Below are positions 1-64,000 of a stretch of DNA of 64,000 nt, one piece after another. The position numbers and the translations under genes are program-made. Under the pieces are notes generated by a model, which saw only the letters and a program-made list of their open reading frames with translations, was not told the origin of the DNA and searched no databases. The DNA is taken from NCBI GenBank assembly GCA_022842595.1, contig JALHPF010000012.1, positions 37,358 to 101,357 on the forward strand, given 5' to 3'. This DNA comes from Rubrivivax sp. GTDB lineage: Bacteria > Pseudomonadota > Gammaproteobacteria > Burkholderiales > Burkholderiaceae_C. How positions within the stretch are numbered: position 1 is the first letter of the stretch; the number at the start of each line of letters is the position of its first letter.

Positions 1-1434
1 GACGGCACACCGGTGTCGGCGGCCGAGGCGGTGGCGGGCGGTCGCGCTGTCGGCGTTCCCGGTGTGCTGCCGATGCTGGAATCGGCGCACCGCCTGCATG
101 GCCGGCTGCCCTGGGCGAGCTTGTTCGAACCCGCGATCCGGCTCGCCGACGAAGGCTTCCTGATCGGCGAACGGCTGCACACGCTGCTGCGGACCAACGT
201 GCAGCTGCGTCAGGACGCGCAGGCCCGGGCCTACTTCTACGGCGCCGACGGGCAGGCGCACCCGGTGGGACACCGCCTGCGCAACCCGGCCCTGGCAGCC
301 GTGCTGCGGGCGGTGGCCGCGCAGGGCGGTGTGGCGATGCAACAGGGCCCGATCGCGGCCGACCTCGTGGCGCGTGTGCGTTCGCACCCGGTGCCGGGCG
401 CGATGACGCTGGCCGATCTTGCGGGCTACAGCCCGATTCGCCGAGAAGCGATGTGTACCGACTGGCGGGCGCATTGGCGGGTGTGCGGGTTCCCGCCGCC
501 TTCCAGCGGGCATCTGGCGATGATGCAGTTGCTGGGGCTGCTGGACGCTGCACCGGTTGCCGCTGCCCACGGGGCGGTGGCCGCGCTTGCCGCGCCCGTG
601 GCGGCAGGGCCGGGTCCGCTGCATCTGTATGTCGAGGCCGGCCGTCTGGCCTGGGCCGACCGCGCTCGTTATGTGGCCGACCCTGCGTTCGTGCCCGCGC
701 CGGCGGGCGACTGGCGCAGTCTGCTGGGCGCCGACTACCTGCGCCAGCGCGCCGGCCTGCTGGGCCCGGCGCGCATGCCGACGGTCGAGGCCGGCCAGCC
801 GGCCGGCGCGGCCGACCCGAGCCTGGCCCAGGCGCCGATGCCCGAACAGCCCGAACATGGCACCAGCCACGTCAGCATCGTCGACGAGCGCGGCCAGGCC
901 TTGGCCTTGACCACCAGCGTCGAGGCCGCCTTCGGTGCCCGCATGCTGGCCGACGGCGGCACGGGCCTGACGGGAGGCTACATCCTGAACAACCAGCTCA
1001 CCGACTTCAGCTTTGTCCCGGCCGACGCCCAGGGCCGCCCGGTGGCCAACCGGCTGCAGCCGGGCAAGCGGCCACGCTCGAGCATGGCGCCCACGCTGGT
1101 GTTCGACCGCCAGAGCGGCCAGTTGCTGCTGGTGCTGGGTTCGCCGGGTGGCCCGCTGATCCCGCACTTCGTGACGCGCACCCTGCTGGCCACGCTGGTG
1201 GGTGGGCAGGACGTGCAGCGTGCGATCGACGGCGCCCATGCGGCGGATCCGGGCGGGCCGGTGTTGCTGGAAAAGGGCCGATTTCCCGCTGCGACCGTCG
1301 AAGCCCTGCGGGGCCTTGGCCACCGCGTGCTCGAAGTCGAACTGCCCAGCGGGCTGCACGGCATCCAGCGCACGCCGGATGGCTGGTTCGGCGGCGCCGA
1401 CCCGCGGCGCGAAGGTGTGGTGCGGGGCGACTGA
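1..1434 (+). CDS. ggt: gamma-glutamyltransferase, 5'-truncated by window edge
   Basis: Reading frame is open from position 1 and the listed start at 13 is only the first GTG. GGT-family motifs are present, including the autoprocessing Thr context PEHGTSHVSIVD, plus LNNQLTDFS and GGADPRREG near the C-terminus. Confidence 0.85.
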   Translation, partial: DGTPVSAAEAVAGGRAVGVPGVLPMLESAHRLHGRLPWASLFEPAIRLADEGFLIGERLHTLLRTNVQLRQDAQARAYFYGADGQAHPVGHRLRNPALAAVLRAVAAQGGVAMQQGPIAADLVARVRSHPVPGAMTLADLAGYSPIRREAMCTDWRAHWRVCGFPPPSSGHLAMMQLLGLLDAAPVAAAHGAVAALAAPVAAGPGPLHLYVEAGRLAWADRARYVADPAFVPAPAGDWRSLLGADYLRQRAGLLGPARMPTVEAGQPAGAADPSLAQAPMPEQPEHGTSHVSIVDERGQALALTTSVEAAFGARMLADGGTGLTGGYILNNQLTDFSFVPADAQGRPVANRLQPGKRPRSSMAPTLVFDRQSGQLLLVLGSPGGPLIPHFVTRTLLATLVGGQDVQRAIDGAHAADPGGPVLLEKGRFPAATVEALRGLGHRVLEVELPSGLHGIQRTPDGWFGGADPRREGVVRGD

Positions 1435-1452
1435 CGCGCCTGCGCGGTGCCG

Positions 1453-2100
1453 TCAGTACAGCGTGGCCTGCTGCCGCGCCTGCAGCGCGGTGTCGTAGGC
1501 GTCGCCGTCGACTTCCGCCTGACTCAGGCATTCGAGGATGGCGCCGGGTGTTGGCAGGTAGGCCGGGGGCAGGGCCGCCGCCCAGAGCTTCGAGCGCTTG
1601 ATCGCCCTGGCGCACTGGAAGAAGACGCTGTCGACCGCGATCACCAGCACCGAAGCAGGTGCCTGGCCGCTGACCACGAACTCGGCGCACAGCGCTGGCG
1701 AAGCGCTGATGCGTGCCCGCCCGTTCACGCGCAAGGCCTCGCCCGCACCCGGTACCAGGAAGAGCAGCGCGACACGAGGGTCGCGCGCGATGTTGCGCAG
1801 GCTGTCGATGCGCTGGTTGCCGCGTCGGTCGGGCAGCAGCAGGGTGTGTTCGTCGGCCACGCGCACGAAGCCGGGTGCGTCACCGCGGGGCGAGATGTCC
1901 AGGCCCTGTTCGCTCACGGTGGCCAGCACGGCGAAAGGCGATGCCTCGATGTAGGGCCGGTACAGCGGGTGCACATGGTCCACCACCTTGGCCAGCGAGG
2001 TGACACCCGGCCCGGTGGCGTACACGCGTCGCAGATCGGCTTCGTCCAGCAGGTCGTGGCTGCGGTCTTTCGCCAGGGCGAGCAGGGCGCCAGTGTCCAT
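1453..2100 (-). CDS. PPOX-class (pyridoxamine 5'-phosphate oxidase-like) FMN-binding family protein
   Basis: 215-aa ORF with normal, non-artefact composition. Motifs PRGDAPGF, RGNQRIDSLRNI and VALLFLVPG resemble the split-barrel flavoprotein family. Specific function is not assignable. Confidence 0.55.
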   Translation of the reverse strand: MDTGALLALAKDRSHDLLDEADLRRVYATGPGVTSLAKVVDHVHPLYRPYIEASPFAVLATVSEQGLDISPRGDAPGFVRVADEHTLLLPDRRGNQRIDSLRNIARDPRVALLFLVPGAGEALRVNGRARISASPALCAEFVVSGQAPASVLVIAVDSVFFQCARAIKRSKLWAAALPPAYLPTPGAILECLSQAEVDGDAYDTALQARQQATLY

Positions 2101-2104
2101 CGGC

Positions 2105-3037
2105 TCAGCCGATGCGGCCCAGCAGCAGGTACTCCATCAGCGCCTTCTGCACGTGCATGCGGTTCTCGGCTTCGTCCCAGACCACGCTCTGCGGCCCGTC
2201 GATGACTTCGGCCGTGACTTCCTCGCCGCGATGAGCGGGCAGGCAGTGCATGAAGAGCGCGTCGGGCTGGGCCACGGCCATCATGTCCTCGTCGACGCAC
2301 CAGTCGACGAAGGCCTTGCGGCGTTCGTCGTTCTCGGCCTCGAAGCCCATGCTCGTCCAGACGTCGGTGGTCACCAGGTGAGCGCCTTCGCAAGCCTGCA
2401 GCGGGTGGTCGAAGACCTTGTAGCAGCGCGTGTCGCGGATGCCGGCAACGGCGGCGTCGACCTCGTAACCGCCAGGCGTGCTGACATGCACCGTGAAGCC
2501 CAGCGTCTCGGCCGCCTGCAGCCAGGTGTTGGCCATGTTGTTGCCGTCACCCACCCAGGCCACCACCTTGCCCTGGATGCTGCCGCGGTGCTCGATGTAG
2601 GTGTAGATGTCCGCGAGGATCTGGCAGGGGTGGTATTCGTTCGTCAGCCCGTTGATCACAGGCACGCGCGAGTGCGCGGCAAAGCGCTCGATCTTGGCCT
2701 GCTCGAAGGTGCGGATCATCACGATGTCGACCATGCGGCTGATCACACGCGCGGTGTCCTCCACCGGTTCGGCGCGGCCGAGTTGGCTGTCGCCGGTGGT
2801 GAGGTTCAGCACCGAGCCACCCATCTGGTACATGCCGGCCTCGAAGCTGACGCGGGTGCGGGTGCTGGCCTTCTCGAAGATCATCGCCAGCGTGCGGTCG
2901 ACGAGTGGCTGGTAACGCTCGTAGTTCTTGAAGCGCGTCTTGATCGTGCGGGTGCGCTCGAAGAGGTAGGCGTACTCCTCGGTGCGCAGGTCCTTGAACT
3001 GAAGGTAGTGCTTGATCAAGCTCGAGCCCGGTTTCAT
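2105..3037 (-). CDS. argF: ornithine carbamoyltransferase
   Basis: OTCase signatures STRTRVSFE and HPCQILAD. Start placed at ATG 3037 (MKPGSSLIKHY...), which overlaps the argD stop as ATGA. The listed ORF start at 3070 would overlap argD by 37 nt. Confidence 0.9.
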   Translation of the reverse strand: MKPGSSLIKHYLQFKDLRTEEYAYLFERTRTIKTRFKNYERYQPLVDRTLAMIFEKASTRTRVSFEAGMYQMGGSVLNLTTGDSQLGRAEPVEDTARVISRMVDIVMIRTFEQAKIERFAAHSRVPVINGLTNEYHPCQILADIYTYIEHRGSIQGKVVAWVGDGNNMANTWLQAAETLGFTVHVSTPGGYEVDAAVAGIRDTRCYKVFDHPLQACEGAHLVTTDVWTSMGFEAENDERRKAFVDWCVDEDMMAVAQPDALFMHCLPAHRGEEVTAEVIDGPQSVVWDEAENRMHVQKALMEYLLLGRIG

Positions 3038-4260
3038 GGCTCGGCCAGGAACTGGCGTACCAGCGGGCACAGGATGGCCACGATCTTCGCGGCCTCGTCG
3101 TAGGTCAGGATCAGCGGCGGCACGAGGCGGATGACGCGGTCGGCGGTGACGCTGATCATCAGCCCGGCCTCGGCCGCGCGGCCCAGCAGCACGCCGCAGG
3201 GGCGGTCGAGCTCGATGCCGATCATCAGCCCGGCGCCGCGCACTTCCTTCACGCCGGCCAGCCCGGCCAGTTCATGGCGCAAGCCGGCCTGCAGCGCTTC
3301 GCCCACCTGGGCCGCGTTCTCGAGCAGGCCGTCTTCCTCGCAGATGCGCAGCGTCTCGACGCCGGCGCGCATGGCCAGCGGGTTGCCGCCGAATGTGGTG
3401 CCGTGGTTGCCTGGGCCCAGCACGTTCAGCGCCCGCGGGCCGCAGACGACGGCGCCGATCGGCACGCCCGAGCCCAGGCCCTTGGCCAGCGGCATCACGT
3501 CGGGCTGGATGCCGGCCCACTGGTGGGCGAACCACTTGCCGGTGCGGCCGATGCCGCACTGCACCTCGTCCAGCATCAGCAGCCAGTCATGGGCGTTGCA
3601 GGCCTGGCGCAGGCCCTGCAGGTATTCCCAGCGCGCCGGGTTGACCCCGCCTTCGCCCTGGATGGTCTCCAGGAACACGGCAACGATGTTCGGGTTGCTG
3701 CGGGCCGCGGCCTCGATCGCGGCCAGGTCGTTCATGGGCACACGCACGAAACCCTCGACGAGAGGGCCGAAACCGGCCTGCACCTTCGGGTTGCCGGTGG
3801 CCGACAGCGTGGCGATGCTGCGGCCGTGGAAGGCGCGTTCGTAGACGATGATTTCGGGCCGGTCGATGCCCTTGTCGTGGCCGAACTTGCGCGCGATCTT
3901 CAGTGCGGCCTCGTTCGCTTCCAGGCCGGAATTGCAGAAGAAGGCGCCGTCCAGGCCCGAGATCTCGCAGAGCTTGGCCGCGAGTTGCTCCTGCAGCGGG
4001 ATCTCGTAGTAATTGCTGGTGTGGATGAGCTTGGCCACCTGGTCCTGCAGGGCCGGCACCAGCTTCGGGTGGGCGTGACCCAGGGTGTTGACGGCGATGC
4101 CGCCCAGGCCGTCAAGGTAGGCCTTGCCGTTGACATCCCAGACCCAGCAGCCTCGGCCATGCGACAGCGCGATGGGCAGGCGCCCATAGGTGTTCAGCAC
4201 ATGAGGCATGGGGCGTGGCGCAGGGCGATCGAGCGCCTTGACGGGTTCGGGAGCATTCAT
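3034..4260 (-). CDS. argD: acetylornithine aminotransferase (class III PLP aminotransferase)
   Basis: 408-aa ORF with class-III aminotransferase motifs (FCNSGLEANEAALKIARK, LMLDEVQCGIGRTGKWFA). Sits immediately upstream of argF and is translationally coupled to it. An internal ATG (MPHVLNTYGR) is an alternative start. Confidence 0.85.
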   Translation of the reverse strand: MNAPEPVKALDRPAPRPMPHVLNTYGRLPIALSHGRGCWVWDVNGKAYLDGLGGIAVNTLGHAHPKLVPALQDQVAKLIHTSNYYEIPLQEQLAAKLCEISGLDGAFFCNSGLEANEAALKIARKFGHDKGIDRPEIIVYERAFHGRSIATLSATGNPKVQAGFGPLVEGFVRVPMNDLAAIEAAARSNPNIVAVFLETIQGEGGVNPARWEYLQGLRQACNAHDWLLMLDEVQCGIGRTGKWFAHQWAGIQPDVMPLAKGLGSGVPIGAVVCGPRALNVLGPGNHGTTFGGNPLAMRAGVETLRICEEDGLLENAAQVGEALQAGLRHELAGLAGVKEVRGAGLMIGIELDRPCGVLLGRAAEAGLMISVTADRVIRLVPPLILTYDEAAKIVAILCPLVRQFLAEP

Positions 4261-4392
4261 CGCAGGGCCTTCCAGTCGGCAAGGGTGTATGCCGGGCCGC
4301 GAATTCTAAAGGTCGGCCTGGCGTGTCACCCGTCATGCTGCGACGCAGCACCTGCAAGGCACAATGTCAGGGGTTTCCCTGAACAGAGCTTG

Positions 4393-4698
4393 ATGACTTC
4401 TACCGCGCCGCGCCGCTACTACATCCAGGGCATCACCCTGCAGGGACGCACCTTCCGGCCCAGTGACTGGGCCGAGCGGCTGGCCGGTGCGATGTCCAGT
4501 TTCCGCCCGGCCGGTGGCCTGGGCGGCAAGGCAGCCTACATCGGCTATTCGCCCTACTGCGTGCCGCAGGTCATCGACGGCGTGAAGTGCGTCCTGGTCA
4601 ACGAGGCCTTGCGCGACATCGAACCGATGGCCTGGGACTTCGTGATGAACTTCGCGGCCGACAACGAGCTGAAGGTGGTGGACGCCGAATCAGCCTGA
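4393..4698 (+). CDS. small conserved protein, DUF3579-like
   Basis: Only the last 101 codons (MTSTAPRRYYIQGITLQGR...) of the 474-aa ORF 3274-4698 are outside argD antisense. This part has normal composition and is followed by a terminator hairpin. Family assignment is from memory of similar about 100-aa Burkholderiales proteins. Confidence 0.5.
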   Translation: MTSTAPRRYYIQGITLQGRTFRPSDWAERLAGAMSSFRPAGGLGGKAAYIGYSPYCVPQVIDGVKCVLVNEALRDIEPMAWDFVMNFAADNELKVVDAESA

Positions 4699-4704
4699 AA
4701 ACGC

Positions 4705-4730
4705 AAAAAGCCCGCGTTGGCGGGCTTTCT
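4705..4730. terminator. bidirectional intrinsic terminator between convergent DUF3579-like gene and rpsT
   Basis: aaaaAGCCCGCgttgGCGGGCTttct: a 7-bp GC stem flanked by an A-run on one side and a T-run on the other. Confidence 0.6.
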
Positions 4731-4762
4731 TGGGCACCGGGGAAGCCCGGAGCTCTGCGGAA

Positions 4763-5065
4763 TCAGGCCGCGAGGGCCAGGGCCTTCACCTTGGCCGACA
4801 GGCGGCTCTTCAGGCGGGCGGCCTTGTTCTTGTGGAACACGCCCTTGTCGGCGACCGAGTCGATGACGCTCTGCGCCGACTTGAAGGTGTCGGTGGCCTT
4901 GGCCTTGTCGCCACTGGCAACGGCTTTCACGACGTTCTTCACGACCGTGCGAAAGCGCGAGCGCAGCGAGGTGTTGGCGGCGTTGAGCACCACGTCCTGG
5001 CGCGCGCGCTTGCGGCCCGAGGCGAGGCGAACGGTTTTCTTCTTGGCTTTGGACGAGGTGGCCAT
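4763..5065 (-). CDS. rpsT: 30S ribosomal protein S20
   Basis: Last 100 codons of the artefactual 1039-aa ORF: [28 protein letters not shown]...[17 protein letters not shown], a typical basic S20 sequence. Confidence 0.9.
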
Positions 5066-5161
5066 GCTGCTGCTTGAGATGTGAATAGCAAAGACAGTCG
5101 AGTATAGCAGGCTCGCCCGCATTGCCAATCGCTGCTGGTTCGGCCGCCTATACTTCAGCGG

Positions 5162-6718
5162 TTGAACCTCCTCAAGGCCGCCTCCACCGTCTCGCTGCTG
5201 ACCCTGGTGTCCCGCATCACGGGCCTGGTGCGTGAGCAGCTGATCGCCGCCAGCTTCGGCGCCAGCGCCGCCACCGACGCCTTCAACGTCGCGTTCCGCA
5301 TCCCGAACCTGTTCCGGCGCCTGTTTGCCGAAGGTGCCTTCTCGCAGGCCTTCGTGCCGCTGATGGCCGCCACTCGGGCGAAGGACGGCGACGCCGCCAC
5401 CGGCGAACTGATCGACGCCGTCGCCACTCTCCTGGCGTGGGCCTTGCTGCTGACCTGCATCGCGGGTGTGGCCGCCGCGCCGGCATTGGTCTGGGCCATG
5501 GGTTCCGGCCTGCAGGCCTTCGACGACGCGGTGGTGATGACGCGTGTCATGTTTCCGTACATCGGCTTCATGTCGATGGTGGCGCTGGCCGCAGGCATCC
5601 TGAACACCTGGAAGCGCTTCGCGGTGCCTGCCATCACGCCGGTGCTGCTGAACCTGTCGGTGATCGCCGCAGCCTGGTGGGGGGCGCCCTATTTCAAGGC
5701 GGAGGGCATCGAGCCGGTGTTCGCCCTGGCCGCTGGCGTGATGCTGGGCGGGGTACTGCAGGCCGCGGTGCAGATTCCGGCCTTGGCAGCCATCGGCCGG
5801 CTGCCTCGCATCGGGCTGCTGCCGGCGTCGATTGCGCGGGCCTGGCGCCACCCGGGCACGCGCCAGGTGCTGCGGCTGATGGCGCCGGCGCTGCTGGGGG
5901 TGTCGGTGGCGCAGATCTCGCTGCTCATCAATACCCAGATCGCCTCCCATGTGGCTGTGGGCGCGGTGTCCTGGCTGACCTACGCCGACCGGCTGATGGA
6001 ATTCCCCACCGCCCTGCTCGGCGTGGCTCTGGGCGTGGTGCTGCTGCCACAGCTGTCGGCGGCCAAGGGGCGGCAAGACGCCGAAGGGTTCTCCGACATG
6101 CTGGACTGGGGCCTGCGGCTGGTGCTGCTGCTGGCGCTGCCATGCGCGCTGGCTCTGCTGCTGTTTCCCACCGGCCTCGTGGCGGTGCTCTACCACTACG
6201 GCGCCTTCACCGCTGCCGACCTGGCGATGACCGTTCGCGCGCTGCAGGGCTACGGCGTCGGCCTTCTGGGGCTGGTGGCCATCAAGGTGCTGGCGCCGGC
6301 GTTCTACGCGCGGCAGGACATTCGCACGCCAGTGAAGATCGCCATCGGCGTGCTGCTGGCCACCCAGGCCATGAACCTGGTGCTGGTGCCCTGGCTGGGC
6401 CATGCCGGGCTGGCGCTGTCGATCGGCCTGGGTGCGCTCGTCAACGCCGGCCTGCTGTTGGGCGGCCTGCTCAAGCGCGGGGTCTACATGCCGCGGCCTG
6501 GCTGGCGCCGGTTTGGCTTGCAGGTGCTGGTAGCGAATGTCGCGCTTGGCGCGGTGCTGGCGCTGGCGGCTCAGGGCATCGACTGGGTCGGGCTGCAAGC
6601 TGAATGGGCCAAGCGGGTGGGTGCAGTGGCGGCGGTGCTGGGCGGCGTGGCACTGCTCTACTTCGGCGTCCTGGCGTTGCTGGGCCTGCGGCCGGGGCAG
6701 TTCGTGCGCCGGGGCTGA
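5162..6718 (+). CDS. murJ: lipid II flippase MurJ (MviN)
   Basis: Canonical N-terminus [25 protein letters not shown]...[22 protein letters not shown] and a multi-TM profile. The start codon is TTG at 5162. Confidence 0.9.
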
Positions 6719-6733
6719 CCTACACTGGCTGGC

Positions 6734-7612
6734 ATGTCCGGAACCCTGAACTTCGCCACGCCGACCGCGCTGCAGTACTTCGCCGCGCTCGTGGCCGACG
6801 ACGCCACGCTGCCGGTGGCGGAAACCGCCGTGGCCGTGGGCCAGGACGACGAGCCTCGGCTCGACACCCAGGGTGTGCTGGCCCAGATCGACGCGCTGGC
6901 CGAGCGCCTGCGCAAGCGCCTGCCCAGTGACGCTGGCCCGTTGCAGCGCCTGCGCCTGCTGAACACCTATTTCTTCCACGAACTGGGCTTCGCCGGCAAC
7001 GTCAACGACTACCACGACCGGCGCAACAGTTACGTGCACGAGGTGCTCAAGACACGCCGCGGCATCCCCATCACGCTGGCGGTGCTGTATGTCGAGATTG
7101 CCACGCAGGTCGGCCTGCAGGCCCAGGGCGTGTCGTTTCCCGGGCACTTCCTGGTGAAGCTGCGCATGCCGCGAGGCGAGGTGATCCTCGACCCTTTCAG
7201 CGGCCAGACGCTGTCGCGCGACGAGCTCGAAGACCGCCTCGCGCCCTTCCGGCGCCGTTTCGGCCTGACCGGGGAAAACGAAGTGCCGCTGGGCCTGTAC
7301 CTGCAGGCCGCCGAGCCGCGGGACATCATCGCCCGGCTGCTGCGCAACCTGAAGGAAATCCACCGCCGTGTCGGCGACCGGCCGCGCCTGGTGGCGGTGC
7401 TGCAACGCCTGGTGACGCTGCTGCCGCAGGCCTGGGACGAACGACGCGACCTCGCCCTGGTGCAGGGCGAGCTGGGGCGCCTGGAAGACGCCATCGACGA
7501 CCTGGCGCTCTACCTCCAACACCGGCCCGACGCCGACGATGCCGAACGCATGCGGGTGCAGCTGTCGTCGTGGCAGGCGCGCATCGCCCGGGCCACCGGC
7601 CGGGCGCGCTGA
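6734..7612 (+). CDS. SirB1-family protein (transglutaminase-like N-domain plus TPR-like C-domain)
   Basis: 292-aa ORF. The motif [32 protein letters not shown]...GHFLVK matches the UPF0162/SirB1 pattern from memory. Confidence 0.55.
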
Positions 7613-8317
7613 ATGGCGATGCGACAGCTTCCCCTGGCCATCGGCCCGGTGCCCGAACCTACGTTCGACAACTTCCTGCCAGGCTCCAACGGCGCCTTGC
7701 GGGCGCAGTTGCTGGCACTGGCGGAAAACGCGACCAACGTGGCTGGCGCGCCGGCGCCGCTGTACCTGTGGGGCCCGGCTGGCAGTGGCAAGACGCACCT
7801 GTTGCGCGCGCTGACCCAGCATCTGCAGGCACACGGGCATGGCGTGGGCTGGTTCGACGCCGGCACCCCGCAGCCCTGGCACTGGTCACACGACTGGCAG
7901 CTGGTCGTCATCGACGGCTGCGACCGCCTTGACGAAGCGGGGCAGCAAGCCGCCTTCGCGCTCTTTGTCGAAGCCGCTGCCCAGGGCACGCAGGTGGCCA
8001 CCGCCGGCCGGTTGCCACCGGTCGACCTGCCGCTGCGCGACGACCTGAAAAGCCGCCTCGCCTGGGGCCATGTGCTGGCCCTGCAGCCGCTGGGCGACGC
8101 CGAAACCCGGGCCGTGCTGCGCCGTCAGTCCGACGAACGCGGCCTGCTGCTGCCCGACGAGGTGCTGGACTACCTGCTCACCCGCTTCGAGCGCAACCTG
8201 GGCACCCTGATGCGCCTGCTCGACGCGCTCGACAGCTATGCCCTGGTGAACAGCCGCCACATCACCGTGCCCCTCGTGCGCGCGCTGCTGGCCGAACCCG
8301 ATCTCGCCCCCGCATGA
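7613..8317 (+). CDS. hda: DnaA regulatory inactivator Hda
   Basis: Short AAA+ protein with Walker [13 protein letters not shown]-terminal [17 protein letters not shown] is typical of Hda. The start follows the upstream stop directly. Confidence 0.75.
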
Positions 8318-8982
8318 ATCTCACGCTCTTCGACCTGGACGGCACCCTGCTCCCCACCGATTCGGACCACGCCTTCGGCGAATTCCTGATCCAGCTGGGC
8401 TGGGCCGACGGCGACACCCATCGCCAGCGCAACGACGCCTTCTATGGCGACTACCAGGCCGGCCGCCTGGACATGGCCGCCTATGTCGATTTCGCCACCA
8501 GCCCCTGGCGTGGCCGCGGGGCCGATGAACTGGCCGCAGCCCAGGCGCTGTTCCTCGAACGCGTGGTGCAGCCGGCACTGCACCCGGCTGCGCTGCGCCT
8601 GGTGCAAAGCCATCGCGAACAGGGCGACCTGCTCGCGATCGTGACCGCCACCAACGAGTTCGTCACAAGGCCGATTGCTGCGATGTTCGGCATCGACGCG
8701 CTGATCGCCACCGAACTGGTGCGCGACCCGGCGGGCCGCGCCACCGGCGCCATTGCCGGCACACCCGCCTTCCGTGAGGGGAAAATCGCTCGGGTTCGGG
8801 CCTGGCTGGCGGCGCAGGGCCGCCAGATCGACGATTTTCCGGCCAGCACCTTTTACAGCGATTCCACCAACGACCTGCCGCTGCTCGAGCACGTGAGCCA
8901 CCCGGTGGCCACCAACCCCAGCCCGGCGCTGGAACGCCATGCCCGCGAACGCGGCTGGCCCGTTTTGAAGCTATTCGAATGA
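8314..8982 (+). CDS. HAD-IB family hydrolase (phosphoserine phosphatase-like)
   Basis: HAD motif I FDLDGTL, motif IVTATN and C-terminal YSDSTNDLPLL. ATGA overlap with hda. Confidence 0.7.
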   Translation: MNLTLFDLDGTLLPTDSDHAFGEFLIQLGWADGDTHRQRNDAFYGDYQAGRLDMAAYVDFATSPWRGRGADELAAAQALFLERVVQPALHPAALRLVQSHREQGDLLAIVTATNEFVTRPIAAMFGIDALIATELVRDPAGRATGAIAGTPAFREGKIARVRAWLAAQGRQIDDFPASTFYSDSTNDLPLLEHVSHPVATNPSPALERHARERGWPVLKLFE

Positions 8983-10649
8983 TCAAGAAATTCATCAACC
9001 GCCTGTTGGGCAAGGGCGACCCCGAAACTGCACCGGCTGCCGAGCCCGCGGCGCCCGTGGTGCCTTTGGGGGCCCGCGTGGAAGTGGCCGTGGCCGACCA
9101 CGGCATCGACCCCAGCCTGCTCGACGCCAACGCCGTGCGTGTCGTGAAGACGCTGAAGGACGCGGGCTACGAGGCCTACATCGTCGGCGGCGCCGTGCGC
9201 GACCTGCTGGTGGGCCTGCGCCCGAAGGACTTCGACGTCGCCACCGACGCCACGCCCGAGCAGGTGAAGGTGCTGTTTCGCCGCGCCTTCATCATCGGCC
9301 GTCGGTTCCGCCTGGTGCACGTGGTCTTCGGCCGTGGTCGCGAGCACGAGACGATCGAGGTGTCGACCTTCCGCGCCTACCTCGACATCGCCGCCGCCGA
9401 CACCGTGGCCGGCAACGAGAAGACCAGCAAGAACGAAATCGCCGACAAGACCCACGTCGTCGACGCCAGCGGCCGGGTGCTGCGCGACAACGTCTGGGGC
9501 CCGCAGATCGAGGACGCCGCGCGCCGCGACTTCAGCATCAACGCGATGTACTACGACCCGGTGTCGCAGATCGTGGTGGACTACCACGGCGGCATCGCCG
9601 ATATCCGCGCGAAGAAGCTGCGCATGATCGGCGACCCCGACACCCGCTACCGCGAAGACCCGGTGCGCATCGTGCGCGTGGTGCGCTTCGCGGCCAAGCT
9701 GGGCTTCGAGGTCGAACCCGCCACACGCAAGCCCATCAAGAAGATGGCGGCACTGCTGGCCAATGTGCCGGCCTCGCGCCTGTTCGACGAGATGGTCAAG
9801 CTGCTGCAGACCGGCCACGCGCTGGCCAGCATCGAAGAACTGAAGAAGCAGGGCCTGGATCGCGGCTTTTTCCCGGTGCTGGACGCCGTGCTCGCTGCAC
9901 CGAAACCGAATCCTGCGCGCGATGAATTCGTGCGCCTGGCGCTGCAGGACACCGACCGCCGCGTCGCGGAGGACCGCCCGGTCGCGCCGAGCTTCATGCT
10001 GGCCTGCCTCTTGTGGCACGAAGTGCTGGACCGCTGGAACGTGCTGAAGGCCGCTGGCGAAGCGCCGATTCCGGCGCTGCAGCAGGCCGTCGATGCGGTC
10101 TTCGATGCCCGCATCGGCGACATCTCGGGCCGCGGCAAGCTCGGCGGCGACATGCGCGAAATCTGGCTGATGCAGCCGCGTTTTGACCGGCGCACGCCGA
10201 GCGGCGCGCTTGGCCTCGCGAGCCAGCCGCGCTTTCGCGCCGGCTACGACTTCCTGCGCCTGCGCGCCGACACCGGCGAAGTGCCGGTGGACCTGGCCGA
10301 CTGGTGGGAAGACTTCCACCTGGGCAGCGACGAGGACCGCGAGGCCCTGCTCGCCGACGTGCGTGCCACGCAGCAGCCCAAGGTACGGCGGGTGCCCGGA
10401 CCGAAGTCTTCGGTGGCCGGCGTTTCAGCCGCGGAGCCTGGGGATGCCCGGGTGGCCACGGGTGCGCCGGTTGCGACTGACGCCAGTGAAACCGAAGACG
10501 AAGCAGGCGAGTCCGCCGCTGCACCGGCCCGCAAGCGGCGGCGCCGCCGGCGGCGCCCCGCCGGGGAAGGCGCAGGCAGTGGTGCAGGCAATGCCACGGA
10601 GCGCCCGGACGATGGGCCCGACCTGTCGCCGCCCCCGCGCATCGACTGA
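8979..10649 (+). CDS. pcnB: poly(A) polymerase I
   Basis: Nucleotidyltransferase motif YIVGGAVRDLLVGLRPKDFDVAT, RFRLVHVVFG and a basic Arg-rich C-terminal tail. Positioned directly upstream of folK, as in many proteobacteria. Confidence 0.85.
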   Translation: MIKKFINRLLGKGDPETAPAAEPAAPVVPLGARVEVAVADHGIDPSLLDANAVRVVKTLKDAGYEAYIVGGAVRDLLVGLRPKDFDVATDATPEQVKVLFRRAFIIGRRFRLVHVVFGRGREHETIEVSTFRAYLDIAAADTVAGNEKTSKNEIADKTHVVDASGRVLRDNVWGPQIEDAARRDFSINAMYYDPVSQIVVDYHGGIADIRAKKLRMIGDPDTRYREDPVRIVRVVRFAAKLGFEVEPATRKPIKKMAALLANVPASRLFDEMVKLLQTGHALASIEELKKQGLDRGFFPVLDAVLAAPKPNPARDEFVRLALQDTDRRVAEDRPVAPSFMLACLLWHEVLDRWNVLKAAGEAPIPALQQAVDAVFDARIGDISGRGKLGGDMREIWLMQPRFDRRTPSGALGLASQPRFRAGYDFLRLRADTGEVPVDLADWWEDFHLGSDEDREALLADVRATQQPKVRRVPGPKSSVAGVSAAEPGDARVATGAPVATDASETEDEAGESAAAPARKRRRRRRRPAGEGAGSGAGNATERPDDGPDLSPPPRID

Positions 10650-10658
10650 AGCGCCGGC

Positions 10659-11186
10659 ATGGCGACGAGCCGGGTGACGAGCCGGGTGACGGCCCATGTG
10701 GGCCTGGGCGCCAACCTGGGCGGCGACCCGGCGCGGCTGCGCGCCACCCTCGTCAGCGCCTGGCGCGCCCTGGCTGCGCTGCCCGACACCACCGTGCAGG
10801 CGACCTCGTCACTGTGGCGCAGCGCGCCGGTGGACGCGACCGGCCCCGACTACCTGAATGCCGTCGTCGCCCTGCATACCGGCCTGGCGCCGCTGCCCTT
10901 GCTGCACGCGCTGCAGGCCATCGAGGCGGCGCATGGCCGTGAGCGACCGTACCGCAATGCCCCCAGGACGCTGGATCTGGACCTGCTGCGCCATGGCGAC
11001 AGCGTGATGCAGACCCTGGAACTCACCCTGCCGCACCCGAGGCTGCACCAGCGTGGCTTCGTGCTGCGGCCTTTGCTCGAGATCGCGCCTGACCTGCCGG
11101 GGCTGGCCGCCAAGCAGGCGGCCGTGGCCGATCAGGTGCTGGAGCGGCTGCCTGCGGCCGACGACTGGCCGCCGAGCTCCCACTGA
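10659..11186 (+). CDS. folK: 2-amino-4-hydroxy-6-hydroxymethyldihydropteridine diphosphokinase
   Basis: HPPK motifs [24 protein letters not shown] and [16 protein letters not shown]. Confidence 0.85.
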
Positions 11187-11623
11187 AAGAACATCTGCAC
11201 GCCATAGGTGATGGTGCCCATGAACACGCCGCCACCGAGCAGCAGCGCCGCGATCGCCGCCAGTACCGGCGCCCAGGTGGTGGCGCGGCCGGGCAGGCCG
11301 GGGTTGTGGCGGGCGTCCCACTTCTCGTCGGGCGTCAGGCCGTAGAGGATGGCGAACAGCGCCCCCAGCGACAGCATCAGCCCGAGCACAGGCACCAGCA
11401 GCCAGGCCAGGCGATCGTCCTGGCCCAGCTGCTGCAGGCGCTGCAGCCCCACCCAACCCACCGCGGTGGGCAGCAGGTGAGCCCAGGCGAGGGCATCGCG
11501 CGGCCCGTACAGGTACAGGCGGTGCAGGCCCAGCGCACCGCCCAGCAAGGCCAGCCAGGCGGCCAGTGACTTGGAGCGATAGCGCACGGGTGCGGGCAAA
11601 ACGTGGGTGGGTGGTGATGTCAT
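11132..11623 (-). CDS. TM2 domain-containing membrane protein
   Basis: [14 protein letters not shown] resembles the TM2 motif and there are several TM helices. Start is uncertain: ATG 11623 (MTSPPTH) or ATG 11638. The 3' end overlaps the folK 3' end by 55 nt in convergent orientation. Confidence 0.55.
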
Positions 11624-11880
11624 GGCGCCTGGGAACAATCCGGTAGTCTAGAATGCGCGGTTTTCGGCGTCGGCCCGGGGTGACTGTTTTTTCAGGCAGC
11701 TCCGGGTGTATCTACGGCGCCGGCCGCGGGCTTCAGGCCCTGCGGGCCAGGCAGCCGCCCTGACAGGCGGCCACCGGCCGGCAGGGGCGGCCCAACCCGA
11801 TGACCTGTCCGGTGTGTCCCCGTGGCAGAGTCATCAAGGCGATCAGGTGCCCAGGCACCGTACTGCAGGAAATTCACATC

Positions 11881-12135
11881 ATGGTCGTAATCCGGCTGGC
11901 TCGTGGTGGCGCCAAGAAGCGCCCGTTCTACAACATCGTCGTCGCTGACTCGCGGGAGCGCCGTGACGGCCGCTTCATCGAACGCGTCGGTTTCTACAAC
12001 CCGGTGGCTTCGGGTGCCGAGCAGCCGCTGCGTGTGGCGCTGGACCGCGTCACGCACTGGACCGGCGTCGGCGCCCAGCTGTCGCCCACGGTGGCGCGCC
12101 TGGTCGAGCAGGCCAAGGCCGCTCCCGCCGCCTGA
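11881..12135 (+). CDS. rpsP: 30S ribosomal protein S16
   Basis: [41 protein letters not shown] is canonical S16. Start is the internal ATG of ORF 11800-12135. Confidence 0.95.
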
Positions 12136-12149
12136 AGCAGCACGGTCCG

Positions 12150-12773
12150 ATGAACCCGGCCAACCCGGCGGAAGCATCCCCGGGCGCCCTGCCAGGCGCA
12201 GGGCCGGAAGCTCCTTCGGACCAGATGCCGGCCGACGCCGTCGAGGTCGGCCGCATCATCGGTGCCTGGGGCGTGCAGGGGGGCTTGAAGATCAAGCCTT
12301 TCGCCGCCGACCCCCAGGCCCTGTTTTCCTCCAAGCGCTGGTTTCTCCAGCCGAACGACCTGCCGCGCCCGCCCGGGGCCAAGGCAGCGCAGCCCTTGCC
12401 TGCGCTCCTGCGCGTGAAGCAGGCGCGTGACCATGGTGAGGGTGTCGTCGCCACCGTGCACGACATCGATGACCGTGACGCGGCGCAGGCCCTGGCCGGC
12501 GCCCGCATCTTCGTGCCACGCGCCAGCTTTCCGACGCCGGATGATGGCGAGTTCTACTGGGTCGACCTGATCGGCCTGCAGGTCAGCAATCGTCAGGGCC
12601 TGGCCCTGGGCAAGGTGGTCGGCCTGATCGAGACCGGCCCGCACTGCGTGCTGCGCATCCAGCCCGAAGCGCCTGACGCCGAAGAGCGCCTGATCCCGTT
12701 CGTCGACGCCTACGTCGACAGCGTCGACCTGCCCGGCGGCTGCATCGCCGTCGACTGGGAAGCCGACTACTGA
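12150..12773 (+). CDS. rimM: 16S rRNA processing protein RimM
   Basis: Position in the rpsP-rimM-trmD-rplS operon. Motifs [16 protein letters not shown] and [10 protein letters not shown]. Confidence 0.85.
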
Positions 12774-12789
12774 CCGCGCAGGCCCGGCC

Positions 12790-13539
12790 ATGCGCTTCGA
12801 TGTCGTCACGCTTTTTCCGGAACTCTTCGCGCCGCACTTCAAGCACGGCATCACCCGGCGTGCCTTCGAGACCGGCGCAGTCGACGTGCGGCTGTGGCAG
12901 CTGCGCGATTTCGCCGACGACACCTACCGCCGTGTCGACGACCGCCCCTTTGGCGGCGGCCCCGGCATGGTGATGCTGGCCGAGCCACTCCTGCGGGTGC
13001 TGGGGGCCATTGCCGACGACCGCGGCGCCATGCCGGCGGTGGTGAACTTCACGCCCACCGGCCAGCCGCTGACTCAGGCCCGCGTGCGCGACTTCGCCGC
13101 AGGCCCCGGCGCCGTGCTGCTGTGCGGCCGTTACGAGGGCATCGACCAACGTGTCATCGACCGCCATGTCAGCCACGAAATCAGCCTGGGGGACTTCGTG
13201 CTGTCGGGCGGTGAACTGCCCGCGTTGGCCTTGCTGGACGCCGTGGCGCGCTTGCAGCCCGGTGTACTGGCAGCGCCGTCCCACGAACAGGACAGCTTCG
13301 AGGACGGCCTGCTTGAAGGCCCGCACTACAGCCGCCCGGAACTACTGTGGGTCGACGACCGGCAAGTCGGCGTGCCGGCCGTGCTGATGTCGGGACACCA
13401 TGGCCGCATCGCCCAATGGCGACGCGAGCAGGCGCTGGCAGCCACCGCCCGCCGCCGCCCGGACCTGATCGCGCAGGCGCGGGCAGCAGGCCGGCTGCAG
13501 CCGGCCGACGAGCGCTACCTGGCTTCCCTCGGGCTATAA
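12790..13539 (+). CDS. trmD: tRNA (guanine37-N1)-methyltransferase
   Basis: [13 protein letters not shown]..., [13 protein letters not shown] and [10 protein letters not shown] motifs. Confidence 0.95.
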
Positions 13540-13540
13540 T
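13535..13540 (+). promoter_or_regulatory. possible -10 hexamer (TATAAT) for rplS overlapping the trmD stop
   Basis: A perfect TATAAT in an approximately 70% GC context, about 110 nt upstream of rplS. I found no convincing -35, so this is weak. Confidence 0.3.
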
Positions 13541-13650
13541 CAAAGGCTTTTCGATCCTCTGCCGGGGTCTGCCGCCTGACTGGTTCACCAGCACGCGGCA
13601 GAACAAACACCCAATCCACCCACCCTGGGCAAGATCGAGTCGGAGAAAAC

Positions 13651-14007
13651 GTGTCGAACATCATCGCCATGCTGGAACAGGAAGAGATCGCTCGCCTGAA
13701 CCGCACCCTGCCGGACTTTTCGCCCGGTGACACCATCATCGTCAACGTCAACGTCGTTGAAGGCACACGCAAGCGTGTGCAGGCTTACGAAGGCGTGGTC
13801 ATTGCCAAGCGCAACCGCGGCCTGAACAGCAGCTTCATCGTGCGCAAGATCTCCAACGGCGAAGGCGTGGAGCGCACGTTCCAGAGCTACAGCCCGCTGA
13901 TCGCCAGCGTCGAAGTGAAGCGCCGCGGTGCCGTGCGTCGCGCCAAGCTGTACTACCTGCGTCAGCGCAGCGGCAAGTCGGCACGCATCAAGGAAAAGCT
14001 GGCCTGA
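13651..14007 (+). CDS. rplS: 50S ribosomal protein L19
   Basis: GTG start. [46 protein letters not shown] is canonical L19. Confidence 0.95.
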
Positions 14008-14043
14008 CGCCACCGGGCCACGGCCTGACTGGCAAGCCATGAC

Positions 14044-14070
14044 AAGGCCGCCCCCGGGCGGCTTTGTCGT
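14044..14070 (+). terminator. putative intrinsic terminator after rplS
   Basis: aagGCCGCCcccgGGCGGCtttgtcgtt: a GC stem followed by a T-rich tail. Confidence 0.5.
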
Positions 14071-14097
14071 TGGTGCCCCAGGCACAGAACACGCAGC

Positions 14098-14799
14098 ATG
14101 ACGCGCCCGCGCATCCTCGACCCCCGCGCCGTTCCCGTGGCCGGAACAGACGCGCACCTGCCGGCCTTGAACCTGCAGGGCCTGGACGTGCAGAGCCTGC
14201 GCCAGCGCTTCGACAGCCTGGCGGCGTCTCGCTGGGCCCCCGAATTTGCCGGTGATGGTCGCTGGGCGACCGAACGTGAGCCCGCTGCAGCTGCCGTGCT
14301 GGTGGCGTTGGTGGCGCGCCCGCAAGGATGGCAGGTGCTGCTGACCCGCCGCACCGACCATCTGCGCGACCATGCCGGGCAGATCAGTTTCCCCGGCGGC
14401 CGCAGCGAGCCCGAAGATGCCGACGCTGCTGCCACGGCATTGCGCGAGGCCGAAGAAGAAGTCGGCCTGCCGCGTCAGCAGGCGCAGGTGGTGGGTGCGC
14501 TGCCCGCCTACACGACCGTGACCCATTTCGTCGTGACGCCGGTCGTGGCCGTGGTGCAGCCACCGATGGTCCTGGCCCTCGATACCTTCGAGGTGGCCGA
14601 AGCCTTCGAGGTGCCGCTGCAATTCCTGATGACGCCGGCACACCACCGCCGCCATGTCTTCCACGCCGAAGGGCAGGATCGCCAGTTCCTGTCGATGCCC
14701 TGGCAGGGGCCGGGTGCGGATGGCGTGCAACGCGAATACTTCATCTGGGGGGCGACGGCGGCCATGTTGCGCAACCTCTACCGCTTCCTGTCCAGTTGA
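14098..14799 (+). CDS. NUDIX hydrolase, CoA pyrophosphatase-like
   Basis: Nudix box GGRSEPEDADAAATALREAEEEVGL. The preceding ISFPGG context is typical of the NudL/CoA pyrophosphatase group. Confidence 0.75.
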   Translation: MTRPRILDPRAVPVAGTDAHLPALNLQGLDVQSLRQRFDSLAASRWAPEFAGDGRWATEREPAAAAVLVALVARPQGWQVLLTRRTDHLRDHAGQISFPGGRSEPEDADAAATALREAEEEVGLPRQQAQVVGALPAYTTVTHFVVTPVVAVVQPPMVLALDTFEVAEAFEVPLQFLMTPAHHRRHVFHAEGQDRQFLSMPWQGPGADGVQREYFIWGATAAMLRNLYRFLSS

Positions 14800-14857
14800 T
14801 GGGCCCCGGCCGCAGGGTGGGGGCTGGTCGGCGGGCCGCTCGCTATGATCGGTCGCG

Positions 14858-15847
14858 ATGAGTTTTTTTGCCGTCCTGTTCGCCCTGCTGATCGAGCAAC
14901 TCAAGCCGCTGCCACGTGACAACTGGGTGCACGACATGCTGGTGGCCTGGGTGCGCTGGACCGGGCGCAACTTCGACGCCGGCAAGCCCCACCACGCGGG
15001 CGTGGTCTGGGGGATCTCGGTGGGCGTGCCGGCGCTGCTGGTCACCGCCGTCTACCTGGCCGCGGTGCAGTACAGCCTGCTGCTGGCCCTGGTGCTTGAC
15101 GTCGGCCTGCTCTACCTGACCCTGGGCTTCCGCCAGTTCAGCCACTACTACACCGACATCCGCGATGCCATCGAGCGCCGCGACGAGGCCGAGGCGCGGC
15201 GCCTGCTTTCCGAATGGCGGCATCTGGACGCGAGCGAGCTGCCGCGCACCGAACTGCTGCGCCATGTCATCGAACATGCGCTGCTGGCCGCCCACCGCCA
15301 TGTCTTCGGCGTCTTCTTCTGGTTCGTCGTGTTCTCGGCGCTGGGGCTGGGGCCGCTGGGTGCGGTGCTCTACCGCATGGCCGAGTTCTCCAGCCGCTAC
15401 TGGGGTTACCGCCAGCGCAGCCTCGACGCACCGGCCAACGACGAACTGCTCGCTCTGTCGCGCCGGCTCTTTTCGTTGATCGACCATGTGCCGGCGCGGC
15501 TGACGGCGTTCGGCTTTGCCGTCGTCGGCAACTTCGAGGAGGCCATCAACAGCTGGCGCCGCGACGCCGGGCTCTGGCTGTACCCGAACGAAGGCGTGAT
15601 CCTGGCGGCTGCCGCCGGGGCGGTGGGCGTGCAGCTGGGCGGCGTGGCCGCGCCGGGTGTCACGCCCGACCGCAGCAAGACCTTCACCGCGGGCGTGCAG
15701 GCCGGCATGGCCAGCGCCGAAGGCTCCACCGGCGGCCTGCCACCGCAGCCGGGGCACCTGCAGAGTGTCGTCGGCCTGGTCTGGCGCTCGGTGGTGCTGT
15801 GGATGCTGCTGGTGGCGCTGCTGTCGCTGGCCAACGTGCTGGGCTAG
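14858..15847 (+). CDS. CobD/CbiB-AmpE-like family membrane protein
   Basis: N-terminus MSFFAVLFALLIEQLKPLP plus multiple TM segments resemble the CobD/CbiB-AmpE superfamily. There is no cobalamin gene context, so function is unclear. Confidence 0.5.
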   Translation: MSFFAVLFALLIEQLKPLPRDNWVHDMLVAWVRWTGRNFDAGKPHHAGVVWGISVGVPALLVTAVYLAAVQYSLLLALVLDVGLLYLTLGFRQFSHYYTDIRDAIERRDEAEARRLLSEWRHLDASELPRTELLRHVIEHALLAAHRHVFGVFFWFVVFSALGLGPLGAVLYRMAEFSSRYWGYRQRSLDAPANDELLALSRRLFSLIDHVPARLTAFGFAVVGNFEEAINSWRRDAGLWLYPNEGVILAAAAGAVGVQLGGVAAPGVTPDRSKTFTAGVQAGMASAEGSTGGLPPQPGHLQSVVGLVWRSVVLWMLLVALLSLANVLG

Positions 15848-15855
15848 CCAGCCGT

Positions 15856-16743
15856 TCAGTAGCGGGTGCGCGAAAGCTCTTCGTAGAGTTCGTCGTAGAT
15901 GCGCATGCGCCAGGGGCTGATCTCGCCCCTTTCGGCTGCAGCGCGCACGCCGCAGCCGGGCTCCTGCCGATGCGTGCAGTTGTAGAAGCGGCATTGGCCC
16001 AGGGCCGCGGACAAGTCCGGCATCAGCCCGGCCAGCTGCTCGGACGTGATCTGGCGCAGGCCGAATTCCTGGAAGCCCGGTGAGTCGATCAGCGCGGCGC
16101 TGCGTGCGTCGTCCAGCCAGTACCAGGTGGTGCTGGTGGTGGTGTGGCGGCCGCTCTGCAGCGCCTGCGAGATCTCGCCCACCAGGGCCGCGGCTTCTGG
16201 CACGAGCAGGTTGATCAGCGTGCTCTTGCCGGTGCCGCTCGGGCCCAGCACCAGGGTCGTGCGCCCGGCCAGCACCGGTGCCAGCAGCGCGCGGGCAGCG
16301 GCCGGGTCGGCCTTCAACGCCAGTTCGACCAGCGGCACGCCCATCGCGCGGTAGGGCGCCAGGCGTTCACGCGCGGTGGCGGCGGCGGGCAGGTCGGTCT
16401 TGTTCAGGCCGATGGTGACGTCGATGCCTTCGGCGCGCGCGGCGATGAGCGCACGCGCGAGCTGGGTTTCGCTGAACATCGGCTCGCCGGCCACCAGCAC
16501 CAGCACCTGGTCCAGGTTGGCGGCAAAGCTCTTGGTGCGCCAGTCGTCCTGGCGGTACAGCAGGTTGCGCCTTGGCTCCAGGCCTTCGATGACACCGCCG
16601 TCGCCGGTGACGGCCCAGCGCACCATGTCGCCGACGACCAGTTCGCTCTTCTTGCCCCGCGTCTGGCAGCGCACACAAACGCCCTCCGGTGTTTCCACCA
16701 TCACCTGGCGGCCGTGCGCAGCGACCACGCGGCCGGTGTTCAA
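15856..16743 (-). CDS. rsgA: ribosome small-subunit-dependent GTPase A
   Basis: Circularly permuted GTPase motifs NKTDL and GPSGTGKSTLINLL, and zinc motif CRFYNCTHRQEPGC. Start proposed at in-frame TTG 16743 (LNTGRVVAAHG...), forming TTGA with the phhB stop. The listed ATG at 16830 would overlap phhB by 91 nt. Confidence 0.85.
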   Translation of the reverse strand: MNTGRVVAAHGRQVMVETPEGVCVRCQTRGKKSELVVGDMVRWAVTGDGGVIEGLEPRRNLLYRQDDWRTKSFAANLDQVLVLVAGEPMFSETQLARALIAARAEGIDVTIGLNKTDLPAAATARERLAPYRAMGVPLVELALKADPAAARALLAPVLAGRTTLVLGPSGTGKSTLINLLVPEAAALVGEISQALQSGRHTTTSTTWYWLDDARSAALIDSPGFQEFGLRQITSEQLAGLMPDLSAALGQCRFYNCTHRQEPGCGVRAAAERGEISPWRMRIYDELYEELSRTRY

Positions 16744-17078
16744 ACGAGCAGGGCGTCGACCTTGGCCGCGCAGATGAAATCGTTGATCGAGATGCCGCCC
16801 ACCGCATGGGTGTTGAAGCGCACCGTGCACTGGCCGTAGCTCACCAGCAGGTCGGGGTGGTGGTCCTCGGCGTTGGCCACCCAGGCCAGCGCGTTGACGA
16901 AGGCGACCGTGCGGTGGAAGTCAGGGAAGCTGTAGCGCTTCTCGATCGCGCCTTCGGCCAGCACCCAGCCGGGCGCCTGTGCCAGATGCCGGTCGATCTC
17001 GTTGGACATCATGGCCGGCTGGCCTTCCATCGGCTGGCAGCGTTGCCGGGCAAGCGTTGGTGCGGGTGTGGACATCAA
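16740..17078 (-). CDS. phhB: 4a-hydroxytetrahydrobiopterin (pterin-4a-carbinolamine) dehydratase
   Basis: Motifs FPDFHRTVAFVNALAWVANAEDHHPDL and TVRFNTHAVGGIS. Confidence 0.85.
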   Translation of the reverse strand: MMSTPAPTLARQRCQPMEGQPAMMSNEIDRHLAQAPGWVLAEGAIEKRYSFPDFHRTVAFVNALAWVANAEDHHPDLLVSYGQCTVRFNTHAVGGISINDFICAAKVDALLV

Positions 17079-18355
17079 GCGGTCTTCAGGCTGGGCGAGG
17101 GCAGGGCGGCCAGGCGTTCGCTGGCGGGCGGGTGCGAATAGTAGAAACGCGCGTAGAGCGGGTCGGGTGTCAGCGTGGCGGCGTTGTCCTCGTGCAGCTT
17201 CAGCAGCGCTCGCGCCAGGTCGCCGCCGTCGGCCTGGGCGCAGGCATAGGCGTCGGCCTCGAATTCGTGCACGCGTGAGACATGCGCCATCAGCGGCGAG
17301 ACGAAGAAGGTGAAAGGCGGCAGCACCAGCATGAACAGGATGAGCGCCAGCGCGTCGTTCGGCGCGCCCAGGCTGGGTTGCGCGCCAAGGCCGGCGTAGA
17401 AGCCGCTTTGCGCGGCCAGCCAGCCCAGCAGGGCCAGGCCCAAAAGGCTCAAGCCGAAGATTCCGGCCATTCGCTTGAGCACATGCCGGCGCTTGAAGTG
17501 ACCGAGTTCATGCGCAAGCACGGCCTCCACCTCGCCCGGCGACAGCCGCTGCAACAGGGTGTCGAAGAACACCACCCGCTTGGCGGCGCCCAGGCCGGTG
17601 AAGTAGGCATTGGCGTGCGCCGACCGGCGGCTGCCGTCCATCACGAACAGGCCCTTGGCAGCAAAGCCGCAGCGCTGCATCAAGGCCTGCACCCTTTTCT
17701 TCAGCGCTTCGTCGGGCAGCGGCTCGAACTTGTTGAACAGCGGTGCGATGACGGTGGGGTACAGCACCAGCAGCACCAGGTTGAAGGCCACCCACGCGGC
17801 CCAGGCATACAGCCACCACAAGCCGCCCGAGTTGCCCATGATCCACAGGATGCCGGCGGCCAGTGGCAGGCCGATCAGGGCGCCCACCAGGCTTCCCTTG
17901 GCCATGTCGGCCAGCCAAAGGCCCAGTGTCATGCGGTTGAAGCCGAACTGCTGTTCGATGCGGAAGGTGCTGTACCAGTCCAGCGGCAGTTCGATGAGCG
18001 AGCCGATGACGACGAACGCCGCCAGCAGCGCCAGCTGATAGCCCAGGTTGCCGACGACTGGCTGCAGCTGGTTCAGCAGCAGGGTGTTCAAGGCGTCCAG
18101 CCCGCCCAGCAGCGTCCAGCCCAGCAGCGCCGCACTGCCCACGGCCAGTGCCAGCAGGCCGAAACGGCCCTTGGCCAGGGTGTAGTCGGCCGCCTTCTGG
18201 TGGGCTTCGAGGGTTACAGTGCTGTGAAAAGCCACCGGCACCTGGCTGCGATGGGCGGAGACATGGCGCATCTGGCGCGTGGCCAGCCACAGCTTGGTGG
18301 CCAGCGAGGCCAGCAGGGCGGCCACGAAGGCAAGGGTCAGGATATCGGCATGCAT
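17075..18355 (-). CDS. M48 family zinc metallopeptidase (Ste24/HtpX-like)
   Basis: [10 protein letters not shown] (HExxH) and the downstream EFEADAY motif, with N-terminal TM helices. Start is the internal ATG 18355 ([10 protein letters not shown]...). The upstream 246 codons of ORF 17075-19093 are Arg/Gly-rich artefact that is antisense to the PPIase gene. Confidence 0.8.
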
Positions 18356-18457
18356 GGAGCGCGAGTCTAGAGGCTGTTGCCGGCTGGCGCGGGCGGCGCC
18401 GAGCTGGGTCAGAATCGGCGCTGGGCGAACCCGTCCGCCCGCCGAACTTCCAGACCC

Positions 18458-19384
18458 ATGCATCCAACCTCCGCGCCTTCGCTCCAGGGCTTCCAGGCCC
18501 TGGCCTCCAGGCTCCTTGCCTGCCTGCTGCTGGCCGCCGGCCCATGCCATGTGGCCCATGCCCAGGGCAGCATGGTCCGGCTGGAAACTTCGCTGGGCCC
18601 GCTCGACATCCGCCTGTACGACAGCCAGACCCCGGCCACGGTGGCCAACTTCCTGGGCTACCTGCGCAGCGGCGCGTACGCCAATTCGTTCGTGCACCGC
18701 AGCGTGCCGGGTTTTGTCGTCCAGACTGGCGGCTACACCTGGACCGAAGGCTTCGGCCCGTCGAAGATTCCTGCCGGCCCGCCTGTCGTCAACGAATTCA
18801 GCACGTCGAGGTCGAACCTGCGCGGTACGGTGGCGATGGCCAAGCTCGGCGGCAACCCGAACAGCGCCACCACCGAGTGGTTCGTGAACCTGGCGAACAA
18901 TGCCGCGAACCTGGACAACCAGAACGGAGGCTTCACGGTCTTCGGCAAGGTCACGGCGCCTGGCATGGCCATCGTGGACAGGATGGCGGGCCTGACGGTG
19001 CTGAACATCGGTGGCTGCTTTGCCAATGGCAGTGCGCTTTCGGCCGTGCCGATGCGCGCCACTCCCGCCACCTGTGCGGGCGTGTCCGACCAAAACCTCA
19101 CGATGGTGCGTTCGGCGCGCGAACTGTCCGCGACCGCCACCGACGCCGACCGGGTGTTCAACTTCATCGAAGCCACCTACCCGGAATACACCCAGCCCTC
19201 CGGCTTCGCTTCGGTCACCGAACCCAGCCTGGGCTACTACTACCGCTACTACAGCGGCAGCAACGCCTACCTGGGCTACAAGGACGGCAATCTGTACTAC
19301 CTGGTGCCGGCCATCAACAACCAGATCAACCTGCTCGCTCCTTTGGCCGACCTGCTGGTGCAGGCCGCTGCGGCAGGGTACTGA
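18458..19384 (+). CDS. secreted cyclophilin-type peptidyl-prolyl isomerase with C-terminal Tyr-rich extension
   Basis: Signal-peptide-like [19 protein letters not shown]. Cyclophilin motifs [37 protein letters not shown] and FGKV. An approximately 110-aa tail ([24 protein letters not shown]) has no assignable family. Confidence 0.8.
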
Positions 19385-19467
19385 GCCCGCTGCGTCGATT
19401 GCGCCTTCGGGCCTGCCAGCCGGGGCCCATCGGCGAGAATCCAGCCTTGTCCACCCCGCCCCAGACC

Positions 19468-20028
19468 ATGACCGAAGCCCTGCTGCCGTCGAGTGACCAG
19501 AACCTGATCTGGATCGACCTGGAAATGACCGGTCTGGATACCGACCGCGACCGCATCATCGAAATCGCCATCATCGTCACCGACCCGATGCTGGCCACGC
19601 GTGTGGAAGGCCCGGTCTTCGCCATCCACCAGACCGACGCCGTGCTCGACGGCATGGACGCGTGGAACAAGGGCACCCACGGCAAGAGCGGCCTCGTCGA
19701 CCGGGTGCGCGCCAGCACCATCGACGAAGCCGCCGCCGAGGCCGCCGTGATCGCCTTCCTGCAGGCCTACGTGCCCAAGGGCAAGAGCCCCATGTGCGGC
19801 AACAGCATCTGCCAGGACCGCCGTTTCCTGGCGCGCACGATGCCGGCGCTGGAGGCCTTCTTCCATTACCGCAACCTCGACGTCAGCACGCTGAAGGAAC
19901 TGGCCAAGCGCTGGAAGCCTGCCGCGCTGGAAGGCCTGAAGAAGGCGCAGGCGCACACCGCGCTGGCCGACGTGCACGAGTCGATCGACGAACTCGTCCA
20001 CTACCGCCACACCCTGCTGGCGGTCTGA
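19468..20028 (+). CDS. orn: oligoribonuclease
   Basis: DEDDh exonuclease motifs [23 protein letters not shown] and [14 protein letters not shown]. Confidence 0.9.
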
Positions 20029-20076
20029 CGGCTTCGCCGTCGCTGTGAACCCGTCCTACCGCCGGCGGGCCTGAGC

Positions 20077-20763
20077 ATGCTGCACGGCTACCTGCCCATC
20101 ATCGTGGGCGGCCTCTGGGTGACGCTGAGCGTGGCAGCGCTGTCGCTGGTGGTGGCCTGTGTCTTCGGGCTGCTGGGTGCCGCGGCCAAGCTCTCGGGTT
20201 CGCGGGCGGCGCGGGGCGTGGCGCAGGTCTACACCACCGTCATCCGCGGCCTGCCCGAACTGGTGCTGATGCTCGCGATCTTCTATGGCGGGCAGATCCT
20301 GCTGAACGAGCTCGTCGAAGCGCAGGGCTGGGACCATGTCGACGTGCCGCCTTTCGCCGCCGGCGTGCTGACCATCGGCTTCATCTTCGGCGCCTACCTC
20401 ACCGAGACCTTCCGCGGCGCCATCCTGGCGGTGCCGCCCGGGCAGGCCGAGGCGGCGCGGGCCTACGGCATGTCGAATGGCCAGGTCTGGCGGCGCATCA
20501 TCCTGCCGCAGATGGTGCGCCATGCCATCCCCGGCTTCTCGAACAACTGGCTGGTGATGGTGAAGGCCACGGCCCTGGTGTCGATCATCGGGCTGGACGA
20601 CATGGTGCACCGTGCGAACCTGGCGGCCTCGGCCACCCGCGAGCCTTTCACCTTCTTCGTGGCGGTGGGGCTGCTGTACCTGGCCATCACCACGCTGTCG
20701 ATCTTCCTGCTGTCGCGGCTGGAAAAGCGCTACAGCCTGGGTGTCAAGGCCGTGTCGTTCTAG
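20077..20763 (+). CDS. basic amino-acid ABC transporter permease (HisQ/AotQ-like)
   Basis: 228-aa polar-amino-acid permease pattern: RGLPELVLMLAIFYG, the region equivalent to the EAA loop (EAARAYGMSNGQVWRRIILPQ). Confidence 0.85.
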   Translation: MLHGYLPIIVGGLWVTLSVAALSLVVACVFGLLGAAAKLSGSRAARGVAQVYTTVIRGLPELVLMLAIFYGGQILLNELVEAQGWDHVDVPPFAAGVLTIGFIFGAYLTETFRGAILAVPPGQAEAARAYGMSNGQVWRRIILPQMVRHAIPGFSNNWLVMVKATALVSIIGLDDMVHRANLAASATREPFTFFVAVGLLYLAITTLSIFLLSRLEKRYSLGVKAVSF

Positions 20764-20766
20764 GCC

Positions 20767-21495
20767 ATGGACTGGGATCTCATCCGCCAGAGCCTGCCCG
20801 ACTTCGCCGGCGGCCTGCAGGTCTGCCTGCTGCTGTTGTTCCTGAGTCTGGGCACCGGCTTCGTGCTCAGCCTGCCGCTGGCCATGGCCCGGGTCTCGTC
20901 GCGGCGCTGGCTGTCCTGGCCGGTCTGGGCCTTTACCTACGTGCTGCGTGGCACGCCGCTGCTGGTGCAGCTGTTCATCGTGTACTACGGCTTCGCGCAA
21001 TTCGAAGGGCTGCGCAACAGCGCGCTATGGCCTCTGCTGCGCGAAGCCTGGTTCTGCGCCTGGCTGGCCTTCGCGCTGAACACCACGGCCTACACCACCG
21101 AGATCTTCGCCGGCGCGCTGCGGGCCACGCCACAGGGCGAGGTCGAGGCTGCGCGTGCCTACGGCCTGTCGGGCGTGAAGCTCTACACCCGCATCCTTCT
21201 GCCCGGCGCCCTGCGGCGCGCGCTGCCGCAGTACAGCAACGAAGTGGTGGGCATGCTGCATGCCACCGCCATCGTCAGCACGGTGACCCTGGTCGACGTC
21301 ACACGCGTGGCGCGCGATGTCTATGCCAACCACCTGCTGCCGGTCGAGGCCTTCGGCACCGCTGCGGTGATCTACTTCACGCTCACCTTCGCGCTGGTCG
21401 GCGCCTTCAAGTTGCTGGAACGCCGTTTCCTGCGGCACCTGCATGCCGAACGCAGGCAGGCCGTCGCCCAACCTTCCTTGTCCCAGGCCCACTGA
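20767..21495 (+). CDS. basic amino-acid ABC transporter permease (HisM/AotM-like)
   Basis: Second permease of the pair. EAARAYGLSGVKLYTRILLPGALRRALP loop. Confidence 0.85.
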   Translation: MDWDLIRQSLPDFAGGLQVCLLLLFLSLGTGFVLSLPLAMARVSSRRWLSWPVWAFTYVLRGTPLLVQLFIVYYGFAQFEGLRNSALWPLLREAWFCAWLAFALNTTAYTTEIFAGALRATPQGEVEAARAYGLSGVKLYTRILLPGALRRALPQYSNEVVGMLHATAIVSTVTLVDVTRVARDVYANHLLPVEAFGTAAVIYFTLTFALVGAFKLLERRFLRHLHAERRQAVAQPSLSQAH

Positions 21496-21501
21496 ACCCG
21501 C

Positions 21502-22617
21502 ATGCACACCGACACCTTGGCCCTCGCGCCGCCGGCCCCCGGCCACCATCCCGCATTGACGGTGCACCGCTTCGGCACACCCGGCGCACGGCCGAAGGCG
21601 ACCATTCAAGCCGCGTTGCACGCCGACGAGGTGCCCGGCCTGCTGGTGGCGCAGCAGCTCAAGCGCGAACTGCAGCGGCTGGAAGACGCCGGACAGCTGC
21701 ACGGCGAAGTCGTGCTCGTGCCCTACGCCAACCCGCTGGGCCTGGCGCAGCACCCGCTGGGCCAGCATCAGGGCCGCTTCGACCTGCAGGACGGGCTGAA
21801 CTTCAACCGTTTCCACCCTGAACTGGCCGGTGCGGCGGGCGACCTGCTGCAGGGCCGGCTGGGCCATGACGCCGCGGCCAACGTGGCGCTCGTCCAGCAG
21901 GCGCTGCGCGACGCCGCGGCAGCGCTGCACAGCGTGCAGACCGCGCAGGATCTGAAGCACAAGCTCGTGGGCCTGGCCATCGACAGCGACATCGTGCTCG
22001 ACCTGCACTGCGACAGCCAGGCCGTGATGCACCTGTACGCGCTGACGCCGCATGCCGAGCTGGCCGCAGAACTCGGTGCGCTGCTGGGCGCGCAGGCCGT
22101 GCTGCTGGCCACCGAATCGGGTGACTCGCCTTTCGACGAAGCCTGCAGCCGCCCCTGGCTGCTGCTGGCCGAACGTTTTGCCCCGCTGCCGGTGCCGCCG
22201 GCCTGCTTCAGCGTGACCGTGGAGCTGCGCGGCGAGGCCGACACCAGCCACGCACTTGCGCAGCAGGACGCCACTGCCATCGTCGAATTCCTGCGCCGCC
22301 GCGGCATCGTCGCGGGTAAGCCTGCGCCGCTGCCTGCGGCGCTGTGCCAGCCCACACCGCTGGCCGGTTCGGAGCCACTGGCCGCGCCCCGCGCCGGCGT
22401 CGTCGTGTTCCATCGCGAGCCCGGTGAACAGATCCAGGCCGGCGAGGTGGTGGCCGATGTCGTCGACGTCGACACGGGCGAAGTCCATGTGCTGAAGGCG
22501 CAGTCCTCGGGCGTGCTCTACGCCCGCATCGCCACACGCTGGGCCACGCCCGGCAAGCGCCTGTGCAAGATCGCCGGCACCTCGCTGGCCCGCACCGGCA
22601 AACTCCTCAGCGCCTGA
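21502..22617 (+). CDS. succinylglutamate desuccinylase/aspartoacylase (AstE/AspA, M14-like) family protein
   Basis: N-terminal pattern [12 protein letters not shown]...VPYANPLG is typical of the family. The gene is inserted between the permeases and the ATPase. Confidence 0.75.
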
Positions 22618-22618
22618 C

Positions 22619-23404
<786 letters not shown>

Positions 23405-23450
23405 CCGCCGTGGCGGCGACTGTCATCGTGCTGTCACGGCCTGCACCGCG

Positions 23451-25535
23451 ATGGCACCTAAACTGCGGGTGATGCGCGAAGATGCCCTGCCCCTGCTCAA
23501 CCGCGAGCGCTCCATCCTCCAGTTCAACCGGCGTGTGCTGGCCCAGGCCTGTCGTGCCGACGTGCCGCTGCTCGAGCGTTTGCGCTACATCACCATCGTC
23601 AGCAGCAACATCGACGAATTCTTCGAAGTGCGCGTGGCTGACTACATCGAAGCCGTGCGCCAGCCCGGCAGCGGCGTTTCGCATGCCGACCTGGCGACCG
23701 TGGCCGGCGCCGCCCACGAGCTCATCGACGAGCAGTACGCCGTCTTCAACGACCAGATCATGCCGGCGCTGGCCGGGCACGGCATCGTCGTGCTCAACCA
23801 TGCCGAACGCAACGAAGCGCAGCGTCAGTGGGTGGCGCAGTTCTTCGACGAGCAGGTGCGCCCGCTGCTGGTGCCCGTCAGCCTGGACCCGAGCCACCCC
23901 TTCCCGCAGGTGGCCAACAAGAGCCTGAACTTCATCGCCCAGCTCGACGGCCGCGATGCCTTCGGCCGCGACAACCAGATCGCCATCGTCAAGGTGCCGC
24001 GTGTGCTGCCGCGTGTCATCAGCCTGCCGCGCGAGCTGTGCGCGGGCCAGCAGGGCTTCGTGCTGCTGACCAGCGTCATCCGCGCGCACCTGGCCGAGCT
24101 GTTCCCCGGGCGCACGGTGCAGTCCTTCAGCCAGTTCCGCGTCACCCGCGATTCGGACCTGGAGGTCGACGCCGACGACGTCACCAACCTGCGCCAGGCG
24201 CTGCGCCGCGGGCTGACGACGCGCCACTATGGCCAGGCCATCCGGCTGGAGGTGACGAACACCTGCCCGGAAATGCTCAGCCGCTTCCTGCTGCACCAGT
24301 TCGCACTGCCCGACGTGGCGCTGTACCGTGTCAACGGTCCGGTCAATCTGGTGCGGCTGAACCAGCTCATCGACCAGGCGCAGTCCGGTGTCTCGCCCGA
24401 CCCGCTGCGCTTCCCGCCGTTCGAGCCGCGCTGGCCGAGCGAAAGCCTGGTGCCCGGCGTCTCGATGTTCGAGCAGCTGGCGCAGCGTGACGTGCTGCTG
24501 CACCACCCTTTCGAGAGCTTCGAGCCCGTGGTGCAGTTCCTGCGCGAGGCGGTCGAAGACCCCGACGTGCTGGCCATCAAGCAGACCATCTACCGCACCG
24601 GCGCGCAGAGCGTGCTGGGCGACCTGCTCATCGAGGCCGCGCGCCGCGGCAAGGAGGTGCTGGCCGTGGTGGAGCTGACGGCGCGCTTCGACGAGGAAGC
24701 CAACATCAACTGGGCCGAACGCCTGGAGGCCGTGGGTGCGCAGGTGGTCTACGGCATCGTCGGCCTGAAGACCCACGCCAAGATGCTGCTGGTGACACGC
24801 CGCGAAGGTGGCCGCCTGCGCCGCTATGCCCACCTGAGCACCGGCAACTACAACCCCAGGACGGCGCGCATGTACACCGACATGGGCTGCCTCACGGCCG
24901 ACCCGGGGCTGACGGCCGACGCCGATGCGGTGTTCCTGCAACTGGCCAGCCAGACACGCGTGAAGGCGCCGCACCAGCTGGTCACAGCGCCCTTCCTGCT
25001 GCACCGCCGCTGTATCCGCCACATGCGCCAGGTGGCCGACGCAGCGCGTGCAGGTCAGCCGGCGCGCATCGTCGTGAAGGTGAATGCGCTGACCGACCCG
25101 GCGCTGATCCAGGGGCTGGCCGCGGCCAGCCAGGCCGGCGCCAGCATCGACCTGGTGATCCGTGGTGCCTGCATGCTGCCGCCGGGGCTGGCCGGCCACA
25201 CCGACAACATCCGCGTGCGCTCGGTCGTCGGCCGCTTCCTCGAACACACCCGGGTGCTCTACTTCCGCTGGGGCGACGACGAAGCCGACGAAGTGCTCTA
25301 CCTCAGCAGCGCCGACTGGATGAGCCGCAACATGTTCCGCCGCATCGAAGTGGCCTGGCCGGTGCGCGACCCGCTGCTGCGCCAGCGCGTCATCGACGAA
25401 GCGCTGGTGCCCTATCTGCACGACACCCTCGACGCCTGGGCGCTGGACAGCGAAGGCCGCTACCGGCGCGTGCTGGCCGAACCCGGCGCCAACCCGGCGG
25501 GCGCGCAGCAGGCGCTGATGCAGCGCTACGCCTGA
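23451..25535 (+). CDS. ppk: polyphosphate kinase 1
   Basis: 694 aa. N-terminal LLNRERSILQFNRRVLAQA, and HAKMLLV and STGNYN motifs of PPK1. Confidence 0.9.
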   Translation: MAPKLRVMREDALPLLNRERSILQFNRRVLAQACRADVPLLERLRYITIVSSNIDEFFEVRVADYIEAVRQPGSGVSHADLATVAGAAHELIDEQYAVFNDQIMPALAGHGIVVLNHAERNEAQRQWVAQFFDEQVRPLLVPVSLDPSHPFPQVANKSLNFIAQLDGRDAFGRDNQIAIVKVPRVLPRVISLPRELCAGQQGFVLLTSVIRAHLAELFPGRTVQSFSQFRVTRDSDLEVDADDVTNLRQALRRGLTTRHYGQAIRLEVTNTCPEMLSRFLLHQFALPDVALYRVNGPVNLVRLNQLIDQAQSGVSPDPLRFPPFEPRWPSESLVPGVSMFEQLAQRDVLLHHPFESFEPVVQFLREAVEDPDVLAIKQTIYRTGAQSVLGDLLIEAARRGKEVLAVVELTARFDEEANINWAERLEAVGAQVVYGIVGLKTHAKMLLVTRREGGRLRRYAHLSTGNYNPRTARMYTDMGCLTADPGLTADADAVFLQLASQTRVKAPHQLVTAPFLLHRRCIRHMRQVADAARAGQPARIVVKVNALTDPALIQGLAAASQAGASIDLVIRGACMLPPGLAGHTDNIRVRSVVGRFLEHTRVLYFRWGDDEADEVLYLSSADWMSRNMFRRIEVAWPVRDPLLRQRVIDEALVPYLHDTLDAWALDSEGRYRRVLAEPGANPAGAQQALMQRYA

Positions 25536-25548
25536 AGTGGGAACGAGC

Positions 25549-26010
25549 ATGGACCTGATCCTCTGGCGCCACGCCGAAGCCTTCGAGATGCGCGAAGTGC
25601 AGACCGATCTCGACCGCGCGCTCACGCCCAAGGGCGAGCGCCAGGCCCAGCGCATGGCCGCCTGGCTCAACCGCCAGCTGCCCAGCAGCGCGCGGGTGCT
25701 GGTGAGCCCCGCCCGGCGCACGCAGCAGACGGCGCAGGCGCTCGAGCGCAAGTTCAAGACCCTGGACGCGCTGGCCCCCGACGGCACCGTCGACAGCCTG
25801 CTGCACGCTGCGCGCTGGCCCGATTCACGCGAGCCCGTGCTGGTGATCGGCCACCAGCCGACGCTGGGCCTGGTCGCCGCCTACCTGGCTTCCGGCCAGC
25901 CGCAGGCCTGGGCGGTGAAGAAGGGCGCCGTCTGGTGGCTGCGGGGGCGCGAACGCGACGGGCAGTTGCAGGTGGTGCTGCACGCCGTCGTCGGGCCCGA
26001 CCTGCTGTGA
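25549..26010 (+). CDS. SixA-like histidine phosphatase family protein
   Basis: RHA motif (LILWRHAEA) and GHQPTLG. An alternative start at 25537 directly abuts the ppk stop. Confidence 0.7.
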   Translation: MDLILWRHAEAFEMREVQTDLDRALTPKGERQAQRMAAWLNRQLPSSARVLVSPARRTQQTAQALERKFKTLDALAPDGTVDSLLHAARWPDSREPVLVIGHQPTLGLVAAYLASGQPQAWAVKKGAVWWLRGRERDGQLQVVLHAVVGPDLL

Positions 26011-26041
26011 AGGCGCGAAGCCTGGGCGCAGTCGCGGCGCT

Positions 26042-27556
26042 TCAGCCCGGCAGCTCCAGCTTCATCGGCCCGCTGCGCGACCAGATCTCGGCCTCTTCGC
26101 GCAGCAGGAACACCGTGCGCGGGTGTTGCTCGGCCCATTCGGGCTTGTAGCTCAGGGCCGCGTCGCGGCCCCGCTGGCGCAGGACCAGCGCGCGGGCGCT
26201 GACCTCGCCGCGCGCATGGCACTTGATGGCGGCCAGTCTCAGGCACAGCACCTGCCAGGCAAAGCCCTCGTTGGCCAGCTGCGGCTCGATCTTGCGCAGC
26301 CCGCCACGCTGCGCCAGCACCAGGTCGCCGATGCGCCGCTGCTGGCTCTGCGAAAAGCCCGGTGCGTCGACATGCGCCAGCAGGTAGGCGCTGTGGCGGT
26401 GGTGGTCGTGGTGCGAAACCATCAGCCCGATCTCGTGCAACGCACAGGCCCAGGCGAGTTCGCGACGCACTTCATTGCCCGCCGCCGCGGGCAGGGCCGG
26501 CTGGGCGGCGTCGAACAGCGCCAGCGCCACCGACGATACCCGCGCCGCCTGGCCGGTGTCCACCGCAAAGCGGCGCTGCAGCTCGGCCACGCTGGCGTCG
26601 CGCATATCGCCCGGGCGGGTGCGCTGCAGGGCTTCGATGCGTTCGTTCAGGTCGACGATCACGCCCTGGCGCAGCGCGCCCTTGGCCGGCCACAGCGCAT
26701 TGATGTCGAAGTGCGCGGCAAGGGTGTACAGGATGGCCAGGCCGCCAGGCAGCACGGCATGGCGTTCGGGCTTCAGGCCGGGCAGCGACAGGCGGTCCAG
26801 GCTGCCTGCGGCAATGCACTTTTCGATGCACCAGCGCAGGCCGGCGGGGGTGATGCGCCCGTCGCTCACGCCGTTGGCCTGCAGCAGCCCGGCGACGGCA
26901 CCCGCCGTGCCCGACGAGCCCAGCGCCTTGTCCCAGCGCTGCGGGGCAAACGGCTGCAGGGCTTCTTCGAGCTCTGCGCCCGCGGCCACCTGGGCGGCGC
27001 GGAAGGCGGCTTCGGTGAGCTTGCCGTCGCCGAAGAATCGCATCGACAGGCTGACGCAGCCCACGCCGTAACTTTCGGCCACCTGCGGCACGCGGCCCTG
27101 GCCCAGGATGAGTTCGGTCGACCGGCCACCGATGTCGACGACCAGCCGGCGCTCGTCGCTGGGTTGCATCTGCGCCACGCCGGCGTAGATCAGGCGCGCT
27201 TCCTCGCGGCCGGAAATGACTTCGATCGGGAACCCCAGCGCTTCCTGGGCGCGCAGCAGGAAGGCGTTGCGGTTGCGCGCCTCGCGCAGCGTCTGCGTGG
27301 CCACGGCGCGCACCTGCGCGGCGTCGAAGCCCGTCAGGCGCCCGGCAAAGCGGCGCAGGCAGGCCAGGCCGCGCTGCACGGCCTCTTCGGTCAGCAGGCC
27401 GTTGCCGTCGAGGCCCGCGCCCAGGCGCACGGTTTCCTTCAGGTAGTCGACGCGGCGGTAGCGGCCATGCTGCAGCTGGGCCAGTTCCAGCCGGAAGCTG
27501 TTGGAGCCCATGTCGATGGCGGCGAGGAGCCCGCCCTGGTTGGCACGTTCTTGCAT
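26042..27556 (-). CDS. ppx: exopolyphosphatase (Ppx/GppA family)
   Basis: Internal ATG 27556 gives MQERANQGGLLAAIDMGSNSFRL (ASKHA phosphate-1 motif), with a C-terminal HD-like region (HHDHHRHSAYL). The upstream 91 codons of the listed ORF are rejected. Confidence 0.85.
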   Translation of the reverse strand: MQERANQGGLLAAIDMGSNSFRLELAQLQHGRYRRVDYLKETVRLGAGLDGNGLLTEEAVQRGLACLRRFAGRLTGFDAAQVRAVATQTLREARNRNAFLLRAQEALGFPIEVISGREEARLIYAGVAQMQPSDERRLVVDIGGRSTELILGQGRVPQVAESYGVGCVSLSMRFFGDGKLTEAAFRAAQVAAGAELEEALQPFAPQRWDKALGSSGTAGAVAGLLQANGVSDGRITPAGLRWCIEKCIAAGSLDRLSLPGLKPERHAVLPGGLAILYTLAAHFDINALWPAKGALRQGVIVDLNERIEALQRTRPGDMRDASVAELQRRFAVDTGQAARVSSVALALFDAAQPALPAAAGNEVRRELAWACALHEIGLMVSHHDHHRHSAYLLAHVDAPGFSQSQQRRIGDLVLAQRGGLRKIEPQLANEGFAWQVLCLRLAAIKCHARGEVSARALVLRQRGRDAALSYKPEWAEQHPRTVFLLREEAEIWSRSGPMKLELPG

Positions 27557-27629
27557 GGACGCATTGTGCCCACGGGTTTTTACGCCCCAGCCCACAATCG
27601 CGGCTTTCCAACACCCGATGGAGACTGGC

Positions 27630-28520
27630 ATGCTCAAGGAAGAATTCGACACCCTCGTTCCCGCGCAGGGCGCCTTCGACGCCGCCGTGGACCGCCGCAG
27701 CTTCGTGCGCACCACGCTGGGCACCGGCTTTGCCGCCGCGGTGCTGCCGGTGATGGCGCAGACGGTGGTGAAGACCGACACCGCCGGCCTCGTCGCCGGC
27801 GAGGTGACCATCCCCGTGGGTGACTTCAAGATGCCGGCCTACCGCGCTGCGCCCGCCAACCGGCCGAATGCGCCGGTGGTGCTGGTCATCAGCGAGATCT
27901 TCGGCGTGCACGAATACATCGCCGACGTGGCGCGGCGCTTCGCCAAGGCCGGCTACTGCGCGATCGCCCCCGAACTCTTCGTCCGCCAGGGCGACGCCAC
28001 GGCGTATGGCGAGATCGGCAAGCTCATAGCGGAAGTCATCAGCAAGGTGCCCGACGCCCAGGTGATGGGCGACCTGGACGCGACGCTGGCCTGGGCCAAG
28101 GGCCAGGGCTTCGACAGCAGCAAGGCCGGCATCACCGGCTTCTGCTGGGGTGGGCGCATCACCTGGATGTACACGGCGCACAACCCCGGCATCAAGGCCG
28201 GCGTGGCTTGGTACGGCCGCCTGGTGGGGCAGGCCTCGCCGCTGACACCCACCCACCCCGCCGACGTGACGGCCAGGCTGGCCGGACCGGTATTGGGCCT
28301 GTACGGCGAGAAGGACACCGGCATCCCGCTGGACACCGTCGAAACGATGAAGGCCGCCCTGGCCAAGGGCAGTGCCGCGGCGCAGAAGAGCCAGTTCGTC
28401 GTCTACCCGGAAGCCCCGCACGCGTTCCACGCCGACTACCGCCCCAGCTACCGCAAGGAAGCGGCCGACGACGGCTGGAAGCGGGCGCTGGACTGGTTCA
28501 AGGCGAACGGCGTGGCCTGA
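27630..28520 (+). CDS. dienelactone hydrolase family protein with Tat-type signal
   Basis: Twin-arginine motif DRRSFVRTTLGTGFAAAVLP. DLH motifs ISEIFGVHEYI and GFCWGG. GGAG lies 6 nt upstream of ATG 27630; ATG 27618 is an alternative start. Confidence 0.75.
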   Translation: MLKEEFDTLVPAQGAFDAAVDRRSFVRTTLGTGFAAAVLPVMAQTVVKTDTAGLVAGEVTIPVGDFKMPAYRAAPANRPNAPVVLVISEIFGVHEYIADVARRFAKAGYCAIAPELFVRQGDATAYGEIGKLIAEVISKVPDAQVMGDLDATLAWAKGQGFDSSKAGITGFCWGGRITWMYTAHNPGIKAGVAWYGRLVGQASPLTPTHPADVTARLAGPVLGLYGEKDTGIPLDTVETMKAALAKGSAAAQKSQFVVYPEAPHAFHADYRPSYRKEAADDGWKRALDWFKANGVA

Positions 28521-28590
28521 AGCCGCTGGCAGCCTGGGCGACCCCGCTGGCTGCTGACGGGGCGCTTGACAGGGTCGGTAGCATCGCTGC

Positions 28591-29376
28591 ATGACCCTTG
28601 CCTACATCGTTGCTGCCACGGCCATCGGCGGCCTGCTTTCCGTTCTCATCGCGGCCGCCCTGTCGGTCACGGTGCTCAGCCGTGTCGTCAAGAGTCTGGT
28701 CAGCCTGTCGGCGGGCGTGCTGCTCGGCACTTCCTTGCTGCATGTGTTGCCCGAGGCGTTCGAAAGCGGAGCCAGCCCGCAAGCGCTGTTCGGCACCCTG
28801 CTGGCTGGCCTGCTGTTCTTCTGGATGCTGGAGAAGGCCGAGCTCTACCGCCACGTGCACCACCACGAAGGCGACGGTCACGACCACCACCACCACTTCG
28901 ACGCCCAGCAGGCCGGCCGCGGTGGCCTGAGCGTGCTGGTGGGCGATGCGGTGCACAACTTCTGCGACGGCGTGATCATCGCGGCGGCCTTCATCGCCGA
29001 CCCGAAGCTGGGCGTGGCCACGGCCCTGGCGGTGGCGGCGCACGAGATTCCGCAGGAAGCCGGCGACTACATCGTGCTGCTGAACGCCGGTTTCTCGCGG
29101 CGCAAGGCGCTGTTCTTCAATGCGCTGTCGGGGCTGGCGGCGGTGGCCGGCGGGGTGCTGGGCTTCTATCTCGTCGGCCCGTGGGAAAGCCTGCTGCCCT
29201 ACCTGCTGGTGGTGGCGTCGAGCAGCTTCATCTACGTGGCCGTGGCCGACCTGCTGCCGCAGCTGCAGCAGCGGCTCAGCTGGCGCGAAACGGTGACGCA
29301 GGTGGCCTGGCTCGGCGCCGGCCTGCTGCTGGTGATGCTGGCGCGGGAAATCCTGCATGCAGGCCACGCGCACTGA
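28591..29376 (+). CDS. ZIP family metal (Zn/Fe) transporter
   Basis: His-rich loop HVHHHEGDGHDHHHHFD and the ZIP signature HEIPQEAGDY. Confidence 0.85.
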   Translation: MTLAYIVAATAIGGLLSVLIAAALSVTVLSRVVKSLVSLSAGVLLGTSLLHVLPEAFESGASPQALFGTLLAGLLFFWMLEKAELYRHVHHHEGDGHDHHHHFDAQQAGRGGLSVLVGDAVHNFCDGVIIAAAFIADPKLGVATALAVAAHEIPQEAGDYIVLLNAGFSRRKALFFNALSGLAAVAGGVLGFYLVGPWESLLPYLLVVASSSFIYVAVADLLPQLQQRLSWRETVTQVAWLGAGLLLVMLAREILHAGHAH

Positions 29377-29467
29377 GCCCATGCCGTGAAAGGCAGGCCG
29401 CCACCGTGGCCTTGCGGCAAGGGCACACTCCGGCCCTGTGCCGCCATCGCTGCCCCCGCACCTGCCC

Positions 29468-30988
29468 ATGCCCGCCTTCCGCTTCGACAACACCTACGCC
29501 CGTGACCTGCCGGGCTTCTACACCTCTTGGCAGCCGGCCCGCGTGCCCGCGCCGCAACTGCTGTTTTTCAACGATGGCCTGGCCGCCGACCTGGGCCTGG
29601 ACGCAGCCGCGCTGCAGGGCGAGGCCGCTGCCGCCCTCTTCGCCGGCAACACGGTTCCCGAAGGCGCCGAGCCCCTGGCCCAGGCCTATGCCGGCCACCA
29701 GTTCGGCGGCTTCTCGCCGCGCCTGGGCGACGGCCGCGCGCTGCTGCTGGGCGAGGTCGTCGATACCCAGGGCCGGCGCCGCGACATCGCCATGAAGGGC
29801 TCGGGCCGCACGCCGTTTTCGCGCGGCGGCGACGGCAAGGCCGCGGTGGGCCCGATGCTGCGCGAAGTGCTCATCGGCGAAGGGATGCACGCACTCGGCA
29901 TCCCCACCACGCGTGCGCTGGCAGTGGCAGGCACGGGCGAACACGTGATGCGTGAACTGCCTCTGCCCGGCGCCGTGCTCACGCGCGTGGCCGCCAGCCA
30001 CCTGCGCGTGGGCACCTTCCAGTTCTTCCTGGCCGAAGGCGACACCGACAAGCTGCGCCGGCTGCTGGACTACGCCATCGCCCGCCACGATCCGGCCCTG
30101 GCCGGCACGCCCGGGCAGGAAATGGCCTTCCTGCGTGCGGTGGCGCGGCGCCAGGCCACGCTGATCGCACAGTGGCTGAACGTCGGCTTCATCCACGGCG
30201 TGATGAACACCGACAACATGACGATCTCGGGCGAGACCATCGACTACGGCCCCTGCGCCTTCATGGAAGCCTACGACCCGGCCACCGTGTTCAGCAGCAT
30301 CGACCACGGCGGGCGCTATGCCTATGGCAATCAGCCCGGCATCGCGCGCTGGAACCTGGCGCGGCTGGCCGAAACGCTGTTGCCGCTGGTGGCCGATGGC
30401 GACGACGAAGCTGCGGCAAAGCAGGCCGTGGCGGCTGCCACTGCGGTGATCGACGAGTTCCCGGTTTGGGTGGCGCAGGCCCTGCTGCACGGGCAGCGGG
30501 CCAAGCTGGGCCTGCTGGCGCCGGCAGCGACCCTGACCGCGGCCGACGACGAGGAGGACGCCCGCCTGGTGGCCGCCTGGCTGGCGCAGCTGCAGGCCCA
30601 GGCGGTGGACTTCACGCTGGCCTGGCGGCTGCTCGCGGGTGCAGCGGAAGGTGACAGCGAACCGCTGCGCGACCAGTTCCGCGACCGCGAGGCCCTCGAC
30701 GCCTGGCTTCTGGCCTGGCAGGCGCGTCTGGCCCGGGACACCGCCGCAGGCGGGCCGGCCGCGACCGAGCGCGCCGCGGCGATGCGCCGGGTGAGCCCGC
30801 GCATCATCGCGCGCAATCATCGGGTGGAAGCCGCGCTGGCGGCGGCCACCGAAGGCGACATGGCGCCTTTCGACGCCCTGCTGGCAGCGGTTCGCCAGCC
30901 CTATTCAGACGCGCCGGCCTTGACTGCCTATGCGCAGCCGGCGCCCGCTGCCGAAACCTTGGTGTACCAGACCTTCTGCGGCACCTGA
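29468..30988 (+). CDS. selO: protein adenylyltransferase SelO (YdiU)
   Basis: MPAFRFDNTYARDLPGFY N-terminus, GDGRALLLGE and FIHGVMNTDNMTISGETIDYGPCAF motifs. Start is the internal ATG of the listed ORF. Confidence 0.85.
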   Translation: MPAFRFDNTYARDLPGFYTSWQPARVPAPQLLFFNDGLAADLGLDAAALQGEAAAALFAGNTVPEGAEPLAQAYAGHQFGGFSPRLGDGRALLLGEVVDTQGRRRDIAMKGSGRTPFSRGGDGKAAVGPMLREVLIGEGMHALGIPTTRALAVAGTGEHVMRELPLPGAVLTRVAASHLRVGTFQFFLAEGDTDKLRRLLDYAIARHDPALAGTPGQEMAFLRAVARRQATLIAQWLNVGFIHGVMNTDNMTISGETIDYGPCAFMEAYDPATVFSSIDHGGRYAYGNQPGIARWNLARLAETLLPLVADGDDEAAAKQAVAAATAVIDEFPVWVAQALLHGQRAKLGLLAPAATLTAADDEEDARLVAAWLAQLQAQAVDFTLAWRLLAGAAEGDSEPLRDQFRDREALDAWLLAWQARLARDTAAGGPAATERAAAMRRVSPRIIARNHRVEAALAAATEGDMAPFDALLAAVRQPYSDAPALTAYAQPAPAAETLVYQTFCGT

Positions 30989-31011
30989 ACGAGCCGGCGC
31001 CGCGGCCCGTT

Positions 31012-31395
31012 TCAGGCCTTGGGCAGCCGGTACATCGCGCAGAGCTTGTGGCCGTCCGGGTCGCGCAGGTAGGCCAGGTAGAGCTTGCCCGCGGTGCCTT
31101 CGCGCACACCGGGCGGGTCTTCGCAACTCGTGGCGCCGGCGGCCAGCCCGGCCGCGTGCCAGGCCTGGACCTCGGCTTCCGATTTCGCGGCAAAGCCGAT
31201 GGTGCTGCCGTTGGCCACCGTGGCCGGCTCGCCGTCGATCGGCCGCGTCACTGAAAAGACGCCGCCCGGCGTGCGCCAGAAGACGCGGTGGCGGTCGACG
31301 AAGCCGGCCGGCACCCCCAGCGTGCCCAGCAGGCTGTCGTAGAAGGCCTTGGCTCGGTCCAGGTCGTTGGTACCGATCATCAGGTGCGAGAACAT
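31012..31395 (-). CDS. VOC (glyoxalase/bleomycin-resistance/dioxygenase) family protein
   Basis: MFSHLMIGTNDLDRAKAFY...YLRDPDGHKL pattern. Start is at the internal ATG 31395. Confidence 0.65.
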   Translation of the reverse strand: MFSHLMIGTNDLDRAKAFYDSLLGTLGVPAGFVDRHRVFWRTPGGVFSVTRPIDGEPATVANGSTIGFAAKSEAEVQAWHAAGLAAGATSCEDPPGVREGTAGKLYLAYLRDPDGHKLCAMYRLPKA

Positions 31396-31464
31396 CGTGC
31401 GCAGTCTCCGGGTTTCGGGTGCCGCATGCACCCGGCGGAAGACTAACGCACGGCGGCCATGCTG

Positions 31465-31899
31465 CTAGCGAACCACCAGCACCGGCAGCGTGCTGTGGGT
31501 CAGCACCTTCTGCGTCTCGCTGCCCAGCAGCAGCGCAGTGACGCCGCGGCGGCCATGCGAAGCCATCACCAGCAGGTCGCACCCGTGCTGCTTGGCTTGC
31601 TCGAGGATGGCTTCCCAGGCGTGCAGCGCCTCGACGGTTTCGCCCTTGGCCGTGATGCCGGCGGCTTGTGCGGTTTCCAGCGCTTCCTTCACGCGGCCTG
31701 CTGCCACGCGTTCCTGGGCGTCGTAGAACTCCTGCGGCGGCACCGGCTGCATCTCGGAAATGGCGCTGTAGGGGAAGGGCTCCTTCACCGACAGCACCTG
31801 CAGTTCGGCCCCGCTCAGCCGCGCCAGGCCAATGGCCTGCTGCAGCGCCTTGCGCGTGATGTCGCTGCCGTCGGTGGGGAAGAGGATTCTTTTGTACAT
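31465..31899 (-). CDS. universal stress protein (UspA family)
   Basis: MYKRILFPTDGSD...DLLVMASHGRRGVTALLLGSETQKVLTHSTLPVLVVR. Confidence 0.8.
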   Translation of the reverse strand: MYKRILFPTDGSDITRKALQQAIGLARLSGAELQVLSVKEPFPYSAISEMQPVPPQEFYDAQERVAAGRVKEALETAQAAGITAKGETVEALHAWEAILEQAKQHGCDLLVMASHGRRGVTALLLGSETQKVLTHSTLPVLVVR

Positions 31900-31965
31900 G
31901 AGATGCTCCTTTGGATGATGCCCGCGCAGTGTGGGGCGATCATGCGCCCGGCCGCTTGATGCCCG

Positions 31966-32823
31966 TCAAGCCCGCGCCACGGGTCGGGTGGGGTCACTGC
32001 ACCATTCGCTCCAGGAACCCGGGTACAGCTGCGCCACGCCCAGGCCGGCATGGGCCATCGCCAGCAGGTTGTGGCAGGCGGTGACGCCCGACCCGCATTG
32101 CTGCACCACGGGCTGCCCCGGCTGCAGCAGGGTGGCGAATTCGGCCCGCAGTTCAGCGGCGGGCTTGAAGCGGCCGTCGGCCTGCAGGTTCAGCTTGAAG
32201 AGGCGATTGACGGCGCCGGGGATGTGGCCGGCCACCGGGTCCAGCGGTTCGACTTCGCCGCGGTAGCGCTCGGGCGCGCGGGCGTCGATCAGCACCAGCT
32301 GGCCCAGCGCGGCCTGCAGTGCGGCGGCGTCGATGGTGGGCATGGCCGGGGCCTGGGTGGGGTAGGGCGGCTGCGGCTGGGCCACGCCCACTTCGTTGCT
32401 CAGGCTGCCACCGGCCGCGAGCCAGGCCGCCGTGCCGCCGTCCAGCACCGCCACGTCGGCATGCCCCAGCCACTGCAGCAGCCACCAGGCGCGCGCGGCG
32501 TAGGGGCCGCCCTGGGCGTCGTAAACGACCACCTGCACACCCGGCGCCAGGCCCCAGGCGCCGGCCGTGGCCGCCAGCTGGTCGCGCGCCGGCAGCGGGT
32601 GGCGGCCTCGCGACGGCTCGCCGGGCCCGGCCTTCGGGCCCGAGAGGTCGCGGTCGAGGTGCGCGTAGACCGCGCCGGGCAGGTGGCCTGCGGCATGGGC
32701 GCTCTCGCCGGCGGTGGCGTCGGCAAGGTCGAAGCTGCAGTCCAGCAGCACGACGGCGCGGCCCGCCGGGGTGGGCTGCGCCTGCAGGGCCATCAGGTCG
32801 GCGGCGGAAATCAGCGTTTGCAT
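31966..32823 (-). CDS. sseA: tandem-rhodanese sulfurtransferase (3-mercaptopyruvate/thiosulfate type)
   Basis: Internal ATG 32823 (MQTLISAADL...). Two rhodanese modules with GHLPGA and GHIPGA motifs, and active-site loop CGSGVTA. Confidence 0.8.
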   Translation of the reverse strand: MQTLISAADLMALQAQPTPAGRAVVLLDCSFDLADATAGESAHAAGHLPGAVYAHLDRDLSGPKAGPGEPSRGRHPLPARDQLAATAGAWGLAPGVQVVVYDAQGGPYAARAWWLLQWLGHADVAVLDGGTAAWLAAGGSLSNEVGVAQPQPPYPTQAPAMPTIDAAALQAALGQLVLIDARAPERYRGEVEPLDPVAGHIPGAVNRLFKLNLQADGRFKPAAELRAEFATLLQPGQPVVQQCGSGVTACHNLLAMAHAGLGVAQLYPGSWSEWCSDPTRPVARA

Positions 32824-32849
32824 CGGGTCGGGCTCCAGTTGGGGGCGAT

Positions 32850-33809
32850 TCAGGTGTCGCTGGCGGGTTTGTCGGCCTTCACGACCTTGTGGCGCAACAC
32901 GGTGGCGGCCAGCCCCGCCATCACGATCAAGGCCATGCCGGCCAGGGCCTGCAGCGTCACCGGGTCGTCGAACAGCCAGACACCGAGCGCGAAGGAAAAC
33001 ACGATGCCCATGTATTGCAGCGCCGAGTTCACCATGGCGCTGCCGATGGCGTAGGCCCGCGTCAACATCCATTGTGCGGCGGTGGCCAGCACGCCGATGC
33101 CCAGCAGCAGCGCCAGGCCCTCTGGCCGGTGGCTCGTCAGCGACCCCAGGGCGCCGCTGACGGCAGCCACCGCCAGCCCGGCGAGCAGGCCGCCCAGCGA
33201 GAAGTAGAAGACCACCCGTTCCTCCGGTTCGCCGGCGCGCCCGAGCGCGCTGACCTGCAGGTAGGCCATGGCCGCCAGCAGCCCCGACAGCAGGCCGCAC
33301 AGGCCGAACCAGAGCTGGTCCTGTTCGATGGTGGGCCGCAGCACCAGGGCCACGCCAGCAAAGCCCGCCAGCACCGAAGCCACCAGCCGGCCGTCGACGG
33401 TGTGGGTGCTGCCGGGTGCAGCCAGCAACACCGAGCCGCCGATCAGGAAGAGCGCGATCCACACCGACGACATGTAGTTCAGCGTCACCGCCGTGCCCAG
33501 CGGCAAGCCGCCGATGGCATAGAACCACAGGCACAGCGAGGTGACGCCCGACAGGCTGCGCCAGAAGTGCATGGCCGGCACCGGCGTGGCCAGCGCCACG
33601 CCGCGCAGCCGCATCACGCCAGCCATCAGCACCAAGCCCACGAGCGCGCGGAAGAAGACGATCTCGCCCGCGCCGTAGGTGCTGGACGCCAGCTTCACGC
33701 CGGCGCCCATCAGCGAGAACAGCAACGCTGCCCCCAGCATCAGCAGCGGCGCGCTGCGTTTCAGAGGCCAGGACCTTCGGCGGCCAGGCCCATCTCGCGG
33801 CGATACCAC
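32850..33809 (-). CDS. DMT superfamily (EamA-like) transporter
   Basis: Ten-TM-like profile and duplicated EamA pattern. Start is uncertain: the listed ATG overlaps the upstream gene by 49 nt, and ATG 33740 (MLGAALLF) is an alternative. Confidence 0.7.
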   Translation of the reverse strand: MVSPRDGPGRRRSWPLKRSAPLLMLGAALLFSLMGAGVKLASSTYGAGEIVFFRALVGLVLMAGVMRLRGVALATPVPAMHFWRSLSGVTSLCLWFYAIGGLPLGTAVTLNYMSSVWIALFLIGGSVLLAAPGSTHTVDGRLVASVLAGFAGVALVLRPTIEQDQLWFGLCGLLSGLLAAMAYLQVSALGRAGEPEERVVFYFSLGGLLAGLAVAAVSGALGSLTSHRPEGLALLLGIGVLATAAQWMLTRAYAIGSAMVNSALQYMGIVFSFALGVWLFDDPVTLQALAGMALIVMAGLAATVLRHKVVKADKPASDT

Positions 33810-34906
33810 TCGTGGAACTGCTGCATGCCGTCTTCCATCGGGCTCTGGTAGGGGCCGGCGTCGTCGTCACCACGCTCGAACAGGCATTGCCGTCCGGCGT
33901 CCATGCGCAGCGCGATCTCGTCGTCTTCCTTGCAGGTTTCCAGGTAGGCGGCCTGCTGGGCATCGACGAATTCGCGCTCGAAGGCGGTGATTTCCTCGGG
34001 GTAGAAGAACTCCACCAGATTGGTCGTCTTGCGCGGTCCGCGCGGGAACAGCGTGGACACCACCAGCACATGCGGGTACCACTCCACCATCACCGTGGGG
34101 TAGTACGTCAGCCAGATCGCGCCCTGGGTGGGCGGCACACCGTTGCGGTAGGCCAGCACGGCGTCGTGCCAGCGCTGATAGACGGCCGAGCCCGGCCGCT
34201 CGAGCGCATGCGCCACGCCCACGGTCTGCACCGAATGGTGGCGGCCGAATTCCCAGCGCAGGTCGTCGCAGGTGACGAACTGGCCCAGGCCGGGGTGGAA
34301 CGGGCCGACGTGGTAGTCCTCGAGGTAGACCTCGATGAAGGTCTTCCAGTTGTAGTCGCACTCGTGCATGTGCGCGCGGTCGAAGACATAGCCGCTGAAG
34401 TCGAGTTCGGCCTGGGGGCCGAGCTTGGCCAGATCCCCGACGACATCGCGGCCGTTGTGTTCGAACAACAGGCCATGCCAGTTCTGGACAGGGTAGTTGC
34501 GCAGGTTCAGGCAGGGGTCCTGCGGGAAATGCGGCGCACCGACCAGGCGGCCATGCAGGTCGTAGGTCCAGCGGTGCAACGGGCAGACGATGTGACCGGC
34601 CTGCGCCTGATTGACGCGTGTCGTGCCCCGGCCTTGCAGCATCACCGCCTGGCGGTGGCGGCAGACGTTCGAGACGAGTTCGACCCCGTCGCGGGTGTGC
34701 ACCAGTGCACGGCCCTCGCTTTCCTGGGGCAGGGCGAGATAGTCACCCACCTCGGGCACTGCCAGGGCGTGGCCCAGGTAACGCGGGCCATGCTGCAGCA
34801 CGAGTTCCTGTTCCCTGCGGAACAGCGCCTCGTCGAAGTAACTGGAAACCGGGAGTTGTGAACGACTGCGTTCGAGAGCTTGGAGACTGAGGCTCAGGTC
34901 CGACAT
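33761..34906 (-). CDS. Rieske [2Fe-2S] non-heme-iron oxygenase, alpha-subunit type
   Basis: Rieske motif CRHRQ...CPLHRW followed by a mononuclear-iron catalytic domain (DYHVGPFHPG). Start is the internal ATG 34906 (MSDLSLSLQ...). Confidence 0.8.
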   Translation of the reverse strand: MSDLSLSLQALERSRSQLPVSSYFDEALFRREQELVLQHGPRYLGHALAVPEVGDYLALPQESEGRALVHTRDGVELVSNVCRHRQAVMLQGRGTTRVNQAQAGHIVCPLHRWTYDLHGRLVGAPHFPQDPCLNLRNYPVQNWHGLLFEHNGRDVVGDLAKLGPQAELDFSGYVFDRAHMHECDYNWKTFIEVYLEDYHVGPFHPGLGQFVTCDDLRWEFGRHHSVQTVGVAHALERPGSAVYQRWHDAVLAYRNGVPPTQGAIWLTYYPTVMVEWYPHVLVVSTLFPRGPRKTTNLVEFFYPEEITAFEREFVDAQQAAYLETCKEDDEIALRMDAGRQCLFERGDDDAGPYQSPMEDGMQQFHEWYRREMGLAAEGPGL

Positions 34907-35186
34907 GATCCGGCTGGATCCTCCATGGATGGACATCGACCCCGCCACCCGGTGGCCCTGCGGGTGGCTAAAGAACCTGGCATCCGGGGCTTCACCCCAG
35001 GCGCCAGACAAATGCCAGCGCGGTTGGCCGCTGGCAGGGGCGCGATTCTACGCACTGGGGGTGTGGGCGCCGCCCGACAGGCCGTCCCCGTGACGCGGGC
35101 TTGTCGCCGCAGTCAATCTAGGCGAGCGTGCTTCGTGACACCCCGGCCCTTTGTCTAGAATGGGTGTCGAAATTTCACCTTCTGAA

Positions 35187-35432
35187 ATGACCCGAAGTAC
35201 TGCTGCCGCGAAGACCGCACCGCCCGCCCCTGTCACCTACGAACAGGCATTGGCTGAATTGGACCGTCTGGTGCAGCAGATGGAAGGCGGGCAACTGCCG
35301 TTGGACGAACTGCTCGACGGCTACCGCCGCGGCGCCGAACTCCTGGCCCTCTGCCGCGGCAAGCTGCAGACCGTCGACGATCAGGTGAAGCTGCTCGAAG
35401 ACGGCCAGCTCAAGACCTGGGCGCCGGAATGA
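35187..35432 (+). CDS. xseB: exodeoxyribonuclease VII small subunit
   Basis: TYEQALAELDRLVQQMEGGQLPLDELL...C....L pattern. ATGA overlap with ispA. The start could also be 35160 or 35151. Confidence 0.8.
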   Translation: MTRSTAAAKTAPPAPVTYEQALAELDRLVQQMEGGQLPLDELLDGYRRGAELLALCRGKLQTVDDQVKLLEDGQLKTWAPE

Positions 35433-36319
35433 ACGACCTTGAATTCGGCGCCTGGGCTGCAGCCCGGCAGCAGGCCGTGGAAGCCGCGCTCGACAGCTGG
35501 GTGCCTGCCGACGCGCCCGCTGGCCTGGGCCTTGCCATGCGCTACGGCGTGCTCGACGGCGGCAAGCGCCTGCGGCCACTGCTCGTGCTGGCCGCATGCG
35601 CCGCGCTCGACGGCCAGGCCGAGGCGGCGCTGCGGGCGGCGGTGGCGGTGGAACTCATCCACGCCTATTCGCTGGTTCACGACGACATGCCCTGCATGGA
35701 CAACGACGTGCTGCGCCGAGGCAAGCCCACCGTGCACGTGAAGTTCGGCGAGGCTCAGGCCATGCTGGCTGGCGACGCGATGCAGGCCCTGGCCTTCGAG
35801 GTGCTCACCCCCGACAGCGGCGTCGAGCCGGCCCTGCAGGCACGCCTGGTGTCGCTGCTGGCGCGCGCTGCCGGCCACCCCGGCATGGCCGGCGGGCAGG
35901 CCATCGACCTGGCCAGCATCGGCCGCACGCTCGACGAAGCCGCGCTGCGCGACATGCACCGCCGCAAGACCGGCGCGCTGCTCGAAGCCAGCGTGCTGAT
36001 GGGCGCAGCCTGTGGCCGCCCCGACGCCGCGGTCTGGCAGGCCCTGTCGGAATACGGCGCAGCCATCGGCCTGGCCTTCCAGGTCGTCGACGACATCCTC
36101 GACGTCACCCAGGCCTCCGAGACGCTGGGCAAGACAGCCGGCAAGGACGTCGACCACAACAAACCCACCTATGTCTCGGTGCTGGGCCTGGACGCCGCGC
36201 GGCGCCATGCCGACGCCCTGTGCAGCCAGGCCCATGCCGCGCTGGCCCGCAGCGGCCTGGGCGCACGTGCCGGCGCGCTGGCCGTGCTGGCCGACAAAGT
36301 AGTGCAGAGAGAAAACTGA
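35429..36319 (+). CDS. ispA: farnesyl diphosphate synthase (polyprenyl synthetase)
   Basis: First Asp-rich motif [12 protein letters not shown] and second Asp-rich motif FQVVDDILD. Confidence 0.9.
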
Positions 36320-36321
36320 AG

Positions 36322-38247
36322 ATGGACACTCCCACGCTGCTCAGCCGCATCGACAGCCCCGCCGACATGAAGCGGCTGTCGCGCTCAGAACTGCGCCAGC
36401 TCTGCACCGAAGTGCGCGACTTCGTGCTGCAGACCGTCAGCCAGACCGGCGGCCACCTGGGCAGCAACCTCGGCACCGTGGAACTGACGGTGGCCCTGCA
36501 TCATGTCTTCAACACCCCGCATGACCGGCTGGTCTGGGACGTGGGCCACCAGACCTACCCGCACAAGATCCTCACGGGCCGCCGCGACCGCATGCACACG
36601 CTGCGCCAGCAAGGCGGCATCGCCGGCTTCCCGCGCCGCGACGAGAGCGAATACGACACCTTCGGCACGGCCCACAGCAGCACCAGCATCAGTGCGGCGC
36701 TGGGCATGGCCATCGGCGCGCGCCTGAAGGGCGAGGATCGCAAGGCGATTGCCGTCATCGGCGACGGCGCCATGAGCGCCGGCATGGCCTTCGAAGCCTT
36801 GAACAACGCGGGTGTCGCGCACGCCGGCATCAGCGCCGACATCCTCGTCATCCTGAACGACAACGACATGTCGATCAGCCCGCCCGTGGGCGCGCTGAAC
36901 AAGTACCTGGCGCGCCTGATGAGCGGCAACTTCTACGAGGCCGCACGCCAGGGCGTGAAGGGCGTGCTGAAGAACGCGCCGCCGCTTTTCGAACTGGCCA
37001 GACGCTTCGAAGAGCACGCGAAGGGCATGGTCGTGCCCGGCACCATCTTCGAGGAATTCGGCTTCAACTACGTCGGCCCGATCGACGGCCACGACCTCGA
37101 CGCGCTGATTCCCACGCTGGAAAACCTGCGCGGCCGCCGCGGCCCGCAGTTCCTGCATGTCGTCACGAAGAAGGGCTATGGCTACCGCCTGGCCGAGGCC
37201 GACCCGGTGAAGTACCACGCCGCGTCGGCACGCTTCAACCCGGCCGAGGGCTTCCCGCCCAGCAAGCCCGGCAAGCCCACCTTCACCCAGGTCTTCGGCC
37301 AGTGGCTGTGCGACATGGCAGACGCCGACGAACGCCTGGTCGGCATCACCCCGGCCATGCGCGAGGGCTCGGGCATGGTCGACTTCCACAAGCGCTTCCC
37401 ACAGCGCTACCACGACGTCGGCATCGCCGAGCAGCATGCCGTCACCTTCGCCGCCGGCCTGGCCTGCGAAGGGCTGAAGCCGGTCGTGGCGATCTACAGC
37501 ACCTTCCTGCAGCGCGGCTACGACCAGCTCATCCACGACGTCGCCATCCAGAACCTGCCGGTCATGTTCGCGCTGGACCGGGCCGGCATCGTCGGGGCCG
37601 ACGGGCCCACCCATGCCGGCCTGTACGACATCGCCTACATCCGCTGCGTCCCGAACTGCGCGCTGCTGGCGCCCAGCGACGAGAACGAATGCCGCCAGGC
37701 GCTGACCACCGCCTTCCGCCACGACGGCCCGGCTGCCGTGCGTTATCCGCGCGGCAGCGGCGCCGGTGTGGCCATCGAAACCGCACTGACCGCCTGGCCC
37801 TGGGGCAAGGGCGTGGTGCGGCGCAGCGCCACGAACCCGGCCATGGCCGAACGCCACGGCCAGCCGCGCATCGGCATCCTGGCCTTCGGCACCCTGCTGC
37901 ATGCGGCGCTGGCGGCGGCCGAATCGCTGGACGCCACCGTCGCCGACATGCGTTTCATCAAGCCGCTCGACGCCGAGCTGGTGCTGCAGCTGGCGCGCAG
38001 CTGTGACGCGCTGGTCACGGTGGAAGAAGGCTGCACGATGGGGGGTGCCGGCAGTGCCGTGGCCGAATGCCTGGCAGCGGCTGGCGTGGCCACGCCGCTG
38101 CTGGTGCTGGGCCTGCCCGACATCTTCACCGAACATGGCGAACCGGCGCGGCTGATGGCGATGTACGGCCTGGACGCGGCCGGCATCGAGAAGTCGATCC
38201 GCCAGCGTTTTGTCCTGCGGCCCACCCTGGCCGCGGTGAACTCCTGA
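36322..38247 (+). CDS. dxs: 1-deoxy-D-xylulose-5-phosphate synthase
   Basis: Internal ATG 36322. Motifs [37 protein letters not shown] and [16 protein letters not shown] (TPP binding). Confidence 0.95.
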
Positions 38248-38331
38248 CCAGCGCCCTTCAAACGCTTCGAACGGCGTCGTGACACCCTCGCGACGACGCG
38301 GGCACGGTGTCCATGCGATGCTCCGCCTGCC

Positions 38332-39132
38332 ATGAACATGCTCACCGACGCCCTGCACATCCCCGACACCCAAAGCGCGCGCGACGAACGCCATCTGGCC
38401 ATCCAGCGTGTCGGCGTGAAGGACGTGCGCTACCCGCTCAGCCTTCGTGTGGCCGGACAGGTGCAGCAGACGGCGGCGCAATGGTCGCTGGACGTGGCGC
38501 TGCCGGCCGAGCAGAAGGGCACGCACATGTCGCGCTTCATTGCCTGGCTGGACGCCCTGGCGCTGTCGGGCGATGCGCTGGACGCAGCCGGCCTGCACGA
38601 ACGCCATGCGCTGATGCTGGCCAAGCTGGGCGCTTCTGAGGGCCGCATCGAAGCTGCCTTCAGCTTCTTCCTGCGCAAGCGCGCACCGGTTTCGGGCGTG
38701 CAGAGCCTGCTCGACTATCAAGGCCGCTTCGTCGCCGAAACACGCGCTGGCGCGACCACGGTGTTCACCGAAGTGGCCGTGCCGGTGAAGAGCCTGTGCC
38801 CGTGCTCGAAGGAAATCTCCGACTACGGCGCGCACAACCAGCGGTCACTGGTGACGCTGCGCGTGGAAGCCCTGCAGCCGGTCGAATGGCACGAACTCGT
38901 GCGCTTCGCCGAGGACGAGGCCAGCAGCGAGATTTGGCCGATGCTCAAGCGGGCCGACGAGAAGTGGGTCACCGAGCGTGCCTACGAGAACCCCAAGTTC
39001 GTCGAGGACCTGGTGCGCGACGTGGCGCTGCGGCTGAACGCCGACCCGCGCATCGGCCGCTACACGGTCGACGTGGAGAACTTCGAGTCCATCCACAACC
39101 ACAGCGCCTACGCGCGCATCGAGCGCGCCTAG
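38332..39132 (+). CDS. folE2: GTP cyclohydrolase FolE2 (type IB)
   Basis: KGTHMSRF and SLCPCSKEISDYGAHNQRS motifs. Confidence 0.85.
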   Translation: MNMLTDALHIPDTQSARDERHLAIQRVGVKDVRYPLSLRVAGQVQQTAAQWSLDVALPAEQKGTHMSRFIAWLDALALSGDALDAAGLHERHALMLAKLGASEGRIEAAFSFFLRKRAPVSGVQSLLDYQGRFVAETRAGATTVFTEVAVPVKSLCPCSKEISDYGAHNQRSLVTLRVEALQPVEWHELVRFAEDEASSEIWPMLKRADEKWVTERAYENPKFVEDLVRDVALRLNADPRIGRYTVDVENFESIHNHSAYARIERA

Positions 39133-39175
39133 TTCGTTTTCGCGCGCATCGACGGCGCCTGAGGCATCCCCGGCT

Positions 39176-39961
39176 TCACTTCTTCGCCGGCTCGGCGCCG
39201 TAGATGTCGAAGCTGAAGTACTGGTCGTTCAGCTTCTTGTAGGTGCCGTCCGCGCGAATCGCCGCGAGCGCGCCGTTGATCGCCTCGCGCAGCGCCGTCT
39301 CGCCCTTGCGCATGGCGATGCCGGCGCCCGTGCCGAAGAAGGCCGGGTCGTCGTAGACCGGACCCTTGAATGCGAAGCCCTTGCCGGCCGGCGTCTTCAG
39401 GAAACCCTGTTCGAGCGCCACGGAATCGGCCAGGGTCGCGTCCAGCCGGCCGGCGATGAGGTCCAGGAAGATCTCGTCCTGCTTGGCATAGCGCACGATC
39501 TTGGCGCCCTTGAAGGTGGCCGTGGCATAGCGGTCGTGGATGGTGGTGCGTTGCACGCCCAGCGCCTTGCCCTGCAGCCCGGCGGGTGTGCCGTCGAAAC
39601 CGGCATCGGCGCGCGCGACGACGCGGGCGGGCGTGTTGTAGTACTTGTCGGAGAAGTCCACCACCTTCTGGCGTTCCGGGGTGATCGACATCGAAGCCAC
39701 GATGACGTCGAACTTCTTCGCCCGCAGCGCAGGAATCAGGGCGTCGAACTCGGTCTGCACGAACTGGCAGCGGGTTTTCAGGCGCGCGCAGACGGCCGTG
39801 GCGATGTCGATGTCGAAACCCTTCAGTTTGCCGTCGGGCCCGAGTTCGCTGAAGGGTGGGTACGAAGCTTCGGCGGCGACGCGCAGCGGGTTGGGCACCT
39901 GGGCGGCGACGGGCAGGGCCAGGACGGCGGCCAGCAGCGCAGTGGCGAGCGGTTTGAACAT
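39176..39961 (-). CDS. periplasmic basic amino-acid (Lys/Arg/Orn/His-type) binding protein
   Basis: Internal ATG 39961 gives signal peptide MFKPLATALLAAVLALPVAAQ. Family-3 SBP motifs YPPFSELGPDGKLKGFDIDIA and DVIVASMSITPERQ. Confidence 0.85.
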   Translation of the reverse strand: MFKPLATALLAAVLALPVAAQVPNPLRVAAEASYPPFSELGPDGKLKGFDIDIATAVCARLKTRCQFVQTEFDALIPALRAKKFDVIVASMSITPERQKVVDFSDKYYNTPARVVARADAGFDGTPAGLQGKALGVQRTTIHDRYATATFKGAKIVRYAKQDEIFLDLIAGRLDATLADSVALEQGFLKTPAGKGFAFKGPVYDDPAFFGTGAGIAMRKGETALREAINGALAAIRADGTYKKLNDQYFSFDIYGAEPAKK

Positions 39962-40187
39962 GGTGTCGGTTTCGTGACGGATGGCAAGTTGCTCACGATA
40001 AGCCAAGGTGCCGCCGTGGCCCGCCGTGCGTTCCTTCACGGCTGTCAGCGCGTGTAGGAATTTGCCTGACAAGACAGGGAGAACAACCGGGACTGAAGCG
40101 ACGGAACTGGCCTGATGTGACAGCGCATTTCCGGCGCCTACAGTCTGTTTCACACCTTGCCACCCCGCACCCACCCCGGAGTCACTC

Positions 40188-40511
40188 ATGAGCCCAGAAC
40201 AAATCCTCGCCGAAATCCGTGAAGCCAACCTGTCGTACCTGATGCTGGCACAAAGCCTCATCCGCAGCGACCGTGAACAGGCCCTGTATCGGCTGGGTGT
40301 TTCGGAAGAAACGGCGGTGCTGATCGACGCGCTGACGCCGGCGCAGATGATGAAGATCTCGGGCGGCAGCACCCTGCTGTGCCGCTTCCGCATGGACGAC
40401 GACATCGTCTGGAACCTGCTGACGAGCCATGGCAAGGGCGCCGCCAACGACGGCCTGAGCCGTCTGCACGCGTCGATCCTGCTGGCCGGCCGCCACCGCG
40501 AAGCCGCCTGA
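40188..40511 (+). CDS. flhD: flagellar master regulator subunit FlhD
   Basis: ILAEIREANLSYLMLAQSLIRSDREQALYRLGVSEE...LCRFR. GGAG lies 7 nt upstream of the start. Confidence 0.9.
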   Translation: MSPEQILAEIREANLSYLMLAQSLIRSDREQALYRLGVSEETAVLIDALTPAQMMKISGGSTLLCRFRMDDDIVWNLLTSHGKGAANDGLSRLHASILLAGRHREAA

Positions 40512-40565
40512 CCCTGCTTCACCCAGCCCGACCCGCCAGACCCCAGAACAGATCAGGAGAACCCC

Positions 40566-41168
40566 ATGGCCCGCAACAAGAGCATCCTCACCGAAGCCAA
40601 GCAGATCGAACGCGCCGTCACGCTCATTCACCTGGGCGCGCGTCTGCAGGTGCTGGAAAGCGAAACCGACCTGAGCTACGAGCGCCTGTTGCGCCTGTAC
40701 AAGGAAGTGGCGGGCAAGAGCCCGAGCAAGGGCCAGCTGCCGTTCTCCACCGACTGGTTCATGACCTGGCAGCCGAACATCCATTCGAGCCTGTTCCTGA
40801 ACATCCACGAGTACCTGAACAAGGCCGCGGCGCTGGACGAGATCGACAACGTCATCAAGGCCTACCAGCTGTACAGCGAACAGATCCAGGCCCATGGGCT
40901 GGAGCCGCTGCTCAGCGTCACCCGCGCCTGGCGCCTGGTGAAGTTCGTCGACAACGGCATGCTGACGATGACCGAGTGCAGCAAGTGTGGCGGCCACTTC
41001 GTCACCCACCCGCACGAGATGGCGCGCCACTTCGTCTGCGGCCTGTGCAACCCGCCGGCGCGGGCAGGCAAGGGCAAGCTGGCCGGTTCGCTGCAGCTCG
41101 GGCGCAGCGCCCGCGACAGCGACTGTGAAGATGTTCACGCCGCGGCCCCGTCCCTGCACGCCCACTGA
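40566..41168 (+). CDS. flhC: flagellar master regulator subunit FlhC
   Basis: KSILTEAKQIERAVTLIHLGARLQVLESET... and zinc-site cysteines CSKCGGHF...CGLC. Confidence 0.9.
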   Translation: MARNKSILTEAKQIERAVTLIHLGARLQVLESETDLSYERLLRLYKEVAGKSPSKGQLPFSTDWFMTWQPNIHSSLFLNIHEYLNKAAALDEIDNVIKAYQLYSEQIQAHGLEPLLSVTRAWRLVKFVDNGMLTMTECSKCGGHFVTHPHEMARHFVCGLCNPPARAGKGKLAGSLQLGRSARDSDCEDVHAAAPSLHAH

Positions 41169-41190
41169 ACCTTCGTCGGCTTTCCCGGCC

Positions 41191-41218
41191 TCAAGCCTCG
41201 GGGCCCGGCGGCCGATAA
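41191..41218 (+). promoter_or_regulatory. sigma28 (FliA)-type promoter-like element
   Basis: TCAAG-N15-GCCGATAA, 23 nt after the flhC stop. The same word pair recurs four more times at flagellar gene 5' ends in this window. Confidence 0.45.
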
Positions 41219-41225
41219 GCCACTT

Positions 41226-41296
41226 GTACCGATTGCATGTCTCCTCCTGGCACAGTACTCTGTGCTTTCAACGGGCCCGATGGGCCCGTTTTTTTT
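41226..41296 (+). ncRNA. candidate sigma28-dependent small RNA (about 70 nt, predicted only)
   Basis: Runs from the expected TSS, about 7 nt after the -10 element, to the terminator. Contains the tctcctcc tract (41240-41247), hairpin GCACAG-tact-CTGTGC (41250-41265), and a terminator stem plus T8. No ORF. There is no expression evidence. Confidence 0.35.
41270..41296 (+). terminator. Rho-independent terminator downstream of flhC
   Basis: aaCGGGCCCgatGGGCCCGtt followed by eight T's in total (41289-41296). Confidence 0.8.
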
Positions 41297-41332
41297 GGTC
41301 GAGGCGTTGTCAGCGCGCACCGCGAGCCATCA

Positions 41333-41359
41333 TCAAGTCTGGGTCCGGCCGACCGATAA
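41333..41359 (+). promoter_or_regulatory. sigma28-type promoter-like element upstream of the HD-GYP-like gene
   Basis: TCAAG-N14-ACCGATAA, ending 10 nt before the first ATG of the ORF. Confidence 0.45.
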
Positions 41360-41368
41360 CCGAGGGGC

Positions 41369-42616
41369 ATGCGGGGCCCGGCCCCGTGCCATTCCGCCAC
41401 TTCAAGCCTCGTGAAACTTCAGCCGTTCTCAGCCCAGTACATCCTTCGCGACAAGCCGCTGCCTTTCGGGCTGCGCGACGCGACGGGCCGGCTGTTGCTG
41501 GCCGCAGGTGAGCGCATCGAGACCGAGCAGCAGCTGAGCCTGCTCGCCGCACAGAACGTGTTCGTCGACGAGTCCGAATCGGCCGACTGGCACCGCCGCC
41601 TGCAGGCCGCGATGGACCTGAAGATCCGCCAGGGCGCGACCTTGTCGCAGGTGGCCGCGGTCAGCATCGCCAACGAGGTACGTGAAGCGCGCCCGGCGCG
41701 CCCGCTGTCCCTGGCCGAGCAGTGGGAGGAAATGACCACCCAGCTCGACGCGCTGCTGCGCGACGTACGTGCCGACAGCGACTGGCAGCCCCGCCTGCAC
41801 GCCCTGCTGGCGCGTGCCCGCGCACTGCTGCAGCGCCGGCCCGACGATGCCCTGTACCTGGGCGTCTACGAGGCCAGCCACTCGGCGGAAAAGTACAGCA
41901 GCCACCACGCCATGCTGGTCATGCAGATCTGCGAGCAGACCGCTCCCATCCTGGGCTGGTCGAAGGACTGGACCGATGTGCTGAGCCTGGCCGCGCTGAC
42001 CATGAACGTGGGCATGCACCGCCTGCAGGACCAGCTGGCGCTGACCACCATGCCGCTGACACCCGCCACACGCGCCGAGATCGACCGCCACCCCGCCGTC
42101 AGCGTTGCGGTGCTGCGAGAAGGTGGCGTCGACAGCGCCTTGTGGCTGGAAGTGGTGCGCCTGCACCACGACGCCAGCGGCGCCGACCTGCCGCTGACGA
42201 GCCTGCCGCCGCCGCGCCAGCTGGCGCGGCTGCTGCGGCGGGTGGACATCTTCACCGCCAAGCTCAGCCAGCGCGCGACCCGGGCACCGATGTCGCCCGT
42301 GCAGGCGGCGCGCGAAGCCTGCCTGGGTGCCGGCGGCATGCCCGACGAGATCGGCGGTGCGCTGCTGAAGGCCGTGGGCCTGTACCCGCCGGGCAGTTTC
42401 GTGGAACTGGCCAGCGGTGAGATCGCCATCGTCGTGGCGCGCGGCCGCCGCGCCAACCTGCCGGTGGTGGCCAGCCTGATCGGCGCCAGCGGCAACGTGA
42501 TGATCGAGCCGGCGCTGCGCGACACCGTCGAGCGCCGCCACGCCGTCAAGGGCGCGTTGGCCTGCAGTTCGGTGAAGGTGCGGCCGCCCCACGAACGCCT
42601 GCTGGCGCTGCGCTGA
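41369..42616 (+). CDS. HD-GYP-like domain protein with degenerate catalytic motifs
   Basis: The C-terminal two-thirds follow the HD-GYP family outline: SHHAMLV..., LSLAALTMNVGM at the LHDIGK position, HHDASGADLP at the HHE..DG.GYP position, and the GLYPPGSFVELASGEIAIVV tail. The HD and GYP residues are replaced. Start is uncertain (ATG 41369 or GTG 41411). Confidence 0.7.
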   Translation: MRGPAPCHSATSSLVKLQPFSAQYILRDKPLPFGLRDATGRLLLAAGERIETEQQLSLLAAQNVFVDESESADWHRRLQAAMDLKIRQGATLSQVAAVSIANEVREARPARPLSLAEQWEEMTTQLDALLRDVRADSDWQPRLHALLARARALLQRRPDDALYLGVYEASHSAEKYSSHHAMLVMQICEQTAPILGWSKDWTDVLSLAALTMNVGMHRLQDQLALTTMPLTPATRAEIDRHPAVSVAVLREGGVDSALWLEVVRLHHDASGADLPLTSLPPPRQLARLLRRVDIFTAKLSQRATRAPMSPVQAAREACLGAGGMPDEIGGALLKAVGLYPPGSFVELASGEIAIVVARGRRANLPVVASLIGASGNVMIEPALRDTVERRHAVKGALACSSVKVRPPHERLLALR

Positions 42617-42701
42617 AGCCGGCCGCAGCGGCCAGGTCTGGCCGGCTGGCTGCAGGCTTCTCCGGCGATTGCTGCCGCCCTGCCGGCGGCACACTGCGTC
42701 G

Positions 42702-43538
42702 ATGAAGGCTGTGCCCACCCCTCTGGCCAAGCGCGCCGCCACGTCGGCGCGCGCGATGTCCGGCCCCGCCTGGGGCCGGCTGCGGCTGCCCTGGCCGCTG
42801 CCCGCCGTGCTGGCCTGGCTGCTGGCCGTGATGTTGTGGCGTGGCGGCCTGCAGATGGGTTGGCCGCCGGCCGTGGCCTGGGCTGCCGGGGTGGCTGTCG
42901 GCGCGGGGCTGGCCCTGGCCACCGAGGGGCGCTGGCGCCGCGCCATCGTCGCCTTGGGGTTCCCGCTGGCCACGTCGGCAACGCTGCTGTCGCTGGCCCA
43001 AGGCCTGGCGCTGCCACCCTGGGGCTGGGGTCTGGCGGCCCTGGGCCTGCTGCTGCTGTACCCGCTGGGTGCCTGGCGCGACGCGCCGTGGTTCCCGACA
43101 CCGCGTGGCGCGCTCGACGGCCTGGCGCAGGCCTGCGCCAGCGGCCCGCCGGCTTCGGTGCTCGACGCCGGCTGCGGCGTTGGCCACGGCCTGGCGGAAC
43201 TGCACTGGCAGTTTCCCCTGGCGCGGGTGCATGGCATCGAACGCAGCCGGCCGCTGCGCTGGCTGGCGGCCTGGCGCTGTCCCTGGGCGCAGGTGCGGGC
43301 CGGCGACATCTGGGTGGCGGACTGGTCGCGGCACGATCTGGTCTACGTCTTCCAGCGCCCGGAATCGATGCCGCGGGCCTTCGAGAAGGCCATGCGCGAA
43401 CTGCCGCCCGGCGGCTGGCTGGCGAGTCTGGAATTCGAGGTGCCCGGCGTGGCCCCGGTGCAGCGGCTGGCCGGCGCCCAGGGGCGGCCGGTCTGGCTGT
43501 ACAGGCAAGGCTCAACCGGGGCCGCAGCTTGCCGATAA
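42702..43538 (+). CDS. membrane-anchored class I SAM-dependent methyltransferase
   Basis: Hydrophobic Trp/Leu-rich N-terminal half with about 4 TM helices, then SAM motif I VLDAGCGVGHG and a post-I region. Start is ATG 42702 or 42669. Confidence 0.65.
   Translation: MKAVPTPLAKRAATSARAMSGPAWGRLRLPWPLPAVLAWLLAVMLWRGGLQMGWPPAVAWAAGVAVGAGLALATEGRWRRAIVALGFPLATSATLLSLAQGLALPPWGWGLAALGLLLLYPLGAWRDAPWFPTPRGALDGLAQACASGPPASVLDAGCGVGHGLAELHWQFPLARVHGIERSRPLRWLAAWRCPWAQVRAGDIWVADWSRHDLVYVFQRPESMPRAFEKAMRELPPGGWLASLEFEVPGVAPVQRLAGAQGRPVWLYRQGSTGAAACR
43512..43538 (+). promoter_or_regulatory. sigma28-type promoter for motAB
   Basis: TCAAC-N14-GCCGATAA, ending 57 nt upstream of the motA ATG. The final TAA of the -10 element is the methyltransferase stop codon. 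Confidence 0.6.
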
Positions 43539-43595
43539 ACAACCATGCCAGGCGGCCGAGTGGCCGCGGCGCCTTCGTCGGATCCTGAAACAGAC

Positions 43596-44456
43596 ATGTT
43601 CGTCATCATCGGTTGGGTCGTCGTGCTCGGTTGCGTCTTCGGGGTGTTCGTCGCCCACGGCGGCAACATGGGCCCGATCATCAAGGCGCTGCCCTGGGAA
43701 ATGGCCATGATCGGCGGCGCCACGCTGGGCGCCTTCCTGGTCAACAACCAGATGACGGTGATCAAGTCGACGATCGCCGGCGCCCTGAGCTGCTTCAAGG
43801 GCAGCAAGTACACCAAGGCGCGCTACATGGAATTGCTGGCGCTGCTTTACGACATCCTGCAGAAGGCGCGCAAGGAAGGCCTGATGTCGATCGAGAAGGA
43901 CGTCGAGGACCCGCACAGCAGCCCGCTGTTCCAGAAGTACCCGACCGTGGGCAACGACCACCATGTCACCGAGTTCATCACCGACTACCTGCGCATGATG
44001 GTCTCGGGCAACCTGAACGCGCACGAGATCGAGTCGCTGATGGACAGCGAGATCGAGACCCACCACCACGAGGCGCACGCGCCGGTGGCGGCCATCCAGC
44101 GCATCGCCGGCGGCCTGCCGGCCTTCGGCATCGTGGCTGCGGTTCTGGGCGTGGTGAAGACCATGGGCAGCGTCGGCCAGCCGCCGGCAGTGCTGGGCGC
44201 CATGATCGGCTCGGCCCTGGTCGGCACCTTCCTGGGCATCCTGCTGGCGTATGCCTTCGCCGAACCCATTGCGGGCTTGCTGGAGCAGAAGGTCGAAGAG
44301 GGCGGCAAGGAACTGCAGTGCATCAAGACCACGCTGCTGGCCAGCATGCAGGGCTACGCCCCGCAGGTGGCAATCGAGTTCGGCCGCAAGGTGCTGCTGA
44401 GCACCGTGCGCCCCACCTTCGGTGAGCTCGAGTCCCACGTGAAAGGCAAGAAGTGA
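43596..44456 (+). CDS. motA: flagellar stator protein MotA
   Basis: Internal ATG 43596: MFVIIGWVVVLGCVFGVFVAHGGN.... Four-TM pattern with the PAFGIVAAVLGVV plug/channel region. Confidence 0.9.
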   Translation: MFVIIGWVVVLGCVFGVFVAHGGNMGPIIKALPWEMAMIGGATLGAFLVNNQMTVIKSTIAGALSCFKGSKYTKARYMELLALLYDILQKARKEGLMSIEKDVEDPHSSPLFQKYPTVGNDHHVTEFITDYLRMMVSGNLNAHEIESLMDSEIETHHHEAHAPVAAIQRIAGGLPAFGIVAAVLGVVKTMGSVGQPPAVLGAMIGSALVGTFLGILLAYAFAEPIAGLLEQKVEEGGKELQCIKTTLLASMQGYAPQVAIEFGRKVLLSTVRPTFGELESHVKGKK

Positions 44457-44485
44457 GGGCCCCCCCCCGTAGCGCCTGCGGCGCT

Positions 44486-44536
44486 CCCCCCCAGGGGGGC
44501 GCCGCCAGCGGCCCGGCAGAGCCGGTTCCGCGGCGG
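44486..44536. repeat. GC-rich REP-like element, copy A core (motA|motB junction)
   Basis: CCCCCCAGGGGGGC and GCCAGCGGCCCGGCAGAGCCGGTT blocks are identical to copy B at 59906-59958. The element is made of stacked short palindromes. Confidence 0.6.
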
Positions 44537-44586
44537 CCGCTTGAAGCTGGCCTGGCTGCGCCGGCCGTTTGTTGCGGAGGTTCGTG

Positions 44587-45519
44587 ATGGCGGGGGATGC
44601 AAAGAAGCTGCAGCCGATCATCATCAAGCGCGTCAAGAAGGGCGGGCATTCCGCCCATGGCGGCGCGTGGAAGATTGCCTATGCCGACTTCGTGACGGCG
44701 ATGATGGCCTTCTTCCTGCTGATGTGGCTGCTGGGCAGCACCACCGAAGGCGACAAGAAGGGCATCGCCGACTACTTTGGTTCGCCCTTGAAGATTGCGC
44801 TGCTGTCCAGCGGTTCTGGGGCTGGCGATTCTTCGCATGTCGTGAAGGGCGGCGGCCAGGACCTCACGCGCACCACCGGCCAGGTCAAGCGCGGCGACAC
44901 CACGGCCGACCGCGCCACCATCAACCTGCGGGTGCTGAAGGCCGAGCAGGCCCGCGCCGAGATCGCGCGGCTCGAGCAGCTGAAGGAAAAGATCGAGGAG
45001 AAGCTGGCCGCCAACCCGAAGCTGGAGGCCATGCTCGGCCAGATCAAGCTGGACATGGTGGCCGACGGCCTTCGCATCCAGATCACCGACCAGGAAGGCC
45101 GGCCGATGTTCACCAGCGGCAGCGGCGACGTGCAGTGGTACATGCGCGACCTGCTGCGCGAGATCGGCGCGGTGCTGGCCGAAGTGCCCAACCGGCTGAC
45201 CCTGGAAGGCCACACCGATTCACTGCCGTTTTCCGCTGGCGGCCGGGGCTACAGCAACTGGGAACTCAGCGCCGACCGCGCCAACGCCTCGCGGCGTGAG
45301 CTGGTGGCCGGCGGCCTGGCCGAGGACCAGGTGCTGCGTGTGCAGGGCCTGGCCGCCAGCACGCCCTACGACCGCAAGGACCCGACCTCGCCGGCCAACC
45401 GCCGCATCAGCCTGATCGTGATGAATCGCGAAGCCGAGGAACGCATCTTCCGGGATGCGCTTCAGGCCCCCGAACCCGAGCTCGTCGTGCCCTCAAGTCC
45501 CCAGCCGGTCATCCGATAA
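44587..45519 (+). CDS. motB: flagellar stator protein MotB
   Basis: GGAGG lies 7 nt upstream of ATG 44587. WKIAYADFVTAMMAFFLLMWLL (TM with the conserved Asp) and a C-terminal OmpA-like LTLEGHTD...NWELSADRANASRREL. Confidence 0.9.
   Translation: MAGDAKKLQPIIIKRVKKGGHSAHGGAWKIAYADFVTAMMAFFLLMWLLGSTTEGDKKGIADYFGSPLKIALLSSGSGAGDSSHVVKGGGQDLTRTTGQVKRGDTTADRATINLRVLKAEQARAEIARLEQLKEKIEEKLAANPKLEAMLGQIKLDMVADGLRIQITDQEGRPMFTSGSGDVQWYMRDLLREIGAVLAEVPNRLTLEGHTDSLPFSAGGRGYSNWELSADRANASRRELVAGGLAEDQVLRVQGLAASTPYDRKDPTSPANRRISLIVMNREAEERIFRDALQAPEPELVVPSSPQPVIR
45493..45519 (+). promoter_or_regulatory. sigma28-type promoter for cheYZ
   Basis: TCAAG-N14-TCCGATAA inside the motB 3' end. The final TAA is the motB stop, and the cheY ATG is 40 nt downstream. 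Confidence 0.6.
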
Positions 45520-45558
45520 ATCAACCAGCATCCAGCCGCTCCCACCGAGGCTCCATCC

Positions 45559-45957
45559 ATGACCACGCCCACCGATCTCAAATTCCTCATCGTCGACGAC
45601 TTCTCCACCATGCGCCGCATCGTGCGTGGCCTGCTCAAGGAGATGGGTTGCAACAACGCCGACGAGGCCGAGGACGGTGCCGTCGCGCTGAGCATGCTGA
45701 AGGCGCAGAAGTACGACTTCGTCGTTTCCGACATCAACATGCCGAACATGAACGGCTTCGATCTGCTCAAGGCCATCAAGGCCGATGACTCGCTGAAGCA
45801 TCTGCCGGTGCTGATGGTCACGGCCGAAGCGCGCAAGGAAGACATCGTGCTGGCCGCACAAAGCGGTGCTGCCGGCTACATCGTCAAGCCCTTCACCAAG
45901 GCGACGCTGGAAGAGAAGCTGATGAAGATCATGCAGAAGCTTGCGGCCACGGCCTGA
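45559..45957 (+). CDS. cheY: chemotaxis response regulator CheY
   Basis: [13 protein letters not shown], phospho-acceptor [18 protein letters not shown] and YIVKPF. Confidence 0.95.
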
Positions 45958-45971
45958 AGGGAAACCCAGTC

Positions 45972-46601
45972 ATGAAAATGGACGACGCCAACACATTGCA
46001 GCCCGCCCCCCTGGCCGTTTCGCCCGAGGTCTTCCAGCAGATCGGCTCGATCACGCGGCTGCTGCACGACACGATGTCGCAACTGGGCGTGATGCCCAAG
46101 CTGCAGATCGCCACCGACGGCCTGCCCGACGCGCGCAGCCGCCTGACCTACATCGCCACGAAGACCGCCGAAGCCGCCAACAAGGTGCTGAACTCGGTCG
46201 ACCAGGCCAAGGCCGACCACGCCTTCATCACCGAAGCCACGCGTGCGATGGCCGCCGCGCTGGTGGAGAACCCCGTCAAGGCCGTGGCCAGTGGTGCCGT
46301 GCTGAACTTCGTGCAGGAAGTCGAGGCCCGCACCGCGCGCATCGACAACCACCTGACCGACATCATGATGGCGCAGGACTTCCACGACCTCACCGGTCAG
46401 GTGGTGGCCAAGGTCGTGACCCTGGCCAACGACCTGGAAGACAGCCTGGTGAAACTGCTGGTGAGCGTGGTGCCGCTCGACCAGCGCGAGAAGGTCGACC
46501 CCAGCGTGCTCGCCGGCCCGGTGGTGAACCCCGAAGGCCGCACCGACGTCGTGAGCAACCAGGGTGAGGTCGACGACCTCCTCGCGAGCCTGGGCTTTTA
46601 A
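45972..46601 (+). CDS. cheZ: CheY-P phosphatase CheZ
   Basis: DFHDLTGQVVAKV catalytic region and the C-terminal CheY-binding tail GEVDDLLASLGF. Confidence 0.85.
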   Translation: MKMDDANTLQPAPLAVSPEVFQQIGSITRLLHDTMSQLGVMPKLQIATDGLPDARSRLTYIATKTAEAANKVLNSVDQAKADHAFITEATRAMAAALVENPVKAVASGAVLNFVQEVEARTARIDNHLTDIMMAQDFHDLTGQVVAKVVTLANDLEDSLVKLLVSVVPLDQREKVDPSVLAGPVVNPEGRTDVVSNQGEVDDLLASLGF

Positions 46602-46644
46602 GCCCTGGTCGCCTTCTGCTGCGCGAGCCTGGGCTTTTAAGCCC
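46584..46644 (+). repeat. direct repeat of the cheZ 3' end (22 bp x2, 39-bp period)
   Basis: gcgagcctgggcttttaagccc occurs at 46584-46605 (including the cheZ stop) and again at 46623-46644. Each copy carries a small GGGCTT/AAGCCC palindrome. Confidence 0.7.
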
Positions 46645-46652
46645 GAGCCGCC

Positions 46653-46679
46653 CAGGCCATGGCCTCGCGCCATGGCCTG
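46653..46679 (+). terminator. strong hairpin after cheZ (terminator-like, no U-tract)
   Basis: CAGGCCATGGC-ctcgc-GCCATGGCCTG, an 11-bp perfect stem. No T-run follows, so it may be a processing or stabilising hairpin, or a REP element. Confidence 0.4.
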
Positions 46680-46768
46680 AGAACCGTCCCGTTTAGCCCC
46701 TTTCTCCCGCGGCGCCGCAGGCGCTGCCACGGCACCATGGCAAGGCTCGCTCCAGAGCCCCTTCCGCC

Positions 46769-47929
46769 ATGGCTGACACCGCTCAAGACAAGACCCTACC
46801 TGCCACCCCGCGCCGCATCGAGAAGGCGCGTGAGGACGGCCAGGTCGCGCGTTCCCGCGATCTCACGCACCTGGCCGTGCTGGGCAGCGGCATCGCGCTG
46901 GTGGCGGCCTTTGCCCCCGAGCTGACGGCCTGGCTGCAGGCCCTGCTGGCCCGCGGCCTGCGGTTCGATGCCGCCGCCATTGCCTCGCCCGCGGGCATGG
47001 GCGAAAGGCTGGCCGACCTGGCCGCGCCGATGCTGATGGCGCTGCTGCCCATCGGCGCCGTCACCGCCCTGGTGGCCCTGGTGAGCACGGTGCTGGCCGG
47101 CGGCTGGAACTTCAGCCTGAAGCCGCTGGAACCCACCTTCGAGAAGGTCGACCCGCTGGCCGGCATCAAGCGCCTGTTCGGCATGGACCAGCTCACCAAT
47201 ACGCTGAAGTCCTGCCTGCTGGCGCTGATCCTGGGCACGGTGGGCGGCACCCTGCTGTGGCTGCAGTGGGCCCAGCACGCCGCCTTACTGGCCCTGCCGC
47301 TGCCCGAGGCCCTGGCCACCAGCGGCACCCTGCTGCGCAACGGCCTGCTGTTGTTGTGCGGCGTGCTCGCGCTGTTTGCACTGGTCGACGTGCCGCTGCA
47401 GCGCCAGCTGCTGCTGCGCCGCCTGCGCATGAGCGTGCAGGACCTGAAGCAGGAATACAAGGAAGTCGAAGGCAATGCCGAGGTCAAGGGTCGGCGCCGC
47501 GCCTTGATGCGCGAACTGGCCAACCGCCGGATGCTGGGCAATGTCGCCACCGCCGACCTGGTGGTGATGAACCCCACCCACTACGCCGTGGCGCTGCGAT
47601 ACGACGAAGCCCGCGGTGGTGCGCCGCGGGTCGTGGCCAAGGGTGCCGACCTGCTGGCGCTTCGCATCCGCGACCTGGCGCGCGACGCCAAGGTGCCGGT
47701 GCTGCAGGCGCCGCCGCTGGCGCGGGCGCTCTACGCCCATTGCGAGCTGGACCAGGAAGTGCCCGCCCGGCTGTTCGCTGCCGTGGCGCAGGTGCTGGCC
47801 TGGGTCTTCCAGCTGCGCGATGCCGTGGCCAGCGGCCGTGCCGCACCCGCGGTGCCACCCGTGCCCGAGGTACCCGCGGACATGGACCCGATCAACCAGG
47901 ACAAGCCGCGCCAGGAGCCTGAACTGTGA
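46769..47929 (+). CDS. flhB: flagellar export apparatus protein FlhB
   Basis: N-terminal DKTLPATPRRIEKAREDGQVARSRDL and the autocleavage site NPTHYAVAL. Confidence 0.9.
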   Translation: MADTAQDKTLPATPRRIEKAREDGQVARSRDLTHLAVLGSGIALVAAFAPELTAWLQALLARGLRFDAAAIASPAGMGERLADLAAPMLMALLPIGAVTALVALVSTVLAGGWNFSLKPLEPTFEKVDPLAGIKRLFGMDQLTNTLKSCLLALILGTVGGTLLWLQWAQHAALLALPLPEALATSGTLLRNGLLLLCGVLALFALVDVPLQRQLLLRRLRMSVQDLKQEYKEVEGNAEVKGRRRALMRELANRRMLGNVATADLVVMNPTHYAVALRYDEARGGAPRVVAKGADLLALRIRDLARDAKVPVLQAPPLARALYAHCELDQEVPARLFAAVAQVLAWVFQLRDAVASGRAAPAVPPVPEVPADMDPINQDKPRQEPEL

Positions 47930-50052
47930 ATGGCCTGAAGGGCTTGCTGCCCGCCCTGAACAACCTCTTCGGCGCCGACCGCGGCGCCGCGATGAAGGCC
48001 CTGCTGCTGCCCGCATTCGTCGTGATGATGCTGGCGATGATGGTGCTGCCGCTGCCGCCCTTTCTGCTGGACCTGCTGTTCACCTTCAACATCGCAATCG
48101 CGCTGATGGTGATGATGGTCTCGGCGCAGATGGTCAAGCCGCTGGACTTCGCGGCCCTGCCCACCGTGCTGCTCGTCACCACCCTGATGCGGCTGAGCCT
48201 GAACGTTGCGTCCACGCGCGTGGTGCTGATGGAAGGCCACACCGGCCCGGGCGCAGCCGGGCAGGTGATCGAGGCCTTCGGCCACTTCCTGATCGGCGGC
48301 AATTTCGCCGTCGGCCTGATCGTCTTCGCGATCCTGGTGGTCATCAACTTCGTCGTCGTCACCAAGGGTGCCGAGCGCATTGCCGAGGTCGGTGCGCGCT
48401 TTGCGCTGGACGCGATGCCGGGCAAGCAGATGGCCATCGACGCCGACCTGAACGCCGGTCTCATCGACGAGAAGGAAGCCCGCCGCCGCCGCGCCGAGGT
48501 GGGCGAGGAAGCCGACTTCTTCGGCAGCATGGACGGCGCCAGCAAGTTCGTCCGCGGCGACGCGATGGCCGGCCTGCTGATCCTGTTCATCACCATCGTC
48601 GGCGGTTTCATCATCGGCATCACCATGCACGGCATGGGCCCGGCCGCAGCGGCCAACAGCTATGTCGTGCTGGCGGTGGGCGACGCGCTGGTGGCGCAGA
48701 TTCCGGCGCTGCTGGTCAGCGTGGCCGCGGCCATGGTGGTCTCGCGCGTGGGCAAGGACCAGGACATCGGCAGCCAGATCCGCGGCCAGGTCTTCACCAG
48801 CCCGAAGGCGCTGGGCATCACCGCTGCCATCATCGGCGCGCTGGGCCTGGTGCCGGGCATGCCGCACATCGTTTTCCTGCTGATCGCCGGGGGCCTGGGC
48901 TGGCTGGCCTGGTCGCTGGCGCAGCAGCAAAGGCGCGCTGCGGCCACGGCTGCGCTGCCGCCCGAACCGGTGGTGACGCCACCCAATGCCGAAGCCAGCT
49001 GGGACGACCTGACGCCGGTGGACACACTCGGCCTCGAAGTGGGCTACCGGCTGATCGCCCTGGTCGACAAGCAGCGCAGCCCGGCGGGCGGCGACCTGCT
49101 CACGCGCATCAAGGGGGTGCGCAAGAAGTTCGCGCAGGACGTCGGCTTCCTGCCGCCGCCCGTGCACATCCGCGACAACCTCGTCGAGCTCAAGCCGGGC
49201 ATGTACCGGGTGACGCTGCGCGGCGCGGTGGTGGGTGAAAGCGAAGCCAACCCGGGGCAGTTCCTGGCCATCAACCCGGGTGGCGTCAGCCTGCAGGTTC
49301 AGCAGCAACTGCCTGGCATCAAGACTACCGACCCGGCCTTCGGCCTGCCCGCGGTCTGGATCGACGAGCGCCAGCGAGAGGCTGCACAGATGGCCGGATT
49401 TACGGTTGTTGATTGCGCGACCGTGGTGGCCACCCACCTCTCACACTTGATGCAGGTGAATGCGGCGCGTCTGCTGGGCCGGGTCGAGACCCAGCAGCTC
49501 GTGGAACACGTCACCAAACTGGCCCCCCAATTGATCGAGGATGTCGTACCCAAGATGGTCGGAATTGCCACCCTTCAGAGAGTCCTGCAGCTGCTGCTGG
49601 AAGAAGGTGTGCACATCCGCGACATGCGCAGCATCGTCGAATGCCTGGCCGAGCATGCCAGCACCGTCACCGACCCCGCCGAGCTCGCCCGCCGCATCCG
49701 CGTGCATCTGGCCCCGGCGATCGTCCAGCAGATCTACGGTCCGGTGAAGGAACTCGACGTCATCGCGCTCGACCCCGAACTCGAACGCCTCGTCACCCAG
49801 GCCCTCACCAGCCCGCATGGCGCGGCGCTGGACCCGGGCGTGGCCGAGACGCTGAGCCGCAGCGCGGCCGACAACGCCCGCCGCCAGGAAGACCTGGGCC
49901 ACCCGGCCTGCCTGCTGGTGCCCGACCTCATCCGCGCGCCGATGGCGCGGCTGCTCAAGCGCGCTGCGCCACGGCTGAAGGTGCTGGGCCACAGCGAGAT
50001 TCCGGAAACGCATTCCATCCGTATCGGTTCGATCATAGGTAGCACGACATGA
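47926..50052 (+). CDS. flhA: flagellar export apparatus protein FlhA
   Basis: 708 aa with conserved TM region (FPTVLLVTTLMRLSLNVASTR, RFALDAMPGKQMAIDADL). GTGA overlap with flhB. Confidence 0.95.
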   Translation: MNGLKGLLPALNNLFGADRGAAMKALLLPAFVVMMLAMMVLPLPPFLLDLLFTFNIAIALMVMMVSAQMVKPLDFAALPTVLLVTTLMRLSLNVASTRVVLMEGHTGPGAAGQVIEAFGHFLIGGNFAVGLIVFAILVVINFVVVTKGAERIAEVGARFALDAMPGKQMAIDADLNAGLIDEKEARRRRAEVGEEADFFGSMDGASKFVRGDAMAGLLILFITIVGGFIIGITMHGMGPAAAANSYVVLAVGDALVAQIPALLVSVAAAMVVSRVGKDQDIGSQIRGQVFTSPKALGITAAIIGALGLVPGMPHIVFLLIAGGLGWLAWSLAQQQRRAAATAALPPEPVVTPPNAEASWDDLTPVDTLGLEVGYRLIALVDKQRSPAGGDLLTRIKGVRKKFAQDVGFLPPPVHIRDNLVELKPGMYRVTLRGAVVGESEANPGQFLAINPGGVSLQVQQQLPGIKTTDPAFGLPAVWIDERQREAAQMAGFTVVDCATVVATHLSHLMQVNAARLLGRVETQQLVEHVTKLAPQLIEDVVPKMVGIATLQRVLQLLLEEGVHIRDMRSIVECLAEHASTVTDPAELARRIRVHLAPAIVQQIYGPVKELDVIALDPELERLVTQALTSPHGAALDPGVAETLSRSAADNARRQEDLGHPACLLVPDLIRAPMARLLKRAAPRLKVLGHSEIPETHSIRIGSIIGSTT

Positions 50053-51740
50053 ACATGAAGCGGTTCACCGCCCGTACCTCGCGCGAGGCCCTGGCCATGG
50101 TGCGCGAAGCCTTCGGCAACGAAGCCATCGTCATGTCCAACAAGCCGTGCCCCGAGGGCGTGGAAGTGCTGGCCATGGCGCCGGACGGCCTGCAGCAGAT
50201 CGAACGCGTGGGTGCCACGGCCACGCCGGTGCGCGCCCCGGTGCGCCAGGCCGCTGCACCAGCAGCGCCCGCGCAGCATGCCGCACCTGCCGCTGCACCT
50301 GCCGCCGCCCCGGCTGCACGACGCTTTGCCGAACGTGTCGAGCCGCGCATGGACGCCGACCCGGAAGCGGTGCAGGGCGTCGCCGAAGACGTGGAACAGC
50401 TGCAGATGAGCACGCTGTCGTTCCAGGACTACGTGCGTGAACGCATGCTGCGCCGTCGCCGCGCCGAGATGCAGGCCGAAGCCGCCCCGGTGGCGCCGCC
50501 CGCACCGCCCGTCGTTGCCCCGATCGAGGCCGCCCGCACCCGTCTGGCCGCGCAGCGCCAGGCTGCGCCGGCGCCGGTTCAGGCTGCACCGCTGGCTGCC
50601 ACGCCGCAGCCGGTGTCCCGCGCCGCGGCGACGCCCCCGGCACTGCCGGTGCTGCGCGACGAGGTGCACCTGGCCGACGCTGCGCCTGCCCGCCCGACCC
50701 TGAGTGCGCAGCCGGCCGTCAGCGCCCTGGCCGCCACGCACGATGAACAAGTCGAGATGCTGACCGAGCTGCGTTCGATGCGTGGCTTGATCGAGCAGCG
50801 CTTCGGCGCCCTGGCCTTCATGGAAAAGCTGCAGCGGCAGCCGCGCCAGGCGCTGCTGTCGCAACGCCTGCTCGAGGCCGGGTACTCGCCCGCGCTCATC
50901 CGCAAGCTCGTCGAGAGCCTGCCGGCCGATGTCGACGAGATGCACTGGGCCCAAGGCGTGCTGGAACGCAACCTGATGACCGGCGAACGCGACGCCGCGC
51001 TCGAAGACACCGGCGGCGTGTTTGCGCTGGTCGGTGCCACGGGGGTGGGCAAGACCACCAGCACCGCCAAGCTCGCCGCGGCGTTTGCCACGCGCCACGG
51101 GGCCGCACACCTGGGCCTGATCACGCTCGACGCCTACCGCGTGGCCGCCCACGAACAGCTGCGCACCTACGGCCGAATCCTGGGCGTGCCGGTGCATACC
51201 GCACACGACCGCGCCAGCCTGGAAGACCTGCTCGACCTGCTCAGCGCCAAGAAGATGGTGCTGATCGACACCGCCGGCATGGCCCAGCGCGACAGCCGCA
51301 CCCGCGAACTGCTGGACATGCTGTCGCACCGCAGCATCCAGCGCCTGATGGTGGTGAACAGCGCCGCCCAGGGCGAGACCATCGAAGACCAGCTCGCGGC
51401 CTATGCCGCCCCCAGCTGCCGCGGTGTCATCCTGTCCAAGCTCGACGAGGCCGTGAAGCTGGGACCGGCACTGGATTCGATGATCCGCCACAAGCTCAAG
51501 GTGCTGGCCGTGGCCAACGGCCAGCGTGTGCCCGAGGACTGGCACCGCCTTTCGGCCCATGCCCTGGTGCAGCGTTCGATGAAAAACGCCAGCGGCGCGG
51601 CCTGGAAGCTCGACGGCAGCGACGTCAGCCTCATCTTCGCCGGCCTGCCGTCTGCGCAGGGCATGGCCGACGGCCTGCCCGCGATGGCCGCCCTGCACAC
51701 CCAGGGCAGCCATGCCCCAGGCCAGCGCCTGCATGCCTGA
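50049..51740 (+). CDS. flhF: flagellar biosynthesis GTPase FlhF
   Basis: MKRFTARTSREALAMVREAFGNEAIVMSNK N-terminus and SRP-type G domain (LVGATGVGKTTSTAKLAA, DTAGMAQRD, SKLDEA). An approximately 250-aa Ala/Pro-rich spacer lies between them. Confidence 0.85.
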   Translation: MNMKRFTARTSREALAMVREAFGNEAIVMSNKPCPEGVEVLAMAPDGLQQIERVGATATPVRAPVRQAAAPAAPAQHAAPAAAPAAAPAARRFAERVEPRMDADPEAVQGVAEDVEQLQMSTLSFQDYVRERMLRRRRAEMQAEAAPVAPPAPPVVAPIEAARTRLAAQRQAAPAPVQAAPLAATPQPVSRAAATPPALPVLRDEVHLADAAPARPTLSAQPAVSALAATHDEQVEMLTELRSMRGLIEQRFGALAFMEKLQRQPRQALLSQRLLEAGYSPALIRKLVESLPADVDEMHWAQGVLERNLMTGERDAALEDTGGVFALVGATGVGKTTSTAKLAAAFATRHGAAHLGLITLDAYRVAAHEQLRTYGRILGVPVHTAHDRASLEDLLDLLSAKKMVLIDTAGMAQRDSRTRELLDMLSHRSIQRLMVVNSAAQGETIEDQLAAYAAPSCRGVILSKLDEAVKLGPALDSMIRHKLKVLAVANGQRVPEDWHRLSAHALVQRSMKNASGAAWKLDGSDVSLIFAGLPSAQGMADGLPAMAALHTQGSHAPGQRLHA

Positions 51741-51747
51741 AGCCACC

Positions 51748-52560
51748 ATGCCCAACCCGATGCGTGACTTCTATGCCCCCAGCGGCCCGGCGCCACTGGA
51801 CCAGGCCGACGGCCTGCGCCGGCTGTTTGCCGGCGGTGCGCAGCAACGCGTGCTGCCGCTCGTGGCCAACCCGCATGTCGCCTTCGGCGGCGTGGTGCTG
51901 GACCGCCTGGCCGCGGTGCTGGCCGCCAGCGGCCGCCAGGTGCTGGTGGTCGACGCCGGCGCGGGCGCGCCGATGGCCGACGAACTGGCTCGGCTGAACC
52001 TGGCCGTTTGCATCGAACGCATTGCCCCGCGGGTGGCTTACCTGCCGGCGCGTGGGCTGCCGCTGTCCTATGTCGACACCCGCGGTTCGGCGGGCGGTTT
52101 CATCGACGCGCTGCAGGCCGCCGCGCCCTGGGCCGATGTCGTGCTGCTGCATGCCGAAAGCCACGAGATGGCGCGGCTGCTGGTGCGCCGCAGCGCCAGG
52201 CCGATGCTCGTGGGCGCCGACCACCCGGAGAGCATCAAGCACGCCTACGCCAGCCTGAAGCTGCTGGCACAGCGCTGCGGCCTGATGAGCTTCGACCTTC
52301 TGCTGGCGGCTTCACCGCTGTCGCCGCGCGCGGACGGCATTGCCCTGAGCCTGGCGCAATGCGCCGACAACTTCCTGGGCGCCTGGTTGCACCACAGCGC
52401 CGTGATCGACCCTGCTGGCGATGTGTCGGAGCTTGCCGACGACACCCTGCAAAGCCTGCTGGCTGGCCAGCTGGCGCTGGACGAGCCGGCCTGGAATCCG
52501 GCGCTCGCCGGTGCCAGCGGCCGGGCGCAGATGCCGAACGCGCAGGTCCAGCGCGTCTAG
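51748..52560 (+). CDS. FlhG/MinD-fold protein lacking the Walker A motif
   Basis: Occupies the flhG position, after flhF and before fliA. MinD/ParA-like outline VLPLVANPHVAFGGVVLDRLAAVLAASGRQVLVVDAG...DVVLLHA...HPESIKHAYASLKLL, but the deviant Walker A (KGGxGK[ST]) is replaced by NPHVAFGG. Confidence 0.65.
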   Translation: MPNPMRDFYAPSGPAPLDQADGLRRLFAGGAQQRVLPLVANPHVAFGGVVLDRLAAVLAASGRQVLVVDAGAGAPMADELARLNLAVCIERIAPRVAYLPARGLPLSYVDTRGSAGGFIDALQAAAPWADVVLLHAESHEMARLLVRRSARPMLVGADHPESIKHAYASLKLLAQRCGLMSFDLLLAASPLSPRADGIALSLAQCADNFLGAWLHHSAVIDPAGDVSELADDTLQSLLAGQLALDEPAWNPALAGASGRAQMPNAQVQRV

Positions 52561-52628
52561 CGCCAGGCCAGAGCGCTCCAAGAACCCGTTCCCCGAACCC
52601 ACGCATTCCTCGAAGAAAAGGGCGACCC

Positions 52629-53342
52629 ATGTACACCGCCAAGGGACAACTCGACGCCGGCCAGTTGCTCAAGCAATACAGCCCGCTGGTACGACGCCTG
52701 GCCCACCAGATGATCGCCAAGCTGCCTGCCAACGTCGAGCTGGACGACCTGATCCAGGTCGGCATGATCGGCCTGAGCGACGCGCTCAGCCGCTTCGACG
52801 CCGGCCAGGGCGTGCAGTTCGAAACCTTCGCCACCCAGCGCATCCGTGGGGCCATGCTCGACGAACTGCGTGGCAACGACTGGATGAGCCGCGGCGACCG
52901 CCGCCACCAGCGCAGCATCGAAGCCGCCGTTCACAAGCTCGAGCAACGTTTTGGCCGCGCGCCGAGCGAAGGCGAGATCGCGCGCGAGATGGGCCTGAGC
53001 CTGACCGACTACCAGGAACTGCTGGGCAAGGTGCGCGGCACCCAGCTCATCTACCTGGAAGACATGAGCGGCGACGACGGCGACGAAGACTTCCTCGACC
53101 GCCACGTCGCCGACGACGACGCCAACCCGGTGGCGCGGCTGCAGGACCAGCGCATGCGCGAGGCCCTGGTCGAGGCCATCAAGAACCTGCCCGAACGCGA
53201 GCAGTACGTGATGAGCATGTACTACGAGCACGACATGAACCTGAAGGAGATCGCCGCGGTGCTGGGCGTGACCGAAAGCCGGGTGTGCCAGCTGCACAGC
53301 CAGAGCATCGCGCGCCTGCGGACGCGGCTGCGCGAGTGGTAG
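52629..53342 (+). CDS. fliA: flagellar sigma factor FliA (sigma28)
   Basis: Internal ATG 52629. Region 2 DDLIQVGMIGLSDALSRFD...FETFATQRIRGAMLDELR and region 4.2 LKEIAAVLGVTESRVCQLHSQSIARLR. Confidence 0.9.
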   Translation: MYTAKGQLDAGQLLKQYSPLVRRLAHQMIAKLPANVELDDLIQVGMIGLSDALSRFDAGQGVQFETFATQRIRGAMLDELRGNDWMSRGDRRHQRSIEAAVHKLEQRFGRAPSEGEIAREMGLSLTDYQELLGKVRGTQLIYLEDMSGDDGDEDFLDRHVADDDANPVARLQDQRMREALVEAIKNLPEREQYVMSMYYEHDMNLKEIAAVLGVTESRVCQLHSQSIARLRTRLREW

Positions 53343-53366
53343 GCCCGGCGCGCGCGGCGGGCTGAG

Positions 53367-55013
53367 TCAGTCGACGCGGTCGGTGCGGCGCAGCTGCACA
53401 CACTGCGGGTGCTGGCGCGATGCGGCTGCCGAGCATTCGCGCTGCATGCAGCGATACAGCGAAAAAGGCGTGCGCTCGCCGCAGCTTTCGCGCGGGCTTC
53501 GGGTCTGGCCGACCGCCTTCGCGGCAGCCGTCGTCGCCGCTGGCAGGGCTGGTGTCGGCGCTGGTTGTGGCGCTGGTTGTCGCGCTGGTTTCTGCACGGG
53601 CGGCGGCGTTTCGACTATCGCCGTCGGTGCCGGCCCGGCAGCGGGTGCGGGAAGCGCATCGAAGTCGGCCACCGGCGCTGCGGCCACCGTTACGGGCGGC
53701 GCGGCTGCTGGCGCCTGGACCGAGGCCATGGCCGGCGTGACCTGACTCATCGGGTTCGAAGAGCTCGCCGGAGTCAGCGCAGGTTCAGCCGGCAGCCACC
53801 AGATCCAGGCCATCACGGCCGCCGTTGCCAGCCCCGTCACGCTGGCCAGGGCGAGGGCCCGCGCCTTCGTTGGAGCCGGGGCTGACGCCAAGGATGCCGG
53901 GTCTTCCTTCACAGCATCGGCTGCCATGTCCGTGCGGGTGGGCGGAATCGGCGGCGGAAACGTCGACGTCAACGGCGGCGCGAATGGCGGCGCGAACGGC
54001 GGCGGTTCGATGCGTTCGCCCACCAGGTCGCGCGGCGGCAGCGCGGCGATGACGCTGCGCACGGCCCGTGTCGCCACCTCGTCGTCGACGAGAACCGGCC
54101 GGGGCGCGGGCGTGGGTCGTGCCTGGTCCAGCCATTCGCGGAACTCGGTGGCCGTCTGCGGCCGGCGTGCGATGTCGATGTCGGCGGCGAGGTCGAGCAC
54201 GTGCAACAAGCCGGGTGGGTAGCGCATGGCCCGGTGCGCTGCCGAGAGCCCGTCGACCACCATCGCCAGGGGGGGTGACGCTGCGTCCAGGTGCGGTGCG
54301 GGCACTTCGCCGGTGATGCAGTAGCGCGCCACCCGCGCGAGGGCATGGCAGTCGCTCCAGGCGCCGACCGGCGCAGCGGCTGCCTTCGATTGCAGTTCCG
54401 GCGCGGCATAGGTGTCGGCCAATGCCGACCCGCCGGTGCGCGGCGCCAGCAGCAGGCTGCTGTCGTCGTCGAGCACGAGGATGCGCCCGGGGTGAACCGC
54501 GCCATGCACGGTGCCCGCGTCATGGAACACCTGCAGCGCGGCCAGCATCTCGTGCAGCAGGCCCAGCAGCACCGCTGCGTCGGGCGGGCCGGGCATGCGC
54601 TGGCGCAGCCGCTGCAGGCACTGGCCAGGGTACGAGGGGTGCACGCGGTAGGCGGTGCCCTGCGCCAGCAGCACGTGCAACACGCGCAGCAGGTGCGGAT
54701 GATCGGCCTGCGCCAGGCAGCGTGTCTGCGCCAGGAAGTGGTCCAGCCCTGCGGCATAAGCGGGCGCGAGCGCGCTCGTGGCGGCCGAGACTTCACCGGC
54801 CTCGCCCCGCCTTGCCAGCGCCGGCGGCAGGTACTCGGTGACGACCACCGGGCGCTGCAGGGCCAGATCCCAGGCGCGGTAGCTGCGGCAGTCGTCGACC
54901 ACACCATCGGCTTCGAGTTCAGCCTGCAGCTCGAAGCCGTGCAGGCAGTGGCCTATCGGCAGGGCAGGTGGCAAAAGCACCTGGGCAGGCTCGGCCGGCG
55001 GGTTCTTGTTCAT
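53367..55013 (-). CDS. membrane-anchored protein-kinase-like protein with degenerate catalytic motifs (pseudokinase) and C-terminal Cys motif
   Basis: Hanks-kinase outline with YRAWDLALQRPVVVTEY (no VAIK lysine), VHGAVHPGRILV at the HRDxKxxN position, no DFG, and YAAPEL retained. This is followed by a Pro/Ala linker, one TM (LALASVTGLATAAVMAWIWWL) and the tail CGERTPFSLYRCMQRECSAAASRQHPQC. Confidence 0.65.
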   Translation of the reverse strand: MNKNPPAEPAQVLLPPALPIGHCLHGFELQAELEADGVVDDCRSYRAWDLALQRPVVVTEYLPPALARRGEAGEVSAATSALAPAYAAGLDHFLAQTRCLAQADHPHLLRVLHVLLAQGTAYRVHPSYPGQCLQRLRQRMPGPPDAAVLLGLLHEMLAALQVFHDAGTVHGAVHPGRILVLDDDSSLLLAPRTGGSALADTYAAPELQSKAAAAPVGAWSDCHALARVARYCITGEVPAPHLDAASPPLAMVVDGLSAAHRAMRYPPGLLHVLDLAADIDIARRPQTATEFREWLDQARPTPAPRPVLVDDEVATRAVRSVIAALPPRDLVGERIEPPPFAPPFAPPLTSTFPPPIPPTRTDMAADAVKEDPASLASAPAPTKARALALASVTGLATAAVMAWIWWLPAEPALTPASSSNPMSQVTPAMASVQAPAAAPPVTVAAAPVADFDALPAPAAGPAPTAIVETPPPVQKPARQPAPQPAPTPALPAATTAAAKAVGQTRSPRESCGERTPFSLYRCMQRECSAAASRQHPQCVQLRRTDRVD

Positions 55014-55173
55014 GCCACGACCATAGCTGGCCGGGCCGTGACACTGTGAGCCGATGTTCGGCCTGCTGCGCCTGAGTGCAGGCAGGCCGTCGGCGCGCGC
55101 TGCGTTCGCTTACGAATGCGGGGCGGCGCGGCTGGTTCGCTGAACCTGCCGGGCGTGCCCGGCCAGCCGGGCG

Positions 55174-55584
55174 TCAGGCCAGAAGGCTGCCGCTGGAAGC
55201 GTTGCGGCTGCTCTGGCCGTCGACGCCATAGACCGCGGCGTTGCGCGGCGTATGCAACTCGGGCAGCAAGACGTCCATGGCGCGGTCGAGCGCCGCGGTG
55301 GCGCGGGCCAGGGCTTCGCGCTGTGCGGCCACCTGGCCGCCGGCCACGGCCAGGCGTTGACGCAAGGGCAGTGGCACCCCGCCGCTGCGAGCGGCCAGGC
55401 TGAAGTGCTGGACTGCGGCGGCCAGCGCAGCATGCAGGGCGGTGGCCTCGCGGTCGACAGCGGCGGCGTCCTGCCGGTGCAGGGCCTCGCCGAGCGCACT
55501 CAGGCGGTCTTCAACCGCCTGGACAGGGCCTTCGAGTTCGGCCACGCGCTGCAGGGCAAGGTGTTCGGAAGGCGTCGTCAGCAT
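55174..55584 (-). CDS. flgN: flagellar export chaperone FlgN-like
   Basis: 136-aa helical Ala/Leu-rich protein immediately downstream of flgM, the conserved flgMN arrangement. The sequence alone is weakly diagnostic. Confidence 0.65.
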   Translation of the reverse strand: MLTTPSEHLALQRVAELEGPVQAVEDRLSALGEALHRQDAAAVDREATALHAALAAAVQHFSLAARSGGVPLPLRQRLAVAGGQVAAQREALARATAALDRAMDVLLPELHTPRNAAVYGVDGQSSRNASSGSLLA

Positions 55585-55601
55585 GGTGGCGGCTTCTCGG
55601 G

Positions 55602-55907
55602 TCAGCTGGTCTTGCGGCCGAGCAGTTCCTGCGCGTTCTGGATCAGCTTGTCGGCAATGGCTTCGGCATTGACTTCGAACTTGCCGTCGCGGATGGCCTG
55701 GGCGATGCGGTCGACCTTGGCGGTGTCGAACGTCGGGTCGGCCTCGGCGGCTGCCAGCACGCTGGCCGACGCCGACAGCTTGACCTGGGCGCTGGGCTCG
55801 GGGGTGGACACGGCCGGCCCGCCATCGGTCTTGATGGGCGTCGACACCTTGCGGTCTGAACCGCCAGGGGTGGCGACGGGCTTGGTGTCAGTGGAACCGA
55901 TCTTCAT
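55602..55907 (-). CDS. flgM: anti-sigma28 factor FlgM
   Basis: 101 aa with a disordered N-half and a C-terminal DTAKVDRIAQAIRDGKFEVNAEAIADKLIQNAQELL, typical of FlgM. GGAG is present upstream of the start. Confidence 0.85.
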   Translation of the reverse strand: MKIGSTDTKPVATPGGSDRKVSTPIKTDGGPAVSTPEPSAQVKLSASASVLAAAEADPTFDTAKVDRIAQAIRDGKFEVNAEAIADKLIQNAQELLGRKTS

Positions 55908-55950
55908 GGTGAACTCCTGTCCGTGGCACGAGAGGGTGCAAACCCTTCGA

Positions 55951-55978
55951 CATGCCTGTGCTATCGGCGGCTGGTCGT
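55951..55978 (-). promoter_or_regulatory. sigma28-type promoter for flgMN
   Basis: The minus strand reads TAAAG-N15-GCCGATAG, ending 43 nt upstream of the flgM ATG. Confidence 0.55.
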
Positions 55979-56051
55979 GGCGACTTTAGTGCCACAAGCA
56001 TGATTTTCACGTATTCCCCCGGAATGCGGGGGGTGCGCAGCCGAAGCGGCG

Positions 56052-56945
56052 TCACAGCGGCAGCTCCACCTGGCGTTCGGCCACTGCCAGCCCCTGCACG
56101 ACGGGGCCCCGCTCGGGCTCGCCTTCGCCGCCGCGCAGCAACAATTGCACACGTACGCGCTGCCCGTCCTGGCCGTCACTCAGGGCCATGCCTTCTGCGG
56201 CAATGGCAAACCCCGGTCCACCTGAAACCACCTTCACGCGGTCGCCGGCGGCAAACCAGCGCCGCGCCTTCAAATCGGCAGGCAGCAGTGCCGAGCCGGC
56301 CGACACGGCGCGCGCCAACGTGCGGCCCACGGCGTCCTGCAGGTCCACCAGCGGGGCCTGCGGGCGCGCCGACCAGTCCACCGCAGTACGCTGCAGGTCG
56401 GCCTCGGTCAGCACGGCACCCGCTGGCAGCGGTGCCTTCAGGCTCAGCCCTCCAGCGCGCACCTGCACCTGCACCGGCAAGTACAGCGTCCAGGCCACCG
56501 GGCCCTGGGAGCAGCGCAGGCCGATGCGCGTGGCGCCCCAGGCAGGCACGCCTCGCGGCAGGAAGGGTTCGGCACGGGCACAGGGTGCGGGGTTCAGGCG
56601 TGGGTCCATCCGGCCCAGCGCAGCGTTGACTTCGGCACCTGCAGGCGCCAGGCGTTCGGCGGTCTGCTGGGCCAGCGCCAGCGCGCGCGCCAGATCGGCC
56701 GCCGGCAGGGCGGCCGGCACCTGGGCCGCAACCAGGCTGCTGGCGAATGCGGCCAGCGCGCTGGCCAGGGTTCGGCGCAGGGCAGGGCGCAGCGTGTGCG
56801 TCGGCGGATGCGTCAGCACGGGCAGTGGCAGTGGCAGTGGCAGTGGCAGGCGGTCTTTCACATGACGGATGCTGCCGCGTCCGGGCCGCTGCAAGGCGGC
56901 GAAATGGGGGGCAGTGGCGGCGCTTATCGCGCTCATGTCGGGCAC
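56052..56945 (-). CDS. flgA: flagellar P-ring assembly chaperone FlgA
   Basis: SAF-domain C-terminus (AVGRTLARAVSAGSALLPADL...GDRVKVVSGGPGFAIAAEGMALSDGQDGQRVRVQ). Start is ambiguous: GTG 56945, ATG 56936, GTG 56861 or GTG 56819. Only the last leaves a normal-sized divergent promoter region with flgB. Confidence 0.8.
   Translation of the reverse strand: MPDMSAISAATAPHFAALQRPGRGSIRHVKDRLPLPLPLPLPVLTHPPTHTLRPALRRTLASALAAFASSLVAAQVPAALPAADLARALALAQQTAERLAPAGAEVNAALGRMDPRLNPAPCARAEPFLPRGVPAWGATRIGLRCSQGPVAWTLYLPVQVQVRAGGLSLKAPLPAGAVLTEADLQRTAVDWSARPQAPLVDLQDAVGRTLARAVSAGSALLPADLKARRWFAAGDRVKVVSGGPGFAIAAEGMALSDGQDGQRVRVQLLLRGGEGEPERGPVVQGLAVAERQVELPL
56820..56849 (-). repeat. hexanucleotide tandem repeat (CTGCCA)x4 + CTGCCC
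   Basis: The plus strand reads gggcag(tggcag)x4. In the flgA frame it encodes LPLPLPLPLP. Confidence 0.9.
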
Positions 56946-56968
56946 CGGGCCTGCCCAGAATCCAGCCC

Positions 56969-57415
56969 ATGATCAACCGCCTGACCGATTCGCTGGACTT
57001 TCACGCACAAGCCTTGCAGCTGCGCGCCGAACGCCAGCGTGTGATCGCCAGCAACATCGCCAACGCCGACACGCCGGGCTACCAGGCACGTGACTTCGAC
57101 TTCGCCACCGCCCTGCGCAACGCCACCACGGCCATGGGCGCCGGCGCCGGCAGCAGCCGCACTTCGGCGCTGGCCGGCACGCTCGGCACCGACATCGCTG
57201 CCGGCGTGATGCGCCGCGCTGCCGACGGCAGGCCTGCACCCGAGCTGCGCTATGCCGTGCCCAGCCAGACCAGCGCCGACAGCAACACCGTCGACATGGA
57301 CCGCGAACGCGCCGCCTTCGTCGACAACAGCGTCAACTACGAGGCGACGCTGCGCTTCATCAACGGCAGCGTGCGCACCATGCTCGACGCCATGAAGAGC
57401 CCGAACCAGGGCTGA
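56969..57415 (+). CDS. flgB: flagellar basal-body rod protein FlgB
   Basis: Internal ATG 56969. QRVIASNIANADTPGYQARD and C-terminal VDMDRERAAFVDNSVNYEATL. Confidence 0.9.
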   Translation: MINRLTDSLDFHAQALQLRAERQRVIASNIANADTPGYQARDFDFATALRNATTAMGAGAGSSRTSALAGTLGTDIAAGVMRRAADGRPAPELRYAVPSQTSADSNTVDMDRERAAFVDNSVNYEATLRFINGSVRTMLDAMKSPNQG

Positions 57416-57429
57416 ACGGGAGCTGAACC

Positions 57430-57858
57430 ATGAGCATGATGAGGATCTTCGACGTTGCCGGCAGCGCCGTCAGCGCCCAGAGCCAGCGCCTGAACGTGGT
57501 GGCCAGCAACCTGGCCAACGTCGACACCGTGGCCGGGCCTGACGGCAGCAGCTACAAGGCACGCCAGGTCGTCTTCCAGACCTTGATGCTGGGTGCAGCC
57601 GGCGCCGGCACGCCCAGCCAGGCCAGCGCCGGGGTGCAGGTCAGCGCCATCACCGAAAGTGCCGAGCCCGGCCGCCGCGTGCGCGACCCGGCCCACCCCA
57701 ATGCCGACGGTGAAGGCTATGTCACCTACAGCAACGTCAGCGCCGTGGACGAGATGGTCAACATGATGTCGGCCTCGCGTTCGTACCAGAACAACGTCGA
57801 GGTCATGAACACGGCACGCAGCCTGCTGCTGAAGACCTTGCAGATCGGACAAGGTTGA
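57430..57858 (+). CDS. flgC: flagellar basal-body rod protein FlgC
   Basis: FDVAGSAVSAQSQRLNVVASNLANVDT... and C-terminal YVTYSNVSAVDEMVNMMSASRSYQNNVEV. Confidence 0.9.
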   Translation: MSMMRIFDVAGSAVSAQSQRLNVVASNLANVDTVAGPDGSSYKARQVVFQTLMLGAAGAGTPSQASAGVQVSAITESAEPGRRVRDPAHPNADGEGYVTYSNVSAVDEMVNMMSASRSYQNNVEVMNTARSLLLKTLQIGQG

Positions 57859-57860
57859 TC

Positions 57861-58526
57861 ATGGCCACCACCGTCGACAACTACGCGTCGCTGAACCCGG
57901 TCAGTCCGGTCAGTGCCAAGACCAACGCCTTCGAGGCCGGCAGCGCCGAGCGTTTCCTGAAGCTGCTGGTCACGCAGATGCAGAACCAGGACCCGCTGAA
58001 CCCGGCCGACAACGCCCAGATCACGAGCCAGATGGCGCAGATCAATACCGTCAGCGGCATCGAGACGCTGAACACCACGGTCGAGGGCCTGAACAGCCGC
58101 TTCGCGCAGATGCAGCAGATGCAGGGCGCCTCGCTGGTGGGCCGCGACATCACCGTGCCCGGCGACAAGCTGGCCTACACGGCCGACGCGGGCGTCGGCG
58201 GCTTCGACCTCGCCGGCGCGGCCGACAAGGTGAAGGTGGAAGTCCTCGGCCAGGGTGGCCGCGTCGTCGACACGCTCGAATTCGGCAAGGCCAGCGCCGG
58301 ACTGAACGGCTTTGCCTGGCAGCCCAGTGTCGGCAAGCTGCCAGCCGCCGCCGATGGCTACCGCTTCCGTGTGACGGCTTCCCTCGGTGGTGTCGCCGTT
58401 GCCGCCAATCCGATGATGCGCGACCACGTCGACGCCGTGTCCATCAGCGGCGACCGCCTGCAGCTGGAGACCACGGTGTCCGGCCGCATCGACTACAGCG
58501 CCGTGCGCGCAGTCAACGGCGGCTGA
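57861..58526 (+). CDS. flgD: flagellar hook capping protein FlgD
   Basis: FLKLLVTQMQNQDPLNPADNAQITSQMAQINTV motif. ATG 57861 is preferred over the listed TTG 57855. Confidence 0.85.
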   Translation: MATTVDNYASLNPVSPVSAKTNAFEAGSAERFLKLLVTQMQNQDPLNPADNAQITSQMAQINTVSGIETLNTTVEGLNSRFAQMQQMQGASLVGRDITVPGDKLAYTADAGVGGFDLAGAADKVKVEVLGQGGRVVDTLEFGKASAGLNGFAWQPSVGKLPAAADGYRFRVTASLGGVAVAANPMMRDHVDAVSISGDRLQLETTVSGRIDYSAVRAVNGG

Positions 58527-58591
58527 CCGCCAGCGCCGCGCGCCCCCATTTTCCGAATCGCCCCGTCCCTCAGCTTCCCGAAAGAACCCCC

Positions 58592-59875
58592 ATGAGCTTC
58601 CAGCAAGGTTTGTCCGGCCTGAACGCCAGCAGCAAGAACCTGAGCGTGATCGGCAACAACATCGCCAACGCCAACACCTACGGCAGCAAGGCCTCGCGCG
58701 CCGAATTTGCCGATGTCTATGCGGCTTCGCTCAACGGTGCCGGCACCAACAACATCGGTATCGGCACGAACCTGGTGTCGGTCGCCCAGCAGTTCACGCA
58801 GGGCAACATCACGACCACGGAAAACCCGATGGACCTGGCCATCAACGGTGGCGGCTTCTTCCAGATGACCGACGGCGCCAACCCGCCGCAGTACACCCGC
58901 AACGGCCAGTTCAAGGTCGATCGCGAAGGCTACTTCGTGAACAACGCGCAGCTGCGACTGATGGGCTACCCGGCCGACTCCAACGGCGTCATCCAGCCGG
59001 GCCAGGCCGTGCCGCTGCAATTGCCCACGGGGGGTGTCGAACCCCAGGCGACGACCGGCATCCAGCTGCAGGCCAACCTCGATTCACGCCTGAGTGCCAC
59101 GGGGCTGTCGGCCACACCGGGCATCGACTTCAACGACTCCACCACCTACAACACCGCCACGTCGCTGACGGTGTTCGACCTGCGGGGCCAGGAAGTGGCG
59201 CTCACGCTGTACTTCCAGCGCACCGACACGGTGGACCCGGCCGGCCCGAGCACGATCGAGTGGAACGTGTTCGCCACCGCCAACGGCCTGCCCGTGGGCG
59301 GTGACCCGGCGACGCCGATCACGACGATGGTGTTCCCCGCCGACGGTAGTGCGCCGGTGTCACCCACCGACCCGGTGGTGCTGCCGCAGATCATTGCCGG
59401 CAACAACCTGCAGGGTGCGGTGATCGTGCCCATCGACAACGTCGAACTCGACCTCTCGGCCGTCACCCAGTTCGGATCGCCTTTCGGCGTGACCGACCTG
59501 CAGCAGGACGGTTTCTCGGCCGGGCAGCTGACGTCGGTGAGCGTCGAATCCAACGGCATCATCATGGCCCGCTACAGCAACGGCCGGTCGCGGCCGGCCG
59601 GGCAGGTCGAGATCGCCACCTTCCGCAACCCGCAGGGTCTGCAACCGATGGGCGACAACATGTGGGCGTCGACCTTCGCGTCCAACGAAGCCGTGCGCGG
59701 TGTTCCTGGCGACGGCAACCTGGGGGTGCTGCAGGCCGGTGCGCTGGAAGAGTCGAACGTCGACCTGACCGGCGAGCTCGTCAACATGATCACTGCCCAG
59801 CGCATCTATCAGGCCAACGCACAGACGATCAAGACCCAGGACCAGGTGCTGCAGACTCTGGTGAACCTGCGTTGA
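58592..59875 (+). CDS. flgE: flagellar hook protein FlgE
   Basis: MSFQQGLSGLNASSKNLSVIGNNIANANTYG N-terminus and LVNMITAQRIYQANAQTIKTQDQVLQTLVNLR C-terminus. Confidence 0.9.
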   Translation: MSFQQGLSGLNASSKNLSVIGNNIANANTYGSKASRAEFADVYAASLNGAGTNNIGIGTNLVSVAQQFTQGNITTTENPMDLAINGGGFFQMTDGANPPQYTRNGQFKVDREGYFVNNAQLRLMGYPADSNGVIQPGQAVPLQLPTGGVEPQATTGIQLQANLDSRLSATGLSATPGIDFNDSTTYNTATSLTVFDLRGQEVALTLYFQRTDTVDPAGPSTIEWNVFATANGLPVGGDPATPITTMVFPADGSAPVSPTDPVVLPQIIAGNNLQGAVIVPIDNVELDLSAVTQFGSPFGVTDLQQDGFSAGQLTSVSVESNGIIMARYSNGRSRPAGQVEIATFRNPQGLQPMGDNMWASTFASNEAVRGVPGDGNLGVLQAGALEESNVDLTGELVNMITAQRIYQANAQTIKTQDQVLQTLVNLR

Positions 59876-59905
59876 TGCAGCCCCCGAGCTCGCTGGCGCT
59901 CGTTA

Positions 59906-59958
59906 CCCCCCAGGGGGGCCGTCCGCCAGCGGCCCGGCAGAGCCGGTTTGCGCGGCGG
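59906..59958. repeat. GC-rich REP-like element, copy B core (flgE|flgF junction)
   Basis: Shares CCCCCCAGGGGGGC and GCCAGCGGCCCGGCAGAGCCGGTT with copy A at 44486-44536. Confidence 0.6.
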
Positions 59959-59982
59959 TAAGCAAGAATCACCGAGGAAAGA

Positions 59983-60708
59983 ATGGATCGCCTGATCTAC
60001 ACCGCGCTGTCCGGGGCCAGGGCCACGCTGCAGCGCCAGGACCTGCTGGCCAACAACCTGGCCAATGTCTCGACCACGGGTTTCCGTGCCGAGATGCAGG
60101 CCTTCCGCGCCGTGCCGGTGCGCGGCGATGGTGCCAGCACACGCGCCTTCGCCGCCGAAACCAGCGTCGGCATGGACATGCGGCCCGGCCCCATCCAGAC
60201 CACCGGCCGGGCGCTGGACGTTGCCGCCCAGGGCAATGCCTGGTTCGCCGTGCAGGCGCTCGACGGCACCGAGGCCTACACCCGTGCCGGCGCCTTCCAG
60301 GTCAGCGCCGAAGGCCAGCTCGTCACGCCATCGGGCCTGCCGGTGCTGGGCGACGGCGGGCCGATCACGCTGCCGCTGAACGCCCAGGTCGATGTCGCGG
60401 CCGACGGCAGCATCACCACCACGGTCGGCAACGGCCGGCCGCAGCAGGCGGGCCGGCTGAAGCTGGTGGCCCCCGAGGGCGGGCTGACGCGCGGCGACGA
60501 CGGCCTGTTCCGCAGCGACCAGGGCGAGCTTCCTGCCGACGCTGCGGCGCGGGTGCAGCCGGGGGCGCTGGAGGGTTCGAACGTCAGTGCGATCGAAACG
60601 ATGGTCGCCATGATCTCGGCTGCGCGCCAGTTCGAGCAGCAGATGAAGGCGCTGAAGGGCGCCGAGGAACGCGAGCAGGGCGCGGCGAAGCTGCTCGCGC
60701 CGCAGTAG
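59983..60708 (+). CDS. flgF: flagellar proximal rod protein FlgF
   Basis: MDRLIYTALSGARATLQRQDLLANNLANVSTTGFRAEMQAF is an FlgF-type rather than FlgG-type N-terminus. C-terminal SNVSAIETMVAMISAARQFEQQ. Confidence 0.85.
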   Translation: MDRLIYTALSGARATLQRQDLLANNLANVSTTGFRAEMQAFRAVPVRGDGASTRAFAAETSVGMDMRPGPIQTTGRALDVAAQGNAWFAVQALDGTEAYTRAGAFQVSAEGQLVTPSGLPVLGDGGPITLPLNAQVDVAADGSITTTVGNGRPQQAGRLKLVAPEGGLTRGDDGLFRSDQGELPADAAARVQPGALEGSNVSAIETMVAMISAARQFEQQMKALKGAEEREQGAAKLLAPQ

Positions 60709-60734
60709 GCGGGCTTTTCCCCTTTTCCTTGCGT

Positions 60735-61559
60735 TCAGCTGCCCGGTTTCCGGGCCTGGGTGCAGGCCACCTGCAGCACCTCGCGCCGGCCGCCGTCGAC
60801 GCGCGCCGCGCTCAACCGGCCACCCCAGACGCAGCCCGTGTCCAGCGCCAGCAGGTCGGCGCGGTCGATCAGGCCGAGGGTGCTCCAGTGGCCGAAAGCC
60901 ATGGGCTGCTTCGCCGTGGCCCGGCCGGGCACTTCGAACCAGGGCATGAAGCCGGGTGGCGCAGCGGCCGCGCCTTCCTTGGTCTCGAAGTCCATCAGCC
61001 CGGCGACGCTGCAAAAGCGCAGCCGCGTGAGGGCGTTGACGATGACGCGCAGGCGGTCGGCACCCTGCAGGCTGTCGTGCCACTGCGCCGGCGCGTTGCC
61101 GTACATGGCTTGCAGGAAGGCCTGCAGGCCGGGCCCGCGCAGGGCCGACTGAACCTCGGCGGCCAGCGCCAGCGTCTGCGCGGTCGTCCAGCCGGGCAAC
61201 ACGCCGGCGTGCACGCACAGCCAGCCCGCTTCCAGGTGCGCCAGGCGCTGCTGGCGCAGCCAGTCGAGCAAGGCCGCGCCATCGGGTGCCGTCAGGATGT
61301 CGGCCACGGTATCGCCCCGGTGCGGCAGGCGCACGCCGCCGGCCATGGCCAGCAGGTGCAGGTCGTGGTTGCCCAGCAGGCAGGTGGCGGCAGGCCCCAG
61401 GGCCTGCAGGCGGCGCAGCGTCGCCAGCGAGTCGGGCCCGCGGTTGACGAGATCGCCCAGCAGCACCAGCCGGTCGCGTGACGGCGAGAAGCCGGCCTGG
61501 TCGAGCAGGGCCTGCAAGGCTGAGTCGCAGCCCTGGATGTCGCCAATCAGCAGAATCAT
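60735..61559 (-). CDS. apaH: symmetrical bis(5'-nucleosyl)-tetraphosphatase
   Basis: Metallophosphatase motifs GDIQGC, GDLVNRGP and GNHD, and a C-terminal GHW...DTGCVWGG. Confidence 0.9.
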   Translation of the reverse strand: MILLIGDIQGCDSALQALLDQAGFSPSRDRLVLLGDLVNRGPDSLATLRRLQALGPAATCLLGNHDLHLLAMAGGVRLPHRGDTVADILTAPDGAALLDWLRQQRLAHLEAGWLCVHAGVLPGWTTAQTLALAAEVQSALRGPGLQAFLQAMYGNAPAQWHDSLQGADRLRVIVNALTRLRFCSVAGLMDFETKEGAAAAPPGFMPWFEVPGRATAKQPMAFGHWSTLGLIDRADLLALDTGCVWGGRLSAARVDGGRREVLQVACTQARKPGS

Positions 61560-61572
61560 CGGGTGATTCTGC
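61550..61572. promoter_or_regulatory. 9-bp perfect inverted repeat spanning the apaH start codon
   Basis: GCAGAATCA-tcggg-TGATTCTGC. The apaH ATG (61559-61557 on the minus strand) lies in and next to one arm. Confidence 0.45.
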
Positions 61573-61624
61573 TACCCTTGGCGGCCCCACAACTGCCACC
61601 ACGGCCTATCGGACCGTGGCGAGC

Positions 61625-62926
61625 ATGGACGTCGCCTTACTTGTCTTCCTGATTCTTCTCAACGGTCTGTTCGCCATGTCGGAAATGGCGCTCACTGCCA
61701 GCCGCAAGGCCCGGCTGCAGGTCATGGTGGAAAGCGGCGAGTCCGGCGCCCAGGCGGCGATGGACCTGCACGACAACCCGACCAAGTTCCTGTCGACGGT
61801 GCAGATCGGCATCACTTCGATCGGGGTGCTGAACGGCATCGTCGGCGAGGCTGCCTTCTCGCAACCGCTGGCGCGCTGGCTGGTCGACGACTTCAGCATC
61901 GCCCAGGGCGCTGCCAGCATCGGTGCAACCGGCCTGGTGGTGGTGATCATCACCATCCTCACCATCATCTTCGGCGAACTCGTGCCCAAGCGGGTGGGCC
62001 AGATGTTCCCGGAAACCGTGGCCCGGCTGGTGTCGCGACCGATGAACTTTCTGTCTTCGGCCACCCGCCCGCTTGTGGCGCTACTGAGCGTCTGCACCAC
62101 GGCCGTGCTCGGGCTCTTGGGCATCAAGGGCGGACCGAACCGGTCGGTGACGGAAGAGGAGATCAACGCCAGCCTGGAGGAAGGCCTGGATGCCGGCGTC
62201 ATCGAGGCCCAGGAACACCAGATGGTCCGCAACGTGTTCCGGCTGGACGACCGGCAGATCGGCTCGATGATGATTCCGCGCGCGGAAATCGTCTGGCTCG
62301 ACGCCGCCGACCCGGTGGCCACGCAGCTTCAAGCCATGGCCGACAGCGGCCACACCCGTTTCCCCGTGTGCCGCGGCGGGCTTGACGACGTCATCGGCGT
62401 GATCGGTGCGCAGAACCTGCTGCTGCCGCTGGCACGTGGTGAACAGCCGCAGCTGGCCGACCACCTGCAGCCCCCCGTCTTCGTGCCAGAAACCCTGTCG
62501 GGCATGGAACTGCTGGAGCACTTCCGCCAGACCAGCGCCGACCTGGTGTTCGTCGTCGACGAGTACGGCGCGGTGCAGGGCGTCATCACCGAACGCGACC
62601 TGCTCGAGGCCATCACCGGCGAATTCGGCACCGAGACCGACGAGAATGCCTGGGCCGTGCAGCGCGAGGACGGCAGCTGGCTGATGGACGGGCTGATCCC
62701 CGTGCCCGAACTGAAGGACCGCCTCGAACTGAAAGACCTGCCCGACGAAGACCGCGGGCGCTACAACACCCTTGCCGGCATGGTGATGCTGTTGCTGGGG
62801 CGCCTGCCGCAGACGGCCGACGCCGTGCAGTGGGAAGGCTGGCGCTTCGAGGTCGTGGACCTCGATGGCAAGCGGGTCGACAAGGTGCTCGTCACCGCCA
62901 CCGAAAACTCTGGAGAAAAGACTTGA
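61625..62926 (+). CDS. CNNM/CorC-type transporter (DUF21 + CBS pair + CorC_HlyC)
   Basis: Internal ATG 61625. LLNGLFAMSEMALTASRKARL (DUF21), CBS region and a C-terminal transporter-associated domain. Confidence 0.85.
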   Translation: MDVALLVFLILLNGLFAMSEMALTASRKARLQVMVESGESGAQAAMDLHDNPTKFLSTVQIGITSIGVLNGIVGEAAFSQPLARWLVDDFSIAQGAASIGATGLVVVIITILTIIFGELVPKRVGQMFPETVARLVSRPMNFLSSATRPLVALLSVCTTAVLGLLGIKGGPNRSVTEEEINASLEEGLDAGVIEAQEHQMVRNVFRLDDRQIGSMMIPRAEIVWLDAADPVATQLQAMADSGHTRFPVCRGGLDDVIGVIGAQNLLLPLARGEQPQLADHLQPPVFVPETLSGMELLEHFRQTSADLVFVVDEYGAVQGVITERDLLEAITGEFGTETDENAWAVQREDGSWLMDGLIPVPELKDRLELKDLPDEDRGRYNTLAGMVMLLLGRLPQTADAVQWEGWRFEVVDLDGKRVDKVLVTATENSGEKT

Positions 62927-63690
62927 TCATCGAAGCCCTGCACACCAGCCCGATGGCGCTGGACCGCGACCAGCACCGCCAGCTGAAGCTGCAGCTGCCC
63001 ATCACCGATTGGCGGGTGGCCGGGCGGCTGAACGCGCTGTTTGTCGCCGCCGTCGAGTTTGCCGACATCGCACGTGAATTCCCGATCGTCTTCGTGCGCG
63101 CCGGCAAGGAAGCCGACGGCCGCGACCAGATCGCGCCGATTGCCGTTCTCGGCCTGCTGGCCAACCAGAACCTGTACGAGAAGGCAGGCGAGTGGCGCGC
63201 CAGCTACGTGCCGGCGGTGCTGCGCTGCTACCCCTTCTGCATCGGCCGCATCGACGCCGAGAAGTTCGCGATCTGCGTGGACACGGCCTGGCCCGGTGCG
63301 CAGGCCGAGACCGGCGCGCCGGTCTTCCAGGACGACGGCCAGCCCACCGAACTGCTGACCGCGATGCAGAAGCACCTGGAGAACCTCGAAGCCGAGATCC
63401 AGCGTACCCGCCTCGTGGGCCAGCGCCTGCAGGAATTCGACCTGCTGCGCGAGATGCGTTTCGACGCCACGCTGGCCGATGGCAGCCAGCACAGCCTGGA
63501 CGGCTTCCTCACCGTCGACGAGGAAAAGATGCAGGCGCTGCCCGACGCGGTGGTGGGCCAGCTGCACCGCGAGGGCATCCTCGGCCTGGTGCACGCGCAC
63601 TGGCTGTCGATGGGCCACATGCGCCGCCTGGTCGACTGGCACGCCGAGCGCAATGTGAAGCTGGCGCCGGCCGAAGCCGCGAACAGCTAG
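62923..63690 (+). CDS. SapC family protein
   Basis: Motifs FADIAREFPIVFV, VPAVLRCYPF and FLTVDEEKMQALPD resemble the SapC family. Start proposed at TTG 62923, forming TTGA with the upstream stop; ATG 62953 is an alternative. Confidence 0.7.
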   Translation: MIIEALHTSPMALDRDQHRQLKLQLPITDWRVAGRLNALFVAAVEFADIAREFPIVFVRAGKEADGRDQIAPIAVLGLLANQNLYEKAGEWRASYVPAVLRCYPFCIGRIDAEKFAICVDTAWPGAQAETGAPVFQDDGQPTELLTAMQKHLENLEAEIQRTRLVGQRLQEFDLLREMRFDATLADGSQHSLDGFLTVDEEKMQALPDAVVGQLHREGILGLVHAHWLSMGHMRRLVDWHAERNVKLAPAEAANS

Positions 63691-63691
63691 C

Positions 63692-63985
63692 TCAGAGCGC
63701 GCTGCGGCGCAGCGGGGTGGCGTCTTCAGCGGCGCCGGCATTCGCTGCCGCCTGCGGCGAACGCAGCACACCCAGCACGCCGGCGGCGTCGGGCTGGGTC
63801 TTGGCCACCCAGTCGTCGAAGCGTTCGCGTGCGGCCTGGCCGTAGCGCTGGTAGACCTTCATGCCGACCCAGGCCACCAGGGCCAGCACGATCAACGTCT
63901 TGGCAGCGCGGCCGATGGCCACCACGGTGGCGATGCCCATGCCCAGCGCCACCCACTTCACCCACCAGGTGCCGCTGTAGGTCAT
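63692..63985 (-). CDS. hypothetical small membrane protein (possibly 5'-incomplete at window edge)
   Basis: Two predicted TM helices. The frame stays open upstream of ATG 63985 to the window end, so the true start may lie outside the window. Confidence 0.35.
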   Translation of the reverse strand: MTYSGTWWVKWVALGMGIATVVAIGRAAKTLIVLALVAWVGMKVYQRYGQAARERFDDWVAKTQPDAAGVLGVLRSPQAAANAGAAEDATPLRRSAL

Positions 63986-64000
63986 CGCGTTGATGACCCA

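Follow-up and report, generated by a model that had tools for sequence, protein, structure and literature searches.

A predicted sigma-28-dependent small RNA embedded in the flhDC 3' UTR of Rubrivivax and its relatives

The flhC-motA region

The window, i.e. the whole stretch of 64,000 nt of Rubrivivax sp. DNA that was analysed, contains flhD and flhC followed by the element studied here, Table 1. According to the open reading frames and the Pfam matches the gene order is flhC, the RNA element, an HD-domain gene, a methyltransferase-like gene and motA, and the genes on both sides of the element lie on the plus strand. A preliminary description of the region had proposed a sigma-28-type promoter, a tctcctcc stretch, a hairpin and an intrinsic terminator just after flhC, and all these parts are present at the positions it gave.

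Table 1. Features of the flhC-motA region and sigma-28-like sites, in window coordinates.
Feature	Coordinates	Strand	Description
flhD	40188-40511		Pfam FlhD, E=1e-37
flhC	40566-41168	+	Pfam FlhC, E=3e-85; stop codon TGA 41166-41168, 22 nt before P1
P1, sigma-28 (FliA)-type promoter	41191-41218	+	-35 TCAAG 41191-41195, 15-nt spacer, -10 GCCGATAA 41211-41218
Predicted sRNA, ~71 nt	41226-41296	+	5' end inferred ~7-8 nt past the -10; 3' end is the U tail
Single-stranded seed UGUCUCCUCCUG	41238-41249	+	core UCUCCUCCU 41240-41248; tctcctcc 41240-41247
Hairpin 1, G-GCACAG / UACU / CUGUGC-U	41249-41266	+	GCACAG 41250-41255; CUGUGC 41260-41265
U-rich linker UUUC(A) between the hairpins	41266-41271	+	from the 100-sequence alignment
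Intrinsic terminator	41270-41296	+	terminator scan; 9-bp stem, 3-nt loop, T8; arms AACGGGCCC / GAU / GGGCCCGUU 41270-41290; T8 run ends at 41296
P2, second sigma-28-type promoter	41333-41359	+	sigma-28-like site at 41333; TCAAG-N14-ACCGATAA, after the terminator, serving the next gene (HD-domain)
HD-domain gene downstream of P2	41369/41402-42616		ORF; weak HD_5 match, E=1e-4
Sigma-28-like site	43512		before motA
Sigma-28-like site	45493		before the cheY-like gene
Sigma-28-like site	55988	-	before the flgM-like gene

Sigma-28-type promoters

The pattern TCAAG-N13-16-CCGATAA occurs three times in the window, compared with 0.00 expected from shuffled sequences. With a looser scan, requiring at least 11 of 13 matches, exactly five sites are found. 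These are P1 and the sites before the HD-domain gene, motA, the cheY-like gene and the flgM-like gene, in agreement with the earlier remark that the same word pair precedes these genes. P1 matches at 13 of 13 positions and is the top-scoring site of the window.

In the relatives the promoter takes the form CTCAAG-N14/15-GCCGATAA, with a spacer of either 14 or 15 nt, and the base 5' of TCAAG, which did not enter the score, is a C in 91% of 74 promoters. A homologous P1 (at least 10/13) is found upstream of 67-69% of the elements but of only 3.3-3.6% of the controls, with the -10 and the seed mostly 20-35 nt apart. A sigma-28-like site within 220 nt past the terminator, as P2 is in the window, follows 52% of 104 elements and 11.5% of the controls; in some loci such a site lies immediately before motA. 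From this pattern P1 appears to be a true promoter that belongs to the RNA, with its activity predicted from the promoter sequence.

In about 15% of the relatives no sigma-28 promoter can be recognised; the element then begins 8-45 nt past the flhC stop codon (loci L037, L055, L056, L058, L065, L038, L043 and L030). In these genomes the RNA may be present only as the flhDC 3' UTR or as a fragment processed from it.

Structure of the RNA

The 74-nt RNA is predicted to form two hairpins and to leave the CU-rich stretch single-stranded; its fold has -27.2 kcal/mol (z = -3.3), and none of 200 shuffled sequences is as stable. The seed is single-stranded in both the minimum free energy and the centroid folds, for the sRNA as well as for the longer flhDC 3' UTR, so the stretch is as unstructured as it had first looked. 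No alternative anti-terminator pairing with the seed is predicted in the folds of either RNA. The core UCUCCUCCU is complementary to Shine-Dalgarno sequences of the CAGGAGGAGA type; the complementarity noted earlier for CUCCUCC belongs to a conserved and accessible segment.

The commonest form of the linker in the 100-sequence alignment is UUUC or UUUCA. We read this linker as a probable feature of an Hfq module, as in Hfq-dependent sRNAs generally. The terminator scan gives a single strong site between 39000 and 45000, at 41270, with seven G-C pairs among its nine. Between the flhC stop codon at 41168 and 41270 it finds none, so every flhDC mRNA would carry the element. The terminator is common to the RNA and flhDC, and the promoter lies past the end of flhC.

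A conserved family with covariation

A covariance model, R1, was built from the relatives. In the window it gives a single match in 64 kb, at 41232-41297, with 72.2 bits and E ~4e-15. Among genomes selected by FlhC (the Rubrivivax/Ideonella/Leptothrix/Aquabacterium group), R1 matches in 62 of the 78 that could be assessed, once per locus and on the flhC strand, with 42-90 bits. Cultured strains with the element include Rubrivivax albus ICH-3 (L011), R. gelatinosus DSM 1709 (L024, in which the promoter is weaker), Aquabacterium parvum B6 (L062), Ideonella oryzae NS12-5 (L060) and Caldimonas mangrovi S2-27 (L038, one of the promoterless loci). Contigs from metagenomes add 71 further copies, and the whole family comprises more than 130 sequences with structural covariation.

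Since a motif was used to choose alignment A1 and a 17-mer to choose the copies from metagenomes, only the FlhC-selected set is unbiased for the seed; in that set UCUCCUCCU is exact in 56 of 64 copies, and the others differ by one or two nucleotides. In hairpin 1 the four core pairs are retained in 100% of the alignment cells. Its closing pair varies between G-U, G-C, A-U and C-G, and in two sequences an A-U pair is replaced on both sides by G-C. The arms are 95-98% identical, which is beyond structural need; hairpin 1 might bind a protein or have some further role, in which case the RNA would be more than a seed on a scaffold.

The terminator stem has changes on both sides at seven of its nine pairs (99 distinct sequences). 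Covariation in a terminator is, by itself, what is expected for any terminator. Over the structure as a whole 97.5% of the cells are paired and 118 are double-change cells, a level that none of 500 shuffles reaches. The alignment of relatives proposed in the preliminary description thus shows conserved hairpins, a covarying terminator and a promoter word that is kept in about two thirds of the copies. Judged on these comparisons, the RNA body is an element under selection.

No R1 element is found in the flhC-motA spacers of Ralstonia, Cupriavidus, Paraburkholderia or E. coli. A phage or mobile origin was considered and rejected: twelve viral contigs share a chance 16-mer, and none of the twelve has the element. 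Searches with blastn against plasmids and megaplasmids give nothing beyond chance matches to the terminator.

Genomic contexts of the copies

The element lies directly after flhC in 61 of the 68 metagenome copies that could be assessed, and in all genome copies except at locus L020, where two copies stand in tandem and one sits behind another gene. In nine loci (L017, L043, L045, L098, L101, L104, L141, L169 and L181), and also in L138, motA follows directly after the RNA. The promoter is retained where the RNA precedes motA apart from flhC, i.e. in L138 (11/13) and in the second copy of L020 (10/13). That the RNA can be a unit independent of flhDC is supported by the second sigma-28 promoter past the terminator and by the tandem copies of L020.

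Copies are also found in non-flagellar contexts, as in L087, L183 and L162, and the promoter is missing in the five non-flagellar copies (7-8/13). In an unrelated lineage of lower GC content, the same RNA body comes after glyA, without a sigma-28 promoter. A few orphan copies in other contexts occur in the metagenomes.

Comparison with known sRNAs

Sigma-28-dependent sRNAs have been described recently, in E. coli in 2023 (PMC10578931) and in Campylobacter in 2024 (PMC11187230). Those of the E. coli flagellar system are UhpU, MotR, FliX and FlgO, of which MotR begins within flhC and ends ahead of motA (PMC10578931). In our reading of the E. coli locus, TAAA-N15-GCCGATAT lies within the coding part of flhC, ~70 nt separate the terminator from motA, and MotR has a length of ~95 nt. 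The Rubrivivax RNA occupies the same slot, as the preliminary description had suggested: it lies between flhC and motA and ends before motA, and it has a sigma-28 consensus (13/13, TCAAG-N15-GCCGATAA) directly upstream. Both RNAs combine a sigma-28 promoter at the 3' end of flhC with an intrinsic terminator before motA that also closes flhDC, and both would belong to the late flagellar class. However, they are unrelated in sequence and structure; R1 gives no match at L204, the flhC-motA locus of E. coli, and the MotR region has no CU-rich seed. P1 lies after the stop codon, whereas the E. coli promoter is inside flhC, and the element belongs to Betaproteobacteria, whereas MotR belongs to some Enterobacteriaceae. 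In E. coli, motAB-cheAW needs read-through of the MotR terminator, as has been proposed for motRAB-cheAW (PMC10578931), whereas the Rubrivivax RNA has a second sigma-28 promoter past its terminator. CJnc170 of Campylobacter jejuni is reported to be a FliA-dependent sRNA within a flagellar hierarchy (PMC11187230); it is unrelated in sequence, locus and phylum.

In its build the RNA resembles the double-hairpin or toxic RNAs of RF02278, i.e. ncS03, ncS05, NcS27 and ncS62 of Burkholderia cenocepacia (PMC4603805, PMC5688073, PMC10987360). These have unpaired CU-rich stretches complementary to ribosome-binding sites, and overexpression of NcS27 attenuates growth (PMC5688073, PMC10987360). The likeness covers a length of 57-92 nt, two hairpins of which the second is a U-tailed terminator, a 5' end UGUCUCC, ~22-23 nt with hairpin 1, a UUCA linker, a CU-rich unpaired anti-ribosome-binding-site sequence and the order Burkholderiales. 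The RF02278 model aligns end to end (1-64/64) with equal segment lengths, but at 41238-41297 it scores 24.4 bits, below the gathering threshold of 50 bits, with hairpin 1 skipped over as a local end; L162 scores 23.6 bits. RF02278 is not among the matches of eight relatives at E<=10, and no Rfam family reaches its gathering level in the whole window or in the 25 relatives scanned. Where the Burkholderia RNAs have two CU-rich stretches, ours has one long unpaired 5' stretch, the seed, and as a possible second one a pyrimidine-biased tetraloop (such as UUCU, UCCC or ACCU). It sits at a fixed flagellar locus with a sigma-28 promoter, whereas the Burkholderia RNAs are scattered over the genome in 3-5 copies that have another upstream motif in common, and no flagellar link has been reported for them. 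The 64 kb of this genome contain one copy of our RNA.

Bp1_781/NcS02 (RF02423) shares the layout in its last ~60 nt, with GGUCUCCUC, a hairpin, a U-rich linker and a terminator. Besides the element of the window, this 3' domain matches those of six other loci, among them L001, L022, L043, L046 and L087, but with 17-28 bits against a gathering threshold of 80. Bp1_781 is 198-230 nt long, the 5' two-thirds have no counterpart here, and its genomic location is different. The preliminary description knew of no annotated counterpart in Burkholderiales; a near one does exist, since the two families share the layout and give weak, sub-threshold matches. By these comparisons the RNA is a new, unannotated family, absent from Rfam, of a known kind of regulator.

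In enterobacteria DapZ and MicL are sRNAs embedded in a 3' UTR; they are made from a promoter of their own and end at the terminator of the mRNA. Like them, the RNA has its promoter where a coding sequence ends or beyond it, a terminator in common with the upstream mRNA and a seed in its 5' part. It differs in that its host mRNA is that of the flagellar master operon, in its sigma-28-type promoter and in being predicted from sequence.

Target searches

No conserved target was found in the searches of the window and the relatives. Duplex scans of the whole window, with 30-nt and 14-nt 5' regions, give GC-rich noise besides the self-complement, and k-mer scans match only at flhA (GCCAGGAG, 47911) and as a 7-mer across the start codon of motA. 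The flhA site is the best ribosome-binding-site match of the window and is not conserved in nine other loci. The ribosome-binding sites of flhC are often CAGGA(C)GGAGA or CCAGGAG, and among the four neighbouring genes flhC has the best mean duplex (-12.5 kcal/mol, vs -10.1 for flhD and -7.4 for motA). This complementarity is moderate, equal in genomes with and without the RNA, and only 6 nt long in the window itself.

Interpretation of the element

The best explanation, to which we give a probability of about 65%, is a ~71-nt sRNA of the Hfq type that would depend on FliA, carry an anti-Shine-Dalgarno seed and end at the same terminator as flhDC. The comparative data favour such an sRNA over just a terminator, and the sRNA interpretation of the preliminary description is supported by them. 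Its proposal of an independent ~70-nt sRNA gains from the conserved body and promoter but needs correction in one respect: the terminator also ends the flhDC transcripts, so the RNA would be an sRNA embedded in the flhDC 3' UTR and not a free-standing gene.

The main competing view is that the element is the flhDC terminator together with a cis-acting 3' UTR that tunes the output of FlhDC, the sigma-28 word being secondary. It could act as an Hfq or RNase entry site, or by folding back onto the Shine-Dalgarno sequence of flhC or flhD, for which the icaR 3' UTR of Staphylococcus aureus is a precedent. The element is carried by every flhDC mRNA with no earlier terminator, and most copies stand directly behind flhC, including the ~15% that lack a promoter and lie 8-45 nt from the stop codon. 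But the promoter stands at a fixed distance in ~69% of the copies, and a sigma-28 promoter accompanies the RNA both in L138, where flhC is not next to it, and in L020, where a different gene precedes it. The duplex with flhC, the best among the neighbours, would point to folding back, were its complementarity not the same in genomes that lack the RNA; nor do the non-flagellar copies fit a role tied to flhDC. We consider this reading unlikely as the whole explanation; it is not exclusive of a trans-acting sRNA and is compatible with one. Read-through is the basis of another view, in which the element is an attenuator or leader, P1 serves the HD-domain gene and motA, and the short RNA is a by-product. 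The element is always upstream of and co-oriented with the HD-domain gene, the methyltransferase-like gene and motA, which follows it directly in nine loci, and in E. coli read-through from MotR feeds motAB-cheAW (PMC10578931). However, about half of the copies have, like the window, a sigma-28 promoter past the terminator, which makes read-through unnecessary, and the terminator is strong (9 bp, T8) with no predicted anti-terminator pairing that involves the seed. As regulated read-through would also leave the invariant 9-nt CU-rich single strand unexplained, we find it quite improbable. The preliminary description had itself offered an alternative in which the hairpins are simply the flhDC terminator and P1 is an attenuated second promoter of the downstream gene. 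The terminator must indeed also end flhDC, but in most loci the second sigma-28 promoter behind it makes an extra promoter for the downstream gene unnecessary.

That the region encodes a small protein, from the ATG at 41237 (40 aa, plus strand) or from short minus-strand ORFs, is hardly credible. ORFs of 40-69 aa do overlap the region, and a minus-strand ATG is preceded by AGGAGGAGAC, but in the relatives this ATG becomes GTG, with a stop two codons later. The plus-strand ORF crosses the terminator and P2, its ATG is kept in only ~6 of 56 relatives (elsewhere it is ACG, TCG, TTG or CTG), and non-triplet indels change the loop and stem lengths, so the earlier statement that no plausible ORF fits here holds. 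Two further candidates were rejected. For a sigma-54 promoter in the invariant CTGGCAC, the GC is 15 nt and not 12 nt past the first G of GG, and in the alignment the loop length varies among relatives so that there is no fixed -24/-12 spacing. A bidirectional terminator for a minus-strand gene would need a T run that the minus strand does not have, and the neighbours on either side are plus-strand genes.

Proposed mechanism and significance

For the preferred reading, a 3'-UTR-embedded sRNA, the sequence suggests the following course. Once the hook-basal body is done and sigma-28 (FliA) is active, RNA polymerase would start at P1 and halt ~70 nt further on at the intrinsic terminator. The flhDC mRNAs would end at the same terminator, so that the RNA is embedded in their 3' UTR and has its own promoter; it could alternatively arise by processing of the flhDC mRNA. 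In the predicted product the 5' part is unpaired and contains the near-invariant UCUCCUCCU; behind it come the hairpin with its conserved sequence, the UUUC linker and the terminator with the U tail. Hfq-dependent base-pairing sRNAs are typically built in this way. Most likely the sRNA pairs with the Shine-Dalgarno regions (..AGGAGGAGA..) of several mRNAs and reduces their translation, by which late flagellar assembly would be tied to post-transcriptional control. We infer transcription from P1, Hfq binding, trans action, FliA dependence and the sign and identity of the targets from the sequence and its conservation.

A tentative and on balance doubtful extension is that a portable RNA body, composed of the UCUCCUCCU seed, the GCACAG hairpin and the terminator, has been wired to different inputs in different lineages. 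In the Rubrivivax group, under sigma-28 control within the flhDC 3' UTR, it would let the last stage of assembly act on translation in a feedback loop. Such feedback could reach the master operon itself, in cis or in trans, or else a broad set of mRNAs with strong Shine-Dalgarno sequences, as a motility-to-metabolism brake like NcS27. In the lineage of lower GC content, behind glyA, the body would be free of sigma-28 control. It would then be a "plug-in" anti-Shine-Dalgarno regulator, with a regulon set only by the promoter it lands behind.

The sigma-28-dependent sRNAs have revealed a post-transcriptional layer of the flagellar cascade. Here a family of more than 130 members is found in the flhC-motA slot of E. 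coli MotR, in another bacterial class, with unrelated sequence and an anti-Shine-Dalgarno seed. This suggests that a design has recurred in which a late-stage sRNA is placed where the master operon borders on the motor genes. The finding would also link the poorly understood toxic or double-hairpin sRNAs of Burkholderia to a defined regulatory input. The promoter-bearing, promoterless, duplicated, flhC-detached and non-flagellar copies form a natural context series for the biogenesis of the RNA. R1 provides a ready covariance model, and the element is present in cultured strains.

A predicted small RNA downstream of flhC

Conservation, covariation, promoter linkage and genomic context support the interpretation of the element 3' of flhC as an sRNA, predicted to be sigma-28-dependent, as proposed in the preliminary description. 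The promoter, CU stretch, hairpin and terminator claimed there are all present when the sequence is read directly, see the table. Folding of the predicted RNA gives two hairpins (z = -3.3) and leaves the CU-rich stretch unpaired, as it also is when folded within the flhDC 3' UTR.

Features of the flhC region in the window, and RNA copies on other retrieved contigs. R1 is the covariance model of the element, built from relatives.
Feature	Sequence	Position	Strand	Evidence or remark
flhD	window	40188-40511	+	Pfam E=1e-37
flhC	window	40566-41168	+	Pfam E=3e-85
Promoter P1	window	41191-41218	+	TCAAG (41191-41195), 15 nt, GCCGATAA (41211-41218); 13/13, best in the window
CU-rich stretch UGUCUCCUCCUG	window	41238-41249	+	read from sequence
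Hairpin 1, GCACAG/UACU/CUGUGC	window	41250-41265	+	read from sequence
Terminator, AACGGGCCC/GAU/GGGCCCGUU + T8	window	41270-41296	+	read from sequence
Promoter P2, before next gene	window	41333-41359	+	sigma-28-type, looser scan
Sigma-28-like site before motA	window	43512		looser scan
Sigma-28-like site before cheY-like gene	window	45493		looser scan
Sigma-28-like site before flgM-like gene	window	55988	-	looser scan
RNA body	L183	1414-1480	-	R1, 71 bits
RNA body	L162	2149-2218	-	R1, 56 bits
Orphan RNA copy	L087	2940-3004		between epimerase-like gene and convergent PEP-CTERM gene

Conservation of the RNA body

Retrieval with the FlhC protein alone gave 80 genomic loci, a set chosen without bias towards the RNA. 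Represented are Rubrivivax, Ideonella, Aquabacterium, Leptothrix, Methylibium, Rhizobacter, Roseateles, Mitsuaria, Caldimonas and related MAGs. The motif [TC]CTCCTCC lies 7-172 nt 3' of the flhC stop in 56 of the 80, typically about 50 nt ahead of a T run. R1, whose E-values rest on a shortened calibration, gives a single strong match (42-90 bits, flhC strand) in 62 of the 78 assessable loci and matches the window once. Among the 64 elements in these loci, UCUCCUCCU is exact in 56 and one or two bases off in the remainder. Where the element is lacking, a gene mostly abuts the flhC stop (Roseateles, Mitsuaria, some Methylibium). A further 71 full elements came from scanning metagenomes with a 17-mer; these copies, like the alignment A1 of relatives, were picked via the motif itself. 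R1 is specific, since about 40% of the exact 17-mer metagenome matches and all twelve viral contigs with a 16-mer fail to match it.

Covariation across relatives, which the preliminary description had suggested looking for, was found in an alignment of 100 sequences (99 distinct): 97.5% of the cells are paired, both sides change in 9 of 14 pairs (118 cells), and neither shuffles nor slid registers approach these values. The terminator holds most of the covariation, as expected of any terminator. Hairpin 1 is almost invariant in sequence, its few changes being compensatory or wobble, and has a variable pyrimidine-rich tetraloop. Strong purifying selection acts on the 9-nt single-stranded CU tract and on the sequence of the hairpin. 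The hairpin 1 arms (41249-41266) show 95-98% identity across genera, well beyond pairing needs, and may bind a protein or extend the seed, the CU-rich unpaired stretch.

The sigma-28-type promoter and its context

The window contains three copies of the promoter word where none is expected, and five sigma-28-like sites under looser matching; its recurrence before the next gene, motA, and the cheY-like and flgM-like genes had been rightly noted before. Scoring was a plain mismatch count against TCAAG-N14-16-GCCGATAA (13 positions). The word is also conserved in relatives, another point raised earlier: a site of at least 10/13 lies within 82 nt 5' of the seed in 43 of the 64 unbiased elements, versus 3.6% of random segments from the same loci. 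With the metagenome copies added, the figure is 69% of 104 elements versus 3.3% of controls. Spacers measure 14 or 15 nt, and the end of the -10 element lies 20-35 nt (mode 29) from the seed. A C stands directly 5' of TCAAG in 91%, a base outside the scoring. The promoter-seed interval is otherwise variable, with about eight semi-conserved nucleotides (uUGCuuG) abutting the seed; the transcription start is placed from sequence.

In L138 a GGDEF gene takes the place of flhC, and the order is TGAAG-N14-GCCGATAC, RNA, TCAAG...GCCGATAA, motA. L020 carries, in this order, flhC, a methyltransferase-like gene, two RNA copies in tandem, a sigma-28 promoter and motA; TCCAG-N15-GTCGATGA stands ahead of the second copy. 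No sigma-28-like promoter (7-8/13) accompanies the five copies outside flagellar contexts (L087, L118, L158, L183, L162). The promoter thus tracks the flagellar context, with the RNA body (seed, hairpin 1, terminator) unchanged.

The L020 copies (5583-5651 and 5850-5915) are diverged, with seed ACUCCUCCGG. L010 (~4623-4671) has its sigma-28 promoter 56 nt 5' of the seed and an extra hairpin, ACCGAAACC...GGTTTCGGT, with a T6 run in between, a predicted longer or differently processed variant. On L183 and L162, lower-GC metagenome contigs, the RNA body directly follows glyA, the gene for serine hydroxymethyltransferase; thyA lies further upstream, and a gene for a 363-420-aa membrane protein comes after the RNA. 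The hydroxymethyltransferase carries the motif ELIPSENYVS, which is not typical of Betaproteobacteria. No flagellar genes lie near the L087 copy. Some genomes may carry extra copies, as in the RF02278 family.

Relation to the neighbouring genes

Since a scan of 39-45 kb found no strong terminator other than that of the element, flhDC transcripts would end at its hairpin, with the seed in their 3' UTR. The earlier alternative that the hairpins are simply the flhDC terminator therefore holds in that the terminator is shared; it falls short because CU tract and hairpin 1 are conserved beyond terminator covariation, so that the element goes far beyond a terminator. In about 15% of relatives the element begins 8-45 nt after the stop codon with no recognisable promoter, and there the RNA may exist only as a 3' UTR or processed fragment. 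Action purely in cis, with the anti-Shine-Dalgarno stretch folding back onto the ribosome-binding site of flhC, is not favoured: this complementarity spans a modest 6 nt in the window and is equal or lower in RNA-bearing than in RNA-less genomes, and the RNA is also found apart from flhC. An sRNA embedded in the 3' UTR, with a predicted promoter of its own, describes the locus best; its biogenesis is possibly dual, from this promoter and the flhDC mRNA.

It had also been suggested that P1 is an attenuated second promoter for the downstream gene. This is weakened by P2, since a second sigma-28-type promoter after the terminator removes the need for read-through from P1 into the downstream genes. 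Such a site lies at most 220 nt past the terminator in 52% of copies versus 11.5% of controls, in several loci directly ahead of motA.

The spacer/-10 segments of P1 and P2 (41200-41218 and 41341-41359) are 79% alike, and TCAAGCCTCG of P1 (41191-41200) recurs exactly at 41402-41411, within the 5' end of the HD-domain ORF, which suggests local duplication of a promoter module. The RNA-motA interval (41369-43538) encodes an HD-domain protein, which matches HD_5 weakly, and a methyltransferase-like membrane protein; relatives have both genes, only one of them or none. Roseateles and Mitsuaria lack the RNA, and their methyltransferase-like gene abuts flhC. With candidate starts at ATG 41369 or GTG 41402, the HD gene may be nearly leaderless.

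Mode of action and known RNAs

The predicted anatomy (free 5' seed, internal hairpin, UUUC linker, U-tailed terminator) is one we take to be typical of Hfq-dependent base-pairing sRNAs. By its complementarity to CAGGAGGAGA, the seed would occlude strong Shine-Dalgarno sequences. Duplex scans for targets across the whole window gave noise, and the single 8-nt match to a ribosome-binding site, that of flhA, is not conserved in relatives.

In E. coli, MotR has a sigma-28 promoter at the flhC end and a short terminated RNA, followed by motA (PMC10578931). The E. coli locus, which we also read directly, has the same architecture and slot, in agreement with the positional echo noted before; however, the two RNAs are unrelated in sequence and structure, and MotR has neither CU seed nor second promoter. 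Set beside the element, the Burkholderia 'toxic/double-hairpin' sRNAs (RF02278) agree with it in layout almost to the nucleotide (5' UGUCUCC, about 22-23 nt with hairpin 1, UUCA linker, terminator; model aligned over 1-64/64) and, in concept, in a CU-rich seed directed against the RBS (PMC4603805, PMC5688073). The element here scores 24 bits against the threshold of 50, with hairpin 1 unaligned, and no relative scanned reaches this threshold. RF02278 RNAs differ in being dispersed and multi-copy, with no known flagellar link. The 3' domain of Bp1_781/NcS02 shows the same weak resemblance. The element thus appears to be a new family, RF02278-like and MotR-like in its predicted working; it may be a distant relation of RF02278 but is not counted as a member. 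It would join two known kinds, sigma-28-dependent flagellar sRNAs and CU-rich anti-Shine-Dalgarno sRNAs, extending the MotR principle to another bacterial class via an unrelated RNA and offering a testable model.

The literature searched holds no description of an sRNA at the flhC-motA locus in Betaproteobacteria, and the flhC-motA spacers of Ralstonia, Cupriavidus and Paraburkholderia contain no homologue. The 450-nt spacer of the Ralstonia solanacearum megaplasmid (L201, 3059-3509), with no R1 match, has two consecutive terminator-like hairpins with T runs (~3225-3258 and ~3280-3312) and may harbour unrelated sRNAs at the corresponding position. An 84-nt near-perfect hairpin in L056 (5710-5793), palindromic on both strands and with weak plant-miRNA Rfam matches, looks like a REP-type intergenic repeat.
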